Shown piece after piece: positions 1 through 64,000 of a DNA stretch of 64,000 bases (positions within the stretch are counted from its first letter, which is position 1; the number at the start of each line of letters is the position of its first letter). Position numbers and translations under genes: made by a program. Source of the stretch: Candidatus Multivorans sp. (lineage in GTDB: Bacteria > Acidobacteriota > Thermoanaerobaculia > Multivoradales > Multivoraceae); the NCBI GenBank assembly GCA_965224025.1, contig OZ245033.1, forward strand, positions 352,001-416,000. Reading direction: 5' to 3'. The notes below the pieces were generated by a model. The model ran no database searches, had not been told where the DNA came from, and saw nothing but the letters and a program-made list of their open reading frames with translations.

Positions 1-1055
1 AGCGGCGGCCCGGCCGTTGACGCCTTGTCCTCGATCGAGTCGTCCGGGTAGTTCTGCGTGACTCCCGGCGACGCCTCGGTCTGGCCGTAGGAGATCGAGA
101 AGCTGACTCCGAGCGAGTCTTCGATGCGGCGCACCAGTTCCGGCGGCACGGAGGTGCCGCCCGAGCACACGCTGGTCAGCGACGAGAGGTCGCGGCGCTC
201 GAAGTCCGCGTGCTCGATGATCCGAAGCAACATCGTCGGCACGCCGGGAAGGAAGGTCACCCGCTCGCTCTCGATCAACTCCAGGATCAGACCCGGGTCG
301 AACTGTTCGACGAGCACCACCGTCGACTGCTCGAAGAGCGGACCGAAGATCGCCAGACCGCCGCCGCTCGAGTGGAAGAGCGGCACCGCGTTGACCCACA
401 CGTCGCCCATCCGGCCGCGCTCGGCGACGAACCGGGCGTTGTTCACCATGCCGCGGTGGTGCAGGACGACCCCCTTGGGAACTCCTGTCGTGCCCGAGGT
501 GTACTGGATCTGGACCGGCGCGTCGGGACTCACCTCCGGGAGTTCGCCCGCGACCGGATCGCCGTCGATGAAGTCGCCCCACTCATCGAAGAAGAAGGCG
601 TGCCTCAGGTGTTCGAGTTGCGGTCGAGCTTCATTGAGCGCGGCGGCCATCGAGTTGCCCCGATAGTCGCGCACCAGAAACAGACCCGCGGCCCGGGACT
701 GGCCGAGTACGTACCGGAGCTCGGCGCTCCGGTAGGCCGGGTTGACGGTGACCAGGGTCAGCCCGGCAAGGGCGGCGCCGAGTTCGACCAGCACCCATTC
801 CGGCAGATTCGGCGCCCAGACGGCGACGCGTTCTCCGGGCTCGAAGTACCGCAGGAGCCGCCCGGCCACGCGTTCGGCATCAGCGCGGAGCTGTTCGAAG
901 GTCCAGCGGCGGCGCGAAGCCGGATCGGCTACGCCTTCTACCAGGGCAGTCGCCTCGGGAGCCGCCGACGCGGCCTCCCGCAGCAGCCTGCCCACGGTCC
1001 ACTCGAGCACCGGCTGACTCGTATCGGCCGGCCAATAGGACTCGGTCAGAGGCAT
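1..1055 (-). CDS. AMP-binding acyl-CoA synthetase (3' end beyond window)
   Basis: Manual translation from ATG 1055: MPLTESYWPA..., QIQYTSGTTGVPKG AMP-binding motif, PLFH, YGQTEASP. Missing from the ORF track because it runs off the edge. Confidence 0.92.
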   Translation of the reverse strand, partial: MPLTESYWPADTSQPVLEWTVGRLLREAASAAPEATALVEGVADPASRRRWTFEQLRADAERVAGRLLRYFEPGERVAVWAPNLPEWVLVELGAALAGLTLVTVNPAYRSAELRYVLGQSRAAGLFLVRDYRGNSMAAALNEARPQLEHLRHAFFFDEWGDFIDGDPVAGELPEVSPDAPVQIQYTSGTTGVPKGVVLHHRGMVNNARFVAERGRMGDVWVNAVPLFHSSGGGLAIFGPLFEQSTVVLVEQFDPGLILELIESERVTFLPGVPTMLLRIIEHADFERRDLSSLTSVCSGGTSVPPELVRRIEDSLGVSFSISYGQTEASPGVTQNYPDDSIEDKASTAGPP

Positions 1056-1086
1056 CCGTACTGTGCCGATTCGCCTCGCGCTGCCG

Positions 1087-3796
1087 CTAGCGTCGCGGCG
1101 CGCCGGATGCGGGCAGGATGCCCGCGTTCCCAGGGTCGGAGGCACGGGTCGCGCCGGTCGGGTTCCCAGGATCGGAGTCACGGGTCGCTCCGCGCTGCAT
1201 GCTCCTGGCGCTCTCGCCGGTGTCGCGGCGGCCGACCCAGAAGGGGCTCGACCAGGCCTGGCCGCCGTCGAGCTGGGTCGCGCGCAGATAGTAGTAGTCG
1301 CCGGACGCCGGCTCCTCGAGGTCCACGAACTCGAACTCACGGTCCAGCGCGGCGCCGGCGTCGATCACCTGCAGACGGACGCGGTCGAGGTGGCGGCCGA
1401 CCGGCAACACCCGCTCGATGCGGCTCTCCTGGAGCTCGTCGAGTCCGAAGGCCACCACGGCGGCTGGGATGTCCACCGGCCGCCGCACCAGCGGCGGAGC
1501 GAAGCCATTCTCCCGCGCCGCGTCGAGGTGCAGGGTAACTCGCGTCGAGCTGCTGGCGCCGGCGAGGCGAAGCAACAGCGTGTTCATCCGGCCGCGGGTC
1601 TCGGTGTAGAAGCGCACCCGCTGCGGCTGGTCCGGATCGACCTCGGCCCACTCGAGGTAGGGGTTCTTGAAGCCAGGGGACTCGATGCCGAGAAGCCGCG
1701 CCCCCGTGACCTCGAGCACACCCGTCCACACCCTGTAGACGCGCGGATTGTCGCGGTCGGGGGCGAACACCTCCGAAGACGACTCGAAGCCGATCTGCAG
1801 CCACGCGCTCGATTCCAGCGGCGCCGACAGGTAGCCGCGGCTGCGCAGGACGCGTCCGTTCTTGATCAGGTCGATGCGGTCGATCGGCGACGTGCCGGAG
1901 ACGCGGCAGAAGAACGCCCGCCGCTCCGCGTGTGGCTGCCGCGTTCCCATCGGCTCGCCATTCAGGGTGGCGGAGAGCAGGATTCGCTGGCCCGAGGTCG
2001 CGTAGGCGCGCCGTGCACGCAACGCGTCGAAGACCGCGTCCGTCGTCTTCTCCGGCGCCACAGCCGCCGCCAGGCCGGGGCCCTGAACGTGAGGCGAAAA
2101 GAAGAGCCCCGGGTTGTAGCCGGGCTTGGCGCGGTGATCGTCCGAGGCCGAGATGAAGCCGATCTCGAAGCCGTTCTGCAGGTAGCGGTTGCCGAACCAC
2201 TCGAAGGTCCCATGCTGTGACGTGATCTCCACCAGCGTCTCGAGATCGCCCGCGCTCTGGTTCCAGTCGCCGGCCTGATGGGCGTGAGGAATGACCAGAA
2301 CCGCAGACGGATCGTTCTCGGCCCGCAGACGTTCGTACATCTCGGCCAGGGTCGGCGCCTCCTGGTTCGGCACCCGGGGACGGTCGCGGGAGCGGAAGAA
2401 GACGTTGTGGTGACCGCCCAGATCCCGCCTGGCGCTCCATTCGTAACCGAGGATGGCCAGGAACTCTCTCTCTTCGGTGAAGTCGCGGCTGAGTTCCTGG
2501 AGATGGCTCCACTCCAGGTCGTCCATCGACGAGTCGTGATCGGTCAGGGCGACGAAGTCGAGCCGCGCGTCGTCGCGCGCATAGCGATAGAACTGCTCGC
2601 CGCCGCCCTGGCCCTCGGCGAAGCCAGCGTGTCCGTGCAGCTCGCCCCAGTAGATCCGCTCTGCCGGCGCCGCCTCGACCCAGACCGGGTTGCTCTCGGC
2701 CTCGAGCCGGCCGTCCGCGGAACGCACGACGAACCGAGCGACTCCCGAATCGCTCACCGTCACCCCCTCGACCCGGGCAGCCGACTCCGAACCCGCCGGC
2801 ACCGTGGCGACCGTTTCGCCGTCGAGCAAAACGATGTACTCCTGGCCGGTGACGCCGCGCGAGCGGTTGAAGTAGCGGTCCTCGCTGCGCACGACCAGAC
2901 CGATCTCCTCGCCCGCCGCGACCACCGACGGGGCGAAGACCGCCAGGGACTCCACCTCGTCCAGGCTGACGACTTCGTGGTGCGGCCAATTCGGCGTGAA
3001 GTAGACACCGGCGCCTTCAAGATCGACGTAGACGGGCAGCACCAGGGCTTCAGTGGTCAGCGTCTGCAGCCTGAGTCCGCCCGACCCCTGCGACCGGTCG
3101 CCATAGGTGAAGGTGACGGTGTCGCCCTGCTCGAGATTGCCTTCGGCGAGCCGGAACACCACCATCGGCTCCTCGTCCTGGAAGCCGCCGTGCTTCCCCG
3201 ACAGCGGAGTGCGGTCCTTCTCCCAGCGCGCATCGGGGTTCGAGGAACGAAGCGATACGTAGTTGTCAGCGGCCGGATCCTCGTGTTGCATCGACTCCTG
3301 GTCCGACATGATCTGGGCGCCGAGCAGGAAGGAACCGCCGGTCGCCATGCTCATCGAACCGACGGTGTACGTCTGTTCGATTTCGGCCCGCTCGCCGGCG
3401 ATCAGCAACCCGCCGGTCCTGGCCGTCACGTCGCCGATGGCGTCCGGGCGCTCGTCCCGAATCGCCAGTTCACCGATCTTGTCGTCGAGAGTTCCGAGGA
3501 TCCGTTCGGAGATGCCGCGGCCAAGTTCATGCTGGCTGACGACCCGCATGACCGTCGTCGTGCTGTCCATGGGCAGCGTTCGACCCGTGACCGCATAGGC
3601 GTTCAGCCACTCCCAGAACACGCCGGCGCGCTCGGTCGCGTTGTCCTGAGTCGACGGCCCCGCCTCGACCTCCTGCTTGAGCGTCTCCACGCGGGACCGC
3701 AGGTCCGCCTCGAGGTAATCGTCACCGGGCGCCGGCGCACAGCCGACAACAACGGCGAGCGCGGGCAGGGCCCTCCTGAGTGGAACGCTCAACACT
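1087..3796 (-). CDS. DUF3604 / PHP-like metallohydrolase, probable lipoprotein
   Basis: YWGELHGH, LTDHD, GYEWS, GGHHNV, IPHAH, SDDH and WSSPFWV motifs; lipobox-like VVVGC. Start approximate (ORF open to 3918). Confidence 0.82.
1100..1133 (-). repeat. REP-like hairpin (TGGGAACGCGGGC-loop-GCCCGC type)
   Basis: GCGGGCAGGATGCCCGC palindrome followed by GTTCCCAG; reverse complement of 1100-1132 matches 12461-12493 at 30/33. Confidence 0.75.
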
Positions 3797-3929
3797 CGAA
3801 TCCGACGCTCCTTCGAGCCTGAATGGCCGCAATCAAGGTAGCACGGCCGGCCGACCACGCCCGCGACGGCCCCGGTCCGGGCCGGTAGTATGTGCCGTTC
3901 CAACACGAAACAGGACAACCGGAGGGGCC

Positions 3930-4778
3930 ATGGGACTGCTGGACGGCAAGGTGGCCATCGTTACCGGCGCGGGCAACGGCCTGGGCAGATCGCACGCCCT
4001 GCTCCTCGCCGCCGAGGGCGCACGGGTACTGGTCAACGACCCGGGCTGTGCGCGGGACGGTTCTGGCGAAAGCGACGTTGCGGACGAGGTCGTCGACCTG
4101 ATCCGCGCCGAAGGCGGAGATGCCGCCGCAAGCAAGGTCGCGGTCGGACCGTTCGAAGCCGCCGCGGAGCTCGTCCAGCAGGCGGTGGACACCTTCGGCG
4201 GAGTCGACGTCCTGGTCAACAACGCCGGCATCCTGCGCGATCGCACGGCCCTCAAGATGAGTGAAAAGGAGTGGGACTCCGTTCTCACCGTGCATCTGAG
4301 CGGCACCTTCTCCTGCCTGCAGGCCGCCGCCCGCGTGATGCGCGAGCAGGGCCGGGGTGGCCGGATCATCAACACCACGTCCGTTGCCGGCATGCAGGGC
4401 AACTTCGGCCAGAGCAACTACTCCGCCGCCAAGGCCGGCATCTACGCGGTGACGCGCACCGCCGCCATGGAACTCCAGCGCTACAAGATCACCGTCAACA
4501 CGATCTCGCCCACCGCCTACACGCGGATGACCGCGGACAATCCCGGCGTCACCGAGAGCTTCGGGGACCGCTATGGACCCCAACACGCCTCGCCCCTGGT
4601 CGTGTTTCTGGCCTCGGACCACGCCGCTCACATCACCGGTCAGACGCTGGGAGTCGAAGGCACGCACATCTTCGCCTACCGCATGATGAGCACCGTGGGC
4701 GTCAAGCAGTACGTGGGCGACGACCCCTGGAAGCCGGCCGCGATCCGGCACGTGATCGACCAGGTGATCGGCCACTGA
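3930..4778 (+). CDS. SDR oxidoreductase (3-hydroxyacyl-CoA dehydrogenase / MFE-2-like)
   Basis: GGAGG RBS; TGAGNGLG, NNAGILRD, GNFGQSNYSAAK. Confidence 0.92.
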   Translation: MGLLDGKVAIVTGAGNGLGRSHALLLAAEGARVLVNDPGCARDGSGESDVADEVVDLIRAEGGDAAASKVAVGPFEAAAELVQQAVDTFGGVDVLVNNAGILRDRTALKMSEKEWDSVLTVHLSGTFSCLQAAARVMREQGRGGRIINTTSVAGMQGNFGQSNYSAAKAGIYAVTRTAAMELQRYKITVNTISPTAYTRMTADNPGVTESFGDRYGPQHASPLVVFLASDHAAHITGQTLGVEGTHIFAYRMMSTVGVKQYVGDDPWKPAAIRHVIDQVIGH

Positions 4779-7393
4779 TGCCGCTCCCCAGCCGTGCCGC
4801 GGCCGGAGTGGTCGCGTCGCTGGCGGTGCTGTGGATCGGCTGCGGCCTCGGGTCCGAGTCGGTCCCGCGCGACAGGGATCTGCGCCACCGGGTCGAGAAG
4901 CTGATCGCGGACGTCGAGCGGAAGCCCACCTCGGCGGCCACCGTCTTTCGCCGGACCGACACGCTGTGGGACTGGGGCAACCGCTTCGCCATGGACGGCG
5001 GCGTTCTGCCGGCCGACCTGCCTCTGGCGGTGGCTCTGATTCGCTTCGCCGAGGCGGACGGCGGTGAAGTCGACCTGCCGCCGGCCATCGACCTGTACCT
5101 CGAGACGCACCTGGAGCGCTTCGACCAGTACGTGCGCGAACTCGCGTTGAAGGAGTCCGAGCCCCACGCTGTCGGCGAGCTGCGCATGTCGACGCCCGGC
5201 CCCCTGATCGCCGGCGCCACGGCCACCGTCGAGCAGACATACATCGTCGGGTCCCGCGGTCTCGCACCGGGCGGTGGATTCCTGGTCGGCAAGTCGGGAA
5301 CCGGCAACGAGACGCGACCCCAGAACCTGAATCCGGCCGGGGACAACTTCGTGTCGCTGCGCAGTTCCAACCCGGCGGCGACCTTCGAGCCCCTCCAGGT
5401 CGAATGGAACGGGGTCCATTCGCACGTCCCGGGCAAGCGACCGCTGCCCGGTTTTCGGCTTGAAGGAGCCGCGCTCGAGTCTGGCGAAACGGTCACGTTC
5501 ATCTACGGCGGCGAATCGAGCCGTCTCACGGTGCCGGCATTCAGCAACGACGAGTTGGTGCTTCCGGTCTACGTGGACATCGACGGCAGCGGGACCTACC
5601 TGACTCCCGCGCTGCCCGGAATCGAGGTCGTCGGCGAGCCGGAAGTCCACGCGGTTCGGCTCCTGGCGCCCTCGGTCGTTGCCGCGGGCGAGCCCTTCGA
5701 GATCACGGTGCGCAGCGAGGACCGGGCGATCAACCGGTCCAGCGGCGCGATTCCCGCCTACGAGGTCCTCCTGGAAGGCGACGCGATCGCCAGGATCGAG
5801 GCCGCGCACGGCGCCCTGTCGGTGGTGCAGGGACTGACGATCGAGACGCCCGGCGTCCATCGCCTCGAGGTGCGCTCAGTCGACGGCAACCTGAATGCCA
5901 CCAGCAACCCGATCCGCGTCGAGCTCGAGCCGGAGGTACGCATCTACTGGGGCGACACGCACGGCCACACCGGACTGGCCGAGGGCACCGGCTCGGCGCG
6001 GGCCTTCTTCGAGTACGCCAGCCGGGACGCCCGCCTCGACTTCGCCACGCTCTCGGAGCACGACATCTGGATGGACGACGGTGAGTGGCTCGACCTCCAG
6101 GAGTTGACCCGCGACTTCAGCGAAGACGGCCGCTTTGTCGGCATCCCGGGCTATGAATGGACGGCGTTCCGCAACCGCGGCGGGCACCACAACGTCTTCT
6201 TTCGGGATCCAGGAAGCCGTCGAGTTCCGGTTCAGGAAGCGACGCGGCTGCCCGATCTCTACCGGCAACTGCACGCCATCTACGAGCCCGACGAGGTCCT
6301 CGTCATTCCGCACGCCCACCGCGCCGCCGACTGGACTCGGAGCGATCCCGAACTGGAGAAGCTGGTCGAGCTGTACTCCGTTCACGGCAGTTTCGAGTGG
6401 TTCGCCAACCGTTACCTGCAGAGCGGCTTCGAACTCGGCTTCGTCGCCGCCTCGGATGACCACCACGCCAAGCCGGGACTCGCGCCGGGCCCCGTCTCGA
6501 GCGTTTCCCAGCCCGGCGGCCTGGCCGCTGTCCTGGCGCCGGAGCTCAGCCGAGACGCCCTCTTCTCGGCGCTGCGCAATCTCTCGTCCTACGCCACCTC
6601 GGGACAGCGCATGCTCCTCGAAGCGACCGTCAACGGAGCCGGAATGGGCACTCGGCAGGAGAGCGCGGAGCGGCGTGAGATCCGGGTCAACGTGAGCGGC
6701 ACGGCCCCGATCGACAGCATCGACGTGGTGCGCAACGGCGAGATCATTCTCAGCAGACGGTACGTGGCCGCACCGCTTGGCGCGCGCAGTTGGCTGCAGG
6801 TGTCCTTCGAGTCATCCTCCCAGGTATTCGGCCAGCAAGTCGACAACCCACGCGGCTACAGGCTCTGGGAGGGAACCCTCGAGGTGCGGGGAGCCCGGGT
6901 CCCGCAGGTGGTTCCGGCCGGCCTCGACAACCCCCTTCGCGACCAGGTCTCACGGCTCGATCCGGGCGCCGGTCACGGCGCCAGGTTCCGCATCCTGACT
7001 CGGGGCCGCGCCGACTCCTTCCTGGTCGAACTCGATGGCGCGGGCCCCCATACGCTGCTGAGTTTCCATCTGAACGAGAGCGCCGAGTCCGGTTTCGCGC
7101 CGGGAATCCGGCCCGCCGCCCGGATTCCCGCCGCCGACTTCGCCATCCGGCTGGGCGAACTCGAAGCTGGCCGCCTCGACCATGAGCTGCCGGTCGGGCC
7201 CCATCCGGATCGCCTGAGTCTGCAGGTGATCGATCCCGCCGCCGCCCTCGATCGGGAGTTCCAGTTCGTCGACCTCGACGGCGTCCGAGACGGCGACTAC
7301 TACTATGTCCGCGTGACCCAACTCGACGGCGGCCGTGCCTGGTCGAGCCCGTTCTGGGTCGGAAGTCGACCCGCCGGCAACGGAGGACAGTAA
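4778..7393 (+). CDS. DUF3604 / PHP-like metallohydrolase, paralogue of 1087-3796
   Basis: TGATG overlap with the SDR; YWGDTHGH, SEHD, GGHHNVFFR, SDDH, WSSPFWV; lipobox-like LWIGC. Confidence 0.85.
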   Translation: MPLPSRAAAGVVASLAVLWIGCGLGSESVPRDRDLRHRVEKLIADVERKPTSAATVFRRTDTLWDWGNRFAMDGGVLPADLPLAVALIRFAEADGGEVDLPPAIDLYLETHLERFDQYVRELALKESEPHAVGELRMSTPGPLIAGATATVEQTYIVGSRGLAPGGGFLVGKSGTGNETRPQNLNPAGDNFVSLRSSNPAATFEPLQVEWNGVHSHVPGKRPLPGFRLEGAALESGETVTFIYGGESSRLTVPAFSNDELVLPVYVDIDGSGTYLTPALPGIEVVGEPEVHAVRLLAPSVVAAGEPFEITVRSEDRAINRSSGAIPAYEVLLEGDAIARIEAAHGALSVVQGLTIETPGVHRLEVRSVDGNLNATSNPIRVELEPEVRIYWGDTHGHTGLAEGTGSARAFFEYASRDARLDFATLSEHDIWMDDGEWLDLQELTRDFSEDGRFVGIPGYEWTAFRNRGGHHNVFFRDPGSRRVPVQEATRLPDLYRQLHAIYEPDEVLVIPHAHRAADWTRSDPELEKLVELYSVHGSFEWFANRYLQSGFELGFVAASDDHHAKPGLAPGPVSSVSQPGGLAAVLAPELSRDALFSALRNLSSYATSGQRMLLEATVNGAGMGTRQESAERREIRVNVSGTAPIDSIDVVRNGEIILSRRYVAAPLGARSWLQVSFESSSQVFGQQVDNPRGYRLWEGTLEVRGARVPQVVPAGLDNPLRDQVSRLDPGAGHGARFRILTRGRADSFLVELDGAGPHTLLSFHLNESAESGFAPGIRPAARIPAADFAIRLGELEAGRLDHELPVGPHPDRLSLQVIDPAAALDREFQFVDLDGVRDGDYYYVRVTQLDGGRAWSSPFWVGSRPAGNGGQ

Positions 7394-7397
7394 GAAC

Positions 7398-8780
7398 TTG
7401 GCTGGAATCGTCACCTACGGCTCCTACGTGCCGTACAACCGGCTGGACCGCTCCGCGCTCGGCGGCCGCGGCGAACGGGCCGCGGCGAGCTACGACGAGA
7501 ACTCGGTGTCGATGGCCGTCGAAGCGGCGCGCGAAGCTCTGCGCGGCGACGCCCGAATCGACACGCTGTGCTTCGCGACGACCACCCCGGGCTACGCCGA
7601 GAAGCTCGACGCGGCCACGATCCACGCGGCGCTCGATATACCGGCCAACGTCGGAAGCCACGACCTCGGCGGGTCGGGTCGGGCAGGCCTCTCTTCCCTG
7701 GCGCTGGGAAACGACCTGGCGCTGGCCGGACGCCGGCCCCTCGTGTGCCTGAGCGAAGTGATGGTCGGCGCCCCCGGCGGCGCGCGCGAAGCGACTGCCG
7801 GCGACGGGGCCGCGGCCTTCACCTTCGGTCCCAGCTCCGAAGCTTGCGCCGAAGTCCTGGGCCGCGGCTCGACGACCGACGAGTTCATGGACGTCTGGCG
7901 TGCGCCGAACGAGCCCTTCGCCAATCAATGGGAAGAGCGTTTCGGGACCCGGATCATCGTTCCGCTCATGCTCGGCGCGCTTGAAGAGGCCCTCACTGGC
8001 GCCGGCGTCACCGCCGAGAGCCTGACCAGGGTCATCGTGGACAGCACGAACCCGCGCGCGGTTCGGAGCTTCGCCGCCCGAGCCGCTATTCCCGCCGACC
8101 GCTTCGCCGACGATCTTGCGGCCTCCGTCGGGCGAACCGGCACGGCGCACGCGGGCCTCGCCCTGGCGAACGCTCTCGACCAGGCCGCTCCCGGCGACCG
8201 GATCGCGGTCATCACCGGCATCGACGGCGCCGACGCGGTCATCTTCGAGGTGACCGACGCGATCGCGGCCAACCGCCCCGAGCGCAGCGTCGAACGCTGG
8301 GTCGAAGCCAAGCGCAATGATCTGGAATACAACACCTACCTCAAGTGGCGCGGCGTGCTCCCCTTCGAGAAGCCCCGGCGGCCGGACCCCAAGCGCCCGG
8401 CCGCGCCGCCCTCGTATCGGGCCGAGCGCTGGAAGTTCGCCTTCGTCGGATCGCGCTGCACGAACTGCGGCACGGCGAACCTGCCACCCCAGAGAGTGTG
8501 CGTCGAATGCGACTCGATCGACGAGACCGAGCCCGAGTCCTTCGCCGACAGCGCGGCACGGGTCGCCACCTACACACAGGACAATCTCGCCTACTCCCTG
8601 CAGCCGCCGGTGGTCGTCGCCATGCTCGACTTCGATCGAGGCGGCAGGCTACCCTGCCAACTCACTGACATCGACCCGCACAACGTACGGATCGGAGACC
8701 GGGTCGAGATGACGTTTCGCTGCCTGCACACCGCCGAGGGCATCCACAACTACTTCTGGAAAGCGAGACCGCGGCGGTGA
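7398..8780 (+). CDS. HMG-CoA-synthase-like domain fused to DUF35 Zn-ribbon/OB-fold
   Basis: TTG start; GIVTYGSYVP, DENSVSMAVEA, GDGAAA; C-terminal CTNC...CVEC and GDRVEMTFR...YFWKARP. Confidence 0.85.
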   Translation: MAGIVTYGSYVPYNRLDRSALGGRGERAAASYDENSVSMAVEAAREALRGDARIDTLCFATTTPGYAEKLDAATIHAALDIPANVGSHDLGGSGRAGLSSLALGNDLALAGRRPLVCLSEVMVGAPGGAREATAGDGAAAFTFGPSSEACAEVLGRGSTTDEFMDVWRAPNEPFANQWEERFGTRIIVPLMLGALEEALTGAGVTAESLTRVIVDSTNPRAVRSFAARAAIPADRFADDLAASVGRTGTAHAGLALANALDQAAPGDRIAVITGIDGADAVIFEVTDAIAANRPERSVERWVEAKRNDLEYNTYLKWRGVLPFEKPRRPDPKRPAAPPSYRAERWKFAFVGSRCTNCGTANLPPQRVCVECDSIDETEPESFADSAARVATYTQDNLAYSLQPPVVVAMLDFDRGGRLPCQLTDIDPHNVRIGDRVEMTFRCLHTAEGIHNYFWKARPRR

Positions 8781-8819
8781 AACCAGAAGGCCGGTCTCAG
8801 TGAAGAGAGGAAGGAACTC

Positions 8820-10001
8820 ATGCCTAGTCATGGAATCAAGGATCGGGTCGCCATCATTGGCATGGGATGCACCTCCTTCGGAGAGCATTGGGATCAGAGC
8901 ATCGGCGATCTTTCGCTGACAGCGTCGCAGGAAGCGGTCCGCTCGGCGGGGCTCGATCTCGCCGAGATCGACGCCTTCTGGCTCGGCAACGCCGGCACGC
9001 TCGCCTCCGGACTGCTCATCGCCGAGCCGCTCAAGATCCGCTACAAGCCTGTCACCCACGTCGAGAACTTCTGCGCCACCGGCAGCGAAGCGCTGCGCAA
9101 CGCCGCCTACGCGGTCGCCAGCGGCGCCTACGACATCGTCATGGCCCTCGGCGTCGAGAAGCTGAAGGACTCGGGTTACTCAGGACTGTTCGACCTGAAT
9201 CCGACGACCGACGGCACGGAACTCGAGATGACGCCGCCGGCGGCGTTCTCCATGATCGTGCCCGCCTACGCGGAGAAGTACGGCGTCGGCGAAGACACGC
9301 TGAAGGACGTGATGTCCCGAATCGCGCACAAGAATCACGCCAACGGGGCCAAGAACCCCAAGGCCCAGTTCCAGCGTGAGGTGCCGCTGGAGCGGATCAA
9401 ATCCGCTCCCCCCATCGCCGGCAAGCTCGGACTCTTCGACTGCTCGGGAGTGAGCGACGGCGCCGCTGCCGCGATCCTGTGCAGAGCGGAGGACGCCCAC
9501 CGCTACTGCGACGATCCGGTCATCCTCAAGGGAGTCGGATTCGTCGTCGGGCCGGCGGAAGGGGTCAAGAAACCGGACTACGACTTCACCACCTTCCCCG
9601 AAGTCGTGGCGAGCGCCGAGGACGCCTACCGGCAGGCCGGCATCACGGACCCGCGCGAAGAGATCAGCGTAGCGGAGGTGCATGACTGCTTTACACCGAC
9701 CGAGCTGGTGCTGATGGAGGATCTTGGATTCTCCGAACGCGGAAAGGCCTGGCAGGACTGCCTGGACGGCCGCTTCCAGCTCGACGGCCGCCAGCCGGTC
9801 AACCCCGACGGCGGCCTCAAGAGCTTCGGCCATCCCATCGGCGCCAGCGGTCTGCGCATGATGTACGAGATCTGGCTGCAGCTACGCGGTGAGGCAGGTG
9901 TGCGCCAGATCGCCGATGCCCGGATTGGACTGACCCACAACCTCGGCGGCCTCCCCGGCAACTGCGTGAGCTGCGTCTCCGTGGTCGGAAAGGCGGCGTG
10001 A
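8820..10001 (+). CDS. SCP2-type thiolase / acetyl-CoA acyltransferase
   Basis: VENFCATGSEA, SDGAAA, EVHDCF, GHPIGASG, HNLGG. Confidence 0.92.
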   Translation: MPSHGIKDRVAIIGMGCTSFGEHWDQSIGDLSLTASQEAVRSAGLDLAEIDAFWLGNAGTLASGLLIAEPLKIRYKPVTHVENFCATGSEALRNAAYAVASGAYDIVMALGVEKLKDSGYSGLFDLNPTTDGTELEMTPPAAFSMIVPAYAEKYGVGEDTLKDVMSRIAHKNHANGAKNPKAQFQREVPLERIKSAPPIAGKLGLFDCSGVSDGAAAAILCRAEDAHRYCDDPVILKGVGFVVGPAEGVKKPDYDFTTFPEVVASAEDAYRQAGITDPREEISVAEVHDCFTPTELVLMEDLGFSERGKAWQDCLDGRFQLDGRQPVNPDGGLKSFGHPIGASGLRMMYEIWLQLRGEAGVRQIADARIGLTHNLGGLPGNCVSCVSVVGKAA

Positions 10002-10073
10002 AGCGATCGGCGTCCACTGTGCTGGAGCCTGCACTGCTATAGTGGATTCACGATATCTTGAGGAGGATCCGTC

Positions 10074-10757
10074 ATGAACCGCTGGATCAAGATCGCCGCT
10101 TGCGGTGTCGTCGTCGCCGGTGTCCTGGGATGGGGCGGTTTCAAGACCTACCGCTTCCTGCTGGAGAGCGGGCTCATCCGGTTCAACGAGTACGACATTC
10201 GGACCGAGGGCATCCTTCAGGTCGGCGAGCCTGCTCCGGACCTGCCGTTGACTCTGGTCGGCGGCGGCGACGCGCGTCTCTCGGACCTGTGGGCCACCAA
10301 GCCTCTGGTCCTGGTCTTCGGCAGCTACACGTGACCGCCCTTCCGAGCCCGTGTGGCTCGGCTCGAGGAGATGAGGGAAGAGTGGAGTCCGGCCATCGAA
10401 TTCAGCTACGTCTACATCAAGGAGGCCCACCCGGAGGACGAGTGGCAGGCGCCCAGGAACGAAGCGACGAACCTGATCTTCAATCAGCCAAAGACGATGG
10501 TTGACCGCATGGATCTCGCCAGAGAGTTCGTCGAAGCGATGGATGTCAAGACACGGACCCTGGTGGACGACATCGCCAACACGGCCAACGCCTGCTATGC
10601 CGGCTGGCCCGAGCGCATCTACGTGATCGACAAGGGCGGCACGATCGCCTACAAGGGCGGCATGGGGCCCTTCAACTTCGATACGGACGAGCTCGAGGAG
10701 TTCCTCGCGGACAACTACGTCGGGCTGCGCACCGCGAGCGAAGCCACAGCCGGCTAG
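10074..10757 (+). CDS. Selenoprotein, iodothyronine-deiodinase-like thioredoxin fold (Sec at TGA 10332-10334)
   Basis: ORFs 10074-10334 and 10353-10757 are in one frame. Read-through gives PLVLVFGSYT-U-PPF, YIKEAHPED and YAGWPERIYVI; N-terminal TM segment. Confidence 0.9.
10343..10361 (+). promoter_or_regulatory. Candidate bacterial SECIS hairpin
   Basis: CCGAGCC-CGTGT-GGCTCGG, a perfect 7-bp stem with G-containing loop, starting 8 nt after the in-frame TGA. Confidence 0.7.
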
Positions 10758-10873
10758 CCATAGAGGCGTTTCGCGCGCTAGGAGTGTCCGCAGCGTTGTC
10801 GCTGCGCTGTCGCGCAGGGAACAGGCAGCGAGTAGCCAACGTTACAGCGGCGTCGTGGGTTCGTAGAGTTGGC

Positions 10874-11029
10874 CGCGCTGGGCAGCGAGGCCGCGCAGGC
10901 ACTGGTGTGTTGGCGCCCGACTAGGAGTTTGGCCCGGACCGTGATCGGCGCTCTGACGCTGGCGGCGCGGCTTGTGTCGCGACCCCGTATGCAAGATTGA
11001 GCTTTTCGCCGCGGTCTCTGCCCAGCGCG
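10874..11029 (+). ncRNA. Bridge RNA, structured core (transcript ends unknown)
   Basis: 12-bp perfect closing stem 10874-10885/11018-11029. Encloses GCCGCGCAGGC, CTAGGAG, CGGAC and ATGCAAG, which match the flanks and element ends. Confidence 0.8.
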
Positions 11030-11062
11030 ACGATTGGATTCCACATCTACGGGAGGCAGGGG

Positions 11063-12382
11063 ATGGCAAAGCGGAAGGCGGAGCGTCTGGAAGTCGTTCA
11101 CCCGGATTGCGCCGGTGTGGACGTAGGCAAGCGCAAGCACTACGTGGCGGTGGCCCCGTCGCGTTTCGAGCGGCCGGTGCGCAATTTCTCGTCGTTCACG
11201 GAGGACCTCGAGGCGATGGCCTCGTGGCTTCAGGAGTGCGGCGTGCGTGAGGTGGCGCTGGAGTCGACGGGGGTGTACTGGATTCCGGTGTTCGAGGTGC
11301 TGGACCGGGCGGGGTTCGAGGTGCATCTGGTGAATCCTCGGGCGACCAAGCAGGTGAGTGGCCGCAAGAGTGACGTTCTGGACTGCCAGTGGATCCGGCA
11401 GTTGATGAGCTACGGGCTCCTGCGCGGTGCGTTTCGCGCGCCGGACGAGTTGTGTCCGCTGCGTTCGTACACGCGGCAGCGCGCCCAGTTGGTCCGCGAC
11501 CGCAGCCGCGCGGTGCAGCACATCCAGAAGGCTCTGGTGCAGATGAACGTGCAGTTGGACAACGTGCTGAGCGACATCATGGGCAAGACCGGCCAGTTGA
11601 TCGTGCGCGCGATCGTCGCCGGCGAGCGCGACGGCGCGGCGCTGGCCCGTCACCGGGACGGTCGCTGCAAGGCTGGTCCGGCTGTGATCGCGGCGAGTTT
11701 GCAAGGCAACTGGCGAGACGAGCACCTGTTCGCTCTGGGCCAGGCGCTGGCCCGCTACGACATGCTGCAAGGCCAGATCGAGATGTGCGAGAAGCGCATC
11801 GACGCCGAGCTCGACGGCCTGGCCCAAGACGGCGTCGAGGACGCGCCGCCGCCCGGTTCGAAGGCGCGCGAGCGCGCCCTGCGGAAGCGGCTGCATCGCA
11901 TGCTCGGCGTGGACCTGGTCGCCATTCCGACGGTCGGCGTCGAAACCGCGCTGACCTTCGCCGCTGAGATCGGCCCGGACCTGTCCCGGTTTCCCTCGCA
12001 GGGCAACTTCTGCTCGTGGCTGTGTCTGGCTCCACCGACCAACATCAGCGGCGACAAACGGCTGAACGGCCCTCCCGTGAAGCAGACCAACCGGGTCGGC
12101 CAGACGCTGCGCCAAGCCGCCACCACAGCCCGCAACAGCAAGACCGCCATCGGAGCCTCTCACCGCCGGCGTCTCCAGCACATGGAGAAGGCGAAGGCCA
12201 TCAAGGCCACCGCTCATCAACTCGGCCGACTGATCTACGCCATGCTGACCCACGGCGAAGAGTACGTCGAGCGCGACCTCGCCGAAATGGAGGCCGTCCG
12301 ACGCGAACGACAAATCAGAAACCTGCAGCGTCAGGCCCGCCGCCTGAATCTGGCTCTCGTGCCGACCGAACATGCCGCCTGA
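11063..12382 (+). CDS. IS110 family transposase / recombinase
   Basis: AGVDVG, ALESTGVYW, KSDVLD (DEDD RuvC-like); NISG serine motif; RBS upstream of ATG 11063. Confidence 0.95.
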   Translation: MAKRKAERLEVVHPDCAGVDVGKRKHYVAVAPSRFERPVRNFSSFTEDLEAMASWLQECGVREVALESTGVYWIPVFEVLDRAGFEVHLVNPRATKQVSGRKSDVLDCQWIRQLMSYGLLRGAFRAPDELCPLRSYTRQRAQLVRDRSRAVQHIQKALVQMNVQLDNVLSDIMGKTGQLIVRAIVAGERDGAALARHRDGRCKAGPAVIAASLQGNWRDEHLFALGQALARYDMLQGQIEMCEKRIDAELDGLAQDGVEDAPPPGSKARERALRKRLHRMLGVDLVAIPTVGVETALTFAAEIGPDLSRFPSQGNFCSWLCLAPPTNISGDKRLNGPPVKQTNRVGQTLRQAATTARNSKTAIGASHRRRLQHMEKAKAIKATAHQLGRLIYAMLTHGEEYVERDLAEMEAVRRERQIRNLQRQARRLNLALVPTEHAA

Positions 12383-12460
12383 ATCGCGCAACCTGCGCTG
12401 CCAACAAGGAACCCCTACCCGTTTGTTCCATGCAAGCCTGCGCGGCAAAACGATCTGACT

Positions 12461-12493
12461 TGGGAACGCGGGCGTCTCGCCCGCATCCGGCGC
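12461..12493 (+). repeat. REP-like hairpin
   Basis: TGGGAACGCGGGCGTCTCGCCCGC; near copy of 1100-1133. Confidence 0.75.
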
Positions 12494-12524
12494 CAAGCGC
12501 CGGCCTCCCGGGAGTTCTGTCGCC

Positions 12525-13331
12525 CTAGCCGGATTGGCCGGCCGGGTTGTTGACCCGATAGGTCAGGCGCGCCGCCGCGCGCCGCGTCAGGATGCGCATC
12601 AGGAAGATGACGGCGCGGTTGCGCCAGCCCGGTACGACCGAGGGGGCGCGACCGAGCCCTCGCAGGCTGGCGTCCACCACCTGCTCGGGGCTCGTCCAAC
12701 CGGTCATCGGCTCGGGCGCCCCCATGCCGGCCTTCTTCTGGTACTCGGTCGGCGTGAATCCCGGCGACAGCACGATGACGTCGATTCCGTGCTCCGAGAG
12801 CTCCGCCCAGAGCGCTTCGCCGAACATCAGGTTGAACGCCTTCGACGCGCCGTAGACGGCCTCGAACGCCACCGGCTGGTAGGCCGCCGTGCTCGACAGG
12901 AAGATCAGCGCGCCGCGACCGCGCTCGACGAGCCGCGGAGCGAGAATCGTCGCCAGCCCGACGGCCGCCCGGTTGTTGACCTCGACGATCTGAAGTTGAA
13001 GCTCGGGATCCTGCTCGACAAAGGGCCCGTAGGTGCCGAAGCCGGCGTTCGACACCAGCATGCCGACCTCGATCCCGAGATCGTCGACGGCCTTGAAGAC
13101 GAGCCGCGGGCCGTCGCGCTCCCCAAGGTCCTGGGGAACGACATGGACCGTCACACCCGAGGCCGAGCGCAATTCCCGCGCCAACTTCTCGAGCCGGTCG
13201 GTGCGCCGTGCGACAAGCACCAGTTCCATGCCCTCATCGGCAAGCCGCCGCGCGTAGGCCTCCCCGATACCGCTGGAGGCGCCCGTAATCAGGGCGGCGC
13301 CGCCGTAGCGTTGCGGGATTCGCGGGCTCAT
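12525..13331 (-). CDS. SDR oxidoreductase
   Basis: TGASSGIG, SNAGFG, YGASK. Confidence 0.92.
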   Translation of the reverse strand: MSPRIPQRYGGAALITGASSGIGEAYARRLADEGMELVLVARRTDRLEKLARELRSASGVTVHVVPQDLGERDGPRLVFKAVDDLGIEVGMLVSNAGFGTYGPFVEQDPELQLQIVEVNNRAAVGLATILAPRLVERGRGALIFLSSTAAYQPVAFEAVYGASKAFNLMFGEALWAELSEHGIDVIVLSPGFTPTEYQKKAGMGAPEPMTGWTSPEQVVDASLRGLGRAPSVVPGWRNRAVIFLMRILTRRAAARLTYRVNNPAGQSG

Positions 13332-13409
13332 CGCGTCCGGACGTTCCTCGCAGCGCCGCGCGCGACGCCTGCGGGTCGTGGTCCTACTCGTAGCGTAGCT
13401 GCTAGCGGG

Positions 13410-15146
13410 CTACGCAACCGCGCCGGGCGTCGCGACCCGGGGATCGTTTACGCCCATGCGATCCACCAACTCCTGAAAGCGTGGTTCGCCGTGCAGGCAG
13501 TCGAAGGCTGGATGCACCTTGGTCCAGAGAACAGGCCCGAACTTCGCCCTCACAGCATTTTCCAACCAGACCAGAGCCGTTTCCTTTTCGTCGAGCCAGG
13601 CGTAGAGGATCGCCAGGGAGGCAGAGCGGCTATCCCCATTGTTCACCCGCTTCAAGAGCTGATCCACCATCCAGCGAAACGCTCCCGGTTCGCCTCCCTT
13701 CGCGTAGGCGCTCCCGAGCGCCTCCGCTTCCTCCTCGCGGTCAGTGTTCCGCAGTTGCACCTGACGTTCATGGATCGCCTCGTCCGTGCGGCCCATGGCG
13801 CTGTAGCAAGCCGCCAGCAGCGAGCGCACTATCGGATAGTCCTCTTCCAGCGCGAGCATGTGACGAGCCTGCACCGCCGCCTCTTCGTAACGTCGCGTGT
13901 AGTAGAGGATCTGAGACAACCCCTGGCCAAACGTCGGCGACAGGGGATCCAGCTCCAGCGCAGTCCTGATTTCCCGTTCCGCTTCCTCGACACGGCCAAC
14001 CGGCGACAGAAAGTGGTTTCCGTAGGAGTAGTGGGCAGTCGAATTGCCAGAATCGAGCTGCAGAGCCCGCAGGAAGGCCCGTTGCGCCGTTGACCACTCC
14101 CACCGGAACGTGCTCACAAGACCCAAGGCCCGGTACGCGAGCACACTCGAGTCGTTGAGTTCCAGCGCCCGGTGGACCGCTTCCTCCGCCTTGGCCACCA
14201 TCTCGTTCACGGGCACGAAGCCATAGGCCAGGAGATTCGCGTAGCACGCCCCGAGCAGTGCGTGGCCGCGCGCGAAGTCCGGTTGCAACTCGAGCGCCCG
14301 ATTCAAGAGGCTGATCGCCTGTCGTAGGCGGCCCTCCGTCTGGTAGGGAATGCAGTACCGCGCCTCCAGGTAGAGGCGATAGACCTCCTGGTTGTCCGTA
14401 TGACGCGCCACCACCGGACCCGGGTGCGGATCCAACAGCTTCGTGCACACGTGATCCACGATCGCGCGGGCGATCTCCTCCTGGATCTCGAAGACGTCTC
14501 CCAGTTCCCGATCGTAGTGCTCGGACCAGAGCTGCGTGCTATCCGACGTCCGTATCAGTTGCGCCGAGATCCGCAGCCGGTCGCCCGCCTTCCGCAAGCT
14601 ACCCTCAAGAATCGCCGATACACCCAGCTCTTGGCCAACCGCGGAAGCGCTGAGATCCCTCAGTCGGAGGTCAAAGGAAGATGTTCGGCCCACAACCCTC
14701 AGGCCCTCGACCGCGGCCAACGTGTCAATCAGCTCTTCCGCCACCCCGTCGCAGAAGAAGGCCCGGTCCGGGTCGGCGCTCATGTTGGCGAAGGGCCGGA
14801 CAGCGATCGACCCTTCAAGAGAGACCTCGACCGGAGCGGTGAACCGGTAGCCGCGACCCGGAACCGTAACGACGTACTGGGTCTCCTTGCTCTGCCCCAA
14901 GGTCTTCCGCAGCACGGAGAGGTTGTGCATGAGGTTGCTCTCGTCCACCGTCGTATCCGGCCACACCATCGCCATCAACTCCTCCTTGTGGAGGAGGCGG
15001 TTGTTGTTCTCGACTAGCGCCCGCAGAGTGTCGAAGATCTTCGGGCGCACCCCTATCAGGCGCCCGTCCCGGAGCAGCCGGCGCTGACCCACATCGAGCA
15101 GGTACGGGCCGAAGGCGTAAGAGCGGCGGTGAGGAAGCGAGGACAT
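13410..15146 (-). CDS. CadC-type winged-HTH / TolB-like / TPR transcriptional regulator
   Basis: YAFGPY...VVTVPGRGYRF wHTH; SIAVRPFANMS...FCDG module; TPR repeats. Confidence 0.88.
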   Translation of the reverse strand: MSSLPHRRSYAFGPYLLDVGQRRLLRDGRLIGVRPKIFDTLRALVENNNRLLHKEELMAMVWPDTTVDESNLMHNLSVLRKTLGQSKETQYVVTVPGRGYRFTAPVEVSLEGSIAVRPFANMSADPDRAFFCDGVAEELIDTLAAVEGLRVVGRTSSFDLRLRDLSASAVGQELGVSAILEGSLRKAGDRLRISAQLIRTSDSTQLWSEHYDRELGDVFEIQEEIARAIVDHVCTKLLDPHPGPVVARHTDNQEVYRLYLEARYCIPYQTEGRLRQAISLLNRALELQPDFARGHALLGACYANLLAYGFVPVNEMVAKAEEAVHRALELNDSSVLAYRALGLVSTFRWEWSTAQRAFLRALQLDSGNSTAHYSYGNHFLSPVGRVEEAEREIRTALELDPLSPTFGQGLSQILYYTRRYEEAAVQARHMLALEEDYPIVRSLLAACYSAMGRTDEAIHERQVQLRNTDREEEAEALGSAYAKGGEPGAFRWMVDQLLKRVNNGDSRSASLAILYAWLDEKETALVWLENAVRAKFGPVLWTKVHPAFDCLHGEPRFQELVDRMGVNDPRVATPGAVA

Positions 15147-15334
15147 GCAACCGGTGATCCAGAGGCCGAATCCTAACGCTTCAAAGGAAATCTGGCGCTT
15201 CAGCGGCGCTGGGGAACCGAGAAGACGTACAGGTATCGCCCGCACCGGCCTTCCAAGTGACATCATCGACCATCGGACCTCGCCACCGAGATCTTCACGG
15301 GCTTCGTCGCAGCCAACACATCGGAGCATCCGCC

Positions 15335-16645
15335 ATGAGCCAGCACGACGCCGCCGGGCCTGGACGATCGAGCCGCCGAGACTTCCTCAGCCGCAGCACT
15401 GGTCTGGTCGCGGTCGCGGCATCCTCGGGGTTGGCCGGCCCGTCCACTCCGGCAGCGGGGGTCGCGCGTGCTCGCACAACACGGCAGGAAGACGCCGACC
15501 CAAGCCGGATCCAGATCAGCTCCGTCGACGCCTACCACATCCGCATCAACCAGCGCTCGGAAGGCCTGCTCGACCCGCCCGTCTTCTTCGGCGACGACGA
15601 CCCGCGGCGCTGGCGCTACGGCGGACCCTTCGAACAGCTCCCCTCGGCGATCATCGCGATCGTCAAGACGAACACCGGCGTCACGGGCTTCGGGATGGGG
15701 GCCGGGGGCAGCGCGGCGGTCGAGATCATCGACGGCCATCTGCGTCACCTTCTGGTCGGCGCCAATCCGCTCAACGTCGAGCAACTCTGGGACCAGATGT
15801 ACAGCTCGGCCCTGCTCTACGGCCGGCGCGGCCTCTTCGCAATGGCGCTCTCCGCCGTCGACAACGCCCTCTGGGACATCGCCGGCAAGCACGCGGGCAA
15901 GTCGGTTCATGCGTTGCTCGGCGGTCAACCCGACGATCGCGTCGCCGTCTACCAGACCGGCGGCGACATCGACGCGGGCAAGAGCCAGGGCATCCGCCAC
16001 TTCAAGCGCATCCTGCCGATCGGGCCGTACAGCACGAAGGCCGACACGGACCGCGGCATCGACGACGTGCTGGCCGCCCGCGAGGCGATGGGGCCGGAAG
16101 GCAATCTGATGACCGACTGCGTCTCGCGCAACGGCACGGTCGACTGGGCGGTCGGCATCGCGGAACGTCTGCGACCGGCGAACCTCTACTTCATGGAGGA
16201 GCTGCTCTCCCCGGACAACGTGTTCGGCTACGCCGAACTGGTCGAGAAGATCGGCGGCGGCGGTCCCGGCTGGACGAAGGTCGCCTGCGGCGAACACGAG
16301 TACACGGAGCACGGCTTCGAGGTCCTGGTGCGCGTCGGATCCGCCGAGGTGCTGCAACCGGACATCACCTGGTGCGGCGGCCTCACGGCGGCGAAACGCA
16401 TCGCCGACCTCGTGGAGGCCGCCGCCCTCGAGCTCATTCCCCATCGCGGCGGCAGCCTGTGGGGGTTGCCGATCTCGCTGACGGCCCCGAGCTGCACGAT
16501 GGCCGAGAGCTTCGCCACCGGCTCCGCCATCCTCGACGCGATGCAGGCGCCGTTCGCCGACGGCGATTTCCTGGCGCCCGAGGAACCGGGCTTCAGTACC
16601 GCGCTCACCGAGGAGATGGTCCTCGACCACCGGTTCCGGCGGTGA
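15335..16645 (+). CDS. Mandelate racemase / acid-sugar dehydratase family enzyme with Tat signal
   Basis: SRRDFL Tat motif; SAVDNALWDIAGK, FMEE, CGEHE, LQPDITWCGG. Confidence 0.88.
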   Translation: MSQHDAAGPGRSSRRDFLSRSTGLVAVAASSGLAGPSTPAAGVARARTTRQEDADPSRIQISSVDAYHIRINQRSEGLLDPPVFFGDDDPRRWRYGGPFEQLPSAIIAIVKTNTGVTGFGMGAGGSAAVEIIDGHLRHLLVGANPLNVEQLWDQMYSSALLYGRRGLFAMALSAVDNALWDIAGKHAGKSVHALLGGQPDDRVAVYQTGGDIDAGKSQGIRHFKRILPIGPYSTKADTDRGIDDVLAAREAMGPEGNLMTDCVSRNGTVDWAVGIAERLRPANLYFMEELLSPDNVFGYAELVEKIGGGGPGWTKVACGEHEYTEHGFEVLVRVGSAEVLQPDITWCGGLTAAKRIADLVEAAALELIPHRGGSLWGLPISLTAPSCTMAESFATGSAILDAMQAPFADGDFLAPEEPGFSTALTEEMVLDHRFRR

Positions 16646-16677
16646 AGCAGCGGTGAAGTAGCATTCGCGCCTTCCGA

Positions 16678-18807
16678 ATGAAGTGCTCAAGCCGCCTGAC
16701 CTGCGCCCGGCTCGGGGTGCTGCTCCTCGGTGCCGGCGTCGGCGCCCAGGAAACCGGTTTCGAGCCGGTCACCCAGGAGATGCTGCGCAACCCGGAACCG
16801 GGCCAGTGGCTCCACTGGCGGGGGACGCAGAACGCATGGGGCTACAGCCCGCTCGACCAGATCACCACCGAGAACGTCGGGCAGCTTCAATTGGTCTGGG
16901 CGTGGGCGATGGACGACACCGGCCCGCAGGAGGCGGCGCCCCTCATCCACGGCGGCGTCATGTACGTGCCGAATCCGGGCAACGTCGTCCAGGCCCTGCA
17001 CGCGGCGAACGGCGACCTGATCTGGGAGTACCGCCCGGAACAGGTCGGCGACGGTAGCGGCGCCTTCGGCCGCGGGGTGCAGAAGAACATCGCGATCTAC
17101 GGCGACCGGATCTTCGGCGCCAGTTCGCGAGCAACGATCTTCGCCCTCGACGCCCGCAACGGGAAGCTGATCTGGGAGACCCGGACCGCCGACACGAGCC
17201 TCGGCTACCGCTACTCCGCCGGCCCGATCGTCGCCAACGGCAAGCTGGTCACCGGCATCACCGGCTGCGGCCGCTACAAGGACGACGTCTGCTTCATCAC
17301 CGGCCACGATCCGGCGACCGGCGAGGAACTCTGGCGCACCTCCACGATCGCTCGTCCCGGAGAGCCGGGCGGCGACACCTGGGGCGACCTGCCCTTGCGC
17401 TTCCGCGCCGGCAGCGACGCCTGGATCGCCGGCAGCTACGACCCGGACCTGAACATCGTCTACTGGGCCACGTCCCAAGCCAAGCCCTGGGCCCGGTCCG
17501 TGCGCGGCACGGACGGCGACGCGCTGTACACGAACTCGAGCCTCGCGCTCGACCCCGACACCGGGAAACTGCTCTGGTACTACCAGTACCTCCCCGGCGA
17601 GACCCACGACATGGACGAGGTATTCGAGTCGCTCCTCATCGATGTCGACGGCCGCAAGCAGCTCTTCAAGATGGGCAAGCTCGGCATCCTCTGGCAGCTC
17701 GACCGGGAAACCGGCGAGTTCCTGAACGCCACCGACATCGGCTACCAGAACCTCGTCGACGTGGACCGGGAAACGGGCGAGGTGACCTACCGCCCGGAGC
17801 TGATCCCGGAGATCGGCGTCGAGATCAACATGTGCCCGAGCACGTCCGGCTTCAAGGGCTGGCGGGCGATGTCCTACAACCCGAACACCCGGGCGCTCTA
17901 CATCCCGGTCACCCTGAACTGCGAGCTGGCGACGTTCGGCCCGGTCGAGCGCGTCCTCGGCGGCGGCGGTGCGGGGCCGGTCAAGCGGATCAACACCCTG
18001 CACCCGTACTCGGACGGCAACCTCGGCGAGCTGCTCGTGATCGACGTCAAGGAGGGGGACATCATGTGGCGGCACCGCACGGAGTCGCCGATCAACACCG
18101 CCGCCCTGTCTACCGGGGGAGGCGTGGTCTTCGCCGGCGACTACGACCGCTACGTGTACGCCTACGAAGCGCGGACCGGCGCGATCCTCTGGCAGACGCG
18201 GCTACCCACGTCCGCCCAGGGATTCCCGGTGACCTACCTCGCCGGCGGTCGCCAGTACGTGGCGATTCCGGTTGGAACCGGCGGCGCCAGTTGGGCGACG
18301 ATGGTGCCGAGGGATCTCATCCCCCACATTCGCCGTCCGACCAACGGCAACTCGATCCACGTATTCGCGCTGCCGGCGGACATGCCGGTTGAGACCGCCC
18401 GGACCCGCACCACGACGGCGGACCGCGACACCACGGAGGCGACCGCCGCCTCCCGGACCGTCTGGGACGGCGTCTACACCGCCGAGCAGGCCGAGCGCGG
18501 CCTCGGGCCGTACCTTGCGAACTGCGCGACCTGCCACGGCGAGGACCTCGGCGGAGGCAGCAACTCGCCGGGCCTGACCGGCGTCAGCTTCCAGTTCCTG
18601 TGGGGCGACAAGACCCTCCACGAGCTGTTCGAGGCAATCCGCACGACGATGCCGACCGACAACCCGGCCAGCTTGCCCCGGGACACCTACCTCGACATCC
18701 TGACCTACATGCTGCAGGTCAACGAGTTCCCAACGGGCGACGCCGAACTCGACGTCGATCCCGCGGCCCTCGGCAACGTCCTGATCACCGGCAAGCCCGA
18801 CGCGTAA
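16678..18807 (+). CDS. PQQ-dependent dehydrogenase with C-terminal cytochrome c
   Basis: YSPLDQIT, Trp-docking beta-propeller repeats, GRQYVAI; CATCH haem motif. Confidence 0.9.
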   Translation: MKCSSRLTCARLGVLLLGAGVGAQETGFEPVTQEMLRNPEPGQWLHWRGTQNAWGYSPLDQITTENVGQLQLVWAWAMDDTGPQEAAPLIHGGVMYVPNPGNVVQALHAANGDLIWEYRPEQVGDGSGAFGRGVQKNIAIYGDRIFGASSRATIFALDARNGKLIWETRTADTSLGYRYSAGPIVANGKLVTGITGCGRYKDDVCFITGHDPATGEELWRTSTIARPGEPGGDTWGDLPLRFRAGSDAWIAGSYDPDLNIVYWATSQAKPWARSVRGTDGDALYTNSSLALDPDTGKLLWYYQYLPGETHDMDEVFESLLIDVDGRKQLFKMGKLGILWQLDRETGEFLNATDIGYQNLVDVDRETGEVTYRPELIPEIGVEINMCPSTSGFKGWRAMSYNPNTRALYIPVTLNCELATFGPVERVLGGGGAGPVKRINTLHPYSDGNLGELLVIDVKEGDIMWRHRTESPINTAALSTGGGVVFAGDYDRYVYAYEARTGAILWQTRLPTSAQGFPVTYLAGGRQYVAIPVGTGGASWATMVPRDLIPHIRRPTNGNSIHVFALPADMPVETARTRTTTADRDTTEATAASRTVWDGVYTAEQAERGLGPYLANCATCHGEDLGGGSNSPGLTGVSFQFLWGDKTLHELFEAIRTTMPTDNPASLPRDTYLDILTYMLQVNEFPTGDAELDVDPAALGNVLITGKPDA

Positions 18808-19115
18808 CACTGCGTGCGCGGGTCTCGGCACGGCCTCCACCAGCAGCGCCAGCGCGCCCTGCAACGCCGCCCCGGAATGGCCGCTAAACGACGGTGATCA
18901 ATAGCTTAGGCGAAAGTCCGCCAGTGGCGTTAGGGAGGCATCTCAAGATGCGCGTGAGGCACCTCTTCTGGTCCCCCACCGAGGGCCGGGACGTCAACGA
19001 GTTCGCAGGCTGACGCAACATCCGAGCAACGGATACGCTCGATCAAACGCGCTCTTTGCCCGCCCCATGATCGGAAACACACAATGTTACAAACAACTGC
19101 TCGCCCCACTATACC

Positions 19116-19781
19116 CTAGTCAATCTTCCCTCGGTTTTCGGCAAGCTCTCTCAGTCTCTCCAAGCGGCCAGGGGTCTCGTAGAGTTCTCTTGCCACTTCC
19201 TCTAGAAAAGCAAAGAGGCCGGAGGCTTCTTCGCGGCTCCACTCTTCGTCAAAGTCGTGGGCCGCATCGTTTCCGCTGTCCTTCAGCCGCCCGAAGATCT
19301 CGATCAGCATCGGTCGCAGTTCGTCTTTCATGCTCCTTATGCGGTCATAAAGAGTTTTTCCCGATGCACCTTTGTCGATCAAAGCCGCGTCCAGACCTGC
19401 CCGCGTCATCACAACCGACGCCCGAAAGCAGCCCGCTGCTAGGCACTGCGCTGCTTCTCGATACAGCCCCTTGATCTCGGATGGAAGATAGCTCGGCACC
19501 TTGACCCTCGCTGTCGGCCACATCGCAACCACGCGCCACTCGAGTCTGCTTCTTTCCCGTGGCGACCGCTCGTAGGACTGCACCACTAAACTCTGTTGCT
19601 GACATGCTTGGCAAACACATACTAGGAAGCGTTCATCGTGCGTTTGCGGGGGACTAAGGTCGAAGCCAGGGCGTTCGCCAACGTCAAACTTGAATTCCGC
19701 ATAAGCGCCACAACGCCGACACGTTCCGCCAGCGTCTTCGATTGTCGGCACTTTAAGCTTCCGTTTGCGGTCGTCGAGCAT
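19116..19781 (-). CDS. DUF4145 (HEPN-like) domain protein with Zn ribbon
   Basis: CRRC/CQAC; YREAAQC...ASVVMTR...GNDAAH; lower GC than flanks. Confidence 0.75.
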   Translation of the reverse strand: MLDDRKRKLKVPTIEDAGGTCRRCGAYAEFKFDVGERPGFDLSPPQTHDERFLVCVCQACQQQSLVVQSYERSPRERSRLEWRVVAMWPTARVKVPSYLPSEIKGLYREAAQCLAAGCFRASVVMTRAGLDAALIDKGASGKTLYDRIRSMKDELRPMLIEIFGRLKDSGNDAAHDFDEEWSREEASGLFAFLEEVARELYETPGRLERLRELAENRGKID

Positions 19782-19854
19782 TCTAAGTCACTTCCGTAAG
19801 TAATCAAGTGTACGTGGTCAATAACTATAGTGTGCAAGGGACAACATCGCCCAA

Positions 19855-21306
19855 TCAGAGCCTCTTCTCCCACAGCGCCAAGCCGCGCTCAATCGCCTCG
19901 TCCAGCCACTTGCGGAAGCGCGGCTCGATCTCTTCGACCTCCTCCTTGTAGTTGATCCGGAACACGTCAGCGCAAAGTGGTCGCTCCTCAGTTGACTCCA
20001 TTCGGTCGTCGTCACTCAGAATCTGTCGAAACCAAGTCGCGGAGCAGGCCAGTACGCCCCGGAACTCGTGACCGATCGAGTGAAAGGAGATAAGGACGTT
20101 GGCCTGGGTTCCCTTCTGGTTCGCCTCCGCGATGCCTAGACGCACCCAGGAACAATGTTGGTCCGTGTTTGCGAAGTAGCCAAGCTCCTTGGCTGTCGAG
20201 ATGACCTGGCGTCTGAACCAGTGGCTCCGCTCCCCTTGGTCGATCTCGCTGATACCAAAGAACTGGAAGTCGGTAGTAGCGGACAAAGCCGCGTCGAGTT
20301 CCGCTCGAACTTCGAGTATCCGCCGGTCGGCCCTCTCGTGAAGCCTGTCTGCGATTGAGACGGCCGTGTTCCACTCCCTCGCGATCTCCTTCCTTCTCCG
20401 GGCGAGCCGCCGGCCGATGCCCCGAATGCGGAGATCGACCCGCGCTTCCTTCTCGACCTCTCTCGCTAGGCTGATTGCGTTCAGAAATTCCTTCTTCTGG
20501 AGGGCGGAGAAGAACCCGACAAGCGGCCCCAGATCTCCTCCGTCCGCGTCTTCCAAAGTCTGGATGTAGTCTGCTCGCCTAGCATCGCGAACGACTAGGG
20601 GTAGCCAGTCGGCCTGGATGAAGACAAGCGTCGCGAGCGCCCTTGCCACCCGCCCGTTTCCGTCCTGGAACGGATGAATCTGCGCGAAGCGATGGTGGAG
20701 CCAAGCCGCTTCAACCTCCGGCGCGGCTTCACCGTGTCGCTGGTGCAACTCCATGAGGCGGTCCATCTCTGCCGTGACGTGCTCGGGCGGGCAGTACTCG
20801 TGAACGCTTCCGTCTTCTCGGGTCGGGTTGTTGGGTCGCCTCTTGTAGTCGCCCTTTCGCAACACGATCGTCGTCTTGCGGCCAAACTGGTCACGGCCTT
20901 CGGCGAAGTCCTGGTGACGCGTGAACAGATGATGGAGTTCCTTGACGTAGCTTGTGGAGAGGGCCCGATCCCTCTTCACGAACGAGAAGAGGCTCTCGAT
21001 GGCGTTCTTCTGGTCGCCGATCATCGCGACCTTCTCCTCCCCTAGGCCCGACCGATGAGGGATCAGAGCGGCGTCGATTCCACGCTCGATCAGGAGTTCA
21101 GTCACGCCCCGGTCGAGATCGTAGAGCCGCTCTATCAGTCCCGTCTCGACCGCCCATTCCCGCTTAAGACGTTCGGTGAACTGCTCAAGACCCTCGAGTC
21201 CTGACTTCTGTTCCTTCCAGACGGCCGACAGAGCAGCCAATTCGGGATCGGCTAGATCGCCTGGATGAACCTCGTAGTCGCTGATCGGTTTCCACTGATG
21301 AGCCAT
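19855..21306 (-). CDS. Fic family protein
   Basis: Canonical HPFQDGNGRVAR motif. Confidence 0.92.
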   Translation of the reverse strand: MAHQWKPISDYEVHPGDLADPELAALSAVWKEQKSGLEGLEQFTERLKREWAVETGLIERLYDLDRGVTELLIERGIDAALIPHRSGLGEEKVAMIGDQKNAIESLFSFVKRDRALSTSYVKELHHLFTRHQDFAEGRDQFGRKTTIVLRKGDYKRRPNNPTREDGSVHEYCPPEHVTAEMDRLMELHQRHGEAAPEVEAAWLHHRFAQIHPFQDGNGRVARALATLVFIQADWLPLVVRDARRADYIQTLEDADGGDLGPLVGFFSALQKKEFLNAISLAREVEKEARVDLRIRGIGRRLARRRKEIAREWNTAVSIADRLHERADRRILEVRAELDAALSATTDFQFFGISEIDQGERSHWFRRQVISTAKELGYFANTDQHCSWVRLGIAEANQKGTQANVLISFHSIGHEFRGVLACSATWFRQILSDDDRMESTEERPLCADVFRINYKEEVEEIEPRFRKWLDEAIERGLALWEKRL

Positions 21307-21420
21307 TCAACCTCCGTACCGTGTGTTCGCCAGGAGCGACGGCTCCCGGATGCCATCCTTTCTAGTTCCGGCCGAGTCCGCAAGCGCCGAGACTTCTGGC
21401 GAGGACACTAGCTCGGGCTC

Positions 21421-24048
21421 CTAAGCGCCTGTCTTCTCGCCAATCTGAGACGCCACGTCCTTGCCCTGGACCGACTTCTCGGCCATGAGGAACAGCCCCT
21501 TACCACCGCTCGAGCGTTCCCAGAGCTCACCAATGGCTCGTTTCTCGCGTGCGTCCTCCAACATGTGAGCGCCCTTGTACTCGACGACCAGGAGCCGCCC
21601 GTCGTCCAACAGCGCCAGGAAATCAGGATAGAACTTGCCGGTTGCGGTGGGCAACCAGAAGGACTCGGCGTGCCTCGCGACGTTACGGACCCATAACCGA
21701 ACACCGGCCAAGCTGTCGATCGCCTGGGCACACTGGAACTCCTCGCCATCAAGCGCCCCGTCGAAGGCGGGAACCCTGTCGGGGCCGAGGAAGTGCCGAT
21801 TCGGCCTCCACGGACCTCGATAGACGCGTTGGCCCTCGTACATGCCATCCCGAAACTCGAAGGCATGGTCAAACGACACCTCGACCTTGGCACCCGGCTC
21901 GAACAGGAATCGAGCGTACACGCGCTCCCGCTCCATTCTGCGAATTTCTGCGATCTTGCCACTCACCTTCCGCGCAAGGATGAACTTGCACCGCATCAAG
22001 GCAGCGATGCTCATTCCGCGAGCGCCCGTCAGGTGGCCAACAAGTTTGCTCAGCCAGCGGATCAACTCGCCCTGGCCGATGTCTGGCTGGCGGACTTGAC
22101 GGTCGAGCCACAGGACCAGCGCGGTGTCGGTCCATCCCTCAACGTCTACGTCGAGAGCCAACTGCTCCTCCACGGCCGTTAGTTGATAGGTGAGGCGTCT
22201 GCCGTCCAAGTCGATCTTGAAGCTGCGAGCGGTCTCCCGGATGGCGAACTCGGCCTCGCCGAGCATAGCCGTGTGCCCCTGCAGCCCCCAGTCGTGGCTC
22301 TCCACGAACAGGTCCGTGTCGGCGAAGTCGAGCCTGCCTTGGACGACTGACATCAACCGTGGAACCTCCAGAACTTCTCCGCGCTCGGCAGGCGATAGCA
22401 AACGCTCGATTCGCAGCCGGTGGGTCGCGACTTCCCGAGCGAACCTCCCACGCTCCGCTCTGGGCAGCGCATCGAGCATCGCCTTCTCCCGTTCGCCATC
22501 TACTTCACCTACCGCCACGAGTTCCGCCCGGCCCCCGCCCCGCCGGTTGATCTCGAATCCCAGCCCCCTCAACCCTTCAAGCTCACCTTCCGTGACTTCG
22601 ACAACATGGTTGAACGTCGGCGCCGGGGCCGGCGCCGGTGGCGTGAACAGGTCGCCGTTCCGGTCGAACTCGCCCTGCACCGGCTCAATACTGTCCCAGG
22701 CCTCCTCTTCGTCGAACCCCATCTTCTTCACCAGCTTGTCGACCAGAGCCCGCGCCGCTTCGCCGGCAACCGGCTCCGAGAAAAAGGCGTAGGCCCTGTT
22801 GAGTGCGTCCGCTTCGCGCTTTCTGGCGTAGGGCATGCGGAGCACACGCCCCAGGAGTTGTTCGACATCGGTGGCGCTTCGAAGACGGCAGACGGAACAG
22901 AACGCGTAGGCGAAGGAACAATCCCAGCCTTCCTTGAGCGCCTCGACCGTGATCACGTGCTCGATCAGGCAGGTGGGGTCGAACAGATCGATGCCGTCCA
23001 GTTCCCGCTGAGTGCCGGTTGCGACAGCGATTCGCTCTTCCGGCACCCTCTCGACGTCGATCAGGTGCTGCTTCAACGCGTCAACCGTGACCTCCTGGTT
23101 CTTCGGCTGAGCCTGAAACAACACAATGGGCCGGATCAGGTCCTTCTCGCCCGCGGCATCAGCGGCCAGGGACGCACGCATCTGAACCGCGCCGTTGACC
23201 GCGTTCTGCCAGGAGTCGTGCTCCGAAAGCATGACCGGCAGCTTGATCATCTCCTCGGCCTTGAGCTCCCTCGCCGTAACGCTGTGGAGGATGTTCGACT
23301 TCTCTCGCGGAGTGGCCGTGAACTCCACGATCGCACAGGGTTTCACACGCGCCTGCATCTCCTGGCTCAAGCCGGTGACCGCGTTGTGGGCCTCGTCGAC
23401 GATCAGCAACGGCCGGTGCAAGTGCATCAGGTTGGCGAAAGAAAACCTGGGGCTGCCGTCAGCCAGCGTCTCAAGACCCTCCTGCGACCCTGCGATGCGG
23501 CTGAAGTGCGTCTCCAGGTTCTCGTTGTGGGCGTAGACCTTGCGCCCCTCCGTACTCTTGACGCGCAGTGTCTGGATGGTTCCGACCACGATGCAGCAGT
23601 GGTCACGGAGGTCGTGCGGGCGGATGTGGGTGAAGTCGGCGATGTCGAAGATCCGCACCCGGCCATCGAACGCGTCGTCCAGGGCCTGCCGATAGGGGTG
23701 CGCGGGATCCTTAAGGGCTTCCGCCGTCTGGTGCCGGATTGTCTTCGTCGGAACCAGCCATAGCACCATCGGCCAGTCCCTCTCAATCCAGGCATCACGC
23801 GCCACGGCGACTGCGTGAGCTGCCAGGATCGTCTTACCCCCTCCAGTCGGCAGACGCAAGCAGACGTACGGCACCCCCGGCAGGCCCGCGCGAGGCTGGT
23901 ACGCGTCCTGGTAGCGGCCGAGCCGTTCGGCCTGCTCCGCCTCCCGCGTGATCTCTCCGTAGGCTGCTTCCGCGCCGGCAACACGCGCCTCCTCAAGGAA
24001 ACGGCGCAGGATGGCCAACGTCTCGGCCTGATACAGCTTGAGCTTCAC
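21421..24048 (-). CDS. res: Type III restriction enzyme Res subunit
   Basis: PTGGGKT, DEAH, EGWD, QLLGRVLR; C-terminal PDF...VEYKG nuclease motif. Confidence 0.9.
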   Translation of the reverse strand: MKLKLYQAETLAILRRFLEEARVAGAEAAYGEITREAEQAERLGRYQDAYQPRAGLPGVPYVCLRLPTGGGKTILAAHAVAVARDAWIERDWPMVLWLVPTKTIRHQTAEALKDPAHPYRQALDDAFDGRVRIFDIADFTHIRPHDLRDHCCIVVGTIQTLRVKSTEGRKVYAHNENLETHFSRIAGSQEGLETLADGSPRFSFANLMHLHRPLLIVDEAHNAVTGLSQEMQARVKPCAIVEFTATPREKSNILHSVTARELKAEEMIKLPVMLSEHDSWQNAVNGAVQMRASLAADAAGEKDLIRPIVLFQAQPKNQEVTVDALKQHLIDVERVPEERIAVATGTQRELDGIDLFDPTCLIEHVITVEALKEGWDCSFAYAFCSVCRLRSATDVEQLLGRVLRMPYARKREADALNRAYAFFSEPVAGEAARALVDKLVKKMGFDEEEAWDSIEPVQGEFDRNGDLFTPPAPAPAPTFNHVVEVTEGELEGLRGLGFEINRRGGGRAELVAVGEVDGEREKAMLDALPRAERGRFAREVATHRLRIERLLSPAERGEVLEVPRLMSVVQGRLDFADTDLFVESHDWGLQGHTAMLGEAEFAIRETARSFKIDLDGRRLTYQLTAVEEQLALDVDVEGWTDTALVLWLDRQVRQPDIGQGELIRWLSKLVGHLTGARGMSIAALMRCKFILARKVSGKIAEIRRMERERVYARFLFEPGAKVEVSFDHAFEFRDGMYEGQRVYRGPWRPNRHFLGPDRVPAFDGALDGEEFQCAQAIDSLAGVRLWVRNVARHAESFWLPTATGKFYPDFLALLDDGRLLVVEYKGAHMLEDAREKRAIGELWERSSGGKGLFLMAEKSVQGKDVASQIGEKTGA

Positions 24049-24060
24049 GCGGAGCTGACG

Positions 24061-25193
24061 CTAAGCCCGCGCCTTCACGTCGTAGGGCGTCTGCTTGAAC
24101 GTGATGCGTTCGCGCTCCAGCGTCGGCAACTGCAACCGGCAGCTCTCGCCGTAGACGGTGAGCCGCCCATCGAAACCCGGAGCAGTCCGGGCGGCCTCTT
24201 TGCGAATGAAGTCAAGCGTCGCCCGGGTCAAGACGTTGCCACCACCTGGCCGGCGGTCTCCCAACACGCCATTGTAGAGCAGCGCCCAACCCTCGCCCTC
24301 GTGAATGCCCAGGAGGGGTGACTGGCCGCCACCGCTCCACGGCCGCCCCGTCTCCGAGAACCAGACATGCGCCGCCAGAACACGAAACGAAATGTCGGCC
24401 CGGATCCGGCCCTCGGCGTCGAACGCGCGCGGTCCGAGCCGGTAGAAGCGAAAGCCGCCGCCGCCTTGCCACTCGACGCTCTTCGAGATGCCACCCTGCT
24501 CTCCCTCGATCACCTTGCGCAGCCGCGGCGCGCAGTGCGTGACGGCGTGCTCCCCCATCTCCACGCCAATCCAGCGACGACCCATCTTGTGCGCCACAGC
24601 GGCGGTCGTTCCGGAGCCGAGGAACGAGTCGAGCACCAGGTCGCCCGGGTCCGTCGCTGCCTCAAGCACGTACCGGATAAGACCCTCTGGCTTTGGGAAG
24701 TTGAACTTGTCCGCTAGACCAAAGAGCGCCATGCTCTCAAGCGTGCCGTGCTGAGTGTAGTGACCCTCAATCAGAGTCATCGGCTTGCGTTTTCTCTCCT
24801 CTCCAGTCTCGTCTCGAAGGTAATGTTTGTATGAGACGACCGTCCGTTCTCCCCTCCTGCGGAAGACCAGCCCGTCATTCTCCAGAGCTCGATACGTCCT
24901 CTCCTTCGACCACTGCCATTGCTTCTCCGGCCACACGCAGGAACCATCCGGCAGGTTTATGCCATATCGCAAGTTGGGCCGATCATCCATGCTGGTCGTT
25001 GCCAAGGGCTGCAAGCGGTACGGCCCGCGGACACCGAATCGCTCATCCTGGTACTTGTAGTACTTCTTGATCGTTTCGGGGGAGGGAGGCAGGAACATAT
25101 GTGGAAGGAGATCCTTCGACCTCGCGAAACAAAGCACGTGCTCATGAAGGCCAACGAACCACTTCGACTTCGCTCCTCCGCCGTAACTTTTCC
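24061..25193 (-). pseudogene. mod: Type III Mod methyltransferase, 5' half lost at the ISL3 end
   Basis: FPKPEGL and LDSFLGSGTTAAVAHKMGRRWIG present. Frame stays Mod-like (KSYGGGAKSKWFVGLHEHVLCFAR) up to the IS end. No DPPY segment on either side of the IS. Confidence 0.85.
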
Positions 25194-26691
25194 GCCTCTT
25201 TCGAGTTGCGAGTGGGTAGGGCGCGGGCGAGTGCAGATGCTGAGGGGGTCTTGGGATAGCGGCCTCCGCCGCCGTAGCCGCCGCCGTCGGGCTGTGGAAT
25301 CTGCGGAAGACCGGTAGCGGCGAGGGCGCAAGCTGTCCGGTGGGGAGGGCGTTCGCGGCGATTTCGGGTGGTGGCGGTAGTCGCGGGCGATCGGAATGAG
25401 CAAGACTCGTCTCTCCTGTTCCGACTGAAGGAGGACGAGAGATGCAGAGGGAATTGTTCGCGAGAGCGCTGGGCGTGTCGGCGCCGTGGTTCGTTGACGG
25501 CGTGGACTTCTGTGAGAGGGAGCGTCGGTTGACGATACGGATCGACTTCAGGAAGGGCAGCCGATTCGCCCACGAGGGGGACGGCGGTTCTCATCCGGTG
25601 CACGACACGCAGATCAAGCGCTATCGGCACCTCAACTTCTTCCAGCACGAGTGCCTGCTCGAGGCGCGAGTGCCCCGTGTGCGACTCCCCGACCAGCGGG
25701 TGGCGTTGGTGACTCCGCCCTGGTCGGGCAGATTGTCCGGCTTCACGCTGCTGTTCGAAGCCTTGATTCTGGCCATGTGCCGAGACATGACCTTCGCTGC
25801 GGTGGCCCGGTTGACCGGGGTGTCGTGGCATCGGGTGCACGCGATCTGCAAGCGCTACGTCGAGCTGGCGGTCGACCGGGACGACCTCTCCGAACTGCGC
25901 CACGTGGCCATTGACGAGACTTCCCGCGCCAAGGGGCACGACTACGTGACCGCGGTCGCCGACAGCGAGCGCCGGCGCGTGGTGTTCCTCGCCGAGGGAC
26001 GCAAGTCCGGCACGATCGAGGAGTTCGCCGACGATCTGCAAAGGCGCGGCGGCGATCCCGCCGCGATCAGCCGGGCGTCCATCGACATGTCGGCCGCCTT
26101 CCTCAAGGGCGTCGCCGAGAATCTCCCCAACGCCGAGGTGACCCTCGACAAGTTCCACGTCATGGCCCTGGCCTCGAAGGCGGTGGACGAGACCCGGCGC
26201 CTCGAACAGCGCCTCGATCCGTCGCTGAAGGGCCTGCGCTGGACGCTGCTCAAGAACCGCGACTCCCTGACGCCGGCCCAACGGGCCGACCTCGACCGCT
26301 TCGTCAAGAGGGTCGCCAGCCGACGCACCGCACGCGCCTGGCTCTATCGGGAGCAACTCCGCGAAATTCTCAACCGCAAGCAGATCAACGTCGTGCTGCG
26401 AATGCTCCATCAGTGGTGCACCAACGTGAACCGCTCCAAGGTCGAACCCATGAAGGCCGTCGCCCGCACCATCCGAAAGCACCTGCAAGCGATCGCTGCC
26501 TGGGCGCGAACCCGGCAGACCAACGGCTTCCTCGAAGCCCTCAACGGACTCTTCCAGTCCGCCAAACGCAAGGCCAGAGGCTACAAGCGATTCGACACCA
26601 TACGCATCGCCTTCTTCCTCATCGCCGGCAAACTCGACTTCCACACGCTCAACCCGCACACCGCTTGACCCACTCGTAATTCAAAAGAGCC
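25194..26691 (+). mobile_element. ISL3 family IS
   Basis: 24-bp terminal IRs, GCCTCTTTCGAGTTGCGAGTGGGT and (reverse complement) GGCTCTTTTGAATTACGAGTGGGT, 20/24 match; no target duplication. Confidence 0.9.
25442..26668 (+). CDS. ISL3 transposase
   Basis: AIDETS, SIDMS, DKFHV, TNGFLEALN, ARGY. Confidence 0.95.
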   Translation: MQRELFARALGVSAPWFVDGVDFCERERRLTIRIDFRKGSRFAHEGDGGSHPVHDTQIKRYRHLNFFQHECLLEARVPRVRLPDQRVALVTPPWSGRLSGFTLLFEALILAMCRDMTFAAVARLTGVSWHRVHAICKRYVELAVDRDDLSELRHVAIDETSRAKGHDYVTAVADSERRRVVFLAEGRKSGTIEEFADDLQRRGGDPAAISRASIDMSAAFLKGVAENLPNAEVTLDKFHVMALASKAVDETRRLEQRLDPSLKGLRWTLLKNRDSLTPAQRADLDRFVKRVASRRTARAWLYREQLREILNRKQINVVLRMLHQWCTNVNRSKVEPMKAVARTIRKHLQAIAAWARTRQTNGFLEALNGLFQSAKRKARGYKRFDTIRIAFFLIAGKLDFHTLNPHTA

Positions 26692-26845
26692 TTCCAAGTT
26701 CGCGCACATATCTCGGACCCTTCAGCATGGACCTCATCGGTCGATCACCCCAACTCGCACAACATCTCTTTCGTGTGCTCGCCATGGGCCGGCGGGTGCC
26801 CGCGAATTTTGGCCGGGCGATAGAAGAAAGTCCAAAGGAGAAGAG

Positions 26846-27724
26846 ATGACGATCGAGATCCGAGATCCACGCTTTCTGGACATCGTCGACGACGGCCTGG
26901 AGCTCGAGACCCTGGCCGACGGCTTTCGCTTCACCGAGGGACCGATCTGGCATCCACGAGAAAAGCACCTCATCTTCAGCGACATTCCGTCCAATCGAAC
27001 GCACCGCTGGAGCGAGAGTGAAGGGCTCTCCGTCCATCGCGAGCCGAGCGAGCGGAGCAACGGCAACACCTACGATCGCCAGGGAAGGATGCTCTCTTGC
27101 GAGCACGGCACCTCAAGCGTCACTCGGGAAGAGGCGGACGGCTCACGAAGCATCCTCGCCTCCCACTATCAGGGTAAGGAGCTCAACAGCCCCAACGACA
27201 TCGTGGTCCGAGAGAACGGAGACATCTTCTTCACCGACCCGACCTACGGCCGTCGGGCGAAGGGGGATCCCGAGCTCGACTTCCAAGGTGTGTACAAGAT
27301 CGACGGGGCAAATGGGGCCCTGACGCTACTGCGAAGCGACTTCGAGCAACCGAACGGGCTCGCCTTCACCGTCGATGATCACGAGCTCTACGTCGCCGAC
27401 TCGCCCCGCATACACATTCGAAAGTTCCAGGTCGCCGACGACGGCTCACTCTCCGGCGGCGAGGTCTTCGCTGAATCGACCGGTGAGGGTACCGGTGCGC
27501 CCGACGGTCTCAAGGTGGCCTCGACCGGGCACGTCTTCTGTGCCGGCCCCGGTGGCGTCCACGTCTACGATCCAGATGACGGCATCTGTCTCGGCGTCAT
27601 CCGCACCCCCGCCTTCTGCGCCAACTTCACCTGGGGCGGGGACGACTTTCTGACCTTCTTTATGACCTCCTCGCAGCATCTCTACCGTACGCGAGTGAAG
27701 GTGGCCGGCATCCCTCTGTTCTGA
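26846..27724 (+). CDS. SMP-30 / gluconolactonase family protein
   Basis: FTEGPIW, NSPND, PNGL, PDG; AAGGAG RBS. Confidence 0.93.
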   Translation: MTIEIRDPRFLDIVDDGLELETLADGFRFTEGPIWHPREKHLIFSDIPSNRTHRWSESEGLSVHREPSERSNGNTYDRQGRMLSCEHGTSSVTREEADGSRSILASHYQGKELNSPNDIVVRENGDIFFTDPTYGRRAKGDPELDFQGVYKIDGANGALTLLRSDFEQPNGLAFTVDDHELYVADSPRIHIRKFQVADDGSLSGGEVFAESTGEGTGAPDGLKVASTGHVFCAGPGGVHVYDPDDGICLGVIRTPAFCANFTWGGDDFLTFFMTSSQHLYRTRVKVAGIPLF

Positions 27725-27941
27725 CCTGCGAGTGGGATCATGCGGGCTCGGCGAAGCACGTACTCCTCGGAGTATTTGATCCGCTAGCCTTTGCGTCCGG
27801 GGACCTTGAAAGCGTGGATATTCGTCGTTTCTGCGCCGATGGCGGAGCTGCGCCTGTGGAAGCCGAGTTGTACATGAAGTCGGCGGTCGAGGCTTGTCTA
27901 GTGGCGTCGCCGCCGTTGGGGACGATGGAACGGGACGGCCA

Positions 27942-28855
27942 TTACGGCGCGAAGCTCGAACGGCCGCTAATTCCCCACTTTTCGTTCTCTTTCGTCACCA
28001 GGTACAGGGTATTGAAGGTCGAGATCACTTCGCCGGCGGCGTTGTAGCGACTGAAGGTGAGCGCCACGTTGGCGGCGTTCTCGGCGACCTGGATGGCCTC
28101 GATCTCATCCCAGGCGCTGTGGTCCCAGCCGAAGCGCTCGGCGAAGGCGTCGAAGTCCATGTTGGCGACGAACTCTTCTTCGGTTTCGGTCACGACCACT
28201 TCGCCGCTCGCGAGGCGAAGGTGGGGGAAGTGGAGGGTCGATGCCCAGGCTTGCGGGTCGCGTGCGTTGAACGCCGTCATGTACTCCTCGACCTTGGCGA
28301 TGGCGATGGCGGCGTTCGATTCCTGGAGCTCCGCCTCGACCGGTGTACCGGCGTGGAAGCGAGCTTGGACGCCCCAGTGGCCGTCAACCTGGTAGCGACG
28401 TAGGTGACGAGGTTGCGGTGTGTCTTGTTGCCCTCCGCATCGACCCGGACCCAGCGACCGGCGATGTGCGCTTTGCTGTCGCCATGGTGGATCGTCCGCA
28501 GCTCTTCGACCTCGGTTCGCTCCCAGCCGGTGGCGATGACTCTCGCGTAGTCGACGCCGGCGACGTAGTCGTCTTGGGTCTGCCAGATCCGATGCGGGCG
28601 CAGGTCGTCAAACTTCCAGCTCGACGGACGGGTGTGAGGGTAATTGAGCGAGCTCGCATAGGCGTCGGGATCGCGGGCGTTCCAGGTCTCCATGAACTTC
28701 TCGGTGGCGCGCAGACCCGGGGAGTCAGACGCCGCTGGGGCGGCTTGCACGGGCGGCTCGAGCGCCGGGGGCGCGTCTGATGCGCAGCCGGCGGCGGTCA
28801 TTGCGATGGCGGTGAGGCAGAGGAATCTCTCCGTACGTTGAGTCTTGAGCTTCAT
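27942..28855 (-). pseudogene. Tandem NTF2/SnoaL-like two-domain lipoprotein, 1-bp frameshift near 28390
   Basis: Two similar domains (WNARDPDAYASSLNYPH / FNARDPQAWASTLHFPH). Adding one base gives TYVAT-QVDGHWGVQARF and joins the two ORFs. Confidence 0.7.
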
Positions 28856-28999
28856 TCGTCTCTCCCGAGAGCAGAGCGCGTTCCGTTTGGGTGGGGTGGT
28901 CTGACCCATGGGTGAGTCGTCGGGCGGGTATGCCGCCCGCGGCAGGACGCACTCGCTTCACGGTCAGACCGTGCAGCTCTCCTTCTGAGGCTCCGCGGC

Positions 29000-30076
29000 T
29001 TACCTTCCGGAGTTCCCCAGCGCGTCCGCCTCGAGCACGCGAGCGCCGCGCAGGATGTTCCCCATGGAGTAGTTCCCCTCGTGGCAGGCGTACTCGAAGA
29101 CCCGGTCGGTCGTCGAACGCAACACATACTCGCCGGTCCAGGGCGCTGTCCACGATGAGGGATCGTCCACCGTGAAGCGGTAGAGCACGTCGCCGTCCTC
29201 GAGCTTGGTAAAGCGCTCGACAACGTGCATCTCCGTGGACCCGCCGCGGAAAAACGCTTCGGGATGGAAGTTCGTCGTGTCGACGACCAACGTGTCGCCC
29301 TCCCACCACCCGATCGAATCGCCGGCCCACTTCTTGATCTCTGACGGCAGATGCGCCACGGCGCGCCCCTCGGACTTCATTCGCACCACCCGGGCGTCGT
29401 GGACCATCTCGATCAGGATCATGACGTGGTCCTCGGTCTGGACGATGGTCTTGTAGTTGTTGTAGCCGCTCGGGAGCGTCGGCGTGGCGCCGGTGAACCC
29501 CACGATGCAACGCTCCTGGGCCAGCAGCGACTCCGGACCGTCGAAGGGTCCGGGCTCGTCGCTCTCGAGCCAGAATGCCGTGCCGTCGTTGTCGCCGCGC
29601 ACGATCTTGGCCTGGGTCGCCGCCGCACGCCTGGCCGCGCTCTCGGTCATCGGTGGAAAACGACCGTTCGGTGGATCGATCAGAATCGAGGTACGAAACC
29701 TGCCGTCCACCGCGAAGGCCTCGGTGCCCCGGTCGAGCCAGAAGAAGTTGTAGCCGCCGACATTGCCAGCACCGCCGTCCGATCCGTCGCCACCCTCGGG
29801 TGGCGCCTCGCGATCCGGATCGCTGGCCTGGGATGTCTCCTCGATTCGCGCAGCCATGTTGCCCTCGATCCGCGCGGCCTCCTCCTTGCTGAGATAGAGG
29901 TTGTCGCCGTAGCGTTCCGGGCGCTGGAGCGGGGTCACGGTCGCGGCGTTGTAGTTACCCGTGAGATCGGGACGGCCACTGGCCGTGCGCGGCACCCCGT
30001 CGCCGGCGGCGGCGATTCCGGGATTGAGGCCGAGCATGAGCGCGACGGGCAACAGGGATCGGATGACTCTCTTCAT
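29000..30076 (-). CDS. Conserved secreted hypothetical protein (PDLxG...FEYACHEGNY family)
   Basis: Signal peptide; paralogue of 35907-36941. Confidence 0.85.
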   Translation of the reverse strand: MKRVIRSLLPVALMLGLNPGIAAAGDGVPRTASGRPDLTGNYNAATVTPLQRPERYGDNLYLSKEEAARIEGNMAARIEETSQASDPDREAPPEGGDGSDGGAGNVGGYNFFWLDRGTEAFAVDGRFRTSILIDPPNGRFPPMTESAARRAAATQAKIVRGDNDGTAFWLESDEPGPFDGPESLLAQERCIVGFTGATPTLPSGYNNYKTIVQTEDHVMILIEMVHDARVVRMKSEGRAVAHLPSEIKKWAGDSIGWWEGDTLVVDTTNFHPEAFFRGGSTEMHVVERFTKLEDGDVLYRFTVDDPSSWTAPWTGEYVLRSTTDRVFEYACHEGNYSMGNILRGARVLEADALGNSGR

Positions 30077-30223
30077 ACGCGCCCCACAAGCCTAACACCG
30101 GGGCCGACGTCACTCAGCCCGCCACCCCCTCCAAGAATTTGATTTCTCGCATGGTGTTTGAGAGAATCCGATCCGAACGGTGAACTAGACGCTGGAGAAC
30201 AGGCGTATCTGGAGGACAGGAAC

Positions 30224-32917
30224 GTGAAAGCAATCGCCCGCAAGTCACTCATTGGAATCTGCGCTATCGCCCTTTGCGCCTTGCCGCTATCGGCAGACGG
30301 TCCGCAGACAGGAACCATCGACGGAACCGTGACCGATGCCGAGGGCGACGGCCTGCCCGGCGTCACCGTCATCCTTACCGGACCTCAGAATACGAGGACC
30401 GAAATGACCGACGCCGAGGGCAAGTACCGCTTCGCCCTGCTCCAGGCTGGGGCCTACACGGTCAACGCAGCCCTCGAGGGCCTGGGCACGGCCGAGCGGG
30501 CAGTCGCCCTCGAAATGGGGCAGCGCCACGACGTCGCGCTCACTCTGCAGACAGCCACTTCCGAGACCATCACCGTCACCGCCGAGGCGGCACTGATCTC
30601 CAAGTACGACATCGGCGCCACCTCTGCGATCCAGGAGGAGGCACTCGAGAACGTCACCTTCGCCACGCGCAACTACAACACGAGCGTCCAAATGATGCCG
30701 GGCTTGGTAACCCGCAGAAAGCAGGACTATGCCCGCGTTTCAGTTAACGGAGGCATCAGCACCGAGCTCGGCGTCTTCATCGACGGCGTCGACGTCAGCA
30801 TGCCCCGTCGTGGCGGCGAGCTGCGCTTTCAGATCCCGTCGACCGCAATCACCAATACCCGGATGGAAACGTCGGGTTTCGCCCCCGAGTACGGCCGCGC
30901 GACCAGCGGTGTCATGAACTCGACGATCAAGACCGGCACCAACACCCTCCACGGCGATTTTCTCTATATCGGCCAGAACCCGAAGTGGCGGTCCGAGGAC
31001 TGGCTCGGGATCGAGCGTCCTGACGATCAGATCAGCAGCTTCGAGGCCGGCCTCGGTGGGCCGCTCTGGCGCGACAAGGCCTGGTTCTTCGCTTCCTACA
31101 ACCAACTGAATGACAACCGGCTCGACCGAACGCGGTCTGGCGAAACATTCAATGTCACTCGCACATCAGAACCGCTCATCGGCAAGGTGAACTTCCAGCC
31201 CGGGAGCCGCCATCAGGTCGCGCTGACGTTGATCGACTCGCCGTCCTCAGCGATCGGTGCCGCGGCAGTCGGCGACCAGTACGCCGTCATGACCTTTCCG
31301 ATCAACAACAGGCTCCAGACCGGGACCTGGAGCTACGCCATGACCAGCTCCGCGTTCCTCGAAGCCAAGCTGGCCAACCGCGAAGAGTTTGTGGGACGCG
31401 TTGCTGCCCCCCCCGCCCCGATCATGCCCGACGTGTCTTTTGACGATCCCAACGGCAACGACTTCCGCTACCAAGATCTCAACGACGGTTTGCGATACAA
31501 CGGTCCCTCGATACGCCTGGGCGCCGGGTTCAACGACTATCCCCGCGATCAGGCGAATGTCTCGGTGACCCTGTTCCAGGGAAATCACGAGCTCAAGGGC
31601 GGCGTCGACTTCCAGGACGTCACTTTCGAAAACCTGACCAGCATCGGGACCGAGTATCGCGGCCGCGGTTTCTGCCGAGAGTGCACCGGAGGCTTCCTCA
31701 CGCCATCCACCAAGCGGGTCTTCGAGCTCGGCCCGCCGATCTCGATGAATACCCTTATGAGTGCAGCCTATGTCCAGGACCGGTTCGAGGTCGGTGACAA
31801 GCTGACCTTCAACGTGGGGCTGCGCTACGACGAACAGTCGATCGACAACGACCGCAACGAGCGAGTCAACGAGTACAGCGTGTGGGCGCCGCGCGCAACC
31901 GTGGTCTACGACATCAACGCCGACGGCACGCTGCTGGTGCGCGGCAGCTTGGGGCGCTACTACCACAACGTCGGCCTCGGTGTCGTCTTCACGGAATTCA
32001 CCCGCGGCAACAACGGTGAGAACATCTACGAGCAGTTCCTCTTCAACCGTGCGACGGGGTTTTACGACCGCTTTCAGCGCCGTGTCGAGCCGTCCCCCAG
32101 TGACGCTATCGCGGGCATCGAGCCCCACTACAAAGACGAGGCCTCGTTGGGCTTCGACTGGCAGTTCGCCGATAACTGGATCTTCACCTCGCGCTTCACC
32201 GTAAGCGAGATTGACAACATCTTCAGCGCCAGCCTTCAGTACGACGAGGCCGGCGCCGTCGTCCGCGATCTGCGCAACTGGCCCAACAACACACGTGAGC
32301 ATCAGGGTCTCACGATGGCGGTCAACCGAGCGTTTCGTAACAACTGGTCGGTGAACGCCAACGTGAGTTTTCTCCCCACCAACGGCACCATCGATTCCAT
32401 CACAGACAATTCCGATCACAATGAAGCCATGGGTGGCTGCACGCTGCCGGGAGGAGGTGGCCTTTGCAACATCACCAGCACATCCTCTTGGGACGGAGCG
32501 CTCGCGGTGGACAGGGACTACTTGGTCAACCTAGTCGGCATGAAGCGTTGGGTGTTGGGCAAGGGTGACGTCATGACCAGTGCCTTCTTCCACTATTCCG
32601 CCGGTGAAGCCTGGGGATTGGGGCCCAGCGCGAATGTCTTTCACCCGGTCTCCGGACAGAGAATCCGTACTACGGGTCGCACCGAACCGAGGGACGCCAA
32701 TACCCTCGAGGACTACTACACCCTCAGCTTGAATGCGACCTACCAGTTCCCGATCGGCGGCGGTAGGTTTCAGGGCATTATCGGCGCTGAGGCCTCCAAC
32801 GTCACCGACGAGTCGCACCAGGTCCGCGTCAACACACGGAACGGCAACCTGACCACTGGGGTCGATGCTTTCACTCTTCCGCGGGAGTTCCGCCTCAAGC
32901 TCGGTTTCAGATTCTAA
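30224..32917 (+). CDS. Oar-like TonB-dependent receptor with carboxypeptidase-regulatory N-domain
   Basis: GTIDGTVTD...LPGVTV, EYGRATSG, GGPLWRDKAWFF, C-terminal LGFRF. Confidence 0.92.
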   Translation: MKAIARKSLIGICAIALCALPLSADGPQTGTIDGTVTDAEGDGLPGVTVILTGPQNTRTEMTDAEGKYRFALLQAGAYTVNAALEGLGTAERAVALEMGQRHDVALTLQTATSETITVTAEAALISKYDIGATSAIQEEALENVTFATRNYNTSVQMMPGLVTRRKQDYARVSVNGGISTELGVFIDGVDVSMPRRGGELRFQIPSTAITNTRMETSGFAPEYGRATSGVMNSTIKTGTNTLHGDFLYIGQNPKWRSEDWLGIERPDDQISSFEAGLGGPLWRDKAWFFASYNQLNDNRLDRTRSGETFNVTRTSEPLIGKVNFQPGSRHQVALTLIDSPSSAIGAAAVGDQYAVMTFPINNRLQTGTWSYAMTSSAFLEAKLANREEFVGRVAAPPAPIMPDVSFDDPNGNDFRYQDLNDGLRYNGPSIRLGAGFNDYPRDQANVSVTLFQGNHELKGGVDFQDVTFENLTSIGTEYRGRGFCRECTGGFLTPSTKRVFELGPPISMNTLMSAAYVQDRFEVGDKLTFNVGLRYDEQSIDNDRNERVNEYSVWAPRATVVYDINADGTLLVRGSLGRYYHNVGLGVVFTEFTRGNNGENIYEQFLFNRATGFYDRFQRRVEPSPSDAIAGIEPHYKDEASLGFDWQFADNWIFTSRFTVSEIDNIFSASLQYDEAGAVVRDLRNWPNNTREHQGLTMAVNRAFRNNWSVNANVSFLPTNGTIDSITDNSDHNEAMGGCTLPGGGGLCNITSTSSWDGALAVDRDYLVNLVGMKRWVLGKGDVMTSAFFHYSAGEAWGLGPSANVFHPVSGQRIRTTGRTEPRDANTLEDYYTLSLNATYQFPIGGGRFQGIIGAEASNVTDESHQVRVNTRNGNLTTGVDAFTLPREFRLKLGFRF

Positions 32918-32954
32918 CCACGCCCGGCGCGACGCTCGTGCGATCAGAATCGCC

Positions 32955-34559
32955 ATGAAAGAGAACTCGACCCGCTCGGGTATCAACCTGTCACCCGTCT
33001 ACGGGCCCTCCGATTCCAACGGGGACTACAGCAAGCGCTTCGGCAATCCGGGCGAGTACCCGTTTACCCGCGGAACCCGAGCCTATTCCGGGCGGGGCTG
33101 GATTCAGCGCGAGTTGTCAGGCGAGGGCGATCCCAAACGCTCGAACGAGCAGTTCAAGTACCTGATGACTCTCGGCCAGACCGGTCTCGATGTGATCGGT
33201 GACAGTCCCACCATGTCGCTGATGGATCCCGATCATCCACTCGCGCGATATACCGTTGGCACGCAGGGCGTCTCGCTCTGTCGTCATGATGATTACCGCG
33301 AATTGCTCGACGATATCCCGCTCGACCAGATGTCGATGTCGAGTTCCGGTCCGTCGATGTTCACGGTGGCGAGCCTCTATCTGCTCGCGAAGGAACGCGG
33401 TGTCTCGCCAGGCGTGCTCCGCGGCTCCGTGATCGAGTGGCCGTTCTATTCCGAACATTGCTCCTATGCGTACAAGATGCCCTTCGATCTCCACCTGCGG
33501 ATGTCCTGCGACGTCATCGAGTTCTGCAGCAACGAGATGCCGAGATTTCACGGCTATCTCGAAGACACTTATTTCTTCAGTGAAGCGGGCCTGAACGCAG
33601 TCGAGGAGGCGGCCCTCGGCTTTGTCGAAATCCGCCACATCGTGCGCACGCTTCTCGCACGCGGTCTCGACGTCGACAGCTTCGCCCCGCGCATCGCCAT
33701 CCTCACGAATTGCTCGATGGACTTCTACGAGGAGATCGCGAAAATCCGCGCCATGCGTCGCATCTTCGCGCGCATGATGAAAGACGAATTCGGCGCCAGG
33801 GACCCGCGCTCGCAGGCGGTCAACATCGCAGTGCACACCTCGGGACTTTCGCTGACGACCGAGCAGCCGGCCAATAACATCGTGCGTGGCGCGGTGCAGA
33901 CGGTCGCACTCGGATTGGCCGGGGTCAGCGCGCTCGAGATCTCGACCTTTGATGAGGGCTACCGAACCCCCAGCAAGGAGGCGCATCTAGTCGGGCTGCG
34001 CACGCAGCAGGTGATTGACCTCGAGACGAATATCAACAGCGTGCAGGATCCCTTCGGGGGATCGTGGTTCATGGAGTCGCTCACCGATGAGGTCGAGGCC
34101 AGGATTCTGGATATGGTCAACGACATCGAGTCGCGCGGAGATCCGGCCGAGCTGGTCAGCAGTGGTTACTTCAAACAGTTCTTCCACGGCACGATGGGCC
34201 GCTACCACCACCAGGTGCGCGACGGGGAAGTGTTGAAGGTCGGAATGAACGTGCACCAGATGCCCGCGGAGCAGGACACGCTGCTGCGCGATATCAGCGA
34301 AGAGAAGATCGAACCGCTGTTCGATCGAGTCAAGGAGATAGCGGCTTACCGCGACAAGCGCGATCAGAAACCGTTGCTGGACTCCTTTCAGCGATTGCAC
34401 GACGTCGTGCAGACCGACGAGAACATGCTTGAAGCGGTGCTCGAATGCACGCTGGCCGGGGCAACCATGGGTGAGATTGCCGGCATTCTCCGTCAGGCCT
34501 GGGGCACCCCCTACGACCCCTACGGTCATCTCGAGTCGCCCATCGGAAGTGCGCAATGA
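32955..34559 (+). CDS. Adenosylcobalamin-dependent acyl-CoA mutase, large subunit (divergent)
   Basis: PGEYPFTRG, GQTGL, EIAKIRAMRR, HTSGLSLT, DPFGGSWFME. Confidence 0.9.
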   Translation: MKENSTRSGINLSPVYGPSDSNGDYSKRFGNPGEYPFTRGTRAYSGRGWIQRELSGEGDPKRSNEQFKYLMTLGQTGLDVIGDSPTMSLMDPDHPLARYTVGTQGVSLCRHDDYRELLDDIPLDQMSMSSSGPSMFTVASLYLLAKERGVSPGVLRGSVIEWPFYSEHCSYAYKMPFDLHLRMSCDVIEFCSNEMPRFHGYLEDTYFFSEAGLNAVEEAALGFVEIRHIVRTLLARGLDVDSFAPRIAILTNCSMDFYEEIAKIRAMRRIFARMMKDEFGARDPRSQAVNIAVHTSGLSLTTEQPANNIVRGAVQTVALGLAGVSALEISTFDEGYRTPSKEAHLVGLRTQQVIDLETNINSVQDPFGGSWFMESLTDEVEARILDMVNDIESRGDPAELVSSGYFKQFFHGTMGRYHHQVRDGEVLKVGMNVHQMPAEQDTLLRDISEEKIEPLFDRVKEIAAYRDKRDQKPLLDSFQRLHDVVQTDENMLEAVLECTLAGATMGEIAGILRQAWGTPYDPYGHLESPIGSAQ

Positions 34560-34960
34560 GTCCGATTCGCGTGCTGGTCGGCGTGCTGGGCATGGACCAG
34601 CACGAACTGGGCGCAGTCGGCATCGCCAGGATGCTTCGCGACCAGGGTATGGAGGTGATCTATACCGGTTGTTTCAATACCCCGGAGACCATCGTGCAGA
34701 CTGCCATTGAAGAGGACGCGGATGTCATCGGCATCAGCTCTCATTCCTGGGAGTATCTGTACTACACACCCGAACTACTCGAGCTGCTGAAACAGAACGA
34801 CCTCGATGTGCCCGTGGTCCTCGGTGGTTCGGTCATTACCGAGGAGGACGCCGAGAAGATGCTTGACAAGGGTGTCGCGGCGGTATTCGGATCCGGTAGC
34901 GTAGTGACCGACATGATCGATACCGTCAGAAATCTGGCGGCCAGTGCCGCGACATCCTGA
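34556..34960 (+). CDS. Cobalamin-binding small subunit of the mutase
   Basis: DQHELG (DxHxxG), IGISS, LGG; ATGA overlap. Confidence 0.92.
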   Translation: MSPIRVLVGVLGMDQHELGAVGIARMLRDQGMEVIYTGCFNTPETIVQTAIEEDADVIGISSHSWEYLYYTPELLELLKQNDLDVPVVLGGSVITEEDAEKMLDKGVAAVFGSGSVVTDMIDTVRNLAASAATS

Positions 34961-35915
34961 GCCCACAGTCGACGAGTTGGTTGCCGGCACGATTCGCGGC
35001 GACCTTCGGTCGGCGTCGCGGCTCATCCGGATTATTGACGACGGCGGCGCGCTCGCGTGGGACGCGCTGAAGCGACTGTTCCCGCACTCCGGGTCGGCGC
35101 TCGTCCTTGGTATCACCGGTCCTCCCGGCGCAGGGAAAAGCACTCTTGCTGATTGCCTGATCCAAAGTGCGCGGCAGTCCGGGAAGACCGTCGGCGTGCT
35201 CGCTGTCGATCCCAGCAGCCCCATTTCTGGCGGCGCGATTCTGGGCGATCGCATTCGCATGAATCGCTTCGCGCTCGATCAGGAAGTATTCATCCGTTCG
35301 CTCGCCAGCCGGGGTCATTTTGGCGGGATCACACCGGCTACTCGCGGTGCCATACGCGTCATGGATGCGATGGGGAAAGATTTAGTTCTGGTCGAGACAG
35401 TCGGCGTCGGGCAAGACGAGGTCGACATCGCCCGCCTTGCGCACACGACGCTCGTCGTCACAGTTCCGGGGCTCGGCGACGAGATCCAGGCAATGAAGGC
35501 CGGCATCCTCGAAGTCGGCGACGTCTTTATCGTGAACAAGGCGGACCGTCCAGACGCGGACAAGACGGTCGCCTATCTCGAGAACGTCTTCCGTCGGATC
35601 CCGGCAGGTCATTGGCGCCCCCCGGTGATCGAGGCCCAGGCGTTGCACAACAAGGGCATCGAGGACATCTGGCAGGCGATCGTTCAACATCAGAACCACC
35701 GCGAGGAAGCCGGCCCGGAACAGCGCGCGCGCGAGCGCGCCAACTGCGAGGTTGAGTTAAGGGCCTTTCTTCAACAAGGGCTTCAGCGCGAACTGGCAAG
35801 ACAACTCGACAACGAGCCCGAGATCCAGAAGTCGGTGCAGAGCATCCTCGATGGACAGGCCGACATCTATGCGGCCACGGACGACATCCTCGGCAAACTC
35901 GGGTTGTTACCTTGA
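34944..35915 (+). CDS. meaB: MeaB/ArgK GTPase mutase chaperone
   Basis: GPPGAGKST, VDPSSPISGGAILGDRIRM, ETVGVGQDE, NKAD. Confidence 0.95.
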   Translation: MPRHPEPTVDELVAGTIRGDLRSASRLIRIIDDGGALAWDALKRLFPHSGSALVLGITGPPGAGKSTLADCLIQSARQSGKTVGVLAVDPSSPISGGAILGDRIRMNRFALDQEVFIRSLASRGHFGGITPATRGAIRVMDAMGKDLVLVETVGVGQDEVDIARLAHTTLVVTVPGLGDEIQAMKAGILEVGDVFIVNKADRPDADKTVAYLENVFRRIPAGHWRPPVIEAQALHNKGIEDIWQAIVQHQNHREEAGPEQRARERANCEVELRAFLQQGLQRELARQLDNEPEIQKSVQSILDGQADIYAATDDILGKLGLLP

Positions 35916-36941
35916 TGCCGCCAACGCCGCCTCTTCTGCGCGCGCCCCGGCGAGGATCCCCTCCAGGCCGTAGTTGCCCTCGTGACAGGCGAACTCGAAG
36001 AGATCGTCGGGCGACTTCTTGAGCGGGATCATCACGGTCCACGGCTCCGTCCAGGTCTTTGGATCGTCGAGCGTGACCACGTACTCCAGGGTCTCGGGCC
36101 CCACCCGAGTCAGCCGTTCCACAAGCTGCAAGTTGCCGGTCGCTCCCCGGTAGCCACCGGCGTCCGAGAAGTTGCGGGTCTCGATGACCAGAGTCTCACC
36201 TTCCCAGTGACCCCTCGAGTCGCCGTGCCAAAGCCGGACGTCCTCCGGCAGGTGGGGCCTGCCGTCGATCGGGACGACGCGCGCGTCGTGAATCATCTCC
36301 ATGAGCAGGACGACATGGTCCTCGCCCTGAAAAATCTGGGTGTAGCTGTTGTAGGCGGCGCGGAGCCGAGGTACGCCGAAGGAGATGCAGCGCTCGGTGA
36401 GGCTGCGATCCTCCGGACCCGCTGCCGGTTGATTCCTGGCCGCACGGAACCCGGCGGCACGCTTCTCGCCTTCGTCCGTCAGGGCGGGCAGGCGGCCGTT
36501 TGGAGGGTCGACGATCAGCGACGTACGCTTGTCCCAGTCGCGCTCGGCGACCCAGAACTGGTTGTAGTTGCCGGTGGCGGCGTCCGTCGACGTGAACGAC
36601 TCTGTTCCGTTCAGAGCGGCGTTGAAGACGCTGTCGCCAAACGCGGCATCGTCACTATCGAGAGCGAAGAGCGACTCCGCCCTCTGCTGGATCGCGGCCA
36701 GTTCGGCGTCGGTGAGGGTCTCCCGACCAGCCAGGGCCTCGGGCCGCTCGAGCGGAGTAGCGTTGTTGTTGGCCCAGACCCCCTGGAGATCAGGCTGACC
36801 GAAGACGTTGCGCGGCGCCTTCCAGCCGCTGTCGGCGGCCGCCCCGGCTGCGGCGACGGCCGGCACGACCCCTACGATTCCTACGAGAGCCAGGGCGAAC
36901 GGCAGCCGGGTCAGCGGCGTTGCTGCGCAGCGGCAAGTCAT
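35907..36941 (-). CDS. Conserved secreted hypothetical protein (PDLQG...FEFACHEGNY)
   Basis: Signal peptide; paralogue of 29000-30076. Confidence 0.85.
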   Translation of the reverse strand: MTCRCAATPLTRLPFALALVGIVGVVPAVAAAGAAADSGWKAPRNVFGQPDLQGVWANNNATPLERPEALAGRETLTDAELAAIQQRAESLFALDSDDAAFGDSVFNAALNGTESFTSTDAATGNYNQFWVAERDWDKRTSLIVDPPNGRLPALTDEGEKRAAGFRAARNQPAAGPEDRSLTERCISFGVPRLRAAYNSYTQIFQGEDHVVLLMEMIHDARVVPIDGRPHLPEDVRLWHGDSRGHWEGETLVIETRNFSDAGGYRGATGNLQLVERLTRVGPETLEYVVTLDDPKTWTEPWTVMIPLKKSPDDLFEFACHEGNYGLEGILAGARAEEAALAASR

Positions 36942-36966
36942 CGCGATCTCCTTTCACGGAAGTATT

Positions 36967-37890
36967 CTAGTCGGCGATAACGCGCGCCAGAAAGCCGCGG
37001 ATTACCTCGTAGGCCGCCCGCGTCTGCTCGGCGCTGAAACGGCCGTGGCCGCCTCCGGGGATGGTGTGCAGCTTGTTCGCGACTCCGGCTTCCTCGAGCT
37101 TTGCGTGCAGCCGGACGGCGTGGTCGTAAGGCACGTTCGGGTCGGCGTCGCCGTGAATGGTGAGGATCGGCGGCAGGTCGTCGCGCACCATGTTGAGCGG
37201 CGAGAGCTGTTTGCCGAGCTCGCTTCTGTTCGGCAGGCTTCCCATCCACGCCACTGCGTAGGTCCTGGCGTTCTCCCCCTCGACAAGGTCCGGCACGTCG
37301 GTGATGCCGTACCAATTGACGATCGCCGCGACAGGCATCTCCTCCACCACCGCGTCGGCGGAGGTGGGGGAGCGCTGCGGACACCGATTGTCGAAGCCGT
37401 CGCCGGCAGTCAGCATGCCGGTGGTCAGCGATAGATGGCCTCCTGCCGAGTGACCGGTAACGACGAGCCGATCGACGTCGAGGTCGTACTGCTCGGCGTT
37501 ATTGCGGATCCATCGCAGCGCGCAGCGGCAGTCCTCTACCGCACCGGGGGCGAGAGCGACGCGGCCAAGCCGGTACTCGACGTTGACCACGGCCCACCCC
37601 ATGCTGAGATAGGGCATTAGACGCATGAGGTTGCTCTCCTTCGTGCCGCTGACCCAGCCACCGCCGTGGATGTATACCAACGTCGGGGTGAGCGCCGGGT
37701 CTTCTCCCTGAAGCGGCAGGATCAGATCGAGCTTCAACTCGTAGCCGTCGGCAACCAGGTAGGTCTGGTTCGGGATCACTCGGAAGTAACTCTCGGCCTC
37801 CGCCGCCCAGTTGGCGGGAACGCTCGGCTGCGCCGCTGTACCTCCGGCCGCAAGAGCCAAGGCAAGTAGTGGCAAAGAAACGCTTCGCAT
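36967..37890 (-). CDS. Secreted alpha/beta hydrolase (HSL-like esterase)
   Basis: HGGGW, GHSAGG, HGDAD, GGH. Confidence 0.9.
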   Translation of the reverse strand: MRSVSLPLLALALAAGGTAAQPSVPANWAAEAESYFRVIPNQTYLVADGYELKLDLILPLQGEDPALTPTLVYIHGGGWVSGTKESNLMRLMPYLSMGWAVVNVEYRLGRVALAPGAVEDCRCALRWIRNNAEQYDLDVDRLVVTGHSAGGHLSLTTGMLTAGDGFDNRCPQRSPTSADAVVEEMPVAAIVNWYGITDVPDLVEGENARTYAVAWMGSLPNRSELGKQLSPLNMVRDDLPPILTIHGDADPNVPYDHAVRLHAKLEEAGVANKLHTIPGGGHGRFSAEQTRAAYEVIRGFLARVIAD

Positions 37891-38089
37891 GGGTCCTCCC
37901 TTCGCTGCTGCGGCAGCGGTTCTCGATCGTGCTTTCGACGAGAATGCGTAGCCTATACGTCTCAGGGTCAGCCTACGGCCGACGTAAGGCCGTAGCCAGC
38001 CAATATCGTGCGCGGAGTTCCAGCCCGACTTCGCCAAGCTAGCCGAGGAGTCACCATGGCGAGTGTAGAGTTCATCGCTGGAGGTTGAC

Positions 38090-39793
38090 ATGAAGTGTCG
38101 CGCATTAGTCACAGCCTACATATGCGCCGCCTTCGCCATGGCGACGGCGAATCTCGCCCAGGCCCAGGGCCGGGACTTCACCCCGGTCACCGATGCGATG
38201 CTCCAGAATCCCGACCCGGCGGACTGGTTGAGCTGGAGGCGCACCCTGAACGCATGGGGGTACAGCCCGCTTGAACAGATCGACCGGAGCAATGTCGATG
38301 AGCTCCGGCTCGCTTGGTCCTGGGGCCTCGAACCCGGAGTGTCGCAGACGACGCCGATCGTGCACGACGACGTCATGTATGTCGCGAACCCAGGCAATGT
38401 GGTCCAGGCGCTCGACGCGCGCACCGGCGACTTCATCTGGGAGTACCGCCGTGAGCTGGACGTGCGACGCCGAAGCGCGGCGCAGACACGCAGCATGGCC
38501 GTCTACCAGGATCTGGTGATCCTGAACACGGTCGATGCGCACATCGTCGGGCTGGATGCCCGGACGGGCGAGGCGCGTTGGGATACGCCGGTCGGGGGCG
38601 ATCAGGAGGGCTTTACCTTTTCGAACGGACCGATCGTCGCCGATGGGACGATCGTCGCCGGGCTGACGGGCTGCGGGCGTTACCGTGACGACACCTGCTA
38701 CGTCGTCGGCGTCGACGGCCGCACCGGCCGGTTGCTCTGGCGAACCTCGACCATCGCCCGGCCCGGCGAGAGCGGCGGCGACACCTGGGGCGATCTGCCG
38801 CTCATGTTTCGCGCGGGGAGCGACGCGTGGATGACCGGGAGCTATGACCCGGTCACCGGGCTCGTCTACTGGGGTACGTCGCAGCCCAAGCCGCACAACC
38901 GGGACGCACGCGGCACCGACGGTGACGCCCTGTACAGCAACTCGACGCTCGCGCTCGACCCTGGGACCGGTGAGATGAGGTGGTACTACCAGCACATCCC
39001 GGGCGATGCGCACGATATGGACGAGTCGTTCGAGCGCATCCTGATCGACTACGACGGCAAGCGTTCGCTGTTCACGATGGGCAAGCTCGGGATTCTCTGG
39101 GAAATCGACCGCGTCACGGGCGAATTCGGGCGCGCGATCGACCTCGGCTATCAGAACATCCTGGATGTCGACTCGCAGACCGGTGAGGTGACTTACCGGG
39201 ACGGGATGCTAACGGATGTCGGCGAGGAGCTCTCCTTCTGCCCCAGTACTGCCGGCTTCAAGAGCCTGCGGGCGATGGCGTATCACCCCGGGACCGAGGC
39301 GTTGTACGTGCCGCTCAATCTCAGCTGTCAGACCGTCACCTTCGGCCCGGTCGAGAAACGCGCCGGGGGCGGCGGTGGCGGCAGCAGGCCCGGAAGGACG
39401 AATCACTTTCATCCGCAGGCGCCGAACCAACTGGGCGAGTTTCGAGCGCTGGACTTGCGGACCGGCGAGACCCTCTGGCGCCATCGCCTCCGGGTGCCCT
39501 ACAACACGGCGGCGCTGACGACCGGCGGGGACCTGGTGTTCATCGGCGACTGGGGCCGGCACGTCTTCGCCTACGACGTGCGGAACGGCGAGCCGCTCTG
39601 GCAGAGCCGTCTCCCGACGATGGCGAACGGATTCCCGATCACTTATGCCGTCGACGGCAAGCAGTTCGTCGCGTTCGTGGCCGGCCCGTCGATCAGCCGC
39701 TCGAGCTGGGCGACAGTTCTCCCGGCCGACCTCATACCTGAAGAGCACAACCCGCGGGGCGGTAGCGGCGTCTTCGTGTTCGCGTTGCCCTAG
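38090..39793 (+). CDS. PQQ-binding dehydrogenase, paralogue of 16678-18807
   Basis: YSPLEQID, GCGRYRDD, GGDTWGDLP, GKQFVA. Confidence 0.9.
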   Translation: MKCRALVTAYICAAFAMATANLAQAQGRDFTPVTDAMLQNPDPADWLSWRRTLNAWGYSPLEQIDRSNVDELRLAWSWGLEPGVSQTTPIVHDDVMYVANPGNVVQALDARTGDFIWEYRRELDVRRRSAAQTRSMAVYQDLVILNTVDAHIVGLDARTGEARWDTPVGGDQEGFTFSNGPIVADGTIVAGLTGCGRYRDDTCYVVGVDGRTGRLLWRTSTIARPGESGGDTWGDLPLMFRAGSDAWMTGSYDPVTGLVYWGTSQPKPHNRDARGTDGDALYSNSTLALDPGTGEMRWYYQHIPGDAHDMDESFERILIDYDGKRSLFTMGKLGILWEIDRVTGEFGRAIDLGYQNILDVDSQTGEVTYRDGMLTDVGEELSFCPSTAGFKSLRAMAYHPGTEALYVPLNLSCQTVTFGPVEKRAGGGGGGSRPGRTNHFHPQAPNQLGEFRALDLRTGETLWRHRLRVPYNTAALTTGGDLVFIGDWGRHVFAYDVRNGEPLWQSRLPTMANGFPITYAVDGKQFVAFVAGPSISRSSWATVLPADLIPEEHNPRGGSGVFVFALP

Positions 39794-39814
39794 GTCTGAG
39801 GCGAGGAGAGCGCC

Positions 39815-41724
39815 ATGCCGAGACTCCTGCGTCCTTCGTTGATGATGGCTGTGATCCTGACGCCCGCGGCTGGATGGGCCCAGCCAGGCGGTTCATTGTT
39901 CGAGCAGCACTGCGCGCCCTGTCATGGAAACCCGGAGCCCGGCTCCCGAGCCCCGGATCGGGAGGCGCTGCGGCAGTTCACGCCGGAGCGGGTGCTCGAG
40001 TCGCTGACGACCGGCGCGATGTCGGTGGAGGTGCCAGGGCTGACCGACGACGAGAGGCGGGAGGTGGCTCAGTGGGCCGCGGGCCGTGCGCTTGGGACGA
40101 CTGGTGGGGATGCCTCCTCGATGCCCAATCAGTGTCCGAGCAAACCGTTCGGCGACCCGTTCGCTGGCGCGGGGTGGAACGGCTGGAGCCCGGACGTTGG
40201 CAACTCGCGCTTCCAGCCGGCCGCGGCCGCCGGGTTGACCCCGGACCAGGTCCCGCGCCTGACGTTGAAGTGGGCGTTCGGATACCCGGGCGGGGTCAGA
40301 GCCGCCGCTGGTTCGCCGACGGTCGTGGGGGGAAGGCTCTACGCGGGATCCGACACGGGCTATGTCTACTCGCTGGATGCGGCGAGCGGCTGTGTCTACT
40401 GGTCCTTCGAGTCGCAATGGGTCGTCCGCTCCTCCGTCACCATCGGACCCGTCACGGGCGCGGGGACGGCGCGCTATGCCGCGTACTTCGGGGACGCCAG
40501 GGCGAACGTGTACGCCGTCAATGCCGAAACCGGTGAGTTGCTGTGGAAGCAACGTGCCGACACCCATCCGATCGCGCGCATCACCGCCGCCCCCATGCTG
40601 CACGCCGGCCGGCTCTACGTGCCCGTTTCCTCACTGGAAGAACTGGCAGGCCGCCACCTCTGGTACGAGTGCTGCACGTTCCGGGGCAGCGTGGTGGCGT
40701 ATGACGCGAACACGGGCGAGCAGATCTGGAAGAGCTACGCGATTGCCGAAGAACCCAGGCCCACGACGAAGAACGCGCAGGGCACTCAACAGTGGGCCCC
40801 GGCCGGGGGGGCGGTCTGGGGCGCGCCGGTCATCGATGCTGCTCGAGGGGCCTTGTACATCGGTAGTGGAACGGCTACACCGCGCCCGCGGCCAGTGACA
40901 CCGACGCCGTCATCGCCTTCGATCTCGAGACCGGGAAGCGGCTGTGGCTGAACCAGTTGACGGCCCTGGATGCCTACCTCAGCAGGTGTCCCGGCCGGAT
41001 CGATGTGCAAGGCCGCCCGAGGGATCCCAAGCGAGCGGATCCCCAGCGCATCGCATCCCTCAACTGCCCCGACCCCGAGAAAGTTGCCGAAAACGTCGAT
41101 GTCGATGTTGTGGCGGTCATGCTTCACATGCTGCCGGACGGGCGGACGATTCTCGTCGTCGGGCAGCAGAACGGCCGGGTCTATGCGCTCGACCCTGACC
41201 GCGAGGGGGCGGTGCTGTGGGAACTCTACGCGGGCGCGGACACGGAGAAGCGCGCGAACATCACGTTTGGCGGCGCCACCGACGGGCGGCTGGCCTACTT
41301 CCCCCTCCTATACCAGCCGTCGGAGCACCGCGGAATCGCTGCGCCGTCGCGGTCGAAGGGCGGCCTGGCCGCGATTCGCGTGGAGACGGGCGAGCAGGTG
41401 TGGTACACGCCGACGCCGGCGGCCAACTGTCCCGACCCCTCCCCGCAACGGTGCAGCTCCGGGCAGGACGCGGCGGCGACGGCGATCCCGGGCGTGGTCT
41501 TCGCCGGCGCGATGGACGGCATGCTTCGCGCGTACTCGACCACCGACGGCCGCATCCTCTGGGAGTACGACACGGCCCAGGAGTTCGAGACCGTCAATGA
41601 TGTGCCGGCCAAGGGTGGCATGCTGAACGGCCCGGGGCCAACCGTCGTCGATGGCATGCTGTTCATGGGGTCGGGCTACGCGTCAGGGCCGGGCAACGTG
41701 CTGCTGGCGTTCGGACTCGAATAG
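39815..41724 (+). pseudogene. Cytochrome c + PQQ polyvinyl-alcohol-dehydrogenase-like protein, frameshift near 40870
   Basis: CAPCH, LKWAFG, ECCTFRGS. One extra base restores IGSGNGYT...AFDLETG into the ORF ending GNVLLAFG. Confidence 0.8.
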
Positions 41725-41806
41725 GGTGATGCGAGCGAGGCGCCATGCGTTGTGCAACTGATAGTGCACGCCGGAGGCGTAGCGGTGATGGCGTTCAACT
41801 CGTAGG

Positions 41807-43663
41807 CTAAGGGACGTACCAGATGGGCGACGACCAGGCACGCTCCTGGAGGGTGGGAGGCAGGCCGGGGTTCGGTGGCGTTCCCGCCCGGATAGCATCC
41901 CAGGTCGACCAGCGACAGGTGGGATTCTGCAACACGCGAACGTAGTAGAACGCGCGTTGGCCAGGATCGAAGTCCGGGTCCTGCCAGAGCGCTTCGAGCT
42001 CCGCAGCCCCCTGACCTTCAGTCGTCGCGCAGGTGCTCAGATCGACCGTGGCTCCGTTGTCGGGGCAGCGGTGGGTGTCGTCCGGGGTCGAGCCATCGGA
42101 GCAGGCTGCGTCGTAGACCCGCTCGTGCTTCGCACCGTCTTCGGTCCATCCCTTGATCACTTGCAGTCGAGCAAGGGGAGCCGCGGCCGGATCCCTGGTA
42201 GCCCACAACAGAAAGCGCGGAGCTCGTTGCTCGCCATCGGCCATCAGGTCTCCTCCCATGGAGACGCCGTCGGCGTAGGCCCTGGTGAGCCCGTCTGATC
42301 CAGCCAGCGTCGTCTGGTCGAGGTCGTAGCCGGCGAAGAAGCGGACCCGCATGCGAGGGCCGGTGGTGGCAAAGGTCTCCTTCCGTTGGAGGGCGCGAAA
42401 GATGTCCTCCCTGGTGTTCGATTCGGCCCACACTGCGGCCAGGCCCGAGGCACCCCAGTACTGACTGGACCCGTCGTCGTACTCGCCGGTTTCGGCCCGA
42501 GGAACCGACCCTCGCTGCTCCGGCGTTATGTCCAACAGGCCGGCCTTGCTCCAGTAATCCTCTTCCCGAAACGATCCGGCCGCATTGTGGGTATCCGAGG
42601 AGCCGATGAGGCCGAAGCGAAAGGGATTGAAGCCCTGCTCCTCTTCCATGGCCAGGCCGTTCAGGTAGGCATCGCGTACGTAGCTGCCCTGCGGCTTGCT
42701 CGGAGAGTCATTGCCGATGGTCCCTTCGATGATCCCGAAGTCAGCCCACTCGTCGTTCGGAGACAAGAGCGGATGCGTGTCAGAGGTGCCCTTGACCTGG
42801 GTTACCTCGACCAGCGGCTCGTTTCGCATCCGCTGCTCGGCGTAGGCCTGGTCGATTGCATTGCCTTCTCTGTCGGTCAACTGGAACATCCATCCGTCTG
42901 AGCCGTTGGAGTTGTGGGGGATCGCCAGAGAGTCGATGCCCTGCTCGCGCTGCCGGTCCATCCAGTCCCACAGCTTCTCCGGGTTGTTCCTGGCGTCCAG
43001 TCGACTGAAAGGAATGCTCGGCACATTCGAGCCAGGGAAGATCACGTTTCGATGCAGGTTCTCCCCACCGGGGCCGCTGCCAGTGAACTCGTAGGCGATG
43101 AGGGTGGTGAAAGTGCCTGGATCGTTGTGGCGCTCAGCGGCCGCGATGATCTCCCGCCATGCGCTCCCTACGATGCCGAGATCGAGCAGGTCGTCCTGAT
43201 CGACATATCCTCTCTGACGCGGCAGCACTTCTCGAAAAACGGCCGCGCGATCGCCGGGTGTTTCGGCGCTTCGGAGTGCGATCGACAGCGGATGTCGGCC
43301 AACCTCGGAATCGGGATTGTCCATCTGCTCGAACATGCCCAGGTAGGTGGCATGGTCGGCGACCGCGAGGAAGTCGAGCGGGGCCTCGAGGCGCATCTCG
43401 ATTCCGGCTGCGTGGGTCAGCGCTTCTCCCTTGGCGAACCTGTAGGCGTCGTCCGGATCGTTGCGGGTGCCGTAGATGTAGGCGTCGAAGGAGTACTTGG
43501 TGTGGACGTGAAGGTCGCCGAAGTAGGCGTCTCGAGTCGATGATCTCTGCTCCATCGGAGCGGCCTCTTCGCTGGCTCGAGCCGGGACCTCGGCAGGTTC
43601 ATCCGCACAACCGAGAGACAGGAGAAGAAAAGCTGTCAGCCAGACACCGCTACGCGCACACAT
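41807..43663 (-). CDS. DUF3604 domain lipoprotein
   Basis: YFGDLHVHT, NLHRNVIF, IPHNSN, SSDTH, ERAWSSPIWY; lipobox LSLGC. Confidence 0.9.
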   Translation of the reverse strand: MCARSGVWLTAFLLLSLGCADEPAEVPARASEEAAPMEQRSSTRDAYFGDLHVHTKYSFDAYIYGTRNDPDDAYRFAKGEALTHAAGIEMRLEAPLDFLAVADHATYLGMFEQMDNPDSEVGRHPLSIALRSAETPGDRAAVFREVLPRQRGYVDQDDLLDLGIVGSAWREIIAAAERHNDPGTFTTLIAYEFTGSGPGGENLHRNVIFPGSNVPSIPFSRLDARNNPEKLWDWMDRQREQGIDSLAIPHNSNGSDGWMFQLTDREGNAIDQAYAEQRMRNEPLVEVTQVKGTSDTHPLLSPNDEWADFGIIEGTIGNDSPSKPQGSYVRDAYLNGLAMEEEQGFNPFRFGLIGSSDTHNAAGSFREEDYWSKAGLLDITPEQRGSVPRAETGEYDDGSSQYWGASGLAAVWAESNTREDIFRALQRKETFATTGPRMRVRFFAGYDLDQTTLAGSDGLTRAYADGVSMGGDLMADGEQRAPRFLLWATRDPAAAPLARLQVIKGWTEDGAKHERVYDAACSDGSTPDDTHRCPDNGATVDLSTCATTEGQGAAELEALWQDPDFDPGQRAFYYVRVLQNPTCRWSTWDAIRAGTPPNPGLPPTLQERAWSSPIWYVP

Positions 43664-43824
43664 GGTCTTCTCGTTTCTCTTCGGTTCCATGACCGGAGTG
43701 GATGCGATCCGTTCTCGGAGCCCCCATCCTAACGCGGTCTGCACGCTACAGTAGGCACCGAACGACTACCGGCGTTTCGAGCCTGTCGAACCGAGGCGTC
43801 GCTGAAGGCAACAAAGGAGATACG

Positions 43825-45183
43825 ATGACGCGCACCTTCAAGAGATTCCCGTTGGTTCTAGCGCTGGCGATGGGCGCGATCGGAGTCGGGGCCGGCAGCT
43901 TGCGCGCCGGTACGCTCCCGGACTGCGAGGCGCTGCCGACGATGGACTTCACGAGCATTCAGGATGCGCCGACGCAGGTGACGGCGACCCGAATGGTGGA
44001 GGCCGCCGGCGAGGTGCCCGCCCATTGCCGGGTGGAGGGGTATGTCGCGCCCAATGTCCGGATCGTGCTACGCCTGCCGAACAGCGCCGCGTGGAGCGGC
44101 AGGTTCCTGGAGGCGAGCCCTGGTGGCTATGGCGGCTCGACGGAATCGATGGCCGCCTGGTGCGATGAGGCCTTGCGGAGAGGCTATGCCTGTCTCTCAC
44201 ACGATACGGGGCATTTCGGAAGAACAAGAAGGGCCTCGTGGGCCTACAACAATCTCCAGGCGGAGTTCGACTACGGCATCCGCGGTCACCATGTCGCCGC
44301 CCTGGCGGGCAAGGCAATCACCGAACACTTCTACGGCCGGGTGCCGGCGTTCTCCTATCACGTGGGCTGTTCCGCCGGCGGGAAGCAGGGGATGGTCCAA
44401 GCGAATCGCTTTCCCTGGAACTTCGACGGCATTCTCGTCCAGGAGCCCGCGAATGTAACGGCCACGGGTGTGGTGATCCTGTGGAACGCCTTGGCAACGC
44501 ATGACGCGGACGGCCAGCCGCTGTTCACACCCGCCGATCTGGACGTGCTGCACGCGGGGGCCATTGCCGCCTGCGATGCGGACGATGGCCTCGAGGATGG
44601 GATCATCGGTGGCGATCCCCGGACCTGCCAATTCGATCCGGCCGACCTGACCTGCGCGTCGGGGCAGACATCGGGCTGTCTATCGCCGATCCAGGTGGAG
44701 GCGGCCAGGAAAGTGGACAGCGGGCCGGTGACATCGACCGGGGAGAAGCTCAGAAAGTACTTCCCGTGGTACCCCGCCATGCGCGGCTCGGAGAAGGGCA
44801 ACTACTTCTCCATGGATCTCGAGTCCAGGACCTCGTGGGGGCGGTTCATGGGGTTCAACCCGGATCCGGGACCGAGCTGGACGGCGACCGACTTCGATTT
44901 CGACCACGATTACAAGCGCACCGGGATGATGGATGCGCTGGTGAATGGTTACAGCAATCCCGATCTGCGCAATTTCAAGGCTGCGGGTGGCAAGCTGCTG
45001 ATCATCCAGGGTTGGGAGGACTCTGGTCTGCCCTCACCGCAAGTCACTGTCGACTACTATGAGATGGCGGAACGCATCATGGGCGGGCGGGCCAGCACCC
45101 AAGAGGCGGTTCGGCTGTTCATGATTCCGGGACGTACGCATTGCTATGGCGGCGTTGGCGCGGACCGGGCAGCGTTTGAGTAG
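43825..45183 (+). CDS. Tannase / feruloyl esterase family hydrolase, probably C-terminally truncated
   Basis: GCSAGG, DGII, PDLRNFKAAGGK, HCYGG. Stops shortly after the catalytic His, without the usual WVE...PLC tail. Confidence 0.8.
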   Translation: MTRTFKRFPLVLALAMGAIGVGAGSLRAGTLPDCEALPTMDFTSIQDAPTQVTATRMVEAAGEVPAHCRVEGYVAPNVRIVLRLPNSAAWSGRFLEASPGGYGGSTESMAAWCDEALRRGYACLSHDTGHFGRTRRASWAYNNLQAEFDYGIRGHHVAALAGKAITEHFYGRVPAFSYHVGCSAGGKQGMVQANRFPWNFDGILVQEPANVTATGVVILWNALATHDADGQPLFTPADLDVLHAGAIAACDADDGLEDGIIGGDPRTCQFDPADLTCASGQTSGCLSPIQVEAARKVDSGPVTSTGEKLRKYFPWYPAMRGSEKGNYFSMDLESRTSWGRFMGFNPDPGPSWTATDFDFDHDYKRTGMMDALVNGYSNPDLRNFKAAGGKLLIIQGWEDSGLPSPQVTVDYYEMAERIMGGRASTQEAVRLFMIPGRTHCYGGVGADRAAFE

Positions 45184-45280
45184 AATCCCCATGTTCGCCC
45201 ATCTGGTCGGATGAGTGGTCGTTCAGCTTAGGGTGATGGGGAGCAGGGACGCAATGGGCAGAGCGGCAGCGAACGGTGCA

Positions 45281-45613
45281 TCAAGGGAGGGCCTTCTCCT
45301 CGACCGCCTGCTTGATCCAACTGTTCAGGCTGACGCCGAGCGCGCTTGCCGAGAGCGCGGCTTGTTGGTGCAGGTCTGGGCCCAGCCGCAGGTTGAGGAC
45401 GCCGGAGAACGGCATGCGCGGCTCGACATCGTCCTCCTCGCACGATGCAAGATACTCGTCGATGGAGACTTCAAATTCACGCCGAATCCCATCAACGTCC
45501 GTCGCTTCGAACGTCGCAATGGGATACGGGCCGCTGTTGACGACCCAGCCTTGAAGGCGACCCACCGAGTCGTCAAACTCGACGGCGGCGACGTAGCCCT
45601 TGTACTTCATCAT
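45281..45613 (-). CDS. hicB: HicB antitoxin
   Basis: MMKYKGY...FSGVLNLRLGPDLH...SLNSWI. Confidence 0.92.
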   Translation of the reverse strand: MMKYKGYVAAVEFDDSVGRLQGWVVNSGPYPIATFEATDVDGIRREFEVSIDEYLASCEEDDVEPRMPFSGVLNLRLGPDLHQQAALSASALGVSLNSWIKQAVEEKALP

Positions 45614-45864
45614 GGCTTCACTCCTGCAGCTTCGAGAAAGGCAACGATGGCTCGCAACGTCCCACGTCCCAGAACCGGTGCCGGGTGCGGCCGATGCACG
45701 ACCATCCTTTCCGCGTCCTTCTTGAGGAGCAGTCTCGACCCGGAACGTTCCGAAACCTCCACGCCGGCTGCTTGAAGCATGGCGACGGCGTCCGCCCAAC
45801 GGATGCCCGCTGGTGTAGGCCGCGCGCGCATGCTCTCCAAAGTTCGCCGGTGCTTGCTCCTCAT
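45610..45864 (-). CDS. hicA: HicA toxin
   Basis: IRWAD...ERSGSR...HRPHP; ATGA overlap with hicB. Confidence 0.9.
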   Translation of the reverse strand: MRSKHRRTLESMRARPTPAGIRWADAVAMLQAAGVEVSERSGSRLLLKKDAERMVVHRPHPAPVLGRGTLRAIVAFLEAAGVKP

Positions 45865-46047
45865 GGTACCGTCCGTAGTATCTTACAGGCCAAACGATGA
45901 CCAGGCGAGATCGAGGCCGGTCAGGTCCAGCCGGCGGCCGATGTGTTTGCACGGCTCCGGAAGCGACACCAGACTGAGCGCGGTGCTACGACACCGAGCT
46001 GTGACATGCCCGCATCGCGCCGGACGATGGGACCGCTGCGGAACGTC

Positions 46048-46200
46048 CTAGCCGCCCGCCGCGTCAACCGGCGAGAACCCGAGTGGCGCGATCCGCGTCT
46101 GATCCCCAACAATCTCCGCCAGCACCGGCTCGATGTACCCGTAGAACCGCTCCGGGTCCTCGGACATCGGGAAGTGGCCCAACCCCTTCATTGTCCGGTC
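46048..46200 (-). pseudogene. C-terminal remnant of an alpha/beta hydrolase
   Basis: MKGLGHFPMSEDPERF resembles a catalytic-His segment; no upstream gene body. Confidence 0.55.
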
Positions 46201-46315
46201 ATCCGGGAATCGTAGCGCGGCGCCGAGACGGTGTAAGCCGGCGCCCTCGCCAGCTTCCGGAAAAGCGCGCTGCGGTTTCGGCTGCGGTAGAGAGTTGGCC
46301 GAGATGACGCCGGTG

Positions 46316-46343
46316 CTCTGGGTGCGCGGGTCTTCTGACCCGC
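46316..46343 (+). repeat. REP-like hairpin
   Basis: CTCTGGGTGC-GCGGGTC-TTCT-GACCCGC; compensatory variant of 47541-47568. Confidence 0.75.
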
Positions 46344-46477
46344 TGCCGCCGTAGGCGGCCAACAAACCGCGCCGCGAAGCGGCGACCGCTCTCCGCCGGG
46401 CGCGACGGCGACACCAAGTGGAATCAAGAACGTCGGTCAAACGTTTGGCCTACACACAGAGCGAAAGGAGTCCCTCG

Positions 46478-47495
46478 ATGATCTGGAGAGCCTTGCTACT
46501 CGCGGCCTCAGCGGCAGTGCCGGCAGCGACCGCCCAGCAGAACGACGAATCCAAGCCGACCCCTGTGGATCTCGTCGAGGAAGAGATGCAGGTCGTGGGA
46601 GAGCTACTCGGGCCGCCCCTCTGGAAGGTCACCAAGGACGACCATGTCCTGTGGATCCTGGGTACTCCGGAACTGGTACCGGACGATCTCTGGCGATCGG
46701 ACTTCGTCGAACACGTCCTGGCCCACTCCAGCGAGTACCTGACGTCCCCGGACGTGCGCATCACGGCGTCGAACCCCGTAAGAGTGATGCAAGGGCTCAG
46801 GAAGTACAGGCGCACACGACGAATCCCGGACCGCGGAACCCTGGAGAACCTGCTGCCAGAGGACCTGTACCAGCTCTTCTCCGAGACCAGACTCAGCTAC
46901 GCGCCGAAGCGAGACGACCTCGAGAGATTGCGGCCTAGCGTCGCGGCCAAGGAACTCGTCGACTCTGCGGCGGAATCCGCAGGCCTCCAATCGGGCCTTG
47001 TGATTTGTCGGGCAATCGAGCAAAGAGCCAAGAAGCACAACGTCAAGAAGGTGCCAACGGTTCTCTCCGAGCGCTTCAAGGACTCCTCTCTCCTCGATTC
47101 GATGGAAGGAAATGTCCGCAGTTGCGGAGCAAGCCTGTCTGCAGGCACGTCTTCAAGGGCTCGATGCCCAGCTAGAGGCGCACACGCGTCTGGCGGCTGC
47201 CTGGGCCGAAGGCGATCTGGCCTCGCTTAGAGCCCATCCGGCCGGTTCGGCCACAGAGGTCTGCGATCCCTGGCGACTCGCCCCCTACCCAGAGGAGCTG
47301 AACCTGGCGGAATCGCGTCGCTGGGCACTCTGGCTCGAGAACGCCGATCGCGCATTGCGCGACAACGACTCCACTTTCGCCACCCTGCCTCTCAGCGACC
47401 TGCTGCGGCCCGACGGACCCCTGGCGTGGCTCCGACAGAGAGGCTACGAAGTCCTGGAGCCAGACGAAGCTCCTCCGGAGGGGCAGCAAGGCTAA
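46478..47495 (+). pseudogene. TraB/GumN family protein, frameshift near 47110
   Basis: GPPLWKVT...LWILG N-terminus; TFATLPLSDLL...GPLAWLRQRGYEV C-terminus in another frame (extra A in GGAAATG). Confidence 0.75.
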
Positions 47496-47537
47496 GGCCA
47501 GTCCGGTTGCAGTAGAGAATCTCGCTGCCCGGCGCCC

Positions 47538-47781
47538 GTTCTCTGGGTGCGCGGACCTTCTGGTCCGCATCGAGCGCGATGCTGCGAAGCAGCGAGCACG
47601 AGCTTGTTCCATGCAAGTAGGAACAGCGCCCCGCTGCGCTTGCACGCAGGGAACTGGGCCGCGGACTGGCGCGCAGGCGCAGAACTGTCGCCGGCCTTCG
47701 GCCAGCGGCAGTTTTCTCCGGACTTCGCCGCTTCGCGGCTTCGCCCGGAAGCGGACCAGAAGGTCCGCGCACCCAGAGAAC
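47538..47781. repeat. Inverted REP doublet (REPIN-like)
   Basis: Perfect 31-bp inverted repeat, 47538-47568 and 47751-47781. Confidence 0.85.
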
Positions 47782-47856
47782 CGCCGTCGACGCGTTGTGG
47801 TTCCCTGCTGCAGTTGACATCGCCGTGGGCGCCTTTGGCGGCCAGTTCCATGCAAG
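47618..47856 (+). mobile_element. Putative non-autonomous IS110-derived mini-element
   Basis: Starts with a homologue of the IS110 left end (CAGCG..CGCTGCGCT....CGCAGGGAAC) and ends in GTTCCATGCAAG, identical to the IS110 right end. Confidence 0.55.
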
Positions 47857-47918
47857 CATGCGCCTCCGACTCGCTCCCGCTACCTTCGGCGGCGCAAGCT
47901 CCTAGAATCCTCCCTGCA

Positions 47919-48413
47919 ATGCCCGACCCCGACTTCTCCACCTTCCCCCTCAAGAAGAAGGGCAACCGCTACCAGGACTTTGAGGAAGGCCGGACCTTCG
48001 ACCACCACTGGGGCCGCACCCTCAGCGAAGCGGACAACGCGCTCTTCGCCACCGCCACGATGCGGTTCACCCCGCTCTACTTCAACGCCGAGTACGCGCG
48101 CGCCCACGGCCACGACTCGGTGGTCATCGACCCGCTGCTCGTGCTCTGCACCGTGGTCGGCATGTCCGTCGAGGACCTCTCCGAAGGCGGCGGACCGTTC
48201 CTCGGCGTGAACGACGTGAAGTTCCACCAGCCCGTCTACCCAGGCGACACGATCACCGGCAAGAGCCGCGTCGTGAAACGCCGCGAGTCCGGCTCCAGAC
48301 CCCACTTCGGCATCGTCACCTGGGAGACGGAGGCCCGCAACCAGCACGGCAACGTCGTGCTGACCTACCAGCGCACCAACCTCGTCGCCAAGCGCCGGGA
48401 GCCCGCGCCATGA
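47919..48413 (+). CDS. MaoC-like dehydratase
   Basis: YQDFEEG..HHWGRT, PLYFNAEYA, PVYPGDT. Confidence 0.9.
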   Translation: MPDPDFSTFPLKKKGNRYQDFEEGRTFDHHWGRTLSEADNALFATATMRFTPLYFNAEYARAHGHDSVVIDPLLVLCTVVGMSVEDLSEGGGPFLGVNDVKFHQPVYPGDTITGKSRVVKRRESGSRPHFGIVTWETEARNQHGNVVLTYQRTNLVAKRREPAP

Positions 48414-48883
48414 CCACAGCCCTCACCTCCCCCTCCACCTACTTCGAAGACTTCGCCGCCGGCCAGAAGATGCGCCACGCCCGCGGCACCACGATCGACG
48501 AAGTCGAAAGCCAGCTCCTCACCAAGCTCGTCCTGAACACCGCCGACGGCCACTTCGACGAGCACAAGATGAAGGCGTCCCCCTTCGGCCAGCGCCTCGT
48601 GTTCGGCCTCGTCACCGGCTCGACGGTCATCGGCCTGGCGACCCAGGACACGGCCGAGAACGCGCTCGCCGAGCTCGGCCTCGACAGGATGCGCTTCCGC
48701 GCGCCCGTCTTCCTCGGCGACTCGCTAACCGCCTACACCGAGGTGCTCGAGACCCGCGACGCCGACCGCGACGACGCCGGCGTCGTCCGCTTCAAGCACT
48801 GGGGCACGAAGCAGGACGGCACGATCGTCTTCGAGGGCGAGCGCGAGGTCCTCATCAAGCGCCGCTCGCACTGGGGGTCGTAG
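48410..48883 (+). CDS. MaoC-like dehydratase
   Basis: YFEDF..HARGTT, NTADGHFD, PVFLGD. Confidence 0.9.
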   Translation: MTTALTSPSTYFEDFAAGQKMRHARGTTIDEVESQLLTKLVLNTADGHFDEHKMKASPFGQRLVFGLVTGSTVIGLATQDTAENALAELGLDRMRFRAPVFLGDSLTAYTEVLETRDADRDDAGVVRFKHWGTKQDGTIVFEGEREVLIKRRSHWGS

Positions 48884-50145
48884 TGGGCGGCGGGTCAGGC
48901 CCCCTCTCCGACCTCGTCATCATCGACTGCACGATGGCGCTCGCCGGGCCGTTCGGCTCGGCGATCCTCGCCGACCTCGGCGCCGACGTGATCAAGGTGG
49001 AGCCGCCGACGGGCGACATGTCGCGCCCCTCGCCGCCGACGCCGCCGGATTTCATCCACCCCGCCCAGGGCAAGGCCGGGGTCGACGGCGGCTGCGACTT
49101 CGGCGGCTACTTCGGCAGCATCAACCGAAACAAGCGCAGCATCTCGCTCAACCTGAAGGACGAGGCCGACCGCGAGACCTTCCTCCGCCTGTGCGAGCAG
49201 GCCGACGCCGTGCTCGAGAACATGCGCGCCGGCGTGATGGACCGGCTCGGGCTGAGCTACGAGACGATCCGCGAGCGCAACCCGCGGATCGTCTACGCGG
49301 CGCTGCGCGGCTTCGGCGACCCGCGGACCGGCGAGAGCCCCCACGCCGACTGGCCCGCCTTCGACATCGTGGCCCAGGCGATGGGCGGCTTCGCCCACAT
49401 CAACGGCCCCGCGGGCGACGGCGGGTCTGGAGGCGGCTACCCCGGGGGCGCCTCCGTCGGCGACCTGTTTCCCGGGACGCTGATGGCGCTCGGCGTCGTC
49501 GCCGGGGTCCACCACGCGCGGCGCACCGGCAAGGGCCAGTTCATGGACGTCGCGATGGTCGACGGCGTCAACCTGCTGTGCGAGTCCCTCTTCGCGAACT
49601 ACGGCGCCGCGAAGTCCAATCAGCTCGGGCCGCGCGGCAGGCACCACCACAGCCTGTGCCCGTTCGGCATCTTCGACGCGAAGGACGGCGGCGTGGCGAT
49701 CGCAGCGCCCATGCCGGCCCAGTGGGAGATCCTCTGCCACGAGATGGGGCGGCCCGAACTCGTCGACGACGAACGCACGAAGGACTTCGCGGCCCGCCGC
49801 AAGCACCGGGAGTTCGTGGAAGGCGCCGTCTCCGAGTGGACCGGCGGGCGTACCCGCGACCAGGTCACAGACGCGCTCGCCGGCCGGGTCCCCTGCGGCC
49901 CGGTGCAGACCGCGGCCGACATCTTCGAGAGCCCCCACACCGCGGTCCGCGAGATGGTCGCCGAAGTCGAGCTGCCGGGCGACAACGAACCGGTCAGGAT
50001 CGTCGGCAGCCCGATCAAGTACACCGAAACGAAGACCGGCGTGCGCAGCAGGGCGCCACTGCTCGACGAGCACCGCGAAGAGATCCTCGCCCAATTCGGG
50101 ATCAACGCCGGGATCGACCGGGAAGACCCGCCCAAGGAGAGTTAG
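48883..50145 (+). CDS. Family III CoA-transferase (CaiB/BaiF)
   Basis: LAGPF..LADLGADVIKVE, NRNKRS, AFDIVAQA, APLLDEH. Confidence 0.93.
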   Translation: MGGGSGPLSDLVIIDCTMALAGPFGSAILADLGADVIKVEPPTGDMSRPSPPTPPDFIHPAQGKAGVDGGCDFGGYFGSINRNKRSISLNLKDEADRETFLRLCEQADAVLENMRAGVMDRLGLSYETIRERNPRIVYAALRGFGDPRTGESPHADWPAFDIVAQAMGGFAHINGPAGDGGSGGGYPGGASVGDLFPGTLMALGVVAGVHHARRTGKGQFMDVAMVDGVNLLCESLFANYGAAKSNQLGPRGRHHHSLCPFGIFDAKDGGVAIAAPMPAQWEILCHEMGRPELVDDERTKDFAARRKHREFVEGAVSEWTGGRTRDQVTDALAGRVPCGPVQTAADIFESPHTAVREMVAEVELPGDNEPVRIVGSPIKYTETKTGVRSRAPLLDEHREEILAQFGINAGIDREDPPKES

Positions 50146-50147
50146 CC

Positions 50148-51050
50148 ATGCGACTGAGACGTTCCGAGCTGGCGGTGCCGGCCAGCAACCCCAGGATGGT
50201 CGAGAAGTCGGCCGGAAGCTCTGCCGACCTCGTCTTCCTCGACCTGGAGGACGCCGTCTCTCCCGACAAGAAGGAGGGCGCGCGCCAGATCGCCATCGAC
50301 GGCCTGAACGATCTCGACTGGGGCAGCAAGGTGCGCTCCGTGCGCGTGAACGACCACACCACCCGCTGGGCCGTCGACGACGTGATCAGCGTCGTCGAAG
50401 GCACCGGCCAGAACCTCGACATCATCATCCTGCCCAAGGTCAAGCAGCCCCGCGACATCTGGTTCTTCGAAACGATGCTCGACGGCCTCGAGCTCAAGCT
50501 CGGCCTTGACCGCAAGATCGGCCTGGAGGCCCTGATCGAGGAGGCCGAGGGCCTCGCCAACGTCGAGGCCATCGCCACCTCCTCGCCCCGCCTCGAAGCG
50601 CTCATCCTCGGCTTCGGCGACCTCTCCGGCAGCATGGGCATGCGCTTCGGCCACGAACTCGACAAGGACTACCGCTATCCCGGCGACATGTGGTCCGCCC
50701 ACCGCGTCCGCATGATCGCCGCCTGCCGCGCCGCCGGCATCGACGCCATCGACGGCCCCTTCGGCGACTTCAAGAACGACAGGGCCTACATGAAGCAGGC
50801 CACCTACGCCGCCACCCTCGGCGCCGTCGGCAAGTGGTGCATCCACCCCAACCAGATTCCCCTCGCCAACGACGTCTTCGCCCCGTCGCCCAGGGAGATC
50901 AAGCAGGCGCAGAAGATGGTCGACCTGTACAACGAGTCGGTGGCGAAGGGAGCCGGGGCCGGCGGCAAGGGCGGGCAGTTGGTGGATGCGGCGACCTTGC
51001 GGATCTATGAGCCGGTGTTGGAGCGGGCGAGGGCTACGGGGCGGTTGTAG
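50148..51050 (+). CDS. CitE / malyl-CoA lyase family CoA-ester lyase
   Basis: RRSELAVPASN, FLDLEDAV, IDGPFGDF, GKWCIHPNQI. Confidence 0.92.
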   Translation: MRLRRSELAVPASNPRMVEKSAGSSADLVFLDLEDAVSPDKKEGARQIAIDGLNDLDWGSKVRSVRVNDHTTRWAVDDVISVVEGTGQNLDIIILPKVKQPRDIWFFETMLDGLELKLGLDRKIGLEALIEEAEGLANVEAIATSSPRLEALILGFGDLSGSMGMRFGHELDKDYRYPGDMWSAHRVRMIAACRAAGIDAIDGPFGDFKNDRAYMKQATYAATLGAVGKWCIHPNQIPLANDVFAPSPREIKQAQKMVDLYNESVAKGAGAGGKGGQLVDAATLRIYEPVLERARATGRL

Positions 51051-51162
51051 GGGCAAGCTGGCGGAAGACACGCGGCTGGTCCCTACCCTGACCCAAACTC
51101 AACGATCGCCTGAGAACCGCAACCGATACGCTAACGACCTCGACCTGCTTAGGAGAACATCA

Positions 51163-51624
51163 ATGAGAAGGTTCTTCGTTGCTCTTGCCATATCGTCGAT
51201 CGGGGTGAACGTCGCATTCGCCCAAGACCGACCCGTTCTTGGCCTGGACGATCTGGTTCCCAAGACGCTCCAGGCACAGATGGGACTTCAGAAACTGACG
51301 TCCCGCGAACGGGAGAAGATCCGCACTTTGTTGGTCGATACGTACTTGAGAGGCGTGGAGGAAGGTAAGCGGCTGTCAGCCGCGCTAACTCCCGGCAGCA
51401 ATTCGAGGTGTGACGTCGAAAGCAGCGTCGATGGTGAGTTCGAGGGGTGGGAAGGCGATACGGTTATCAGGCTGATGAATGGCCAGATATGGGAGCAATC
51501 AGAGTACTACTATGAGTACTCGTACAGCTACATGCCACGTGTGACGATCTTCCAGTCAAGAGGGCAATGCAAGATGCTTGTCGACGGGACCGATGAGCCA
51601 GTAGGTGTCAGACAGATTAGGTGA
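51163..51624 (+). CDS. Secreted hypothetical protein
   Basis: AGGAG RBS, signal peptide, GEFEGWEGDT...NGQIWEQ. Confidence 0.75.
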   Translation: MRRFFVALAISSIGVNVAFAQDRPVLGLDDLVPKTLQAQMGLQKLTSREREKIRTLLVDTYLRGVEEGKRLSAALTPGSNSRCDVESSVDGEFEGWEGDTVIRLMNGQIWEQSEYYYEYSYSYMPRVTIFQSRGQCKMLVDGTDEPVGVRQIR

Positions 51625-51693
51625 CGAAGTAAGACTCGACGTCCTCTCTGCTCGCTAGACCGGCCCTTCACAGTGCTCCCGATACGCACACTT

Positions 51694-52956
51694 CTAGTTC
51701 CGTTTAGTGACGCTGAATGAGCCACTGTCCGACACGGTGCAGTTGACTGTGGACCAAGTGCCCCGCAACGACGAACCACGGAGCGTCGCCGCCACTGCCT
51801 GCAGACAGCTGGTCGGATCTGCTGGGTACAACGTCACTGAAACCGCGGAGCCGGTGACCGTACCACTGAGCGTACCCGAGTTGGTGCCCACCGATGGGTA
51901 GTTGACGGACCACGTACCCGAAAGGGACGAGCCAACCTGAGTGATGGTCGCCCTTACCGATCCGACGACGGAAGTCTGCGTGCTTGTCGCCGAGCCGGTC
52001 CATGTACCAGTGAGCGGCGGAGCCAAGATGACCACGCGTACACCGGTGGAGCAGTTGTTGTTCGTATCGGACTCGCCCGACACGGAATCGACACAGGCAC
52101 CGAGGTACGACGTACCGGGGCGTGACGACACGAGTTGAATCGTCTTTCGGCTCGTACCCGAGGCGGGGAGGGCCGCCACGACATCGCTGCTGATGAACTC
52201 ATCCGAATCGCTGATCGTAGAGTTACTCGAGGAGTAGTAGCGTATCGTGGTGGATGAAGCAGCCCCGTCACCCGCGTTTCGCACCGTGGCACGAAAGGAG
52301 AAGGACTGGTCGGTGACGGGACTCGGGTCGCTGACCGACGGGGACTGAACTACCAGGTCCGGAGCACCGCCCGCGCCGCCGTTGTCGTCGTCGCCGTTGC
52401 CGCCCCCGGTCTCGTCGGAGCAACTGAACGCTCTGAGGTCGCTCTTAGTCGCAGCCGTCCGGCCCTGCTCATTGCTGTGCGTCCAGCGTCGGCCGCCGGG
52501 GCCTATGATCCAGAGATTGAACTCGAGGGTCGTGACCGGCGCGACAAAGGCCCAACGATGGCCGTTGTTGGAACAGCCGTTCAGCACCTTGACCAGCACC
52601 TCAGCGTTGCCCCGATCGAAGAACCAGAGGATGCCGGACTGACCTGAGGCCCAGACGCCGGACTTAGCCTGGCCCACCTGCCCTTCCGGCGTGCGGTAGC
52701 ACATGCTGACCCGGTAGCCGCCGTCAAACTCCAGCGCTGTCGTCGTCGGCGTGCAGTTGGAAACGGTGGCCTGCGGAATGGAGGTTCTTGCCTCCTCCGT
52801 ATCGGTACGGAGGCCAGCGTCGCGGATGGGTGACTGGTGCTCGTGAACGGTCTCTCGCGAGCCGTTCGCTGCATCGGTTTATGCAGAGGCGACGGCCACA
52901 AAAGTGGCGAGAGAAGCGGGCAGTATGGTGAAGACGGCGATGGCAATCGGGCGCAC
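51694..52956 (-). pseudogene. Secreted CARDB-domain protein with nonsense codon at 52879-52881
   Basis: In-frame signal peptide ending AVASA then TAA. Downstream WFFDRGNAEVLVKVLNGC module and PDLVV...ESDTNNN CARDB domain. Confidence 0.7.
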
Positions 52957-53159
52957 GAGGAACACTCCTCCGAATCGGAAAGCACCGACTCCGGGATTGG
53001 AGTCGAGCTGTTGTGATCCCCGCGCGGTCTGACGAGAGCACGAAGTTCTCTCCTATTGGTCCTAGGTTCGGGGAGCTACGCCAACCCGCAAGGTGAGGTG
53101 GTCCCGGAAAACTGGACAGGTGGCTAAGGTGTACTCCTCGACCTAGAGGAGGAGCCAGG

Positions 53160-53441
53160 ATGAAGAGGAAGCGTCGGAAGTTCACTGCGGCTTTCAAGTC
53201 GAAGGTGGCGCTTGAGGCGCTGCGTGAGGAGAAGCCGCTCGCGGCGATCGCATCGCGGCACCGGATTCACCCGAATCAGGTGAGCAGTTGGAAGCGGAAG
53301 GCGATCGAGGGGATGAGTGAGACCTTCTCGGCCGGGCCGGAGCGGCGCCGGGACCACGAGGAGGAGATCAGGGACCTGCACGCGAAGATCGGGGAGCTGA
53401 CGATCGAGCGGGATTTCTTGTCCAGGGGGCTCGGGCACTGA
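53160..53441 (+). CDS. IS3 transposase OrfA
   Basis: FKSKVALEA...HPNQVSSWK...IGELTIERDFL. Confidence 0.92.
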   Translation: MKRKRRKFTAAFKSKVALEALREEKPLAAIASRHRIHPNQVSSWKRKAIEGMSETFSAGPERRRDHEEEIRDLHAKIGELTIERDFLSRGLGH

Positions 53442-53461
53442 GCCGGACCGAGCGCCTGCGG

Positions 53462-54328
53462 ATGATCGAGCGGGAGACGGGTGACGTGAGCTTGAGTCGG
53501 CAGTGCCGTCTGCTCGAGATCAGCCGTTCCTCGCTGTACTACCGGCCCAAGGGCGAGAGCGCCGAGACGCTGGCCCTGATGCGCAGGATCGACGAGCTGT
53601 TCCTGCTGTACCCGTTCTACGGTTCGCGTCAGATGGTCCGCCACCTTCGCCGAGAGGGCGTTCGGGTCGGTCGTCACCGGGTGCGGCGTCTGATGCGGTT
53701 GATGGGTATCGCGGCGATCTACCGGGCGCCGCGGACCAGCAAGCCTCACCCGGAGCACAAGGTCTATCCCTATCTGCTCAGGGGGCTTTCCATCGAGCGT
53801 CCGGATCAAGTCTGGTGCTCGGACATAACGTACATTCCGGTGCGCGGCGGGTTCCTGTACCTGGTGGCGGTCATGGACTGGGCGAGCCGTCGGGTGTTGT
53901 CCTGGCGGCTGTCGAACAGCCTGGACGCATCGTTCTGCGTCGAGGCCTTCGCCGAAGCCCTCGACCGGTACGGCAAGCCGGACATCTTCAACACGGATCA
54001 GGGGAGCCAGTTCACGAGCGGCGACTTCACCGGTCTTCTCGAGAACGCGACGGTGAAGATCTCGATGGACGGCCGGGGTCGCTTCCTCGACAACATCTTC
54101 ATCGAGCGCCTGTGGCGCTCGCTGAAGTACGAGGCGGTCTACCTGAACGAACTCGTCGACGGCATCGAGGCGCGGCGGGTGATCGATGGGTGGCTCGCCT
54201 TCTACAATGAGGAGCGGCCACACACGGCGCTCGGCGGCAGGACACCTGCCGAAGCCCACCGCGGACTAATGGGCATTCCGCAGAATCGAGAGTTTTCCAC
54301 AGCCCCGGCGACGGCGGCTGCGGCGTAA
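53462..54328 (+). CDS. IS3 transposase OrfB (DDE)
   Basis: WCSDITY, NTDQGSQF, ERLWRSLKYE. Confidence 0.93.
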   Translation: MIERETGDVSLSRQCRLLEISRSSLYYRPKGESAETLALMRRIDELFLLYPFYGSRQMVRHLRREGVRVGRHRVRRLMRLMGIAAIYRAPRTSKPHPEHKVYPYLLRGLSIERPDQVWCSDITYIPVRGGFLYLVAVMDWASRRVLSWRLSNSLDASFCVEAFAEALDRYGKPDIFNTDQGSQFTSGDFTGLLENATVKISMDGRGRFLDNIFIERLWRSLKYEAVYLNELVDGIEARRVIDGWLAFYNEERPHTALGGRTPAEAHRGLMGIPQNREFSTAPATAAAA

Positions 54329-54390
54329 TCAACACATGGAGTACACCTTAGCCCGGCCTCGAAACTGTCCAAAGGACCGGGACCACCTCA

Positions 54391-54821
54391 CTCACCCGGC
54401 TGTACCCGCCCTCGTAGCCCGCCGCCCGCACCTCGTCGAACAGGCGCTTCGCCGACAGCTTGGGGAACTCCTCCAGCCGAACCACGATCAACTCCTTGTA
54501 CGGGTCCAGCTTGTGCGGAGCCCGAGGCCGCGGCGAGTACCGCGCCACGCCCGACGACAGGTCCAGGTCCAACTGGCCCGACTCGATCCATCTGTGCATC
54601 GTCCGTCGGCTGACGCCGAAGCGCCTCGACAACTCCACCTTCGAGATCCCCTGCTCCAGGTAGTGCCTCAGCAGCATCCTCGTCTCCCATCCGTGCATCT
54701 GCGCGTCGCTCCATGGCTGTTGGCGAAGCCAGCAGTATCGAACGACGAACGACCTCCGACAAACCGCAGAGTGTGCCGTTTTCGGTTGCCACGAACAGGA
54801 CATTTACAGTTGCCCCCAACA
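54391..54821 (-). mobile_element. istA: IS21 left-end remnant with truncated istA (ATG 54698)
   Basis: End TGTTGGGGGCAACTGTAAATG with internal repeat GCAACCGAAAACG. HTH, KLDPYK and GYEGGYS cut at the IS3 end. Confidence 0.85.
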
Positions 54822-55120
54822 ACTCTCTCACAGTCCCCACCGGACCCTCCGTTCGGCCCGTCGCAATCATCACGCCGCGGTCGATCTGCTGCTCGATGTG
54901 CTCGGTTAGCACGCTATCCGGGCGGAATGCCCCTCACTCCTTCGTCAACTACAGCACCATGTCGCCGGCAGCGACGACCACGGGCGGAAGCGGCGGGCCG
55001 GCGCGGTAGCCATAGGACGGGCCGAGGTAGCGGAGGCCGTGCTCGGTGAAGGCGAGCCCGGCGGACGGAGAGGGTTCGCCAACCGCCGAGGCGTTCGCCC
55101 ACGACGTCGATTGCCTGCTA
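54822..55120 (-). pseudogene. Decayed copy of the 3' part of the aldolase-like gene at 62709
   Basis: Fragments QAIDVVGE, LAFTEHG, VVAAGDM and EQQIDRGVMI, with stops, frameshifts and an internal deletion. Confidence 0.8.
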
Positions 55121-56653
55121 CTACGGCTCCCCCGCAAACCGCCCAACAATCGCCCGCCCCGGCGCAACCCCCTCCACCGTCTCACCATCCCGCACCACGA
55201 ACACACCGTTCACCATCGTGTGGAGGATCCCCTCCGAGAACGACAGCCCGCCCTCGAACGTGGCGGTGTCGATCACCGTGTCCGGGTCGAAGACGACGAT
55301 GTCCGCGTCGGCGCCGACCTGGATCCGGCCCTTGCGCCTCATCTGCTCGGACATCGAGGCCACGCGGTCGGCCGGCAGGAGGGTCATCTTCAACAGGGCG
55401 GTCATCAGGTCGAGCGTGCCCCTTTCGCGGACGTAGCGGCCCAGGACCCGTGAGTAGGTGCCGGCCGTTCGGGGGTGCGCCTTCGGGGCGTAGGGCATGC
55501 CGTCGGAGGCGACGATCACCCAGTCGTTCCCGAGCGCCGTCTCGATCCACTCTTCCTTCATGAAGTGCAGGATGACCGTGCCCCGCTCGCGGCGGTAGCG
55601 CTCGAAGGTCTCCCTGGTCAGCCTCTCCCCCGTCGCCTCCCACTGGAGGCCGCCGTAGTCGATGCCCAGGCAGCCTTGCCAGCCCTCGTCGAAGATCGAG
55701 CTGTGGAGGCTGGTCGAGCCGGCCGTGTAGGGGTAGGCCTCCGTCGTCACGTCGAGCCCCAGGCGGCGCGCGCCGCCGATCAGGTCGAGCACCGTGTCGA
55801 TCTCGCCGAGGGCCATGCTGTTCACGTGCACGATGTGCAGGGGCGCCCCGGTAGCGACCGCGTTGGCCAGGACTTCCTGCATCGCCTCGATCGTCATCGA
55901 ACGGACGTGGGTGTGGATGGTGGCCCGCTTCTCGCCGGCGAACCGGAACACCTCGACGATCTCCCGGCGGCTCGCGCCGGGGTAGTACTGGACGGCGAGG
56001 CCGATCCCCAGGGCGCCTTCCTCGAGTCCCTGGTCCAGACGCTCCAGCATGGCGGGGAAGCGGTCGGGCGGCAGCTCGGAGTAGTACGTCCTGTCCGCGG
56101 CGTCGCGCTCGGCGCTGAGCGGCTCGTCGGCGGAGCTGGCCGCCGTGAAGGCCGCCTCGAGGTCCGCCCGTTCGTCCTGCGGGACGATCTCCAGGCCCCT
56201 CAACGCGCCGTGGTTGACCGTGGCGCCGTAGTTGACGAGCGACTTCCCCCGCCTGGCGTCCAGGAACGCCCCCACGTCGGCGACGCCCCACTCCAGCTCG
56301 AGCGCGGTGGTCACGCCGTCCCTTGCCTGGTACTCGCGCGACGCCGGGCCCTGGCCGTGGGCGTGGAGGTCCACGAAGCCCGGCGCCAGGACCAGCCCGG
56401 CAGCGTCGATGAGGACGCCTCCGTCGGCGAGGGACCCGGCGAGGGGTTCCTCCGTCAGGGCGGTGATGACGCCGCCGCGGATGCCCACGTTTCTGATCTC
56501 GTCGAGTCTTCGCTCGGGGTCGATGACGCGGGCGCCCTGGAAGACGATGTCGAACTGCTGGGTCGCGGCTTCGTCCGTCCCGTCGGTCGCTCCGTTGCAA
56601 CCCGCGACGAGGACCGCCGCGACGAGCCCCGACACGATGAAACCGCTCCTCAT
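55121..56653 (-). CDS. N-acyl-D-amino-acid deacylase family amidohydrolase, lipoprotein
   Basis: PGFVDLHAH, EAYPY, ASDG, HPRTAGT, GADADIVVFDP; LVAGC lipobox. Confidence 0.9.
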   Translation of the reverse strand: MRSGFIVSGLVAAVLVAGCNGATDGTDEAATQQFDIVFQGARVIDPERRLDEIRNVGIRGGVITALTEEPLAGSLADGGVLIDAAGLVLAPGFVDLHAHGQGPASREYQARDGVTTALELEWGVADVGAFLDARRGKSLVNYGATVNHGALRGLEIVPQDERADLEAAFTAASSADEPLSAERDAADRTYYSELPPDRFPAMLERLDQGLEEGALGIGLAVQYYPGASRREIVEVFRFAGEKRATIHTHVRSMTIEAMQEVLANAVATGAPLHIVHVNSMALGEIDTVLDLIGGARRLGLDVTTEAYPYTAGSTSLHSSIFDEGWQGCLGIDYGGLQWEATGERLTRETFERYRRERGTVILHFMKEEWIETALGNDWVIVASDGMPYAPKAHPRTAGTYSRVLGRYVRERGTLDLMTALLKMTLLPADRVASMSEQMRRKGRIQVGADADIVVFDPDTVIDTATFEGGLSFSEGILHTMVNGVFVVRDGETVEGVAPGRAIVGRFAGEP

Positions 56654-57090
56654 CCCGACGTCTCTCGCAGGGGGTTCTTCCATCGAAGGCCCTCGAAGCG
56701 CGCGAAGTCGCCGTCACAGGACACCAGCGTCGCGTCGTGGGTGATGGCGCACGCCGCGAGGTGCGCATCGGTTGTCAGATTCCCGGCCGTTCCCGTGTAG
56801 TCGAGCAGACCCCGTAGCGCGGGCCAGTGGTCGGCTTTCTCCGTGACGACCGTGACGACATGCGCGTCCAACCACTGTTCCACTCTGTCGAGCGCCTCGT
56901 CGACCGGCAACGGCGCCGGGAACACCCGCGGGTTTGTCGCTATCCGGACAAAGCCCAGCAAGACGATCCACGGCAGACCCACCGTCTCGTCCCCGTCCAG
57001 CGCATCCTCCAACCAGGAGCGGACCGGCTCGTGGTTCTCGGCGTCCTCGTTGACGGAGTACAGAAGGACGTTGACGTCGACGATCATCAT
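56650..57090 (-). CDS. vapC: VapC PIN-domain toxin
   Basis: IVDVNVLLY, GNLTTDAHLAA, DGDFARF. Confidence 0.93.
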   Translation of the reverse strand: MMIVDVNVLLYSVNEDAENHEPVRSWLEDALDGDETVGLPWIVLLGFVRIATNPRVFPAPLPVDEALDRVEQWLDAHVVTVVTEKADHWPALRGLLDYTGTAGNLTTDAHLAACAITHDATLVSCDGDFARFEGLRWKNPLRETSG

Positions 57091-57097
57091 GGGGCTG

Positions 57098-57361
57098 TCA
57101 TTTCCTCACGGAGAGCTTGCGGACGATCTCTTCATCCTCGAGCGCAGCGGCGAGCGAGAGCGCCTTGTCCAGATCGACCCGGGCCCGGCCCATGCGCGCG
57201 GTTGCCTGTCGAAACCTCGGCCGGCGGGCGGCCGCCGTCTCCGCGGCCAGGCCGGACCGCAACAGCCGGTTCAGCATGCGAGTCATGCTCAGGCCCTCCT
57301 CCTCGGAGCGAGTGCGCAGTGCCTCCATGAGGTTGTCGTCTATCCGCACCGTACTCCGCAT
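57098..57361 (-). CDS. vapB: VapB antitoxin
   Basis: MRSTVRIDD RHH-like N-terminus; directly upstream of vapC. Confidence 0.85.
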   Translation of the reverse strand: MRSTVRIDDNLMEALRTRSEEEGLSMTRMLNRLLRSGLAAETAAARRPRFRQATARMGRARVDLDKALSLAAALEDEEIVRKLSVRK

Positions 57362-57469
57362 GATGTCATCGCCTCCATGCTTGTGATGCCGTGACATCAC
57401 CAGTTGTTCGCCAGATTGTCAAGCGTGGCGCATGGAACTGGCCGTGGGCATGGATGTCCAACCCCCAAT

Positions 57470-57589
57470 CCGCCCGATGGTATACACGACCTCACGGAAG
57501 GCCTCATCCGGCGGGGTTACTCCGATGCCGACATCCGAGGCATCCTGGGCGGCAACTTCCGCCGCGTTCTTGAGGAGATCTGGGGATGA
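57470..57589 (+). pseudogene. C-terminal remnant of a membrane dipeptidase (M19)
   Basis: DLTEGLIRRGYSDADIRGILGGNFRRVL; no N-terminus. Confidence 0.7.
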
Positions 57590-57624
57590 GACAACTGCAC
57601 ATCGCGGCGGGGTTGTAGCTCGAC

Positions 57625-59166
57625 ATGCGCAAGGCAGTCGTTCCCCTTGTCGGCTTCCTGGGCCTGGCGGCTCTGGGCTGCGGCACCGTGCAGTTCGCGC
57701 GAGCGCTCGCGCAGGCAGGCCAGGCGGCCCCCGATGCCGCCGGCGCCGTCCACACCGTCTACTACCGGGCCGGCGAGGGGTTCGTCCCGGCCCGCGTCGA
57801 CTTGGAGACCGGGGACCGGGTCGTCCTGGTCAACGAATCCGGCGAACCGCTGACTCCCCTGTTCGCCGGCCGGCACGACCACGGCCACTCCGGGGGCGCA
57901 ACGGACGCTGACGCCGACCACGGCGCTCACAACGACCACAACGACCACGCCCCGACCACGGATCCCGGCGTGCCTGCCTGGGAAGCCCGCCCCGGTGAAT
58001 CGGGCAGCGGCCGATGGGAGCACTCGTTCGATGTCAGCGGCTACTGGCGCTTCCACAACGAGTTGAATCCCGACCACGCCGGCCTGGTCGTGGCGCTCTC
58101 GGGGTCGGACGCTCAACTCGAACCCCTGGTCATGGAACACCACGAGCACTCCTTTCCCGACCCGCCCCAGCCGACCGTCCAGGAGTACGCGGAGATCCTC
58201 CAGGATCGCGAGGCCCTGCGGAAGTACATGGTGACGTACGGCCCGGAGAACGCGCTGGAGGCGCTGCGGCGAGCGAAGATCCAGACCGGCATGGACTGCC
58301 ACCACAGTGCTCATCACCTGGGGCGGATGGCTTTCGCCGAGTACGGGCCGCCGGCTTCCGCCGCCGTGGCGGATGCCTGCCAGTCCGGGATGCGCCACGG
58401 CCTGATCGAGCAGCTCTTCGTGACTCGCGGCATAGCCAACCTCGCGGAAGACGTCGACTCGATCTGCCCCCCGGAGGGTCAGGCGTTCTCCCGCTACCAA
58501 TGTCTCCACGGGGTCGGCCACGGCGTGATGGCCTGGACCGCCTACGAACTCGAGGACGCGCTCGAACTCTGCGAACTTCTCGACGACGACTGGAGCCAGC
58601 GTTCCTGCTACACCGGCGTGTTCATGGAGAACGTGGCCGGGGGCCTCTCCGCTAGTGGTCGGTCCTCCCCCTACGTGGATCGGGAGGACCCCCACTATCC
58701 CTGCAACAGCCTGCCCGAGCGCCATGTCGATGACTGCTACTGGTACCAGACGTCACAGATGCTCCGCGTCTTCAACCATGATCTGACGCGGGGCGCGCGA
58801 GCCTGTGCGGAGGCCCCTCCGGCCGGCCGCAGGGCATGTTTCGGAAGCTACGGGCGGGACGTGAGCGGCATCTACCGGACCAGCCCGCACCGCATCGTCC
58901 AGTTCTGCGACGAGGCCCCCAGCAGCCTGTTCCGGGGTGACTGCATCGACGGGGCCGCGCGAACGCTGTTCTGGGATGCGACCCAGCAGGGAATCGGCCT
59001 CATGCTGTGCGAAACCGTTGAGGACCGGGTGATCGCCGACACCTGCTACGAGTCCATCCTCCTCCAGGCCCACTCGGTTCTCCCGAGAGCGGAGCTCGAA
59101 CCGTTCTGCCGCCAGGTGCCTGACCATTGGCAGGACCGGTGCCGGCAGCCGCTGGCCAGTCCCTAG
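57625..59166 (+). CDS. Exported cupredoxin-like protein with Cys/His-rich helical repeats
   Basis: FVPARVDLETGDRV...WRFHNEL domain with His-rich insert; CHHSAHHLG, CQSGMRHG, CLHGVGHG, CYTGVFME. Confidence 0.75.
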   Translation: MRKAVVPLVGFLGLAALGCGTVQFARALAQAGQAAPDAAGAVHTVYYRAGEGFVPARVDLETGDRVVLVNESGEPLTPLFAGRHDHGHSGGATDADADHGAHNDHNDHAPTTDPGVPAWEARPGESGSGRWEHSFDVSGYWRFHNELNPDHAGLVVALSGSDAQLEPLVMEHHEHSFPDPPQPTVQEYAEILQDREALRKYMVTYGPENALEALRRAKIQTGMDCHHSAHHLGRMAFAEYGPPASAAVADACQSGMRHGLIEQLFVTRGIANLAEDVDSICPPEGQAFSRYQCLHGVGHGVMAWTAYELEDALELCELLDDDWSQRSCYTGVFMENVAGGLSASGRSSPYVDREDPHYPCNSLPERHVDDCYWYQTSQMLRVFNHDLTRGARACAEAPPAGRRACFGSYGRDVSGIYRTSPHRIVQFCDEAPSSLFRGDCIDGAARTLFWDATQQGIGLMLCETVEDRVIADTCYESILLQAHSVLPRAELEPFCRQVPDHWQDRCRQPLASP

Positions 59167-59218
59167 GGACGCATCTCGATGAACCACTCCCCCACAACAC
59201 CGCTCCGGCGCGCGCCGC

Positions 59219-60382
59219 TCGGGCCTGCCCAGGCACGACCTGTACTGGCTGGCCACGGGCAAGAGCCGCGCCGAGCTGATGGCCGGTCTCCACCGCCTGG
59301 AGCCGTCCGCCTCCTTCAGGAGCAAGTACCAGTACCAGAACCTGATGTTCCTCACCGCCGGCGTGGTCGCTGAACGGATCGGCGGCAAGTCCTGGGAGGA
59401 GCTCGTCGAGGAGCGGATCTTCCGCCCCCTCGGCATGGAGCGGGCCAACTTCTCCGTCGACCGGATGCAGCAGGACGACGACTTCTCCTACGGCTACGGC
59501 GCGGAGCAGGAGATCGAGCGGGTGCGCCGCGTACGCCGAGTGCCGTTCCGCAACATCGACGCCATCGGGCCCGCCGGTTCGATCAACACGTCCGCCCGGG
59601 AGCTCGCCCGCTACGTGCTGTTCCACCTCGCCTACGGGAAGGTCGGCGACACGCAGCTCCTGAAGGAGGAGTCGGCGAGGCTCATGCAGCTACCGCAGAT
59701 GGTGATGACCGGGCCGCTCCGGGAGCGGCTGAAGGATGGCCCGGAGATCAGCGATCCCACCTACGGGCTGGGCCTCATGGTGGGCGGCTACCGGGGCCGC
59801 AAGCACATCAGCCACGGGGGCGGCATCGACGGCTTCATCTCCGCGATGGAGTGGCTGCCCGACGAGCAGATCGGCGTCGTCGCGCTCTCCAACACGTCGC
59901 ACACCGGGACGGTGCCCGCGCTCGTCGTGCGCAACGCGTTCGACCGGTTGCTCGGCCTCGAGCCCATCGACTGGGCCGCCAGGGCGCGCAAGCGCGAAGC
60001 CGAAGCGAAGGCGAAAGTCGAGGAGGCGAAGAAGGCCGATCTCGCGGCGGCGGTGGCGGACACCAGTCCGTCGCACGCGCTCGCCGACTACGCCGGCGAC
60101 TACGAGCACCCCGGCTACGGCAAGGCCTCCGTGCGAGTCGCCTCCGTCCGAGGCGATGATGACGGCCTGGTCCTCGACGTCGTCGGCATCGAGATTCCGC
60201 TCCAGCACTACCACTACGACGTGTGGAGCGTCCCCTACGGCCTTCCCGACGACCGGCTCGCCTCGGGATTCGGCGGGCTCAAGGTCCGCTTCGACTACGA
60301 CGACGCCGGGGCGATCAACGCCGTTTCGGCGCCGCTCGAGCCGGCCATCCCGCCCATCCGCTTCGAGCGCGCCGGCGACTGA
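59219..60382 (+). pseudogene. 5'-truncated serine hydrolase (beta-lactamase family) with DUF3471
   Basis: Begins at SGLPRHD; has YQN, HGGGIDGF and YEHPGYG but no SxxK nucleophile segment. Confidence 0.75.
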
Positions 60383-60399
60383 CCCCCGAGGCACCCACG

Positions 60400-61683
60400 A
60401 TGCCGGACCGGGCGCCGACTCGCTTCCACACCCTCGTCCTGCCGGCGATCATCGCCCAGTCGATGATCATCGGCGGCGGCTACGCCACGGGCCGGGAGGT
60501 CGTCGAGTACGCCGGCCGCTTCGGCAACCGGGGATGGCTGGCCGTCGCGATCATCACCGTCTGCTTCGCCGTCGTCATGGCGCTGTCCTTCGAGCTGGCG
60601 CGGCTCGCCGGGGCGTACGACTACAAGACGTGGAGCCGGAACCTGGTCGGCCCGTTCTGGTGGCTCGTCGACCTGTTGATTCTGAGCATGATGATGCTCG
60701 TGATCGCGGTGATGACCGCGGCGATCGGTGAGGTGCTGCAGCAGACGGTCGGGCTTCCGAAGCTGCTGAGCCTGGCGATCGCACTTGTGTGCGTCGGGTT
60801 TCTGTCGTGGCGGGGGTCCGGCTTCATCGAGAAGGCGAAGACCTGGGGGAGTGCGGCTCTGTATCTGGGGTATTGCGCGTTCGCGGTGCTGGTGTTGACG
60901 GCGCCGGGTGAGGCGGCGGGTGCGCGGCCGGTGGCGGAGGCGGTCGCGCAGCCGGTGGCGGAGGCGGTCGCGCAGCCGGTGGCGGAGGCGGCGACGGCCG
61001 CGGCCGCCACGGCCGCGACGACCGAAGGAGGCGTACTGGAGGTGATCGTCGCGGCTGTCTTGTACGTCGCCTACAACGTCGCCGTTGTGCCGGCTGTGCT
61101 CTTCTGCCTCCACCGCCAGACCCGGAGGAGCGAGACCTTCTCGTCAGGGGCTCTTGCCGGGGTTGCGATGACGGTGCCGTTCGCGCTGACCCTGGCGTGC
61201 CTTCTCCGGTCTCCGCAGGCCTCCGTGATGGAGGCGGAAGTGCCCTGGCTGCCGCTGATCGGGGCCGCGGCCGATGGCCGCGCCGGCGGGGCTGCGCTGT
61301 GGATCGCGATCTTCGGCTTGGTCGCCGGCTGGACGCTGATCGAGACCGCCGTCGGTTCGATTCATGCGCTCCTGAGGCGGGTCGAGAGCAACCTCGACGA
61401 CCTGCCGCGCCGGTGGATGCCTGCTTCGGGGAGGCTGACGCGGGTGCAGAAGGCGGGGACGGCGGTTGGAGTGCTCGTGGCCGCGGCGGGGCTGTCGACG
61501 TTCGGGATCATCGATCTGGTTGCCAGGGGCTACGGCACGCTGGCTTGGGGGTTCATTGCCCTGGTGGTGGTGCCGCTGTTTGTTGTGGTGCCGTGGCGGG
61601 CGTTCAGGGGTGCCGGCCTTCCGGCCGGCATCAGCCGGAACTCGACGCGGCAGCCGGAGCGGACCGAGACAGGTCGACCTTGA
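60400..61683 (+). CDS. YkvI-like membrane transporter
   Basis: IIGGGYATGREVVEY; about 10 TM segments. Confidence 0.85.
   Translation: MPDRAPTRFHTLVLPAIIAQSMIIGGGYATGREVVEYAGRFGNRGWLAVAIITVCFAVVMALSFELARLAGAYDYKTWSRNLVGPFWWLVDLLILSMMMLVIAVMTAAIGEVLQQTVGLPKLLSLAIALVCVGFLSWRGSGFIEKAKTWGSAALYLGYCAFAVLVLTAPGEAAGARPVAEAVAQPVAEAVAQPVAEAATAAAATAATTEGGVLEVIVAAVLYVAYNVAVVPAVLFCLHRQTRRSETFSSGALAGVAMTVPFALTLACLLRSPQASVMEAEVPWLPLIGAAADGRAGGAALWIAIFGLVAGWTLIETAVGSIHALLRRVESNLDDLPRRWMPASGRLTRVQKAGTAVGVLVAAAGLSTFGIIDLVARGYGTLAWGFIALVVVPLFVVVPWRAFRGAGLPAGISRNSTRQPERTETGRP
60927..60991 (+). repeat. 24-bp coding tandem repeat (about 2.7 copies, PVAEAVAQ)
   Basis: GCCGGTGGCGGAGGCGGTCGCGCA x2 plus a partial copy. 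Confidence 0.9.
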
Positions 61684-61960
61684 CGGTGACCCTGGCGTTG
61701 GCGTCCAAGGCGGCCAACATCTTCATCAGCCGATCCAGCGTGAAGCGCCCGAGATCGGCGTTGCGGATGCGGGAGAAGTCCGCCGCGGCGAACCCTGTGA
61801 GACTCGCCGCCTTGCGCACGACGAGACCACGGTCGTCCAACACCGCGATGATCTGTGCAGCAAGGACAGCCTTGGCCTGCTTGAGATCGGCCTGAGGCTC
61901 GCCGAGGTCTCGGAAGACGTTCCCACTTCCGTGGACAAGCTCGATGTCTTTCTCACTCAA
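61631..61960 (-). CDS. XRE/HigA-like HTH antitoxin
   Basis: GSGNVFRDLG...ADFSRIRNADLGRFTLDRL. Confidence 0.88.
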   Translation of the reverse strand: MSEKDIELVHGSGNVFRDLGEPQADLKQAKAVLAAQIIAVLDDRGLVVRKAASLTGFAAADFSRIRNADLGRFTLDRLMKMLAALDANARVTVKVDLSRSAPAAASSSG

Positions 61961-62082
61961 GGTAGTAGCTCCTCTCTCAGCCGAGCCAAACGCGTCCGGA
62001 CCAGGTCGATCTCACGTTTCGGAGTCTTGATCCCCGTCTTCGACTTCTTCTCGAACGCGCGCAGCACCCACAGCGCGCCGGA
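61957..62082 (-). pseudogene. C-terminal remnant of a RelE/HigB (Gp49-like) toxin
   Basis: LWVLRAFEKKSKTGIKTPKREIDLVRTRL, TTGA overlap with the antitoxin; 5' part absent. Confidence 0.8.
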
Positions 62083-62679
62083 GTGACGGCAGAGAACGCG
62101 GAGCTACACTACCGGCATGGGGATCCCTGCCGGATACTGGAAGAAGCCGGCTTCGCGCCCGGACAGGCCCGTGCCCTGCCCGACCTCATCGCCGACCGGG
62201 AGAGCAGGCTCGTGACGAGCGAAAGCATGACCACCTACGAAAACGACGTTGCGATCCTCAAGAGCGATCTGGGCGAGCTGAAGGTGAGGATGGCGTCGGT
62301 CGAGGAACGTATCGATGGCCTCGTCATGGTCGTCGAGGGCCTTCGGCAGGAGGTCGAGGGTCTCCGGCAGGAGGTCAGGGAAAGGAACGACGCGCTCCGG
62401 CTCGAGTTGACGGCCAAGTTCGAGGCCCTGGAAGCACGCATCGACCGCCGCATGAGCGCCCTGGCCGGCCGCATCGGCAGCCTGGACGGCCGCATCGGCA
62501 GCCTGGCCGGCCGCATCGGCAACCTGGACGGCCGCATCGGCAGCCTGGAGGGCAAGATGGACGGCCTGCTAAGTGAACTCCGGACGCTGAAGTGGACACT
62601 CGGCATCCTCGTCGGCCTCGCGGTGGCCCTTGGCGCGCCGGTCGCGGCCGCCCTGGTTCGGCTCGCCTTCTTCGCCTAG
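62083..62679 (+). CDS. Coiled-coil protein with C-terminal TM anchor (DUF1640-like)
   Basis: LEEAGF..QA, heptad repeats, LKWTLGILVG. Confidence 0.65.
   Translation: MTAENAELHYRHGDPCRILEEAGFAPGQARALPDLIADRESRLVTSESMTTYENDVAILKSDLGELKVRMASVEERIDGLVMVVEGLRQEVEGLRQEVRERNDALRLELTAKFEALEARIDRRMSALAGRIGSLDGRIGSLAGRIGNLDGRIGSLEGKMDGLLSELRTLKWTLGILVGLAVALGAPVAAALVRLAFFA
62461..62553 (+). repeat. 21-bp tandem repeat x4 encoding heptads L(A/D)GRIGS
   Basis: CTGG(C/A)CGGCCGCATCGGCA(G/A)C x4 plus a partial copy. Confidence 0.9.
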
Positions 62680-62708
62680 TTCCCCGCTTCGCGCGCCGGC
62701 CGGCGCCC

Positions 62709-64000
62709 CTACCAGGGCATCGTCCGCCCGGTGTGCTCCCTCCCCACCTCCGCCGAATCCTCCCGCCGGCCCGCGCCGATCATCACCCCCCGGTCGAGCT
62801 GCTGCTCCACATTCCCCGGCAACACGTTGTCGAGGAAGAACATCCCCCGCTCCTTCGTGAGTTCCAGCGCCATGTCGCCGGCGGCGACGACTTCGGGGGG
62901 AAGCGGCGGGTCGGCGCGGCCTTCGAGGTGGCCGTGGGAGAGGCCCAGGTCGCGGGGGCCGTGTTCGGCGAAGGCGAGGCCGGGGACGGAGAGGGTTTCG
63001 GCGGCTCGGTCGAGAGCCTGCTGGTCTTCGAGTTTGACGCCGAGCATGATCTCGCCTTCGGGGTTGAGGGGCCAGACGTCGGCTTTCCGGAGGTACTCCT
63101 GGGCGTTCAGGCCCCAGACCCAGGCGGCGAAGGTGTGGCTGCCCCAGCCGCGGAGGCCCTCGCCTACGACGTCGATGGCCTGCTTGTGGATCGGGTAGCG
63201 GGCGGCCTGGACGAAGCGCTTGACTCCTTCGGGGTCGCGGGCGCGGGCGAGGTGGACGCCGTGGACGCCCTGGGCGAGGGCCTGTTGGACCATCCAGCCG
63301 CCGGCTGTGACGGTCGCTTCGTCTAAGCCGAGCAGAGGCAGGGAGACGATGACGGTCGGCGTCCGGTGGCCGCTCAGGGTGGGACCGGCATCGACGAGGC
63401 CGCGCATGAACTCGCGGAGCGCCGCGAAGTCGAGGGCCATGTGCTCGACGTTGTAGATGATGTAGTCGCCCCAGGTGTTGGCCATGCGCATGCCTTCTTC
63501 GTAGCCGCCGGTGGAGGCGTCGTAGTAGATGGGCTGAGCCCGCTCGAGGAGTTCGATGGACTTGTTGATCCGCTGGGGCTGGTAGTCGGACGCGGCGCGG
63601 GCCGCGTCGAAGCCCTTGCCGAAGCCGGGGGACGAGGTGGTCTGGCGGTAGGTCGGCAGCAGGCGGAGTTCGGTGGCGGAACGGAGGTCGCCCCAGAGGG
63701 TCAGGTGGCGTCCGGTGGCGGAGTGGACGACGCCCCAAGCGTCGCCGCCTACGACGACCCGGCCGGCGAGATCGACGGCGGGGAGGAGTGCCGAGACGTC
63801 GACCTGGGTCTGGTGGCTGGACGCCGAGTAGGAGGTTCCGAGCACCTGGAGTTCCCTGCCGTCTTCCAGGAACTCGGGCAGTCCGGCGGTGTTCCCTTCG
63901 CCCGCGGCGCCATCGCGGAACATGGACGCGCTGACGATCGCGGTGCCGTCGCTCTCAAGCGAGCCCGAGACGATGTTGTTGCTGAAGCGCGTCGGCTCTA
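62709..64000 (-). CDS. Multidomain protein with C-terminal HpcH/HpaI aldolase-like domain (5' end beyond window)
   Basis: YNVEH, FVQAARYP, GLRGWG, GVKLED, EHGPRDLG; frame open to 64000. Confidence 0.75.
   Translation of the reverse strand, partial: EPTRFSNNIVSGSLESDGTAIVSASMFRDGAAGEGNTAGLPEFLEDGRELQVLGTSYSASSHQTQVDVSALLPAVDLAGRVVVGGDAWGVVHSATGRHLTLWGDLRSATELRLLPTYRQTTSSPGFGKGFDAARAASDYQPQRINKSIELLERAQPIYYDASTGGYEEGMRMANTWGDYIIYNVEHMALDFAALREFMRGLVDAGPTLSGHRTPTVIVSLPLLGLDEATVTAGGWMVQQALAQGVHGVHLARARDPEGVKRFVQAARYPIHKQAIDVVGEGLRGWGSHTFAAWVWGLNAQEYLRKADVWPLNPEGEIMLGVKLEDQQALDRAAETLSVPGLAFAEHGPRDLGLSHGHLEGRADPPLPPEVVAAGDMALELTKERGMFFLDNVLPGNVEQQLDRGVMIGAGRREDSAEVGREHTGRTMPW

Follow-up and report, generated by a model that had tools for sequence, protein, structure and literature searches.

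A bacterial deiodinase-like family was published in 2005 from the Sargasso Sea, where four selenocysteine (Sec, U) and six Cys sequences were reported together with a bacterial SECIS element and a suggested redox function (Zhang, Fomenko and Gladyshev; PMC1088965). The GOS survey of 2008 counted 22 Sec and 21 Cys deiodinase-like sequences, with no motif in its table (PMC2398784), and the family also appears in reviews from 2022 and 2026, under the motif UxxC (PMC9312934, PMC13188914). In our literature searches no functional study of a bacterial member came up, and full-text searches combining deiodinase with Acidobacteria or Acidobacteriota returned nothing relevant.

For the vertebrate enzymes, Ser127, Thr129, Tyr157, Glu160 and His162 of Dio2 are described as forming a hydrogen-bond relay with His182, Arg275 of Dio3 and Lys241 of Dio2 are the proposed clamp for the thyronine carboxylate, and Phe258 of Dio3 adjoins the active site (PMC11592359). 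In human DIO1, the proximal Cys and Sec form a selenenyl-sulfide, the species that is reduced by glutathione (PMC9141512).

Here we describe a relative of these proteins from Candidatus Multivorans sp., encoded in a stretch of 64,000 nucleotides (GCA_965224025.1 OZ245033.1:352001-416000), referred to below as the window, whose first letter is position 1. We put the probability at roughly 85% that 10074-10757 is one gene for a protein of the bacterial deiodinase-like selenoprotein family, in which UGA is read as Sec and for whose membrane-anchored product we propose a redox cycle. The protein belongs to the family published in 2005 and is not a new find.

Gene layout

The features of the locus, all on the plus strand, are as follows.

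10060-10066, +: Shine-Dalgarno-like GAGGAGG, 7 nt upstream of the ATG, by direct reading of the sequence
10074-10757, +: deiodinase-like selenoprotein gene, 227 codons including UGA as Sec87, translated with TGA=U
10092-10142, +: N-terminal hydrophobic helix, residues 7-23, IAACGVVVAGVLGWGGF, after MNRWIK, a predicted signal anchor (hydropathy scan and model)
10212-10709, +: predicted thioredoxin-fold, deiodinase-type catalytic domain, residues 47-212 (Pfam envelope and AlphaFold model)
10332-10334, +: UGA Sec codon (U87) within S84-Y85-T86-U87-P88-P89-F90; TGA in relatives, Cys in Cys forms
10343-10361, +: SECIS-like hairpin with a 7-bp stem and a 5-nt apical loop, CGUGU, containing G (folding and covariation)
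10413-10430, +: YIKEAH, residues 114-119 (Y114, E117, H119), bordering the deiodinase-specific insertion; columns without variation in the 50-sequence alignment
10593-10595, +: Cys174, sole Cys of the catalytic domain and candidate resolving thiol, from the distribution of Cys in relatives
10605-10616, +: WPER, residues 178-181, with W178, P179 and R181 invariant in the alignment

The gene starts with ATG at 10074 and ends with TAG at 10755-10757, giving a product of 227 residues, and under translation table 11 the same interval yields two ORFs of 86 and 134 aa. An earlier, sequence-only reading of this DNA had pointed to an in-frame TGA within FGSYT*PPF, a hairpin 8 nt downstream of it and the motifs YIKEAH and WPER. 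All of these are present: the frame around the TGA is open to the terminal TAG, the hairpin consists of the stem CCGAGCC (10343-10349), the loop CGTGT and the stem GGCTCGG (10355-10361), and both motifs lie where the feature list places them. Its expectation that gene callers would split the gene also agrees with the databases, in which 113 of the 120 homologues listed are 124-167 aa long and comprise the post-TGA part only; as the gene is thus mis-annotated almost everywhere, selenium use by soil Acidobacteriota is under-counted.

Protein family, fold and catalytic residues

The product matches the Pfam family PF00837 (T4_deiodinase) with 115.9 bits against a gathering cut-off of 27 (E 2.3e-33), residues 47-212 corresponding to profile positions 72-234 of 237, and a genome-wide profile search recovers a PF00837 match with one TGA inside. 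AhpC-TSA (PF00578) has a cut-off of 26 and scores 28.9 bits, far under the deiodinase score, and the AhpC/TSA, Redoxin and thioredoxin-like families all score far below T4_deiodinase. A sequence search of solved structures gave strong matches only to mouse Dio3 (4tr3, E 4.5e-25) and Dio2 (9h48, E 4.1e-23), with no bacterial member among the matches. An AlphaFold model computed from a 50-sequence alignment (mean pLDDT 92.5, pTM 0.81) has a helix at residues 2-31, and its best fold matches are again Dio2 (9h48, TM 0.83 to the target) and Dio3 (4tr3, TM 0.77), the next-best being extracytoplasmic ResA/TlpA-type oxidoreductases and BCP or 1-Cys peroxiredoxins. The proposal that the gene encodes a deiodinase homologue is therefore supported both by the profile match and by Dio2 and Dio3 being the best matches in sequence and in fold.

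Fourteen residues, S84, T86, U87, P88, P89, F90, R91, Y114, E117, H119, W124, W178, P179 and R181, are invariant or nearly so in the 50 sequences. Five of the Dio2 relay positions are kept as S84, T86, Y114, E117 and H119, whereas the counterpart of Dio2 His182 and Dio3 His219 is Pro139; the substrate-clamp column (Dio3 Arg275, Dio2 Lys241) holds Met197 and varies in the family (M, T, Q, P, V, K). Since the relay residues are kept while these two positions are changed, the core of the chemistry appears to be retained and the thyronine-binding part not. P179 aligns with Dio3 Phe258. Two residues before Sec, the best 80 of 95 related loci have Y in 53 cases, F in 24 and C in three. The sequence-only reading had stressed Tyr in place of Cys at this site, and Tyr is indeed correct, but the position is not a defining one, because vertebrate DIO2 has Ala there (PMC9141512).

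Conservation of the in-frame UGA

Scanning one genome per species returned 95 relatives, of which the best 80 were kept (loci L022-L101); they come mostly from Acidobacteriota (Ca. Multivorans, Thermoanaerobaculia, Vicinamibacteria, Holophagales), with some from Planctomycetota. Aligning homologues for Cys or Sec at this site, a check suggested at the outset, gave an in-frame TGA at the Sec codon in 80/80 loci (best 80 of 95), within FGS[Y/F/C]T*PPF and at 42-94% protein identity, and Cys in full-length homologues. The nearest relative is 94% identical to the selenoprotein of the window. In an even sample of the phylum, 34 of 301 genomes had PF00837 above the cut-off; there were 36 matches, 32 of them with exactly one TGA, and three of the PF00837 rows in this sample come from unpublished genomes (G024, G049, G152).

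Cys forms are found as well. Seven homologues of 196-225 aa, among the 120 database matches listed, have Cys in the U column, and a second genome scan yielded one true Cys-form locus, L102, with TGT (Cys) in this column, two further loci from that scan (L103 and L104) having proved to be Sec forms.

The codon is likewise TGA, and not TGC or TGT, in contigs of other sequencing runs, a substitution that would have spoken against Sec. Run X1, which may be the source sample, has a contig that spans 10316-10579 with zero differences, and contigs of close relatives from metatranscriptomic libraries bridge the TGA (X19, 10261-10697; X20, 10069-10468) with 10332-10334 unchanged. All four runs compared with the gene consist of contigs, and DNA carry-over in the RNA libraries is possible; being contigs, they show presence and not the level of expression.

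Two of the related loci look damaged: L061 (at about 4230-4250) has a stop six codons ahead of the TGA, and L071 diverges at its C-terminal end and finishes early after a DDIDNTA motif.

From these observations, together with the hairpin described below, we conclude that the apparent stop is almost certainly decoded as Sec, giving a single membrane-anchored bacterial relative of the deiodinases.

A selected hairpin downstream of the UGA

Bacterial SECIS elements are described as stem-loops just downstream of the UGA that carry a G in their small apical loop (PMC1088965). We folded a stretch of 36 nt whose start lies 6 nt beyond the first base of the TGA, using the other 36-nt windows of the same genes as controls. 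The mean over 81 genes was -13.8 kcal/mol, as against -8.9 in the control windows, and the post-TGA stretch fell within the best 10% of its own gene for 44 of the 81 and within the best 25% for 65. For the gene described here the value was -16.5 kcal/mol, and 2.2% of its own control windows were as stable. A wider stretch of 76 nt showed no extra stability against dinucleotide shuffles (z = +0.94, 172/200 shuffles at least as stable), and an Rfam scan of 10250-10450 found no SECIS family, its sole match being a chance miRNA (E 3.7).

Several sequence versions of the hairpin occur among the relatives. For the covariation analysis, sequences were grouped by eye according to hairpin register, a grouping that leans towards structure, and 73 of the 81 were counted; omitted were L024-L026 (identical to L023), L030 and L071 (hairpin includes the UGA) and L040, L045 and L063 (a third version). 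The largest group comprises 57 sequences; its pair 15-30 links two Arg codons at their third positions and is GC in 39, CG in five, AU in two, UA in one, GU in two and other in six, while the group that contains the window's gene (16 sequences) has changes on both sides at three pairs. Paired cells make up 87-88% in both groups, compared with 15-68% when the partner is slid, and the covariation score was reached by 0/500 shuffles in either group. The G in the apical loop is invariant in both alignment groups, and in the RNA-library contigs of both close relatives 10346 A>G is accompanied by 10358 T>C, turning an A-U pair into G-C. The hairpin is thus under selection and covaries partly at synonymous third positions of Arg codons.

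In alignment A3 (57 loci), 18 nt within columns 13-31 after the TGA, CGGCGCTCGGTCGAGCGC, are nearly invariant, third codon positions included; this near-invariance in relatives that are only 38-46% identical in protein is a sign of RNA-level selection. The Cys form L102 has no such hairpin (-3.1 kcal/mol, 95% of control windows as stable), an anecdote with n=1. When the UGA at 10332 is read as Sec, the mRNA hairpin at 10343-10361 would be the binding site for SelB with its Sec-tRNA(Sec).

Membrane anchor and topology

The protein had also been called membrane-anchored, and its hydrophobic N-terminal segment has counterparts in the relatives: a hydropathy scan found a hydrophobic 17-mer ending 56-84 residues before U in 78/80 loci (best 80 of 95), the other two (L035 and L061) being loci that could not be judged. 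The N-flank of the segment has a median length of 4.5 residues, with 0.48 K/R per residue and hardly any acidic residues. One planctomycete copy (L098) has a lipobox-like LTGC, the Cys forms begin with signal-peptide-like segments, and the ResA/TlpA-type proteins among the next-best fold matches are extracytoplasmic, which likewise speaks for an external domain.

A short basic N-terminus followed by one hydrophobic helix has the shape of a signal anchor, which places the domain outside; on these sequence features, the catalytic domain probably lies on the periplasmic side. Counting charges does not decide the topology, however: K/R are more numerous in the 15 residues that follow the helix (3.2 vs 2.3 before it, in absolute number), and N-in is favoured by the net-charge rule for only 44 of 76 proteins. 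An anchor of a similar kind is present in vertebrate Dio1 and Dio2, whose domain is cytosolic.

Genomic neighbourhood

Upstream of the selenoprotein gene, 7335-8780 encodes a fusion of a ketoacyl-synthase/HMG-CoA-synthase-like domain with a zinc ribbon and OB fold of ChsH2 type (DUF35 type), and an SCP-x-type thiolase gene lies between the two, at 8820-10001. We take the arrangement at 7335-10001 to resemble thiolase/DUF35 complexes. It had been suggested that the selenoprotein follows an acyl-CoA catabolic operon; the thiolase neighbourhood is, however, shared by just seven of the 80 loci (best 80 of 95), all of the same genus, and the link did not hold beyond this genus-level synteny. We also weighed a role for the gene in acyl-CoA catabolism and discarded it.

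When every ORF lying up to 3.5 kb from the gene was clustered across the 80 loci (best 80 of 95), the two largest clusters of neighbours turned out to be antisense or alternative-frame ORFs without a Pfam match. The only recurrent real neighbour was a convergent DUF2127 membrane protein, in 21/80 loci (best 80 of 95), and no conserved partner or function-hinting neighbour was found within 3.5 kb in these 80 loci (best 80 of 95). A promoter and terminator scan of 9900-11000 found none.

On the 3' side, the window carries an inserted-looking segment that contains a transposase ORF.

10758-12531, strand not assigned: segment absent from the closest relative, directly 3' of the stop and outside the gene (blastn against L022)
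10997-12382, +: IS110-family transposase ORF (Pfam DEDD_Tnp_IS110 and Transposase_20)

The selenoprotein gene of the closest relative lies only 27 nt away from a convergent SDR gene. Elsewhere in the window, 4271-7393 encodes a 1040-aa protein whose sole match is a short DUF3604 stretch, and 16678-18807 a PQQ-dependent dehydrogenase with a C-terminal cytochrome c domain.

A single extra Cys and the proposed catalytic cycle

Apart from Sec, the catalytic domain contains exactly one Cys in 78 of 81 proteins (that of the window and the best 80 of 95). Its site differs by clade, lying in the insertion loop in 57 loci, in C-Y-A-G-W-P in 18 loci and the window (Cys174), and at U-2 in three loci, and the three positions never co-occur. 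By analogy, this one-extra-Cys pattern fits a selenenyl-sulfide recycling as in Dio1. The Cys-form homologues have a Cys of their own near the position of the vertebrate distal Cys.

We propose the following cycle. A single hydrophobic helix with a short basic N-terminus would anchor the protein in the cytoplasmic membrane, followed by the thioredoxin-fold domain with its deiodinase insertion. Sec87, at the start of helix alpha-1, would act as the nucleophile, with S84 and T86 at its flanks and Y114, E117, H119 and W124 behind it. The substrate would oxidise Sec87 to Se-OH or Se-X, upon which Cys174, the single conserved Cys of this clade, may resolve the oxidised Sec87 to a selenenyl-sulfide, and an external thiol system would then reduce the Sec87-Cys174 bond. 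Elsewhere, the genome codes for a DsbD_TM protein (of the DsbD/CcdA membrane type), whose presence makes a periplasmic reductant no more than plausible.

Redox enzyme or dehalogenase

For the predicted enzyme, we consider a peroxide or thiol-disulfide redox role somewhat more likely than dehalogenation, and we do not expect thyronines to be substrates of the bacterial protein. The competing idea is a Sec-dependent reductive dehalogenase of halogenated phenolics outside the cytoplasm, in which, as in the iodothyronine deiodinases, Sec87 would take up X+ while the relay protonates the ring. It draws on S84, T86, Y114, E117, H119 and W124, which are invariant from bacteria to mouse and specific to deiodinases, not to peroxiredoxins, and on the very strong preference for Sec among the relatives (80/80 loci, best 80 of 95, and 32 of 36 profile matches), given that exchanging Sec for Cys lowers Dio activity about 1000-fold (PMC11592359). 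The loss of the relay His to Pro139 and of the clamp to the variable Met197, the natural occurrence of Cys forms, the lack of conserved dehalogenation or aromatic-catabolism genes near the gene and the literature search that found no experimental work on bacterial members all weigh against it, and we regard it as unlikely.

A bolder extension is a long shot of the same order. The anchored Sec enzymes, which are common in Acidobacteriota and Planctomycetota, would then make up a third, cofactor-free class of reductive dehalogenases beside the corrinoid and flavin types, stripping I or Br from natural halophenols on the external side of the cytoplasmic membrane by a chemistry ancestral to thyroid-hormone deiodination, with the clade-shifting Cys recycling the selenenyl halide.

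Selenocysteine machinery of the host genome

Whether the UGA can be read in this particular strain depends on its Sec machinery, for which the sequence-only reading had named selA, selB, selC and selD as the genes to look for. The genome (5.14 Mb, 3 contigs) encodes a tRNA-Sec (74.8 bits; called tRNA-SeC with anticodon tca by ARAGORN) and matches the profiles of selA (434 bits), selB (308 bits) and selD (257 bits). While tRNA-Sec, selA and selD are intact, selB, although present, carries an apparent frameshift in the assembly. Its N-terminal part (profile positions 2-355) and C-terminal part (461-578) lie in different frames: one base is missing at the junction relative to 4/4 aligned relatives of the genus, and the gap puts the C-terminal part into the other frame. 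The open frame is 525 aa here, compared with 675-812 aa in 12/12 other genus genomes sampled. The gene is located at G000:C1:1491043-1492985 (locus L010, minus strand), with the junction near L010 1400-1420.

The selD match corresponds to the C-terminal 300 residues of a 772-aa ORF (G000:C1:4860227-4862545; locus L018, ORF 214-2532), and SelD therefore appears to be fused to a large N-terminal domain.

The gap in selB could reflect either a mistake in the assembly or a genuine loss, and a genuine deletion would abolish Sec insertion in the strain. The selenoprotein gene would in that case be a silent relic here, with SelB cut before its mRNA-binding C-terminal part and the UGA at 10332 ending translation after 86 residues. 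The missing base and the shortened frame, both out of line with the rest of the genus, are what this explanation has in its favour. Set against them are the intact selA, selD and tRNA-Sec and the state of the selenoprotein gene itself, with its UGA and hairpin unbroken and 94% identity to the nearest relative. Moreover, a single-base gap is a common consensus error of long-read assemblies. Taken together, we think it quite improbable that the gene has fallen silent, and keep to the reading of a UGA decoded as Sec.

That the TGA is a true stop, leaving two small genes or a pseudogene, is hardly credible: the downstream half is what gene callers report on its own, but the in-frame TGA is kept in 80/80 loci (best 80 of 95) of two phyla, the protein is conserved on both flanks of it, the downstream hairpin covaries, homologues have Cys in the same column and the modelled deiodinase fold would run continuously across it.

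Comparison with known systems

With the bacterial deiodinase-like family, the protein shares Pfam00837, a catalytic in-frame UGA with Cys in some homologues, and a SECIS hairpin directly downstream whose small apical loop has a G. The motif differs from the UxxC tabulated in the reviews, since it is U-P-P-F here and in 80/80 loci (best 80 of 95), with no Cys at +3. The 2005 and GOS members came from marine plankton, whereas the present host is a MAG lineage of soil- or sediment-type Acidobacteriota. The membrane anchor and the single migrating Cys described here find no mention in the accessible parts of the family papers. The protein is one further member of a catalogued family, and existing knowledge is unchanged by it.

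NCBIfam NF038285 (deiodinase_rel, planctomycete) is a longer relative, with which the catalytic domain aligns at model positions 177-340 of 347. The score of 167.8 bits is under the cut-off of 250, and nothing in the protein corresponds to the first 176 positions, the N-terminal half of the model; as the match covers the C-terminal half only and stays below the cut-off, the protein falls outside that longer subfamily.

ResA/TlpA/DsbE, Etrx2 and the BCP/1-Cys peroxiredoxins resemble the model in fold (TM 0.74-0.83 to the target), and many of them are membrane-anchored or lipoproteins. Unlike ResA/TlpA/DsbE and the peroxiredoxins, however, the protein has no CxxC, possesses the deiodinase-type insertion, carries Sec for Cys and is only 12-22% identical to them. 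The peroxidatic Cys of peroxiredoxins lies in the context PxxxTxxC, whereas here Ser stands at -3 and Thr at -1 from Sec.

With Dio1-3 (4TR3, 9H48), the protein shares a single N-terminal membrane helix, a thioredoxin/peroxiredoxin-like fold with the Dio insertion and the motifs S-x-T-U-P-P-F and Y-I-x-E-A-H-P-x-D-x-W, at 30-31% identity over about 180 columns. Described 20 years ago, this family forms the bacterial counterpart to the thyroid-hormone deiodinases, and the conserved relay, the strong preference for Sec and the one-extra-Cys pattern ease the design of a biochemical test. The differences from Dio1-3 concern decoding, the active site and the thiols: the SECIS element is located in the coding region here and in the 3' UTR in vertebrates; the second relay His is replaced by Pro139 and the Arg/Lys of the carboxylate clamp by Met197; and the proximal Cys (U-2) is absent, the Cys of this protein being at U+87, compared with U+69 to U+76 for the distal Cys in the vertebrate enzymes as described (PMC9141512).

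Follow-up and report, generated by a model that had tools for sequence, protein, structure and literature searches.

The element at positions 10785-12436 of the window (the whole stretch of 64,000 nucleotides from Candidatus Multivorans sp. analysed here) is, with a probability of about 0.85, a real bridge-RNA element of the ISPpu9 kind, with a polarity opposite to that of IS621. It is an IS110-family insertion sequence of 1652 bp on the plus strand, the single copy of its AG core being counted at the right end. Judged from its sequence, it appears intact, recently multiplied and active-looking, activity being a proposal. What would be new is an upstream bridge RNA with reversed strand order; the bridge-RNA mechanism and the IS110 family were already known.

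Results

Ends, copies and insertion sites

The genome contains 14 full copies of the element, each 1652 bp long with 0-3 differences (at least 99.8% identity). All of them start with TGTCCGC after CTAGGAG and finish at CATGCAAG, and upstream of CTAGGAG the sequence varies from copy to copy. CTAGGAG itself is invariant (14/14), and the right flank is degenerate, with C in 6, A in 5 and T in 3 copies at position +1. Contigs from metagenomes break at 10777-10779 and at 12436-12447; none of them runs across the whole element, and neither a circle nor a precise empty joint was found among them. One contig joint, which comes from a diverged relative and has a short side of 24 letters, leads from 10757 to 12532 with 27 other letters between.

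An earlier note, made by a model from the letters alone, had placed the ends at 10785 and 12436 around an AG core. The 14 copies bear this out, and the ends and core are confirmed because unoccupied CTAGGAG|nCTGCGCGGC sites exist in a REP-like repeat. Three unoccupied genome sites read exactly CTAGGAG-N-CTGCGCGGC, and 30 of the 122 unoccupied CTAGGAG sites match CCTGCGC at +1 to +7 in at least 5 of 7 positions, against a background of 673 among 20000 random genome 7-mers. Of the comparison with other copies and empty alleles that the note had proposed, the copies and these paralogous repeat sites agree with the ends, and no orthologous empty allele was found in the metagenome contigs and same-genus genomes. 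The element body was matched in none of the 12 same-genus genomes, among the matches listed; the left flank of copy L003 continues without REP or element in L085, L088 and L089, and the anchor from this flank was not found in L086 and L087.

The layout of the left terminal box (Table 1) is kept in homologues, and its sub-terminal repeat covaries with the one at the right end: GGAACA/TGTTCC here, and CAAACA/TGTTTG, CTAACAT/ATGTTAG and GAAACAC/GTGTTTC in homologues. The right end also occurs in a MITE of ~60 bp, whose core gave 24 hits, 19 with a GTTCCATGCAAG-like end. The MITEs sharing this end mostly stand behind (C/T)(T/C)AGGAG; in a by-eye reading of the rows, only 4 of 19 right flanks match CCTGCGC in at least 5 of 7 positions. 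The left terminus of the MITE is TCGAGTC, versus TGTCCGC in the element.

Table 1 Features of the element and its flanks (window positions; RNA features are predicted)
Feature	Positions	Strand	Details
Left target half and core	10778..10784	+	CTAGG + AG (10783-10784); part of the target, outside the element
Insertion sequence	10785..12436	+	14 copies, metagenome contig breaks
Left terminal box	10785..10823	+	Overlapping palindromes, TGTCGC box, left sub-terminal inverted repeat
Left-box palindromes	10790-10805; 10802-10817	+	GCAGCG-TTGT-CGCTGC; CTGCGC-TGTC-GCGCAG
Left-box elements	10808-10813; 10818-10823	+	Box TGTCGC; sub-terminal inverted repeat GGAACA
Candidate internal promoter	10841..10869	+	GTTACA, 17 nt, TAGAGT
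Bridge RNA (predicted, ~160 nt)	10872..11031	+	Bounded by outer stem P1, 10872-10882/11021-11031
Target-binding loop (predicted)	10889..10934	+	P2 GGCC, 10889-10892 with 10931-10934
Target loop 5' strand	10893-10902	+	GCGCAGG, then invariant CA, then C
Target loop hairpin P3	10903-10919	+	
Target loop 3' strand	10920-10930	+	A, CTAGG-AG, TTT
Donor-binding loop (predicted)	10937..11016	+	P4, 10937-10941/11012-11016 and 10946-10950/11007-11011
Donor loop 5' strand	10951-10959	+	CTCTGACGC
Donor loop hairpin P5	10960-10987	+	
Donor loop 3' strand	10988-11006	+	T, ATGCA-AG, ATTGAGC...
Recombinase gene	11063..12382	+	439 aa plus stop
Right end	12424..12436	+	TGTTCC 12424-12429, guide-matched ATGCA 12430-12434, AG core 12435-12436
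Right target half	12437..12446	+	CCTGCGCGGC, beginning of the REP-like repeat

Recombinase

The intact 439-aa recombinase that the note had read from the open reading frame is indeed a DEDD/Ser protein of the IS110 family by Pfam, NCBIfam and its catalytic residues. It has an N-terminal DEDD RuvC-like domain (DEDD_Tnp_IS110, PF01548, 1.1e-25) and a C-terminal Tnp domain with the catalytic Ser (Transposase_20, PF02371, 2.9e-11), and scores 270.7 bits with NF033542 (cut-off 140). D20, D104 and S329-G330 are invariant in 8 aligned sequences including ISEc21, and a by-eye reading of the same alignment shows that the window's protein also has E67 and D107. The protein is 57-58% identical to L065, titled Pseudomonas sp., and relatives at E ≤ 1e-60 (45-58% identical) occur in 13 of 201 genomes of that genus; identity to the ISEc21 recombinase is 23%.

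A conserved RNA fold upstream of the gene

The long non-coding end carries a structured RNA with two internal loops. We aligned 30 distinct homologous RNA regions out of 35, leaving out L022, L051, L054, L055 and L060 as near-duplicates or insertion-bearing, and evaluated the fold with RNAalifold and pair counts. Its 42 pairs in 6 helices are formed in 90.8% of cells, compared with 34.0-43.6% when the partners were slid, and the covariation score is 0.357 versus 0.054-0.085 in the slid controls. Both sides change in 27 of the 42 pairs, and none of 500 shuffles reached any of these measures. The 5'-end structured RNA of the note is thereby borne out across the 30 homologues, and its 12-bp stem (10874-10885/11018-11029) is perfect. 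These data support a predicted outer stem with two homologous internal loops, upstream of the gene and on the same strand. The plus strand is favoured by 91 G.U against 7 A.C pairs in P2, P3 and P5, and two U.G pairs, equivalent to C.A in the complementary strand, are kept in 30/30 sequences; P1 and P4 show no strand preference (25 G.U, 24 A.C).

Single-sequence folding was uninformative in this GC-rich sequence (z-score -0.38), and Rfam gave only a minus-strand gntR-DTE match far below threshold (20 bits, E 0.84). The promoter scan found no sigma-70 promoter at threshold. The candidate promoter of Table 1, which lies below it, fits 8 of 12 consensus positions by eye, and homologues carry a TATAAA-like box at this place; by eye, the joined ends of the circle form no good -10 box.

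Correspondence between RNA loops and DNA

The four segments that the note had proposed as guides were all found where it had read them. GCCGCGCAGGC (10890-10900; guide 1) is the reverse complement of 12436-12446, CTAGGAG (10921-10927; guide 2) equals 10778-10784, CGGAC (10935-10939; guide 3) is the reverse complement of 10786-10790, and ATGCAAG (10989-10995; guide 4) equals 12430-12436. Both 3' guides begin one base after CCCG. When the 258-nt non-coding end was simulated 20000 times with a first-order Markov model, the 11-mer occurred in 38 simulations, CTAGGAG in 321, ATGCAAG in 111 and CGGAC in 7310, and CTAGGAG and ATGCAAG never occurred together. Thus three of the four matches are beyond chance and CGGAC is not.

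An earlier covariation scan had located the junctions with the guides themselves, and the very first one was too permissive to read; therefore, we repeated the test with independently placed junctions. With the left junction set by alignment column alone, guide 2 matched the left flank at 3.96 of 5 positions in 24 distinct rows (2.03 ± 0.25 shuffled). With the right end set by the GTTnn motif alone (15 of 24 rows had one candidate), guide 4 matched it at 4.73 of 5 positions (3.55 ± 0.18 shuffled). None of 10000 shuffles was as good in either case, although the homologues are related and such counts overstate their independence. The AG core stands in the gene's orientation in all 24 distinct rows with a placed junction. 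Guide 1 agreed with its own right flanks at 3.21 of 7 positions, versus 2.24 for the flanks of other types (19 types; permutation fraction 0.0001); it averages 5.36/7 over the 14 own copies, and in several distant types it matches at just 1-2 of 7. Hence the covariation of the predicted guides 2 and 4 is strong and that of guide 1 weak, so that the target loop matches both sides of its site, strongly with the 3' strand and less so with the 5' strand. The note had itself cautioned that part of the 11-nt match can pair within the stem, and rightly so: its first three bases (10890-10892) belong to P2.

We rejected CGGAC as guide 3: a stem with compensatory changes takes up three of its five bases, it is constant while the left terminus varies in homologues, and its match is at chance level. 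Of the target and donor guides that the note had assigned, those for the left flank and the right end stood, that for the right flank stood in weaker form, and the left donor guide fell; its prediction of guide-target covariation fared likewise. No other convincing guide for the left terminus was found in the 5' strand of the donor loop (3.10 vs 2.79; 100 of 5000 shuffles) or of the target loop (2.48 vs 2.82). No RNA strand clearly follows the left terminus, and so only one half of the donor loop agrees with the IS621 model. The 5' strand of the donor loop has a same-sense box in common with the sub-terminal left end.

Natural changes of target follow the same rule. Within one genome, L066/L067 and L069 differ jointly in guide 2 and left flank, and at least 10 different guide-2 words occur across the homologues. 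A Paraburkholderia plasmid carries TGTAG-AG and TTGAG-AG (guide 1 matching 6/7), and a four-copy element from a genome of L065's genus, titled Pseudomonas sp., carries GTGGG-AG and ATGAG-AG. The guides of this element were read by aligning its four copies; a strict regular expression for the loops gave no match at loci from this genus. The same layout was also seen on conjugative plasmids of Klebsiella and Citrobacter, and so bears on the spread of such elements.

Strand order and proposed mechanism

The note had stated that the guide order agrees with IS621 only in a minus-strand reading of the sites, which turns the core into CT. This holds against Durrant 2024 and against ISEc21, in which the same-sense match to the left flank stands before the complement of the right flank. 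On the predicted guides, the order in each loop is the reverse of that in IS621 and ISEc21 and is the order published for IS1111 seekRNAs.

We propose that an RNA of ~160 nt would be transcribed from the plus strand of the left non-coding end, adopt a fold with two homologous internal loops inside an outer stem, and bind the recombinase. The 3' strand of the target loop, CTAGG-AG, has the same sequence as the left target half plus core, so that its pairing partner would be the bottom strand; GCGCAGG-C, on the 5' strand, complements the core G together with the right target half and would pair with the top strand. The 3' strand of the donor loop, ATGCA-AG, would represent the element's right end plus core. 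The RNA-guided recombinase would then recombine the circle junction ...CCATGCA-AG-TGTCCGC... with CTAGG-AG-nCTGCGC sites on the border of the REP-like repeat, with strands exchanged at AG. Each loop would read the two DNA strands in the order opposite to IS621 and ISEc21. Equivalently, the cassette of RNA plus gene may be seen as inverted relative to the recombination sites, with a CT core on the other strand.

Discussion

We weighed three other explanations. The functional guide RNA could be the antisense transcript (cf. Asr9 of ISPpu9), so that the plus-strand fold would be only a 5' untranslated region controlling recombinase translation. Abundant antisense and few sense reads have been reported just upstream of the gene in ISPpu9 and ISPpu10, as far as their published descriptions go, and in P1 and P4 the pairing is as good on one strand as on the other. 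However, the helices closing both loops strongly prefer G.U over A.C, the two U.G pairs are kept throughout, and in our own working from the sequence neither reading of the sites gives the IS621 geometry with an antisense RNA. We consider this explanation unlikely. Even less credible is an element with CTAGGAG as its true left terminus (left end 10778), in which the matching RNA segment would be a donor guide and AG would not be duplicated. It would account for the invariance of CTAGGAG beside a degenerate right flank and for contigs of three runs starting at 10777-10779, and it too predicts that guide 2 covaries with these 7 nt. Yet CTAGGAG precedes nCTGCGCGGC in unoccupied sites (three exact, 30/122 near), and MITEs with the same right end stand behind the same (C/T)(T/C)AGGAG. 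In addition, in the tandem RE|LE junction of homologue L057, ATAAGAG is joined directly to the left end CCCACAC, with no guide-2 word between.

We give hardly any weight to an ordinary IS621-type member whose mirrored order is an artefact of misassigned guides. Guide 1 is weak, and short GC-rich matches come easily in GC-rich sequence, as the frequency of CGGAC in the simulations illustrates. Against this, both strongly covarying segments are on 3' loop strands in the same sense as the DNA, whereas same-sense segments are on 5' strands in IS621 and ISEc21. The AG core in gene orientation in every placed row, and the AG published for ISPpu9, also speak against misassignment. We thus retain the ISPpu9-like element with opposite polarity as the preferred reading.

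Bridge RNAs are under development as programmable recombination tools, and the mapped examples in the literature consulted have either the IS621 layout or the downstream IS1111 layout. The present element suggests that a bridge RNA encoded upstream can also function when its polarity relative to the gene is reversed; if so, the AG published for ISPpu9 would be the familiar CT core viewed on the opposite strand. Most of the natural specificity appears to lie in the short 3' guides (5 nt plus core), natural retargeting being recurrent, and the ~60-bp MITE together with the missing left-terminus guide would define a minimal natural donor. No upstream bridge RNA with this order is described in the literature consulted; Extended Data Fig. 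10c and the supplementary tables of Durrant 2024 may show other polarities.

Comparison with known systems

The closest counterpart is ISPpu9 of Pseudomonas putida KT2440, a member of the IS110 group (Pares-Guillen et al. 2025, PMC12288879; Gomez-Garcia et al. 2021, PMC8450116). It inserts into REP, has an AG dinucleotide at both ends in gene orientation and recombines at AG. A palindrome in its left box (43 bp) is similar to one found in the right half of the target, its right box has 16 bp, and both boxes are also carried by a MITE. ISPpu9 has no junction promoter; its native promoter lies ~84 nt from the left end and is followed by a long structured 5' untranslated region, and abundant antisense RNA is reported over the matching region. 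Going by the published description of ISPpu9, the element described here resembles it in having AG at both ends in gene orientation and a REP-like target. Palindromes also occur in its left box of ~39 nt, its right end reads GTTCCATGCAAG, a MITE (24 core hits) carries the same end boxes, and a -10-like box is found ~80 nt in from the left end. That description gives no map of the bridge RNA guides of ISPpu9 or of their order. The present MITE is much too small to hold an sRNA gene like ssr9 of the ISPpu9 system.

With the bridge (seek) RNA systems of IS621 and ISEc21 (Durrant 2024, PMC11208160; Siddiquee 2024, PMC11187229), the element shares a recombinase of the DEDD/Ser type, a same-strand RNA that precedes the gene, and a pair of internal loops whose strands correspond to the opposite DNA strands at a 2-nt core, in the donor loop clearly so only for the 3' strand. 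The 5'-strand guide is again longer and mismatch-tolerant and the 3'-strand guide short and strict; the REP target is shared with IS621. In contrast, relative to the gene the predicted strand order per loop is the reverse, AG stands in place of CT as the core, and the target 5' strand ends in an invariant CA, versus CU in IS621. Further differences are the lack of a detected left-terminus guide, the sub-terminal inverted repeats of 5-9 bp and the protein length of 439 aa. ISPpu10 (bioRxiv 10.64898/2026.03.19.712850) also targets REP and has a strict right and a tolerant left target guide, resembling the invariant CTAGG and degenerate right flank here, but it is described with a CT core, IS621 pairing logic and a strong junction promoter. 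Its core-adjacent position on the tolerant side is reported as mismatch-intolerant, whereas this position varies among our 14 copies.

In the IS1111 group (ISEc11, ISKpn4, ISPa11; Siddiquee 2024, PMC11187229), the complement of the top strand stands 5' of the match to the bottom strand, the RNA is located 3' of the gene, and recombinases are 330-350 aa long. The element agrees with this group in its sub-terminal inverted repeats and in its strand order, the IS1111 order being that given in Siddiquee 2024, and differs in the position of the RNA (10872-11031) before the gene (11063-12382) and in the length of the protein (439 aa). A tblastn search against plasmids (E ≤ 1e-5) returned 502 records, with no IS1111-type name in the best 40 of 502. 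Tentatively, ISPpu9-like elements might form a third architectural class, combining an upstream RNA with IS1111-type polarity and sub-terminal inverted repeats, and might be an extant intermediate stage in the relocation proposed for the RNA from one end to the other. Donor recognition would then be asymmetric: the usual rule would apply to the right terminus alone (5 nt plus AG), and the RNA would mark the left end via the same-sense sub-terminal box beside the inverted repeat. The left terminal bases would thus be free, so that a MITE with a different left terminus could use the same machinery.

Recombinase gene and conserved RNA fold

The product of the recombinase gene (439 aa) matched Pfam DEDD_Tnp_IS110 (1.1e-25) and Transposase_20 (2.9e-11) and the NCBIfam model 'IS110 family RNA-guided transposase' (270.7 bits). 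In an alignment of eight proteins including ISEc21, the protein of which is 23% identical to it, D20, D104 and the S329-G330 motif were invariant; the window's protein also has E67 and D107, read by eye in the alignment. Together, these matches and residues bear out the intact IS110 recombinase proposed in the earlier note. Genome-wide, there are 34 IS110 recombinase family matches, including the element's 14 copies, an 85% relative, a group of 10 at 173-178 bits and further groups: IS110-family elements are unusually abundant in this genome. In addition, 61 Citrobacter records match the window's protein.

No Rfam family matched the RNA region. We scanned one genome per species and obtained 59 loci, 44-86% identical, with upstream regions that align with that of the window; 30 distinct regions of 35 entered the RNA alignment (homologous loci L022, L051, L054, L055 and L060 were left out). 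None of the conclusions depends on the unpublished genome G120. RNAalifold returned an outer stem, P1, and two internal loops, each bearing a hairpin; before the pairs were counted, a five-pair extension was added to the stem closing the second loop. In the window, the 12-bp stem that had been noticed from the sequence pairs perfectly. Across the 30 regions 90.8% of cells were paired, versus 34.0-43.6% when partners were slid by 1-3 columns, the covariation score was 0.357 (control: 0.054-0.085), both sides had changed in 27 of 42 pairs, and none of 500 shuffles attained any fold measure, although these controls overstate independence because the aligned sequences are related. With 91 G.U and 7 A.C, the inner helices favour the plus strand as the RNA strand; the two outer helices (25 G.U, 24 A.C) are uninformative on this point. 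Both loops share one plan: a 5' strand, one base, UGG, the hairpin, CC(C)G, one base, a 5-nt word and AG. This common plan accounts for the single base that, as noted earlier, separates each right guide from a preceding CCCG.

Coordinates of features (window positions unless a contig is named; G000:C1, contig of the window's whole genome)
Feature	Position	Remark
Element	10785-12436	1652 bp
Predicted RNA	10872-11031	upstream of the gene
Recombinase gene	11063-12382	ORF
12-bp stem	10874-10885/11018-11029	perfectly paired
Guide 1, loop part	10893-10899	5' strand of target loop
Guide 2	10921-10927	3' strand of target loop
Guide 4	10989-10995	3' strand of donor loop
Sub-terminal inverted repeats	10818-10823; 12424-12429	GGAACA; TGTTCC
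Variant base	10863	G here, A in the other 13 copies and in contigs of three runs; one base upstream of -10-like box TAGAGT
Repeat just right of element	12461-12506	~46 bp, dozens of genome copies
Very high summed metagenome-contig depth over this repeat (bin)	12421-12509	10807-17439 in three of four runs; 270 in run X5
Non-autonomous element	47618-47856	239 bp; left-end-like box (TAGGAACAGCG...GCAGGGAAC), right end GTTCCATGCAAG; inserted behind another GTTCCATGCAAG word
Unoccupied CTAGGAG|CTTGCGCCGC site	~47890-47906	minus strand
MITE examples	G000:C1 527080-527140; 539361-539426; 690780-690843	outside the window
Head-to-tail junction	G000:C1:5042514-5044224	
Further repeat family	G000:C1:722245; 1161221; 3864576; 4163171	
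85% relative	G000:C1:2129243-2130584	

Ends and target of the element

Fourteen copies of the element, with 0-3 differences each, are present in the genome, and all share the ends originally proposed: CTAGGAG stands directly before every copy, behind a variable base, and every copy terminates in CATGCAAG. Their right flanks are more or less similar to nCTGCGCGGCAG. CTAGGAG occurs 136 times on both strands, 122 times unoccupied; CTAGGAG-N-CTGCGCGGC is found exactly at three sites, and 30 of the 122 unoccupied words match CCTGCGC at +1 to +7 in at least 5 of 7 positions (control: 673 of 20000 random 7-mers). In the tandem junction of L057, furthermore, the left end follows the right end immediately. 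CTAGGAG is therefore part of the target and not of the element. The unoccupied target sites are the edge of a REP-like repeat. Since AG alone is common to both junctions, exchange is placed there.

Breaks in the short-read contigs of three runs fall at 10777-10779 and 12436-12447. Among the same-genus genomes and orthologous flanks examined, no orthologous empty allele was found; three orthologous left flanks lack both repeat and element, and the element's body had no match in any of 12 same-genus genomes among the matches listed.

Identification of the guide segments

All four short matches on which the proposed guides were based are present at the stated coordinates, and three of them covary with their partners, two strongly and one weakly. 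Guide 2 agreed with the left flank at 3.96 of 5 positions, versus 2.03 ± 0.25 after shuffling (0 of 10000 shuffles; 24 distinct rows), with the left junction set by the alignment column alone; three rows were off by one column and three more misfit. Words that change jointly include CCAGG, ATGCA, ATGAA, ATGCG, ATGGA, ATTGT, GAGGG, ATGAG, ATTCT and AAATG, and guide and flank also differ jointly within one genome (L066/L067 versus L069). Guide 4 agreed with the right end at 4.73 of 5 positions, versus 3.55 ± 0.18 (0 of 10000), the end being set by the GTTnn motif alone, in the 15 of 24 rows that had one candidate. Guide 1 is weaker than both: over 19 types its loop part matched its own right flanks at 3.21 of 7 positions and those of other types at 2.24 (permutation fraction 0.0001), with a mean of 5.36 in the element's own copies and only 1-2 in several distant types. 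The earlier caveat that its 11-nt match partly pairs within the stem was justified, as the first three bases (10890-10892) belong to P2, which closes the target loop.

The proposal that CGGAC (guide 3) is the left donor guide did not hold. Of 20000 simulated sequences 7310 contained it, a helix with compensatory changes in 4 of 5 pairs takes in three of its bases, and it is constant across homologues although the left terminus varies. Covariation tests across homologues found no RNA strand clearly matching that terminus. In the donor loop, the 5' strand has a same-sense word (by clade TGACGC, TTCAC, GTCG or TGTC) in common with the sub-terminal left end, where it immediately precedes the inverted repeat; the mean length of this word, 4.85 nt, was reached in 13 of 2000 shuffles, and the reverse complement gave no signal in the same test. 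The sub-terminal repeats themselves covary in homologues, at up to 7 bp (9 bp in L083, read by eye).

Guides 2 and 4 keep to their rule with new letters on a Paraburkholderia plasmid, where guide 1 matches 6 of 7, and in an element with four copies in a genome from the same genus as L065 (titled Pseudomonas sp.). A 46%-identical relative on Citrobacter and Klebsiella IncF plasmids (L081/L082) has the same RNA layout, and AA appears to replace AG as core at the junctions as well as in the two 3' guides. In L074 an insert of ~88 bp within the bridge RNA gene splits guide 2 precisely at the CTAGG/AG boundary; it has features like those of a left and a right end (GGAAG/CTTCC repeats, ...CATGCA), and the DNA of the guide itself has been used as a target.

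Related repeats and tandem junctions

A MITE of ~60 bp gave 24 core hits, 19 with the right-end word. It retains the TGACGC box, inverted repeats and right end of the element, and its left terminus, TCGAGTC, is unlike the element's; it also has a hairpin, its box reads CTGACGC, its sub-terminal repeats are GGAAAC and GTTCC, and it ends on the right in ATGCAAG. It lies mostly behind (C/T)(T/C)AGGAG, with a REP-like right flank in 4 of 19. Head-to-tail junctions, in which ...ATGCAAG directly meets a left end, join the element to a MITE or to a second element, also in L022, L044 and L057, and explain the misfit of one own copy's right flank to guide 1. Members of a further repeat family end in GTTCC(A/C)TGCAAG followed by a palindrome and CTCCTAG, so that one hairpin is flanked by the right-end word on one side and the inverted target word on the other. 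The REP-like repeats seem to be akin to the ends of the element itself.

Comparison with known elements

With its same-sense words on the 3' loop strands and AG as its core, the element shows the IS621 guide order and CT core only if read on the minus strand, as the earlier note had stated. The same-sense donor-loop/left-end word is at odds with the IS621 rule. In ISEc21 the word in the same sense as the left flank comes before the complement of the right flank, with short matches of 5-6 nt. In strand order the element's RNA resembles the IS1111 seekRNAs, for which Siddiquee 2024 (PMC11187229) reports the reverse order; those RNAs, however, lie downstream of the gene, whereas the one here lies upstream.

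Likened by description and not by sequence, ISPpu9 would be the closest published relative in kind. The available portions of the ISPpu9 literature contain no mapping of its guides. In what they describe (PMC12288879, PMC8450116), ISPpu9 has an AG dinucleotide at both ends, REP targets, a left box of 43 bp with a palindrome, a right box of 16 bp, a native promoter ~84 nt from the left end, no junction promoter, and a structured leader of 244 nt. The element here may also give rise to an antisense RNA, as ISPpu9 does. ISPpu9 is also accompanied by a MITE with the same boxes, and the window's genome likewise has a MITE sharing the element's right end.

Follow-up and report, generated by a model that had tools for sequence, protein, structure and literature searches.

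REP/BIME arrays consist of palindromic extragenic repeats that alternate in orientation between genes and are linked to RAYT (Y1) transposases, and the insertion sequences IS4321 and IS5075 of the IS1111 group use the terminal repeats of Tn21-family transposons as insertion sites. The locus described here shares with the former an intergenic cluster of palindromic repeats in alternating orientation, and with the latter a member of the wider IS110/IS1111 family that targets the end of another mobile element. Closer still is MITEPpu9/ISPpu9 of Pseudomonas putida KT2440, which pairs an IS110-family element in REPs with a short transposase-less module (PMC12288879). As far as the description of that system goes, the module is flanked by boxes that resemble the IS ends and is found just downstream of the IS or by itself, it is sometimes duplicated in tandem, and a transposase acting in trans has been proposed (PMC12288879); in all these points it resembles what we report below. 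Likewise, IS621 has a DEDD plus Tnp_20 recombinase, guides in a left-end RNA, a shared core and a REP target (PMC11208160), and its left target and left donor guides are described as same-sense copies of the left target or left donor plus the core (Durrant et al. 2024, PMC11208160). Finally, Hu et al. (2026, 10.64898/2026.08.14.744561) describe head-to-tail non-coding units that keep the left-donor sequence at their boundaries, as well as partial IS110 fragments that lie at independent sites and re-integrate, and both have counterparts here.

Our locus lies in a stretch of 64,000 nt from Candidatus Multivorans sp., referred to as the window (coordinates preceded by w are positions in it). The corresponding genome, labeled G000, comprises 5.14 Mb on three contigs and is 100% complete by marker genes. 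The locus is intergenic; a TraB/GumN-family gene ends at w47495 and a gene for a MaoC-like dehydratase starts at w47919. We refer to the full IS110-family element of the window as IS-A and to the two stacked units at the locus as elements X and Y, and the coordinates of all features are collected in table 1.

Table 1. Features of the full IS110-family element and of the stacked locus, in positions of the window; a slash marks a junction
Feature	Position	Strand	Remarks
CTAGG-AG, left target plus core flanking IS-A	10778..10784	+	Same in 14/14 copies in G000 and in 1 in G048
IS-A, full IS110-family element	10785..12436	+	Left end with bridge RNA; CDS 11063-12382; right end with core AG
Probable right target guide GCGCAGGC	10893..10900	+	Reverse complement of G+CCTGCGC; 5' side of first loop
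Left target guide slot CTAGGAG	10921..10927	+	Equals left flank plus core
Left donor guide slot ATGCAAG	10989..10995	+	Equals the element's own right end
Element X, remnant	47510..47617	+	REP-A(+) unit plus extension, ending in GTTCCATGCA-AG (w47606-47617); no left-end stub
Element Y, 239-bp transposase-less unit	47618..47856	+	Left ATGCA-AG/T; right ..CATGCA-AG/CATGCGC
Left-end stub of Y	47618..47657	+	About 40 bp; T after core, weakened hairpin, subterminal repeat ..GCAGGGAAC
Cargo of Y, host-type repeat module	47687..47812	+	GC hairpin, REP-A in minus orientation plus tail; 5-76 genome copies
Right-end stub of Y	47833..47856	+	..TTTGGCGGCCA plus GTTCCATGCA-AG; common to 3 copies of the 147-bp subfamily
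REP hairpin, 5' edge = family target	47857..47905	+	Right arm ends CTCCTAG (w47899-47905); fold z = -2.0

The transposase of IS-A matches the Pfam domain models DEDD_Tnp_IS110 (1.1e-25) and Transposase_20 (2.9e-11), and the element is present in 14 genome copies with 99.6-100% identity. In all 14 copies the left junction reads CTAGGAG/TGTCC..., with upstream sequence that is unrelated between copies, and the right junction reads ...GTTCCATGCAAG/; in most copies the 5' arm of a REP hairpin, nYTGCGC(G/C)GCAG, comes next. Empty REP edges, with C(T/C)AGGAG plus 2-3 nt plus GCGC, account for 23 of the 144 matches to the REP-arm pattern, and ATGCAAG instead precedes nine of the 144. A filled site has the element and one additional AG compared with an empty one, which identifies AG as the core dinucleotide. 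The target of the IS-A family is CTAGG-AG-CCTGCGC at the 5' edge of the REP hairpin, and the circular donor junction would, as judged from the two ends, read ..CATGCA-AG-T...

Guides were scored on an orthologue set of 59 loci from Pseudomonadales MAGs, which yielded 57 distinct aligned left ends; 14 of these were truncated, disrupted or misaligned and were dropped, resulting in 43 scorable left ends. The left target slot agrees with the element's own left flank plus core at 7/7 positions in 39 of the 43 orthologues and at 6/7 in four. Among 13 distinct target-guide types, 12 match their own flank 7/7, and a 7/7 match was seen in only one of 156 non-cognate pairs. The left donor slot covaries with the right ends over lineages that carry ATGCGAG, ATGAAAG, ATGGAAG, ATAAGAG, ATGGGAG, ATAGAAG and ATGAGAG. 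The sequence GCGCAGGC on the 5' side of the first loop fits the right flank of the window copy at 8/8 positions and six other distinct IS-A flanks at 6-7/8; in the orthologue set a fit of at least 6/8 was found for 14 of 39 cognate and 195 of 1,278 non-cognate pairs, many lineages having similar REP targets. Because this signal is modest and partly confounded, GCGCAGGC is graded as the probable right target guide only. For the right donor guide, searched as the reverse complement of the core plus the first left-end bases, there was no consistent slot; the donor compatibility of Y on the left-end side is therefore putative and is judged by similarity.

Folding of the left-end RNA of a single sequence gave a result no better than shuffles (z = +1.1), and a comparative fold was used instead. 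Built from 22 sequences, it contains two stem-loops with compensatory changes in 18 of 33 predicted pairs, and both same-sense guides sit 3' of the upper hairpins. The only Rfam match (E <= 1) in w10600-12700 was a chance match to gntR-DTE that scored 20.3 bits, below the gathering score of 63.6. An earlier note on this DNA, made from the sequence, had taken CGGAC as the guide of the IS. We reject this candidate: CCCGGACC stays conserved across orthologues with differing left ends and forms a conserved stem with GGTCT that shows covariation. With both transposase domains and a left-end RNA that covaries with target and donor, IS-A is a bridge-RNA IS110 element.

At the locus, the same note had pointed out a right end, a left end and a second right end of an IS110 element without a transposase between them, and these observations hold at the coordinates given in it. 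The 14-mer TTGTTCCATGCAAG at w47604-47617 is identical to the IS110 right end at w12423-12436. The window contains three copies of the 12-mer GTTCCATGCAAG, one closing IS-A on the right and the others at w47606 and w47845, compared with 0.21 expected; 0 of 100 shuffles contain three or more. The two copies at the locus are spaced by 239 bp. The search of the whole genome for the end motifs that the note had suggested returned 37 occurrences of GTTCCATGCAAG and one of its reversed control. A left-end-like stub directly follows the first 12-mer of the locus on its 3' side, and the pattern CGCTGCGCTN4CGCAGGGAAC has just two matches in the window, w10800 in the IS left end and w47632 at the locus, with 0 matches expected. 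The second 12-mer ends at w47856 and is followed by CATGCGC, as the window IS is followed by CCTGCGC. The REP doublet described in the note is likewise present, as a 42-nt inverted pair (w47530-47571 and w47748-47789) that is 90% complementary and consists of one REP-A in X and one REP-A in Y. REP-A has about 70 genome copies, and its palindromic units alternate in orientation as in REP/BIME arrays, which is true of the cargo and not of the ends. The right-end/AG/left-end junction proposed in the note is exact in its AG core and its reading; its first 14-mer, however, belongs to X and not to the 239-bp unit. In the same way, the description of a tandem MITE-like unit with a REP that moved in trans stands as to its ends, its stacking and its REP cargo, and the movement of this particular copy is putative.

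Short-read contigs of runs X23 and X24 read through both junctions of the locus with no differences, which rules out a mis-join in the assembly; X23 and X24 possibly come from the very sample that was assembled and are not counted as independent biology. Contigs of runs X2 and X24 additionally contain an X-like unit that diverges exactly after w47617, and in sponge and marine metagenome runs with a small share the coverage of the locus is limited to the REP parts. The extension of element X has about 20 genome copies. An nhmmer search found no left-end stub upstream of the right end of X, and the 3' end of the upstream gene is unlike the version in relatives, which suggests that X may be truncated. 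The REP hairpin downstream of Y is the original target, and its orthologue in a relative (G001, locus L003) is unoccupied and preceded by CCAGGCG. The end motif was found at none of nine syntenic loci in other species, where the spacers range from about 107 to 844 bp. A scan of w47400-48000 for promoters and terminators returned none of either, leaving a junction promoter without support.

Both ends of Y are recognizable as IS110 ends, and its interior is not. The left-end stub, with the pattern match at w47632-47654, is identical to the sister element IS-B described below at 33 of 40 positions and to IS-A at 28 of 40, and the first two bases past the core are TA in Y and IS-B and TG in IS-A. 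Its hairpin is degraded compared with the perfect 7-bp stem of IS-A. Beyond the IS-derived stubs, both ends of Y align with a 147-bp subfamily. Its three other complete copies, at C1 1161 kb, 3864 kb and 4163 kb, have CTAGGAG, CTAGCAG or ATGCAAG as their left flanks and are each followed by a REP arm. Between the stubs, the best similarity to IS-A or IS-B has 22.3 bits, a score equalled or exceeded by 46 of 100 shuffles, and blastn with the IS region as query against the genome gave no match at the Y locus at E <= 1e-5; transposase and bridge RNA, including guide loops, are thus absent from the interior, as the earlier note had stated. Copies of the cargo module of about 130 bp with 80-91% identity are found elsewhere in the genome and in relatives, and the 239-bp unit itself is single-copy and mostly unique outside the REP modules. 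The flanks of Y carry the parent's core on both sides, ATGCA-AG/T on the left, where it corresponds to the IS-B target guide, and GCA-AG/CATGCGC on the right. The right flank, G+CATGCGC, fits the probable right target guide of IS-A at 7/8 positions and that of IS-B (reverse complement GCTTCGAC) at 4/8. No excised or joined form of Y was seen in contigs, which lose rare forms, and an empty site from the same species was likewise not found.

Y belongs to a numerous population of transposase-less units. A left-end-stub profile built from 10 seeds, to which Y (E = 6e-6) itself contributes, identified 59 sites in the genome at a cut-off of E <= 0.01, 14 of them IS-A and 45 transposase-less. The left flank of the latter is C(T/C)AGGAG at 21 sites, a variant with one mismatch at eight, ATGCAAG at eight and another sequence at eight, and 29 of the 45 have a right-end-like 12-mer within 400 bp of the stub. 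About 20 of the 45 are units of ~54-59 bp that contain the left-end hairpin stub and the right end only. In a comparison of 42 genomes of the genus, each has 0-37 copies of the 12-mer and 0-1 of its reversed control, and a close transposase (E <= 1e-60) was found in four of the 42. One genome (G013) lacks a close transposase at this threshold and contains the 12-mer 32 times; among 17 12-mers in 16 regions of this genome, 11 close a uniform unit of ~95 bp with a left flank of the CTAG(C/T)AG type and diverse right flanks, and some of these units are in tandem.

The left flank of Y can be accounted for by a sister element, IS-B. Its left end at C1:909014 is about 81% identical to that of IS-A and lies directly behind GTTCCATGCAAG; the bridge RNA is present there (C1:909026-909290) and the transposase is absent, and the target slot reads ATGCAAG, the right end of the family, in place of CTAGGAG. 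The IS-B transposase, at C1:2129247-2130563, is 85% identical with an intact frame of 446 aa and has no bridge RNA. At both break points ATTTGAAT adjoins inverted GGGGATTATA ends, indicating that a different insertion together with a rearrangement broke IS-B in two. Two intact IS-B copies are present in G051, another species of the genus, both with ATGCAAG in the target slot and both immediately behind a transposase-less unit's right end. One of these stacks consists of CTAGGAG, a ~57-bp unit, IS-B, a ~140-bp unit and a REP arm, and the other of a ~57-bp unit, a ~98-bp unit, IS-B and a REP arm. All three IS-B copies are thus found directly behind a family right end that matches their target slot, with GTTCCATGCAAG as the flank in each case. 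This target slot explains the "donor-type" junction at w47617/47618, and the earlier note's view that the helper could be a sister element is supported, though for a different reason than the one given there. Target guides resembling a right end make up five of the 13 types (ATGCAAG, ATGAAAG, ATGCGAG, ATGGAAG and ATGAGAG) and include a reciprocal pair, in which L055 has target ATGCGAG and end ATGGAAG and L079 has target ATGGAAG and end ATGCGAG. Given such guides, chromosomal junctions that read right end-AG-left end (RE-AG-LE) are the ordinary left junctions of insertions directed to a family right end.

On this evidence, Y is probably a non-autonomous IS110 derivative that was inserted behind X through a helper of the IS-B type. 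The target site would have been ATGCA-AG-CATGCGC, built from the right end of X and the REP arm. Y would have entered as a small circle whose RE-AG-LE junction was recognized as the donor, with the recombinase and the bridge RNA provided in trans by the helper. The single copy, the weakened left-end hairpin and the split state of IS-B suggest that Y is a relic, and Y is now probably a fossil.

Of the other explanations, the one that survives best dispenses with a re-programmed helper and invokes half-match recombination, in which the donor loop of the resident IS-A would recognize the right end of X (LD). The IS-A left donor guide, ATGCAAG, matches that right end fully, and IS-A is at hand in 14 near-identical copies, whereas IS-B is split. 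Left-end-like stubs also follow three orthologues with a CTAGGAG target guide (L034, L050 and L063), and stacking thus needs no target guide of the right-end type. LD-only boundaries have been described in tandem non-coding units beside IS110 (Hu et al. 2026, 10.64898/2026.08.14.744561), and half-match insertion has been reported by Xie et al. (2026, 10.64898/2026.08.31.748434), as far as these accounts extend. However, the stub of Y is closer to IS-B than to IS-A (33/40 and 28/40), the core is followed by TA as in IS-B and not by TG, and IS-B lies behind a family right end in 3/3 copies, as its target slot predicts; we consider half-match recombination unlikely. A good deal less probable again is that Y is a captured circle, left as a permuted copy by homologous recombination in REP cargo, or a full IS-B that decayed in situ. 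REP-A material does flank the junction on both sides, X is without a left-end stub and Y is single-copy, all of which such histories would accommodate. Yet what follows the left-end stub on its right has little resemblance to REP-A(+), the interior of Y has no residue of IS-A or IS-B above the level of shuffles (22.3 bits, 46/100), and the ends of Y match a 147-bp subfamily whose members are ordinary insertions at three other target sites. Last, a host REP/BIME cluster whose likeness to IS110 ends is superficial, whether because IS ends mimic REPs or because REP parts spread otherwise, is very improbable even though the interior consists of host-type repeats (5-76 copies), the 12-mer also abounds in genomes that lack a close transposase and REP-like sequence is expected near the ends of an IS family that targets REPs, since the stubs stop exactly at the IS termini with the AG core and IS-type flanks, the right-end 7-mer is set by the bridge-RNA donor slot and covaries with it across lineages, and the 100%-complete genome yielded no match to a Y1 (RAYT) transposase in a PF01797 search that did match in 6 of 14 control genomes.

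The locus also differs from each of the known systems. REP/BIME arrays with RAYT differ in that no Y1_Tnp gene was found in the present genome and that the array boundaries here are IS110 ends. The target of IS4321/IS5075 is an unrelated transposon, whereas the target here is the right end of the same family, which leads to head-to-tail stacks. MITEPpu9 is described with an sRNA gene, ssr9, and in eight copies, whereas the units found here carry REP cargo or none; units of only ~54-59 bp, 45 transposase-less stubs in one genome and a sister guide set to the family end further distinguish the present population from MITEPpu9 as it is described (PMC12288879). IS621 has the core CT instead of AG, and compared with its description the guide order here is reversed, with the same-sense guides placed 3' and the probable right target guide 5' (PMC11208160). 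The units of Hu et al. (2026, 10.64898/2026.08.14.744561) lie beside the transposase module and are attributed to half-match recognition, and the supplements to that study may hold cases similar to ours; the stack described here lies about 35 kb from the nearest IS in the window, and a re-programmed target guide would account for it by a full match.

REP-targeting IS110 elements, an IS110-derived MITE-like element, tandem non-coding units and re-integrating fragments are already in print. Possibly new are target guides that specify the right end of their own family, among them the reciprocal pair, a mini-element population this large and diverse, and the reversal of the guide order. In the literature, we found no report of a target guide of this self-directed kind, although supplements may hold one. 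More tentatively, the target guide may have been re-programmed repeatedly from the REP edge (CTAGGAG) to the family right end, so that stacking would represent a programmed "safe-harbour" strategy; we regard this idea as plausible but rather doubtful at present.

Y as such is probably an inert relic, and its value lies in the picture of the family that was reached from it. If that picture is true, minimal donors of ~54-59 bp mobilized in trans could build BIME-like arrays without RAYT, which offers a RAYT-independent route for the growth of REP-rich intergenic arrays. Such units would show how small a natural donor may be, which is relevant to the design of minimal donors for bridge recombinases. 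The sister element represents a natural case of bridge-RNA re-programming, in which a change of seven target-guide bases, from the REP edge to the family right end, makes insertions that were dispersed line up in stacks. Chromosomal RE-AG-LE junctions such as that at w47606-47628 would mimic the circular donor, and resident recombinases could then invert or delete the DNA between these junctions and any REP target, making them possible hot spots of RNA-guided rearrangement.

G013, another species of the genus, carries 32 copies of the 12-mer, the right-end sequence of the IS-A family, and a search for close matches (E<=1e-60) identified no close transposase in this genome. Most of the 12-mer copies that we fetched from G013 (L089-L104) terminate a uniform unit of ~95 bp consisting of a left-end stub, a REP, and a right end. 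These units have a CTAGCAG-type flank in front and diverse right flanks, and some of them are arranged in tandem.

REP-type repeats number in the hundreds in the source genome (G000), including ~70 copies of the type that we call REP-A and ~130 copies of a distinct type that is also found in the window (see table) and of which a few copies are cargo within transposase-less units. A search of the whole of G000 for a Y1 (RAYT) transposase yielded no match; the same search matched 6 of 14 control genomes. Upstream of the mini-element locus in the window, the end of the neighboring gene is unlike that of its orthologues, which read ..CCTCCGGAGGGCTAG at their ends, and its last codons may have been remodelled by insertion or deletion of a repeat.

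The sister element IS-B is present in G000 as two parts that both lie outside the window, 1.2 Mb apart and in opposite orientations. Each part breaks off at ATTTGAAT, where it adjoins an inverted GGGGATTATA.. end. This pattern resembles the outcome of an insertion by a different IS, with an 8-bp duplication, and a later inversion. Elsewhere on the same contig, a family right end runs straight into an IS-B-type bridge RNA, of which the 3' part is present. The joint falls within the RNA gene where the ATGCAAG target guide is encoded, and no transposase is found downstream of this fusion. The guide-coding DNA at this site gives the impression of having itself been a target or a recombination site.

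Features discussed in the text and their coordinates (window positions, or genome:contig:positions)
Feature	Coordinates	Description
Very abundant REP type, distinct	window 12461-12529	close to the IS-A copy, on its right side; ~130 blastn matches in the genome
End of upstream gene	window 47470-47510	
Guides of IS-A	window 10862-11046	
IS-B, bridge-RNA left end	G000:C1:909026-909300	
IS-B, transposase frame	G000:C1:2129247-2130620	446 aa, intact
Right end/bridge-RNA fusion	G000:C1:4134219-4134400	
IS-A copy L012	G048:C2:1346423-1350739	

In IS-A and in A1, our alignment of left ends, the two same-sense guides are placed on the 3' side of the upper hairpins and the probable right target guide on the 5' side, an order that is the reverse of that set out for IS621. 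Two loci from Ca. Azotimanducaceae MAGs form a reciprocal pair in which each element seems to be aimed at the tail of the other: L055 has the target guide ATGCGAG and a right end in ..ATGGAAG, and L079 has the target guide ATGGAAG and a right end in ..ATGCGAG. Finally, G048, which is also another species of the genus, has one IS-A copy (L012). The transposase of this copy is 100% identical to that of IS-A in the window and the copy lies behind CTAGGAG, suggesting a recent transfer, or activity in the very recent past.
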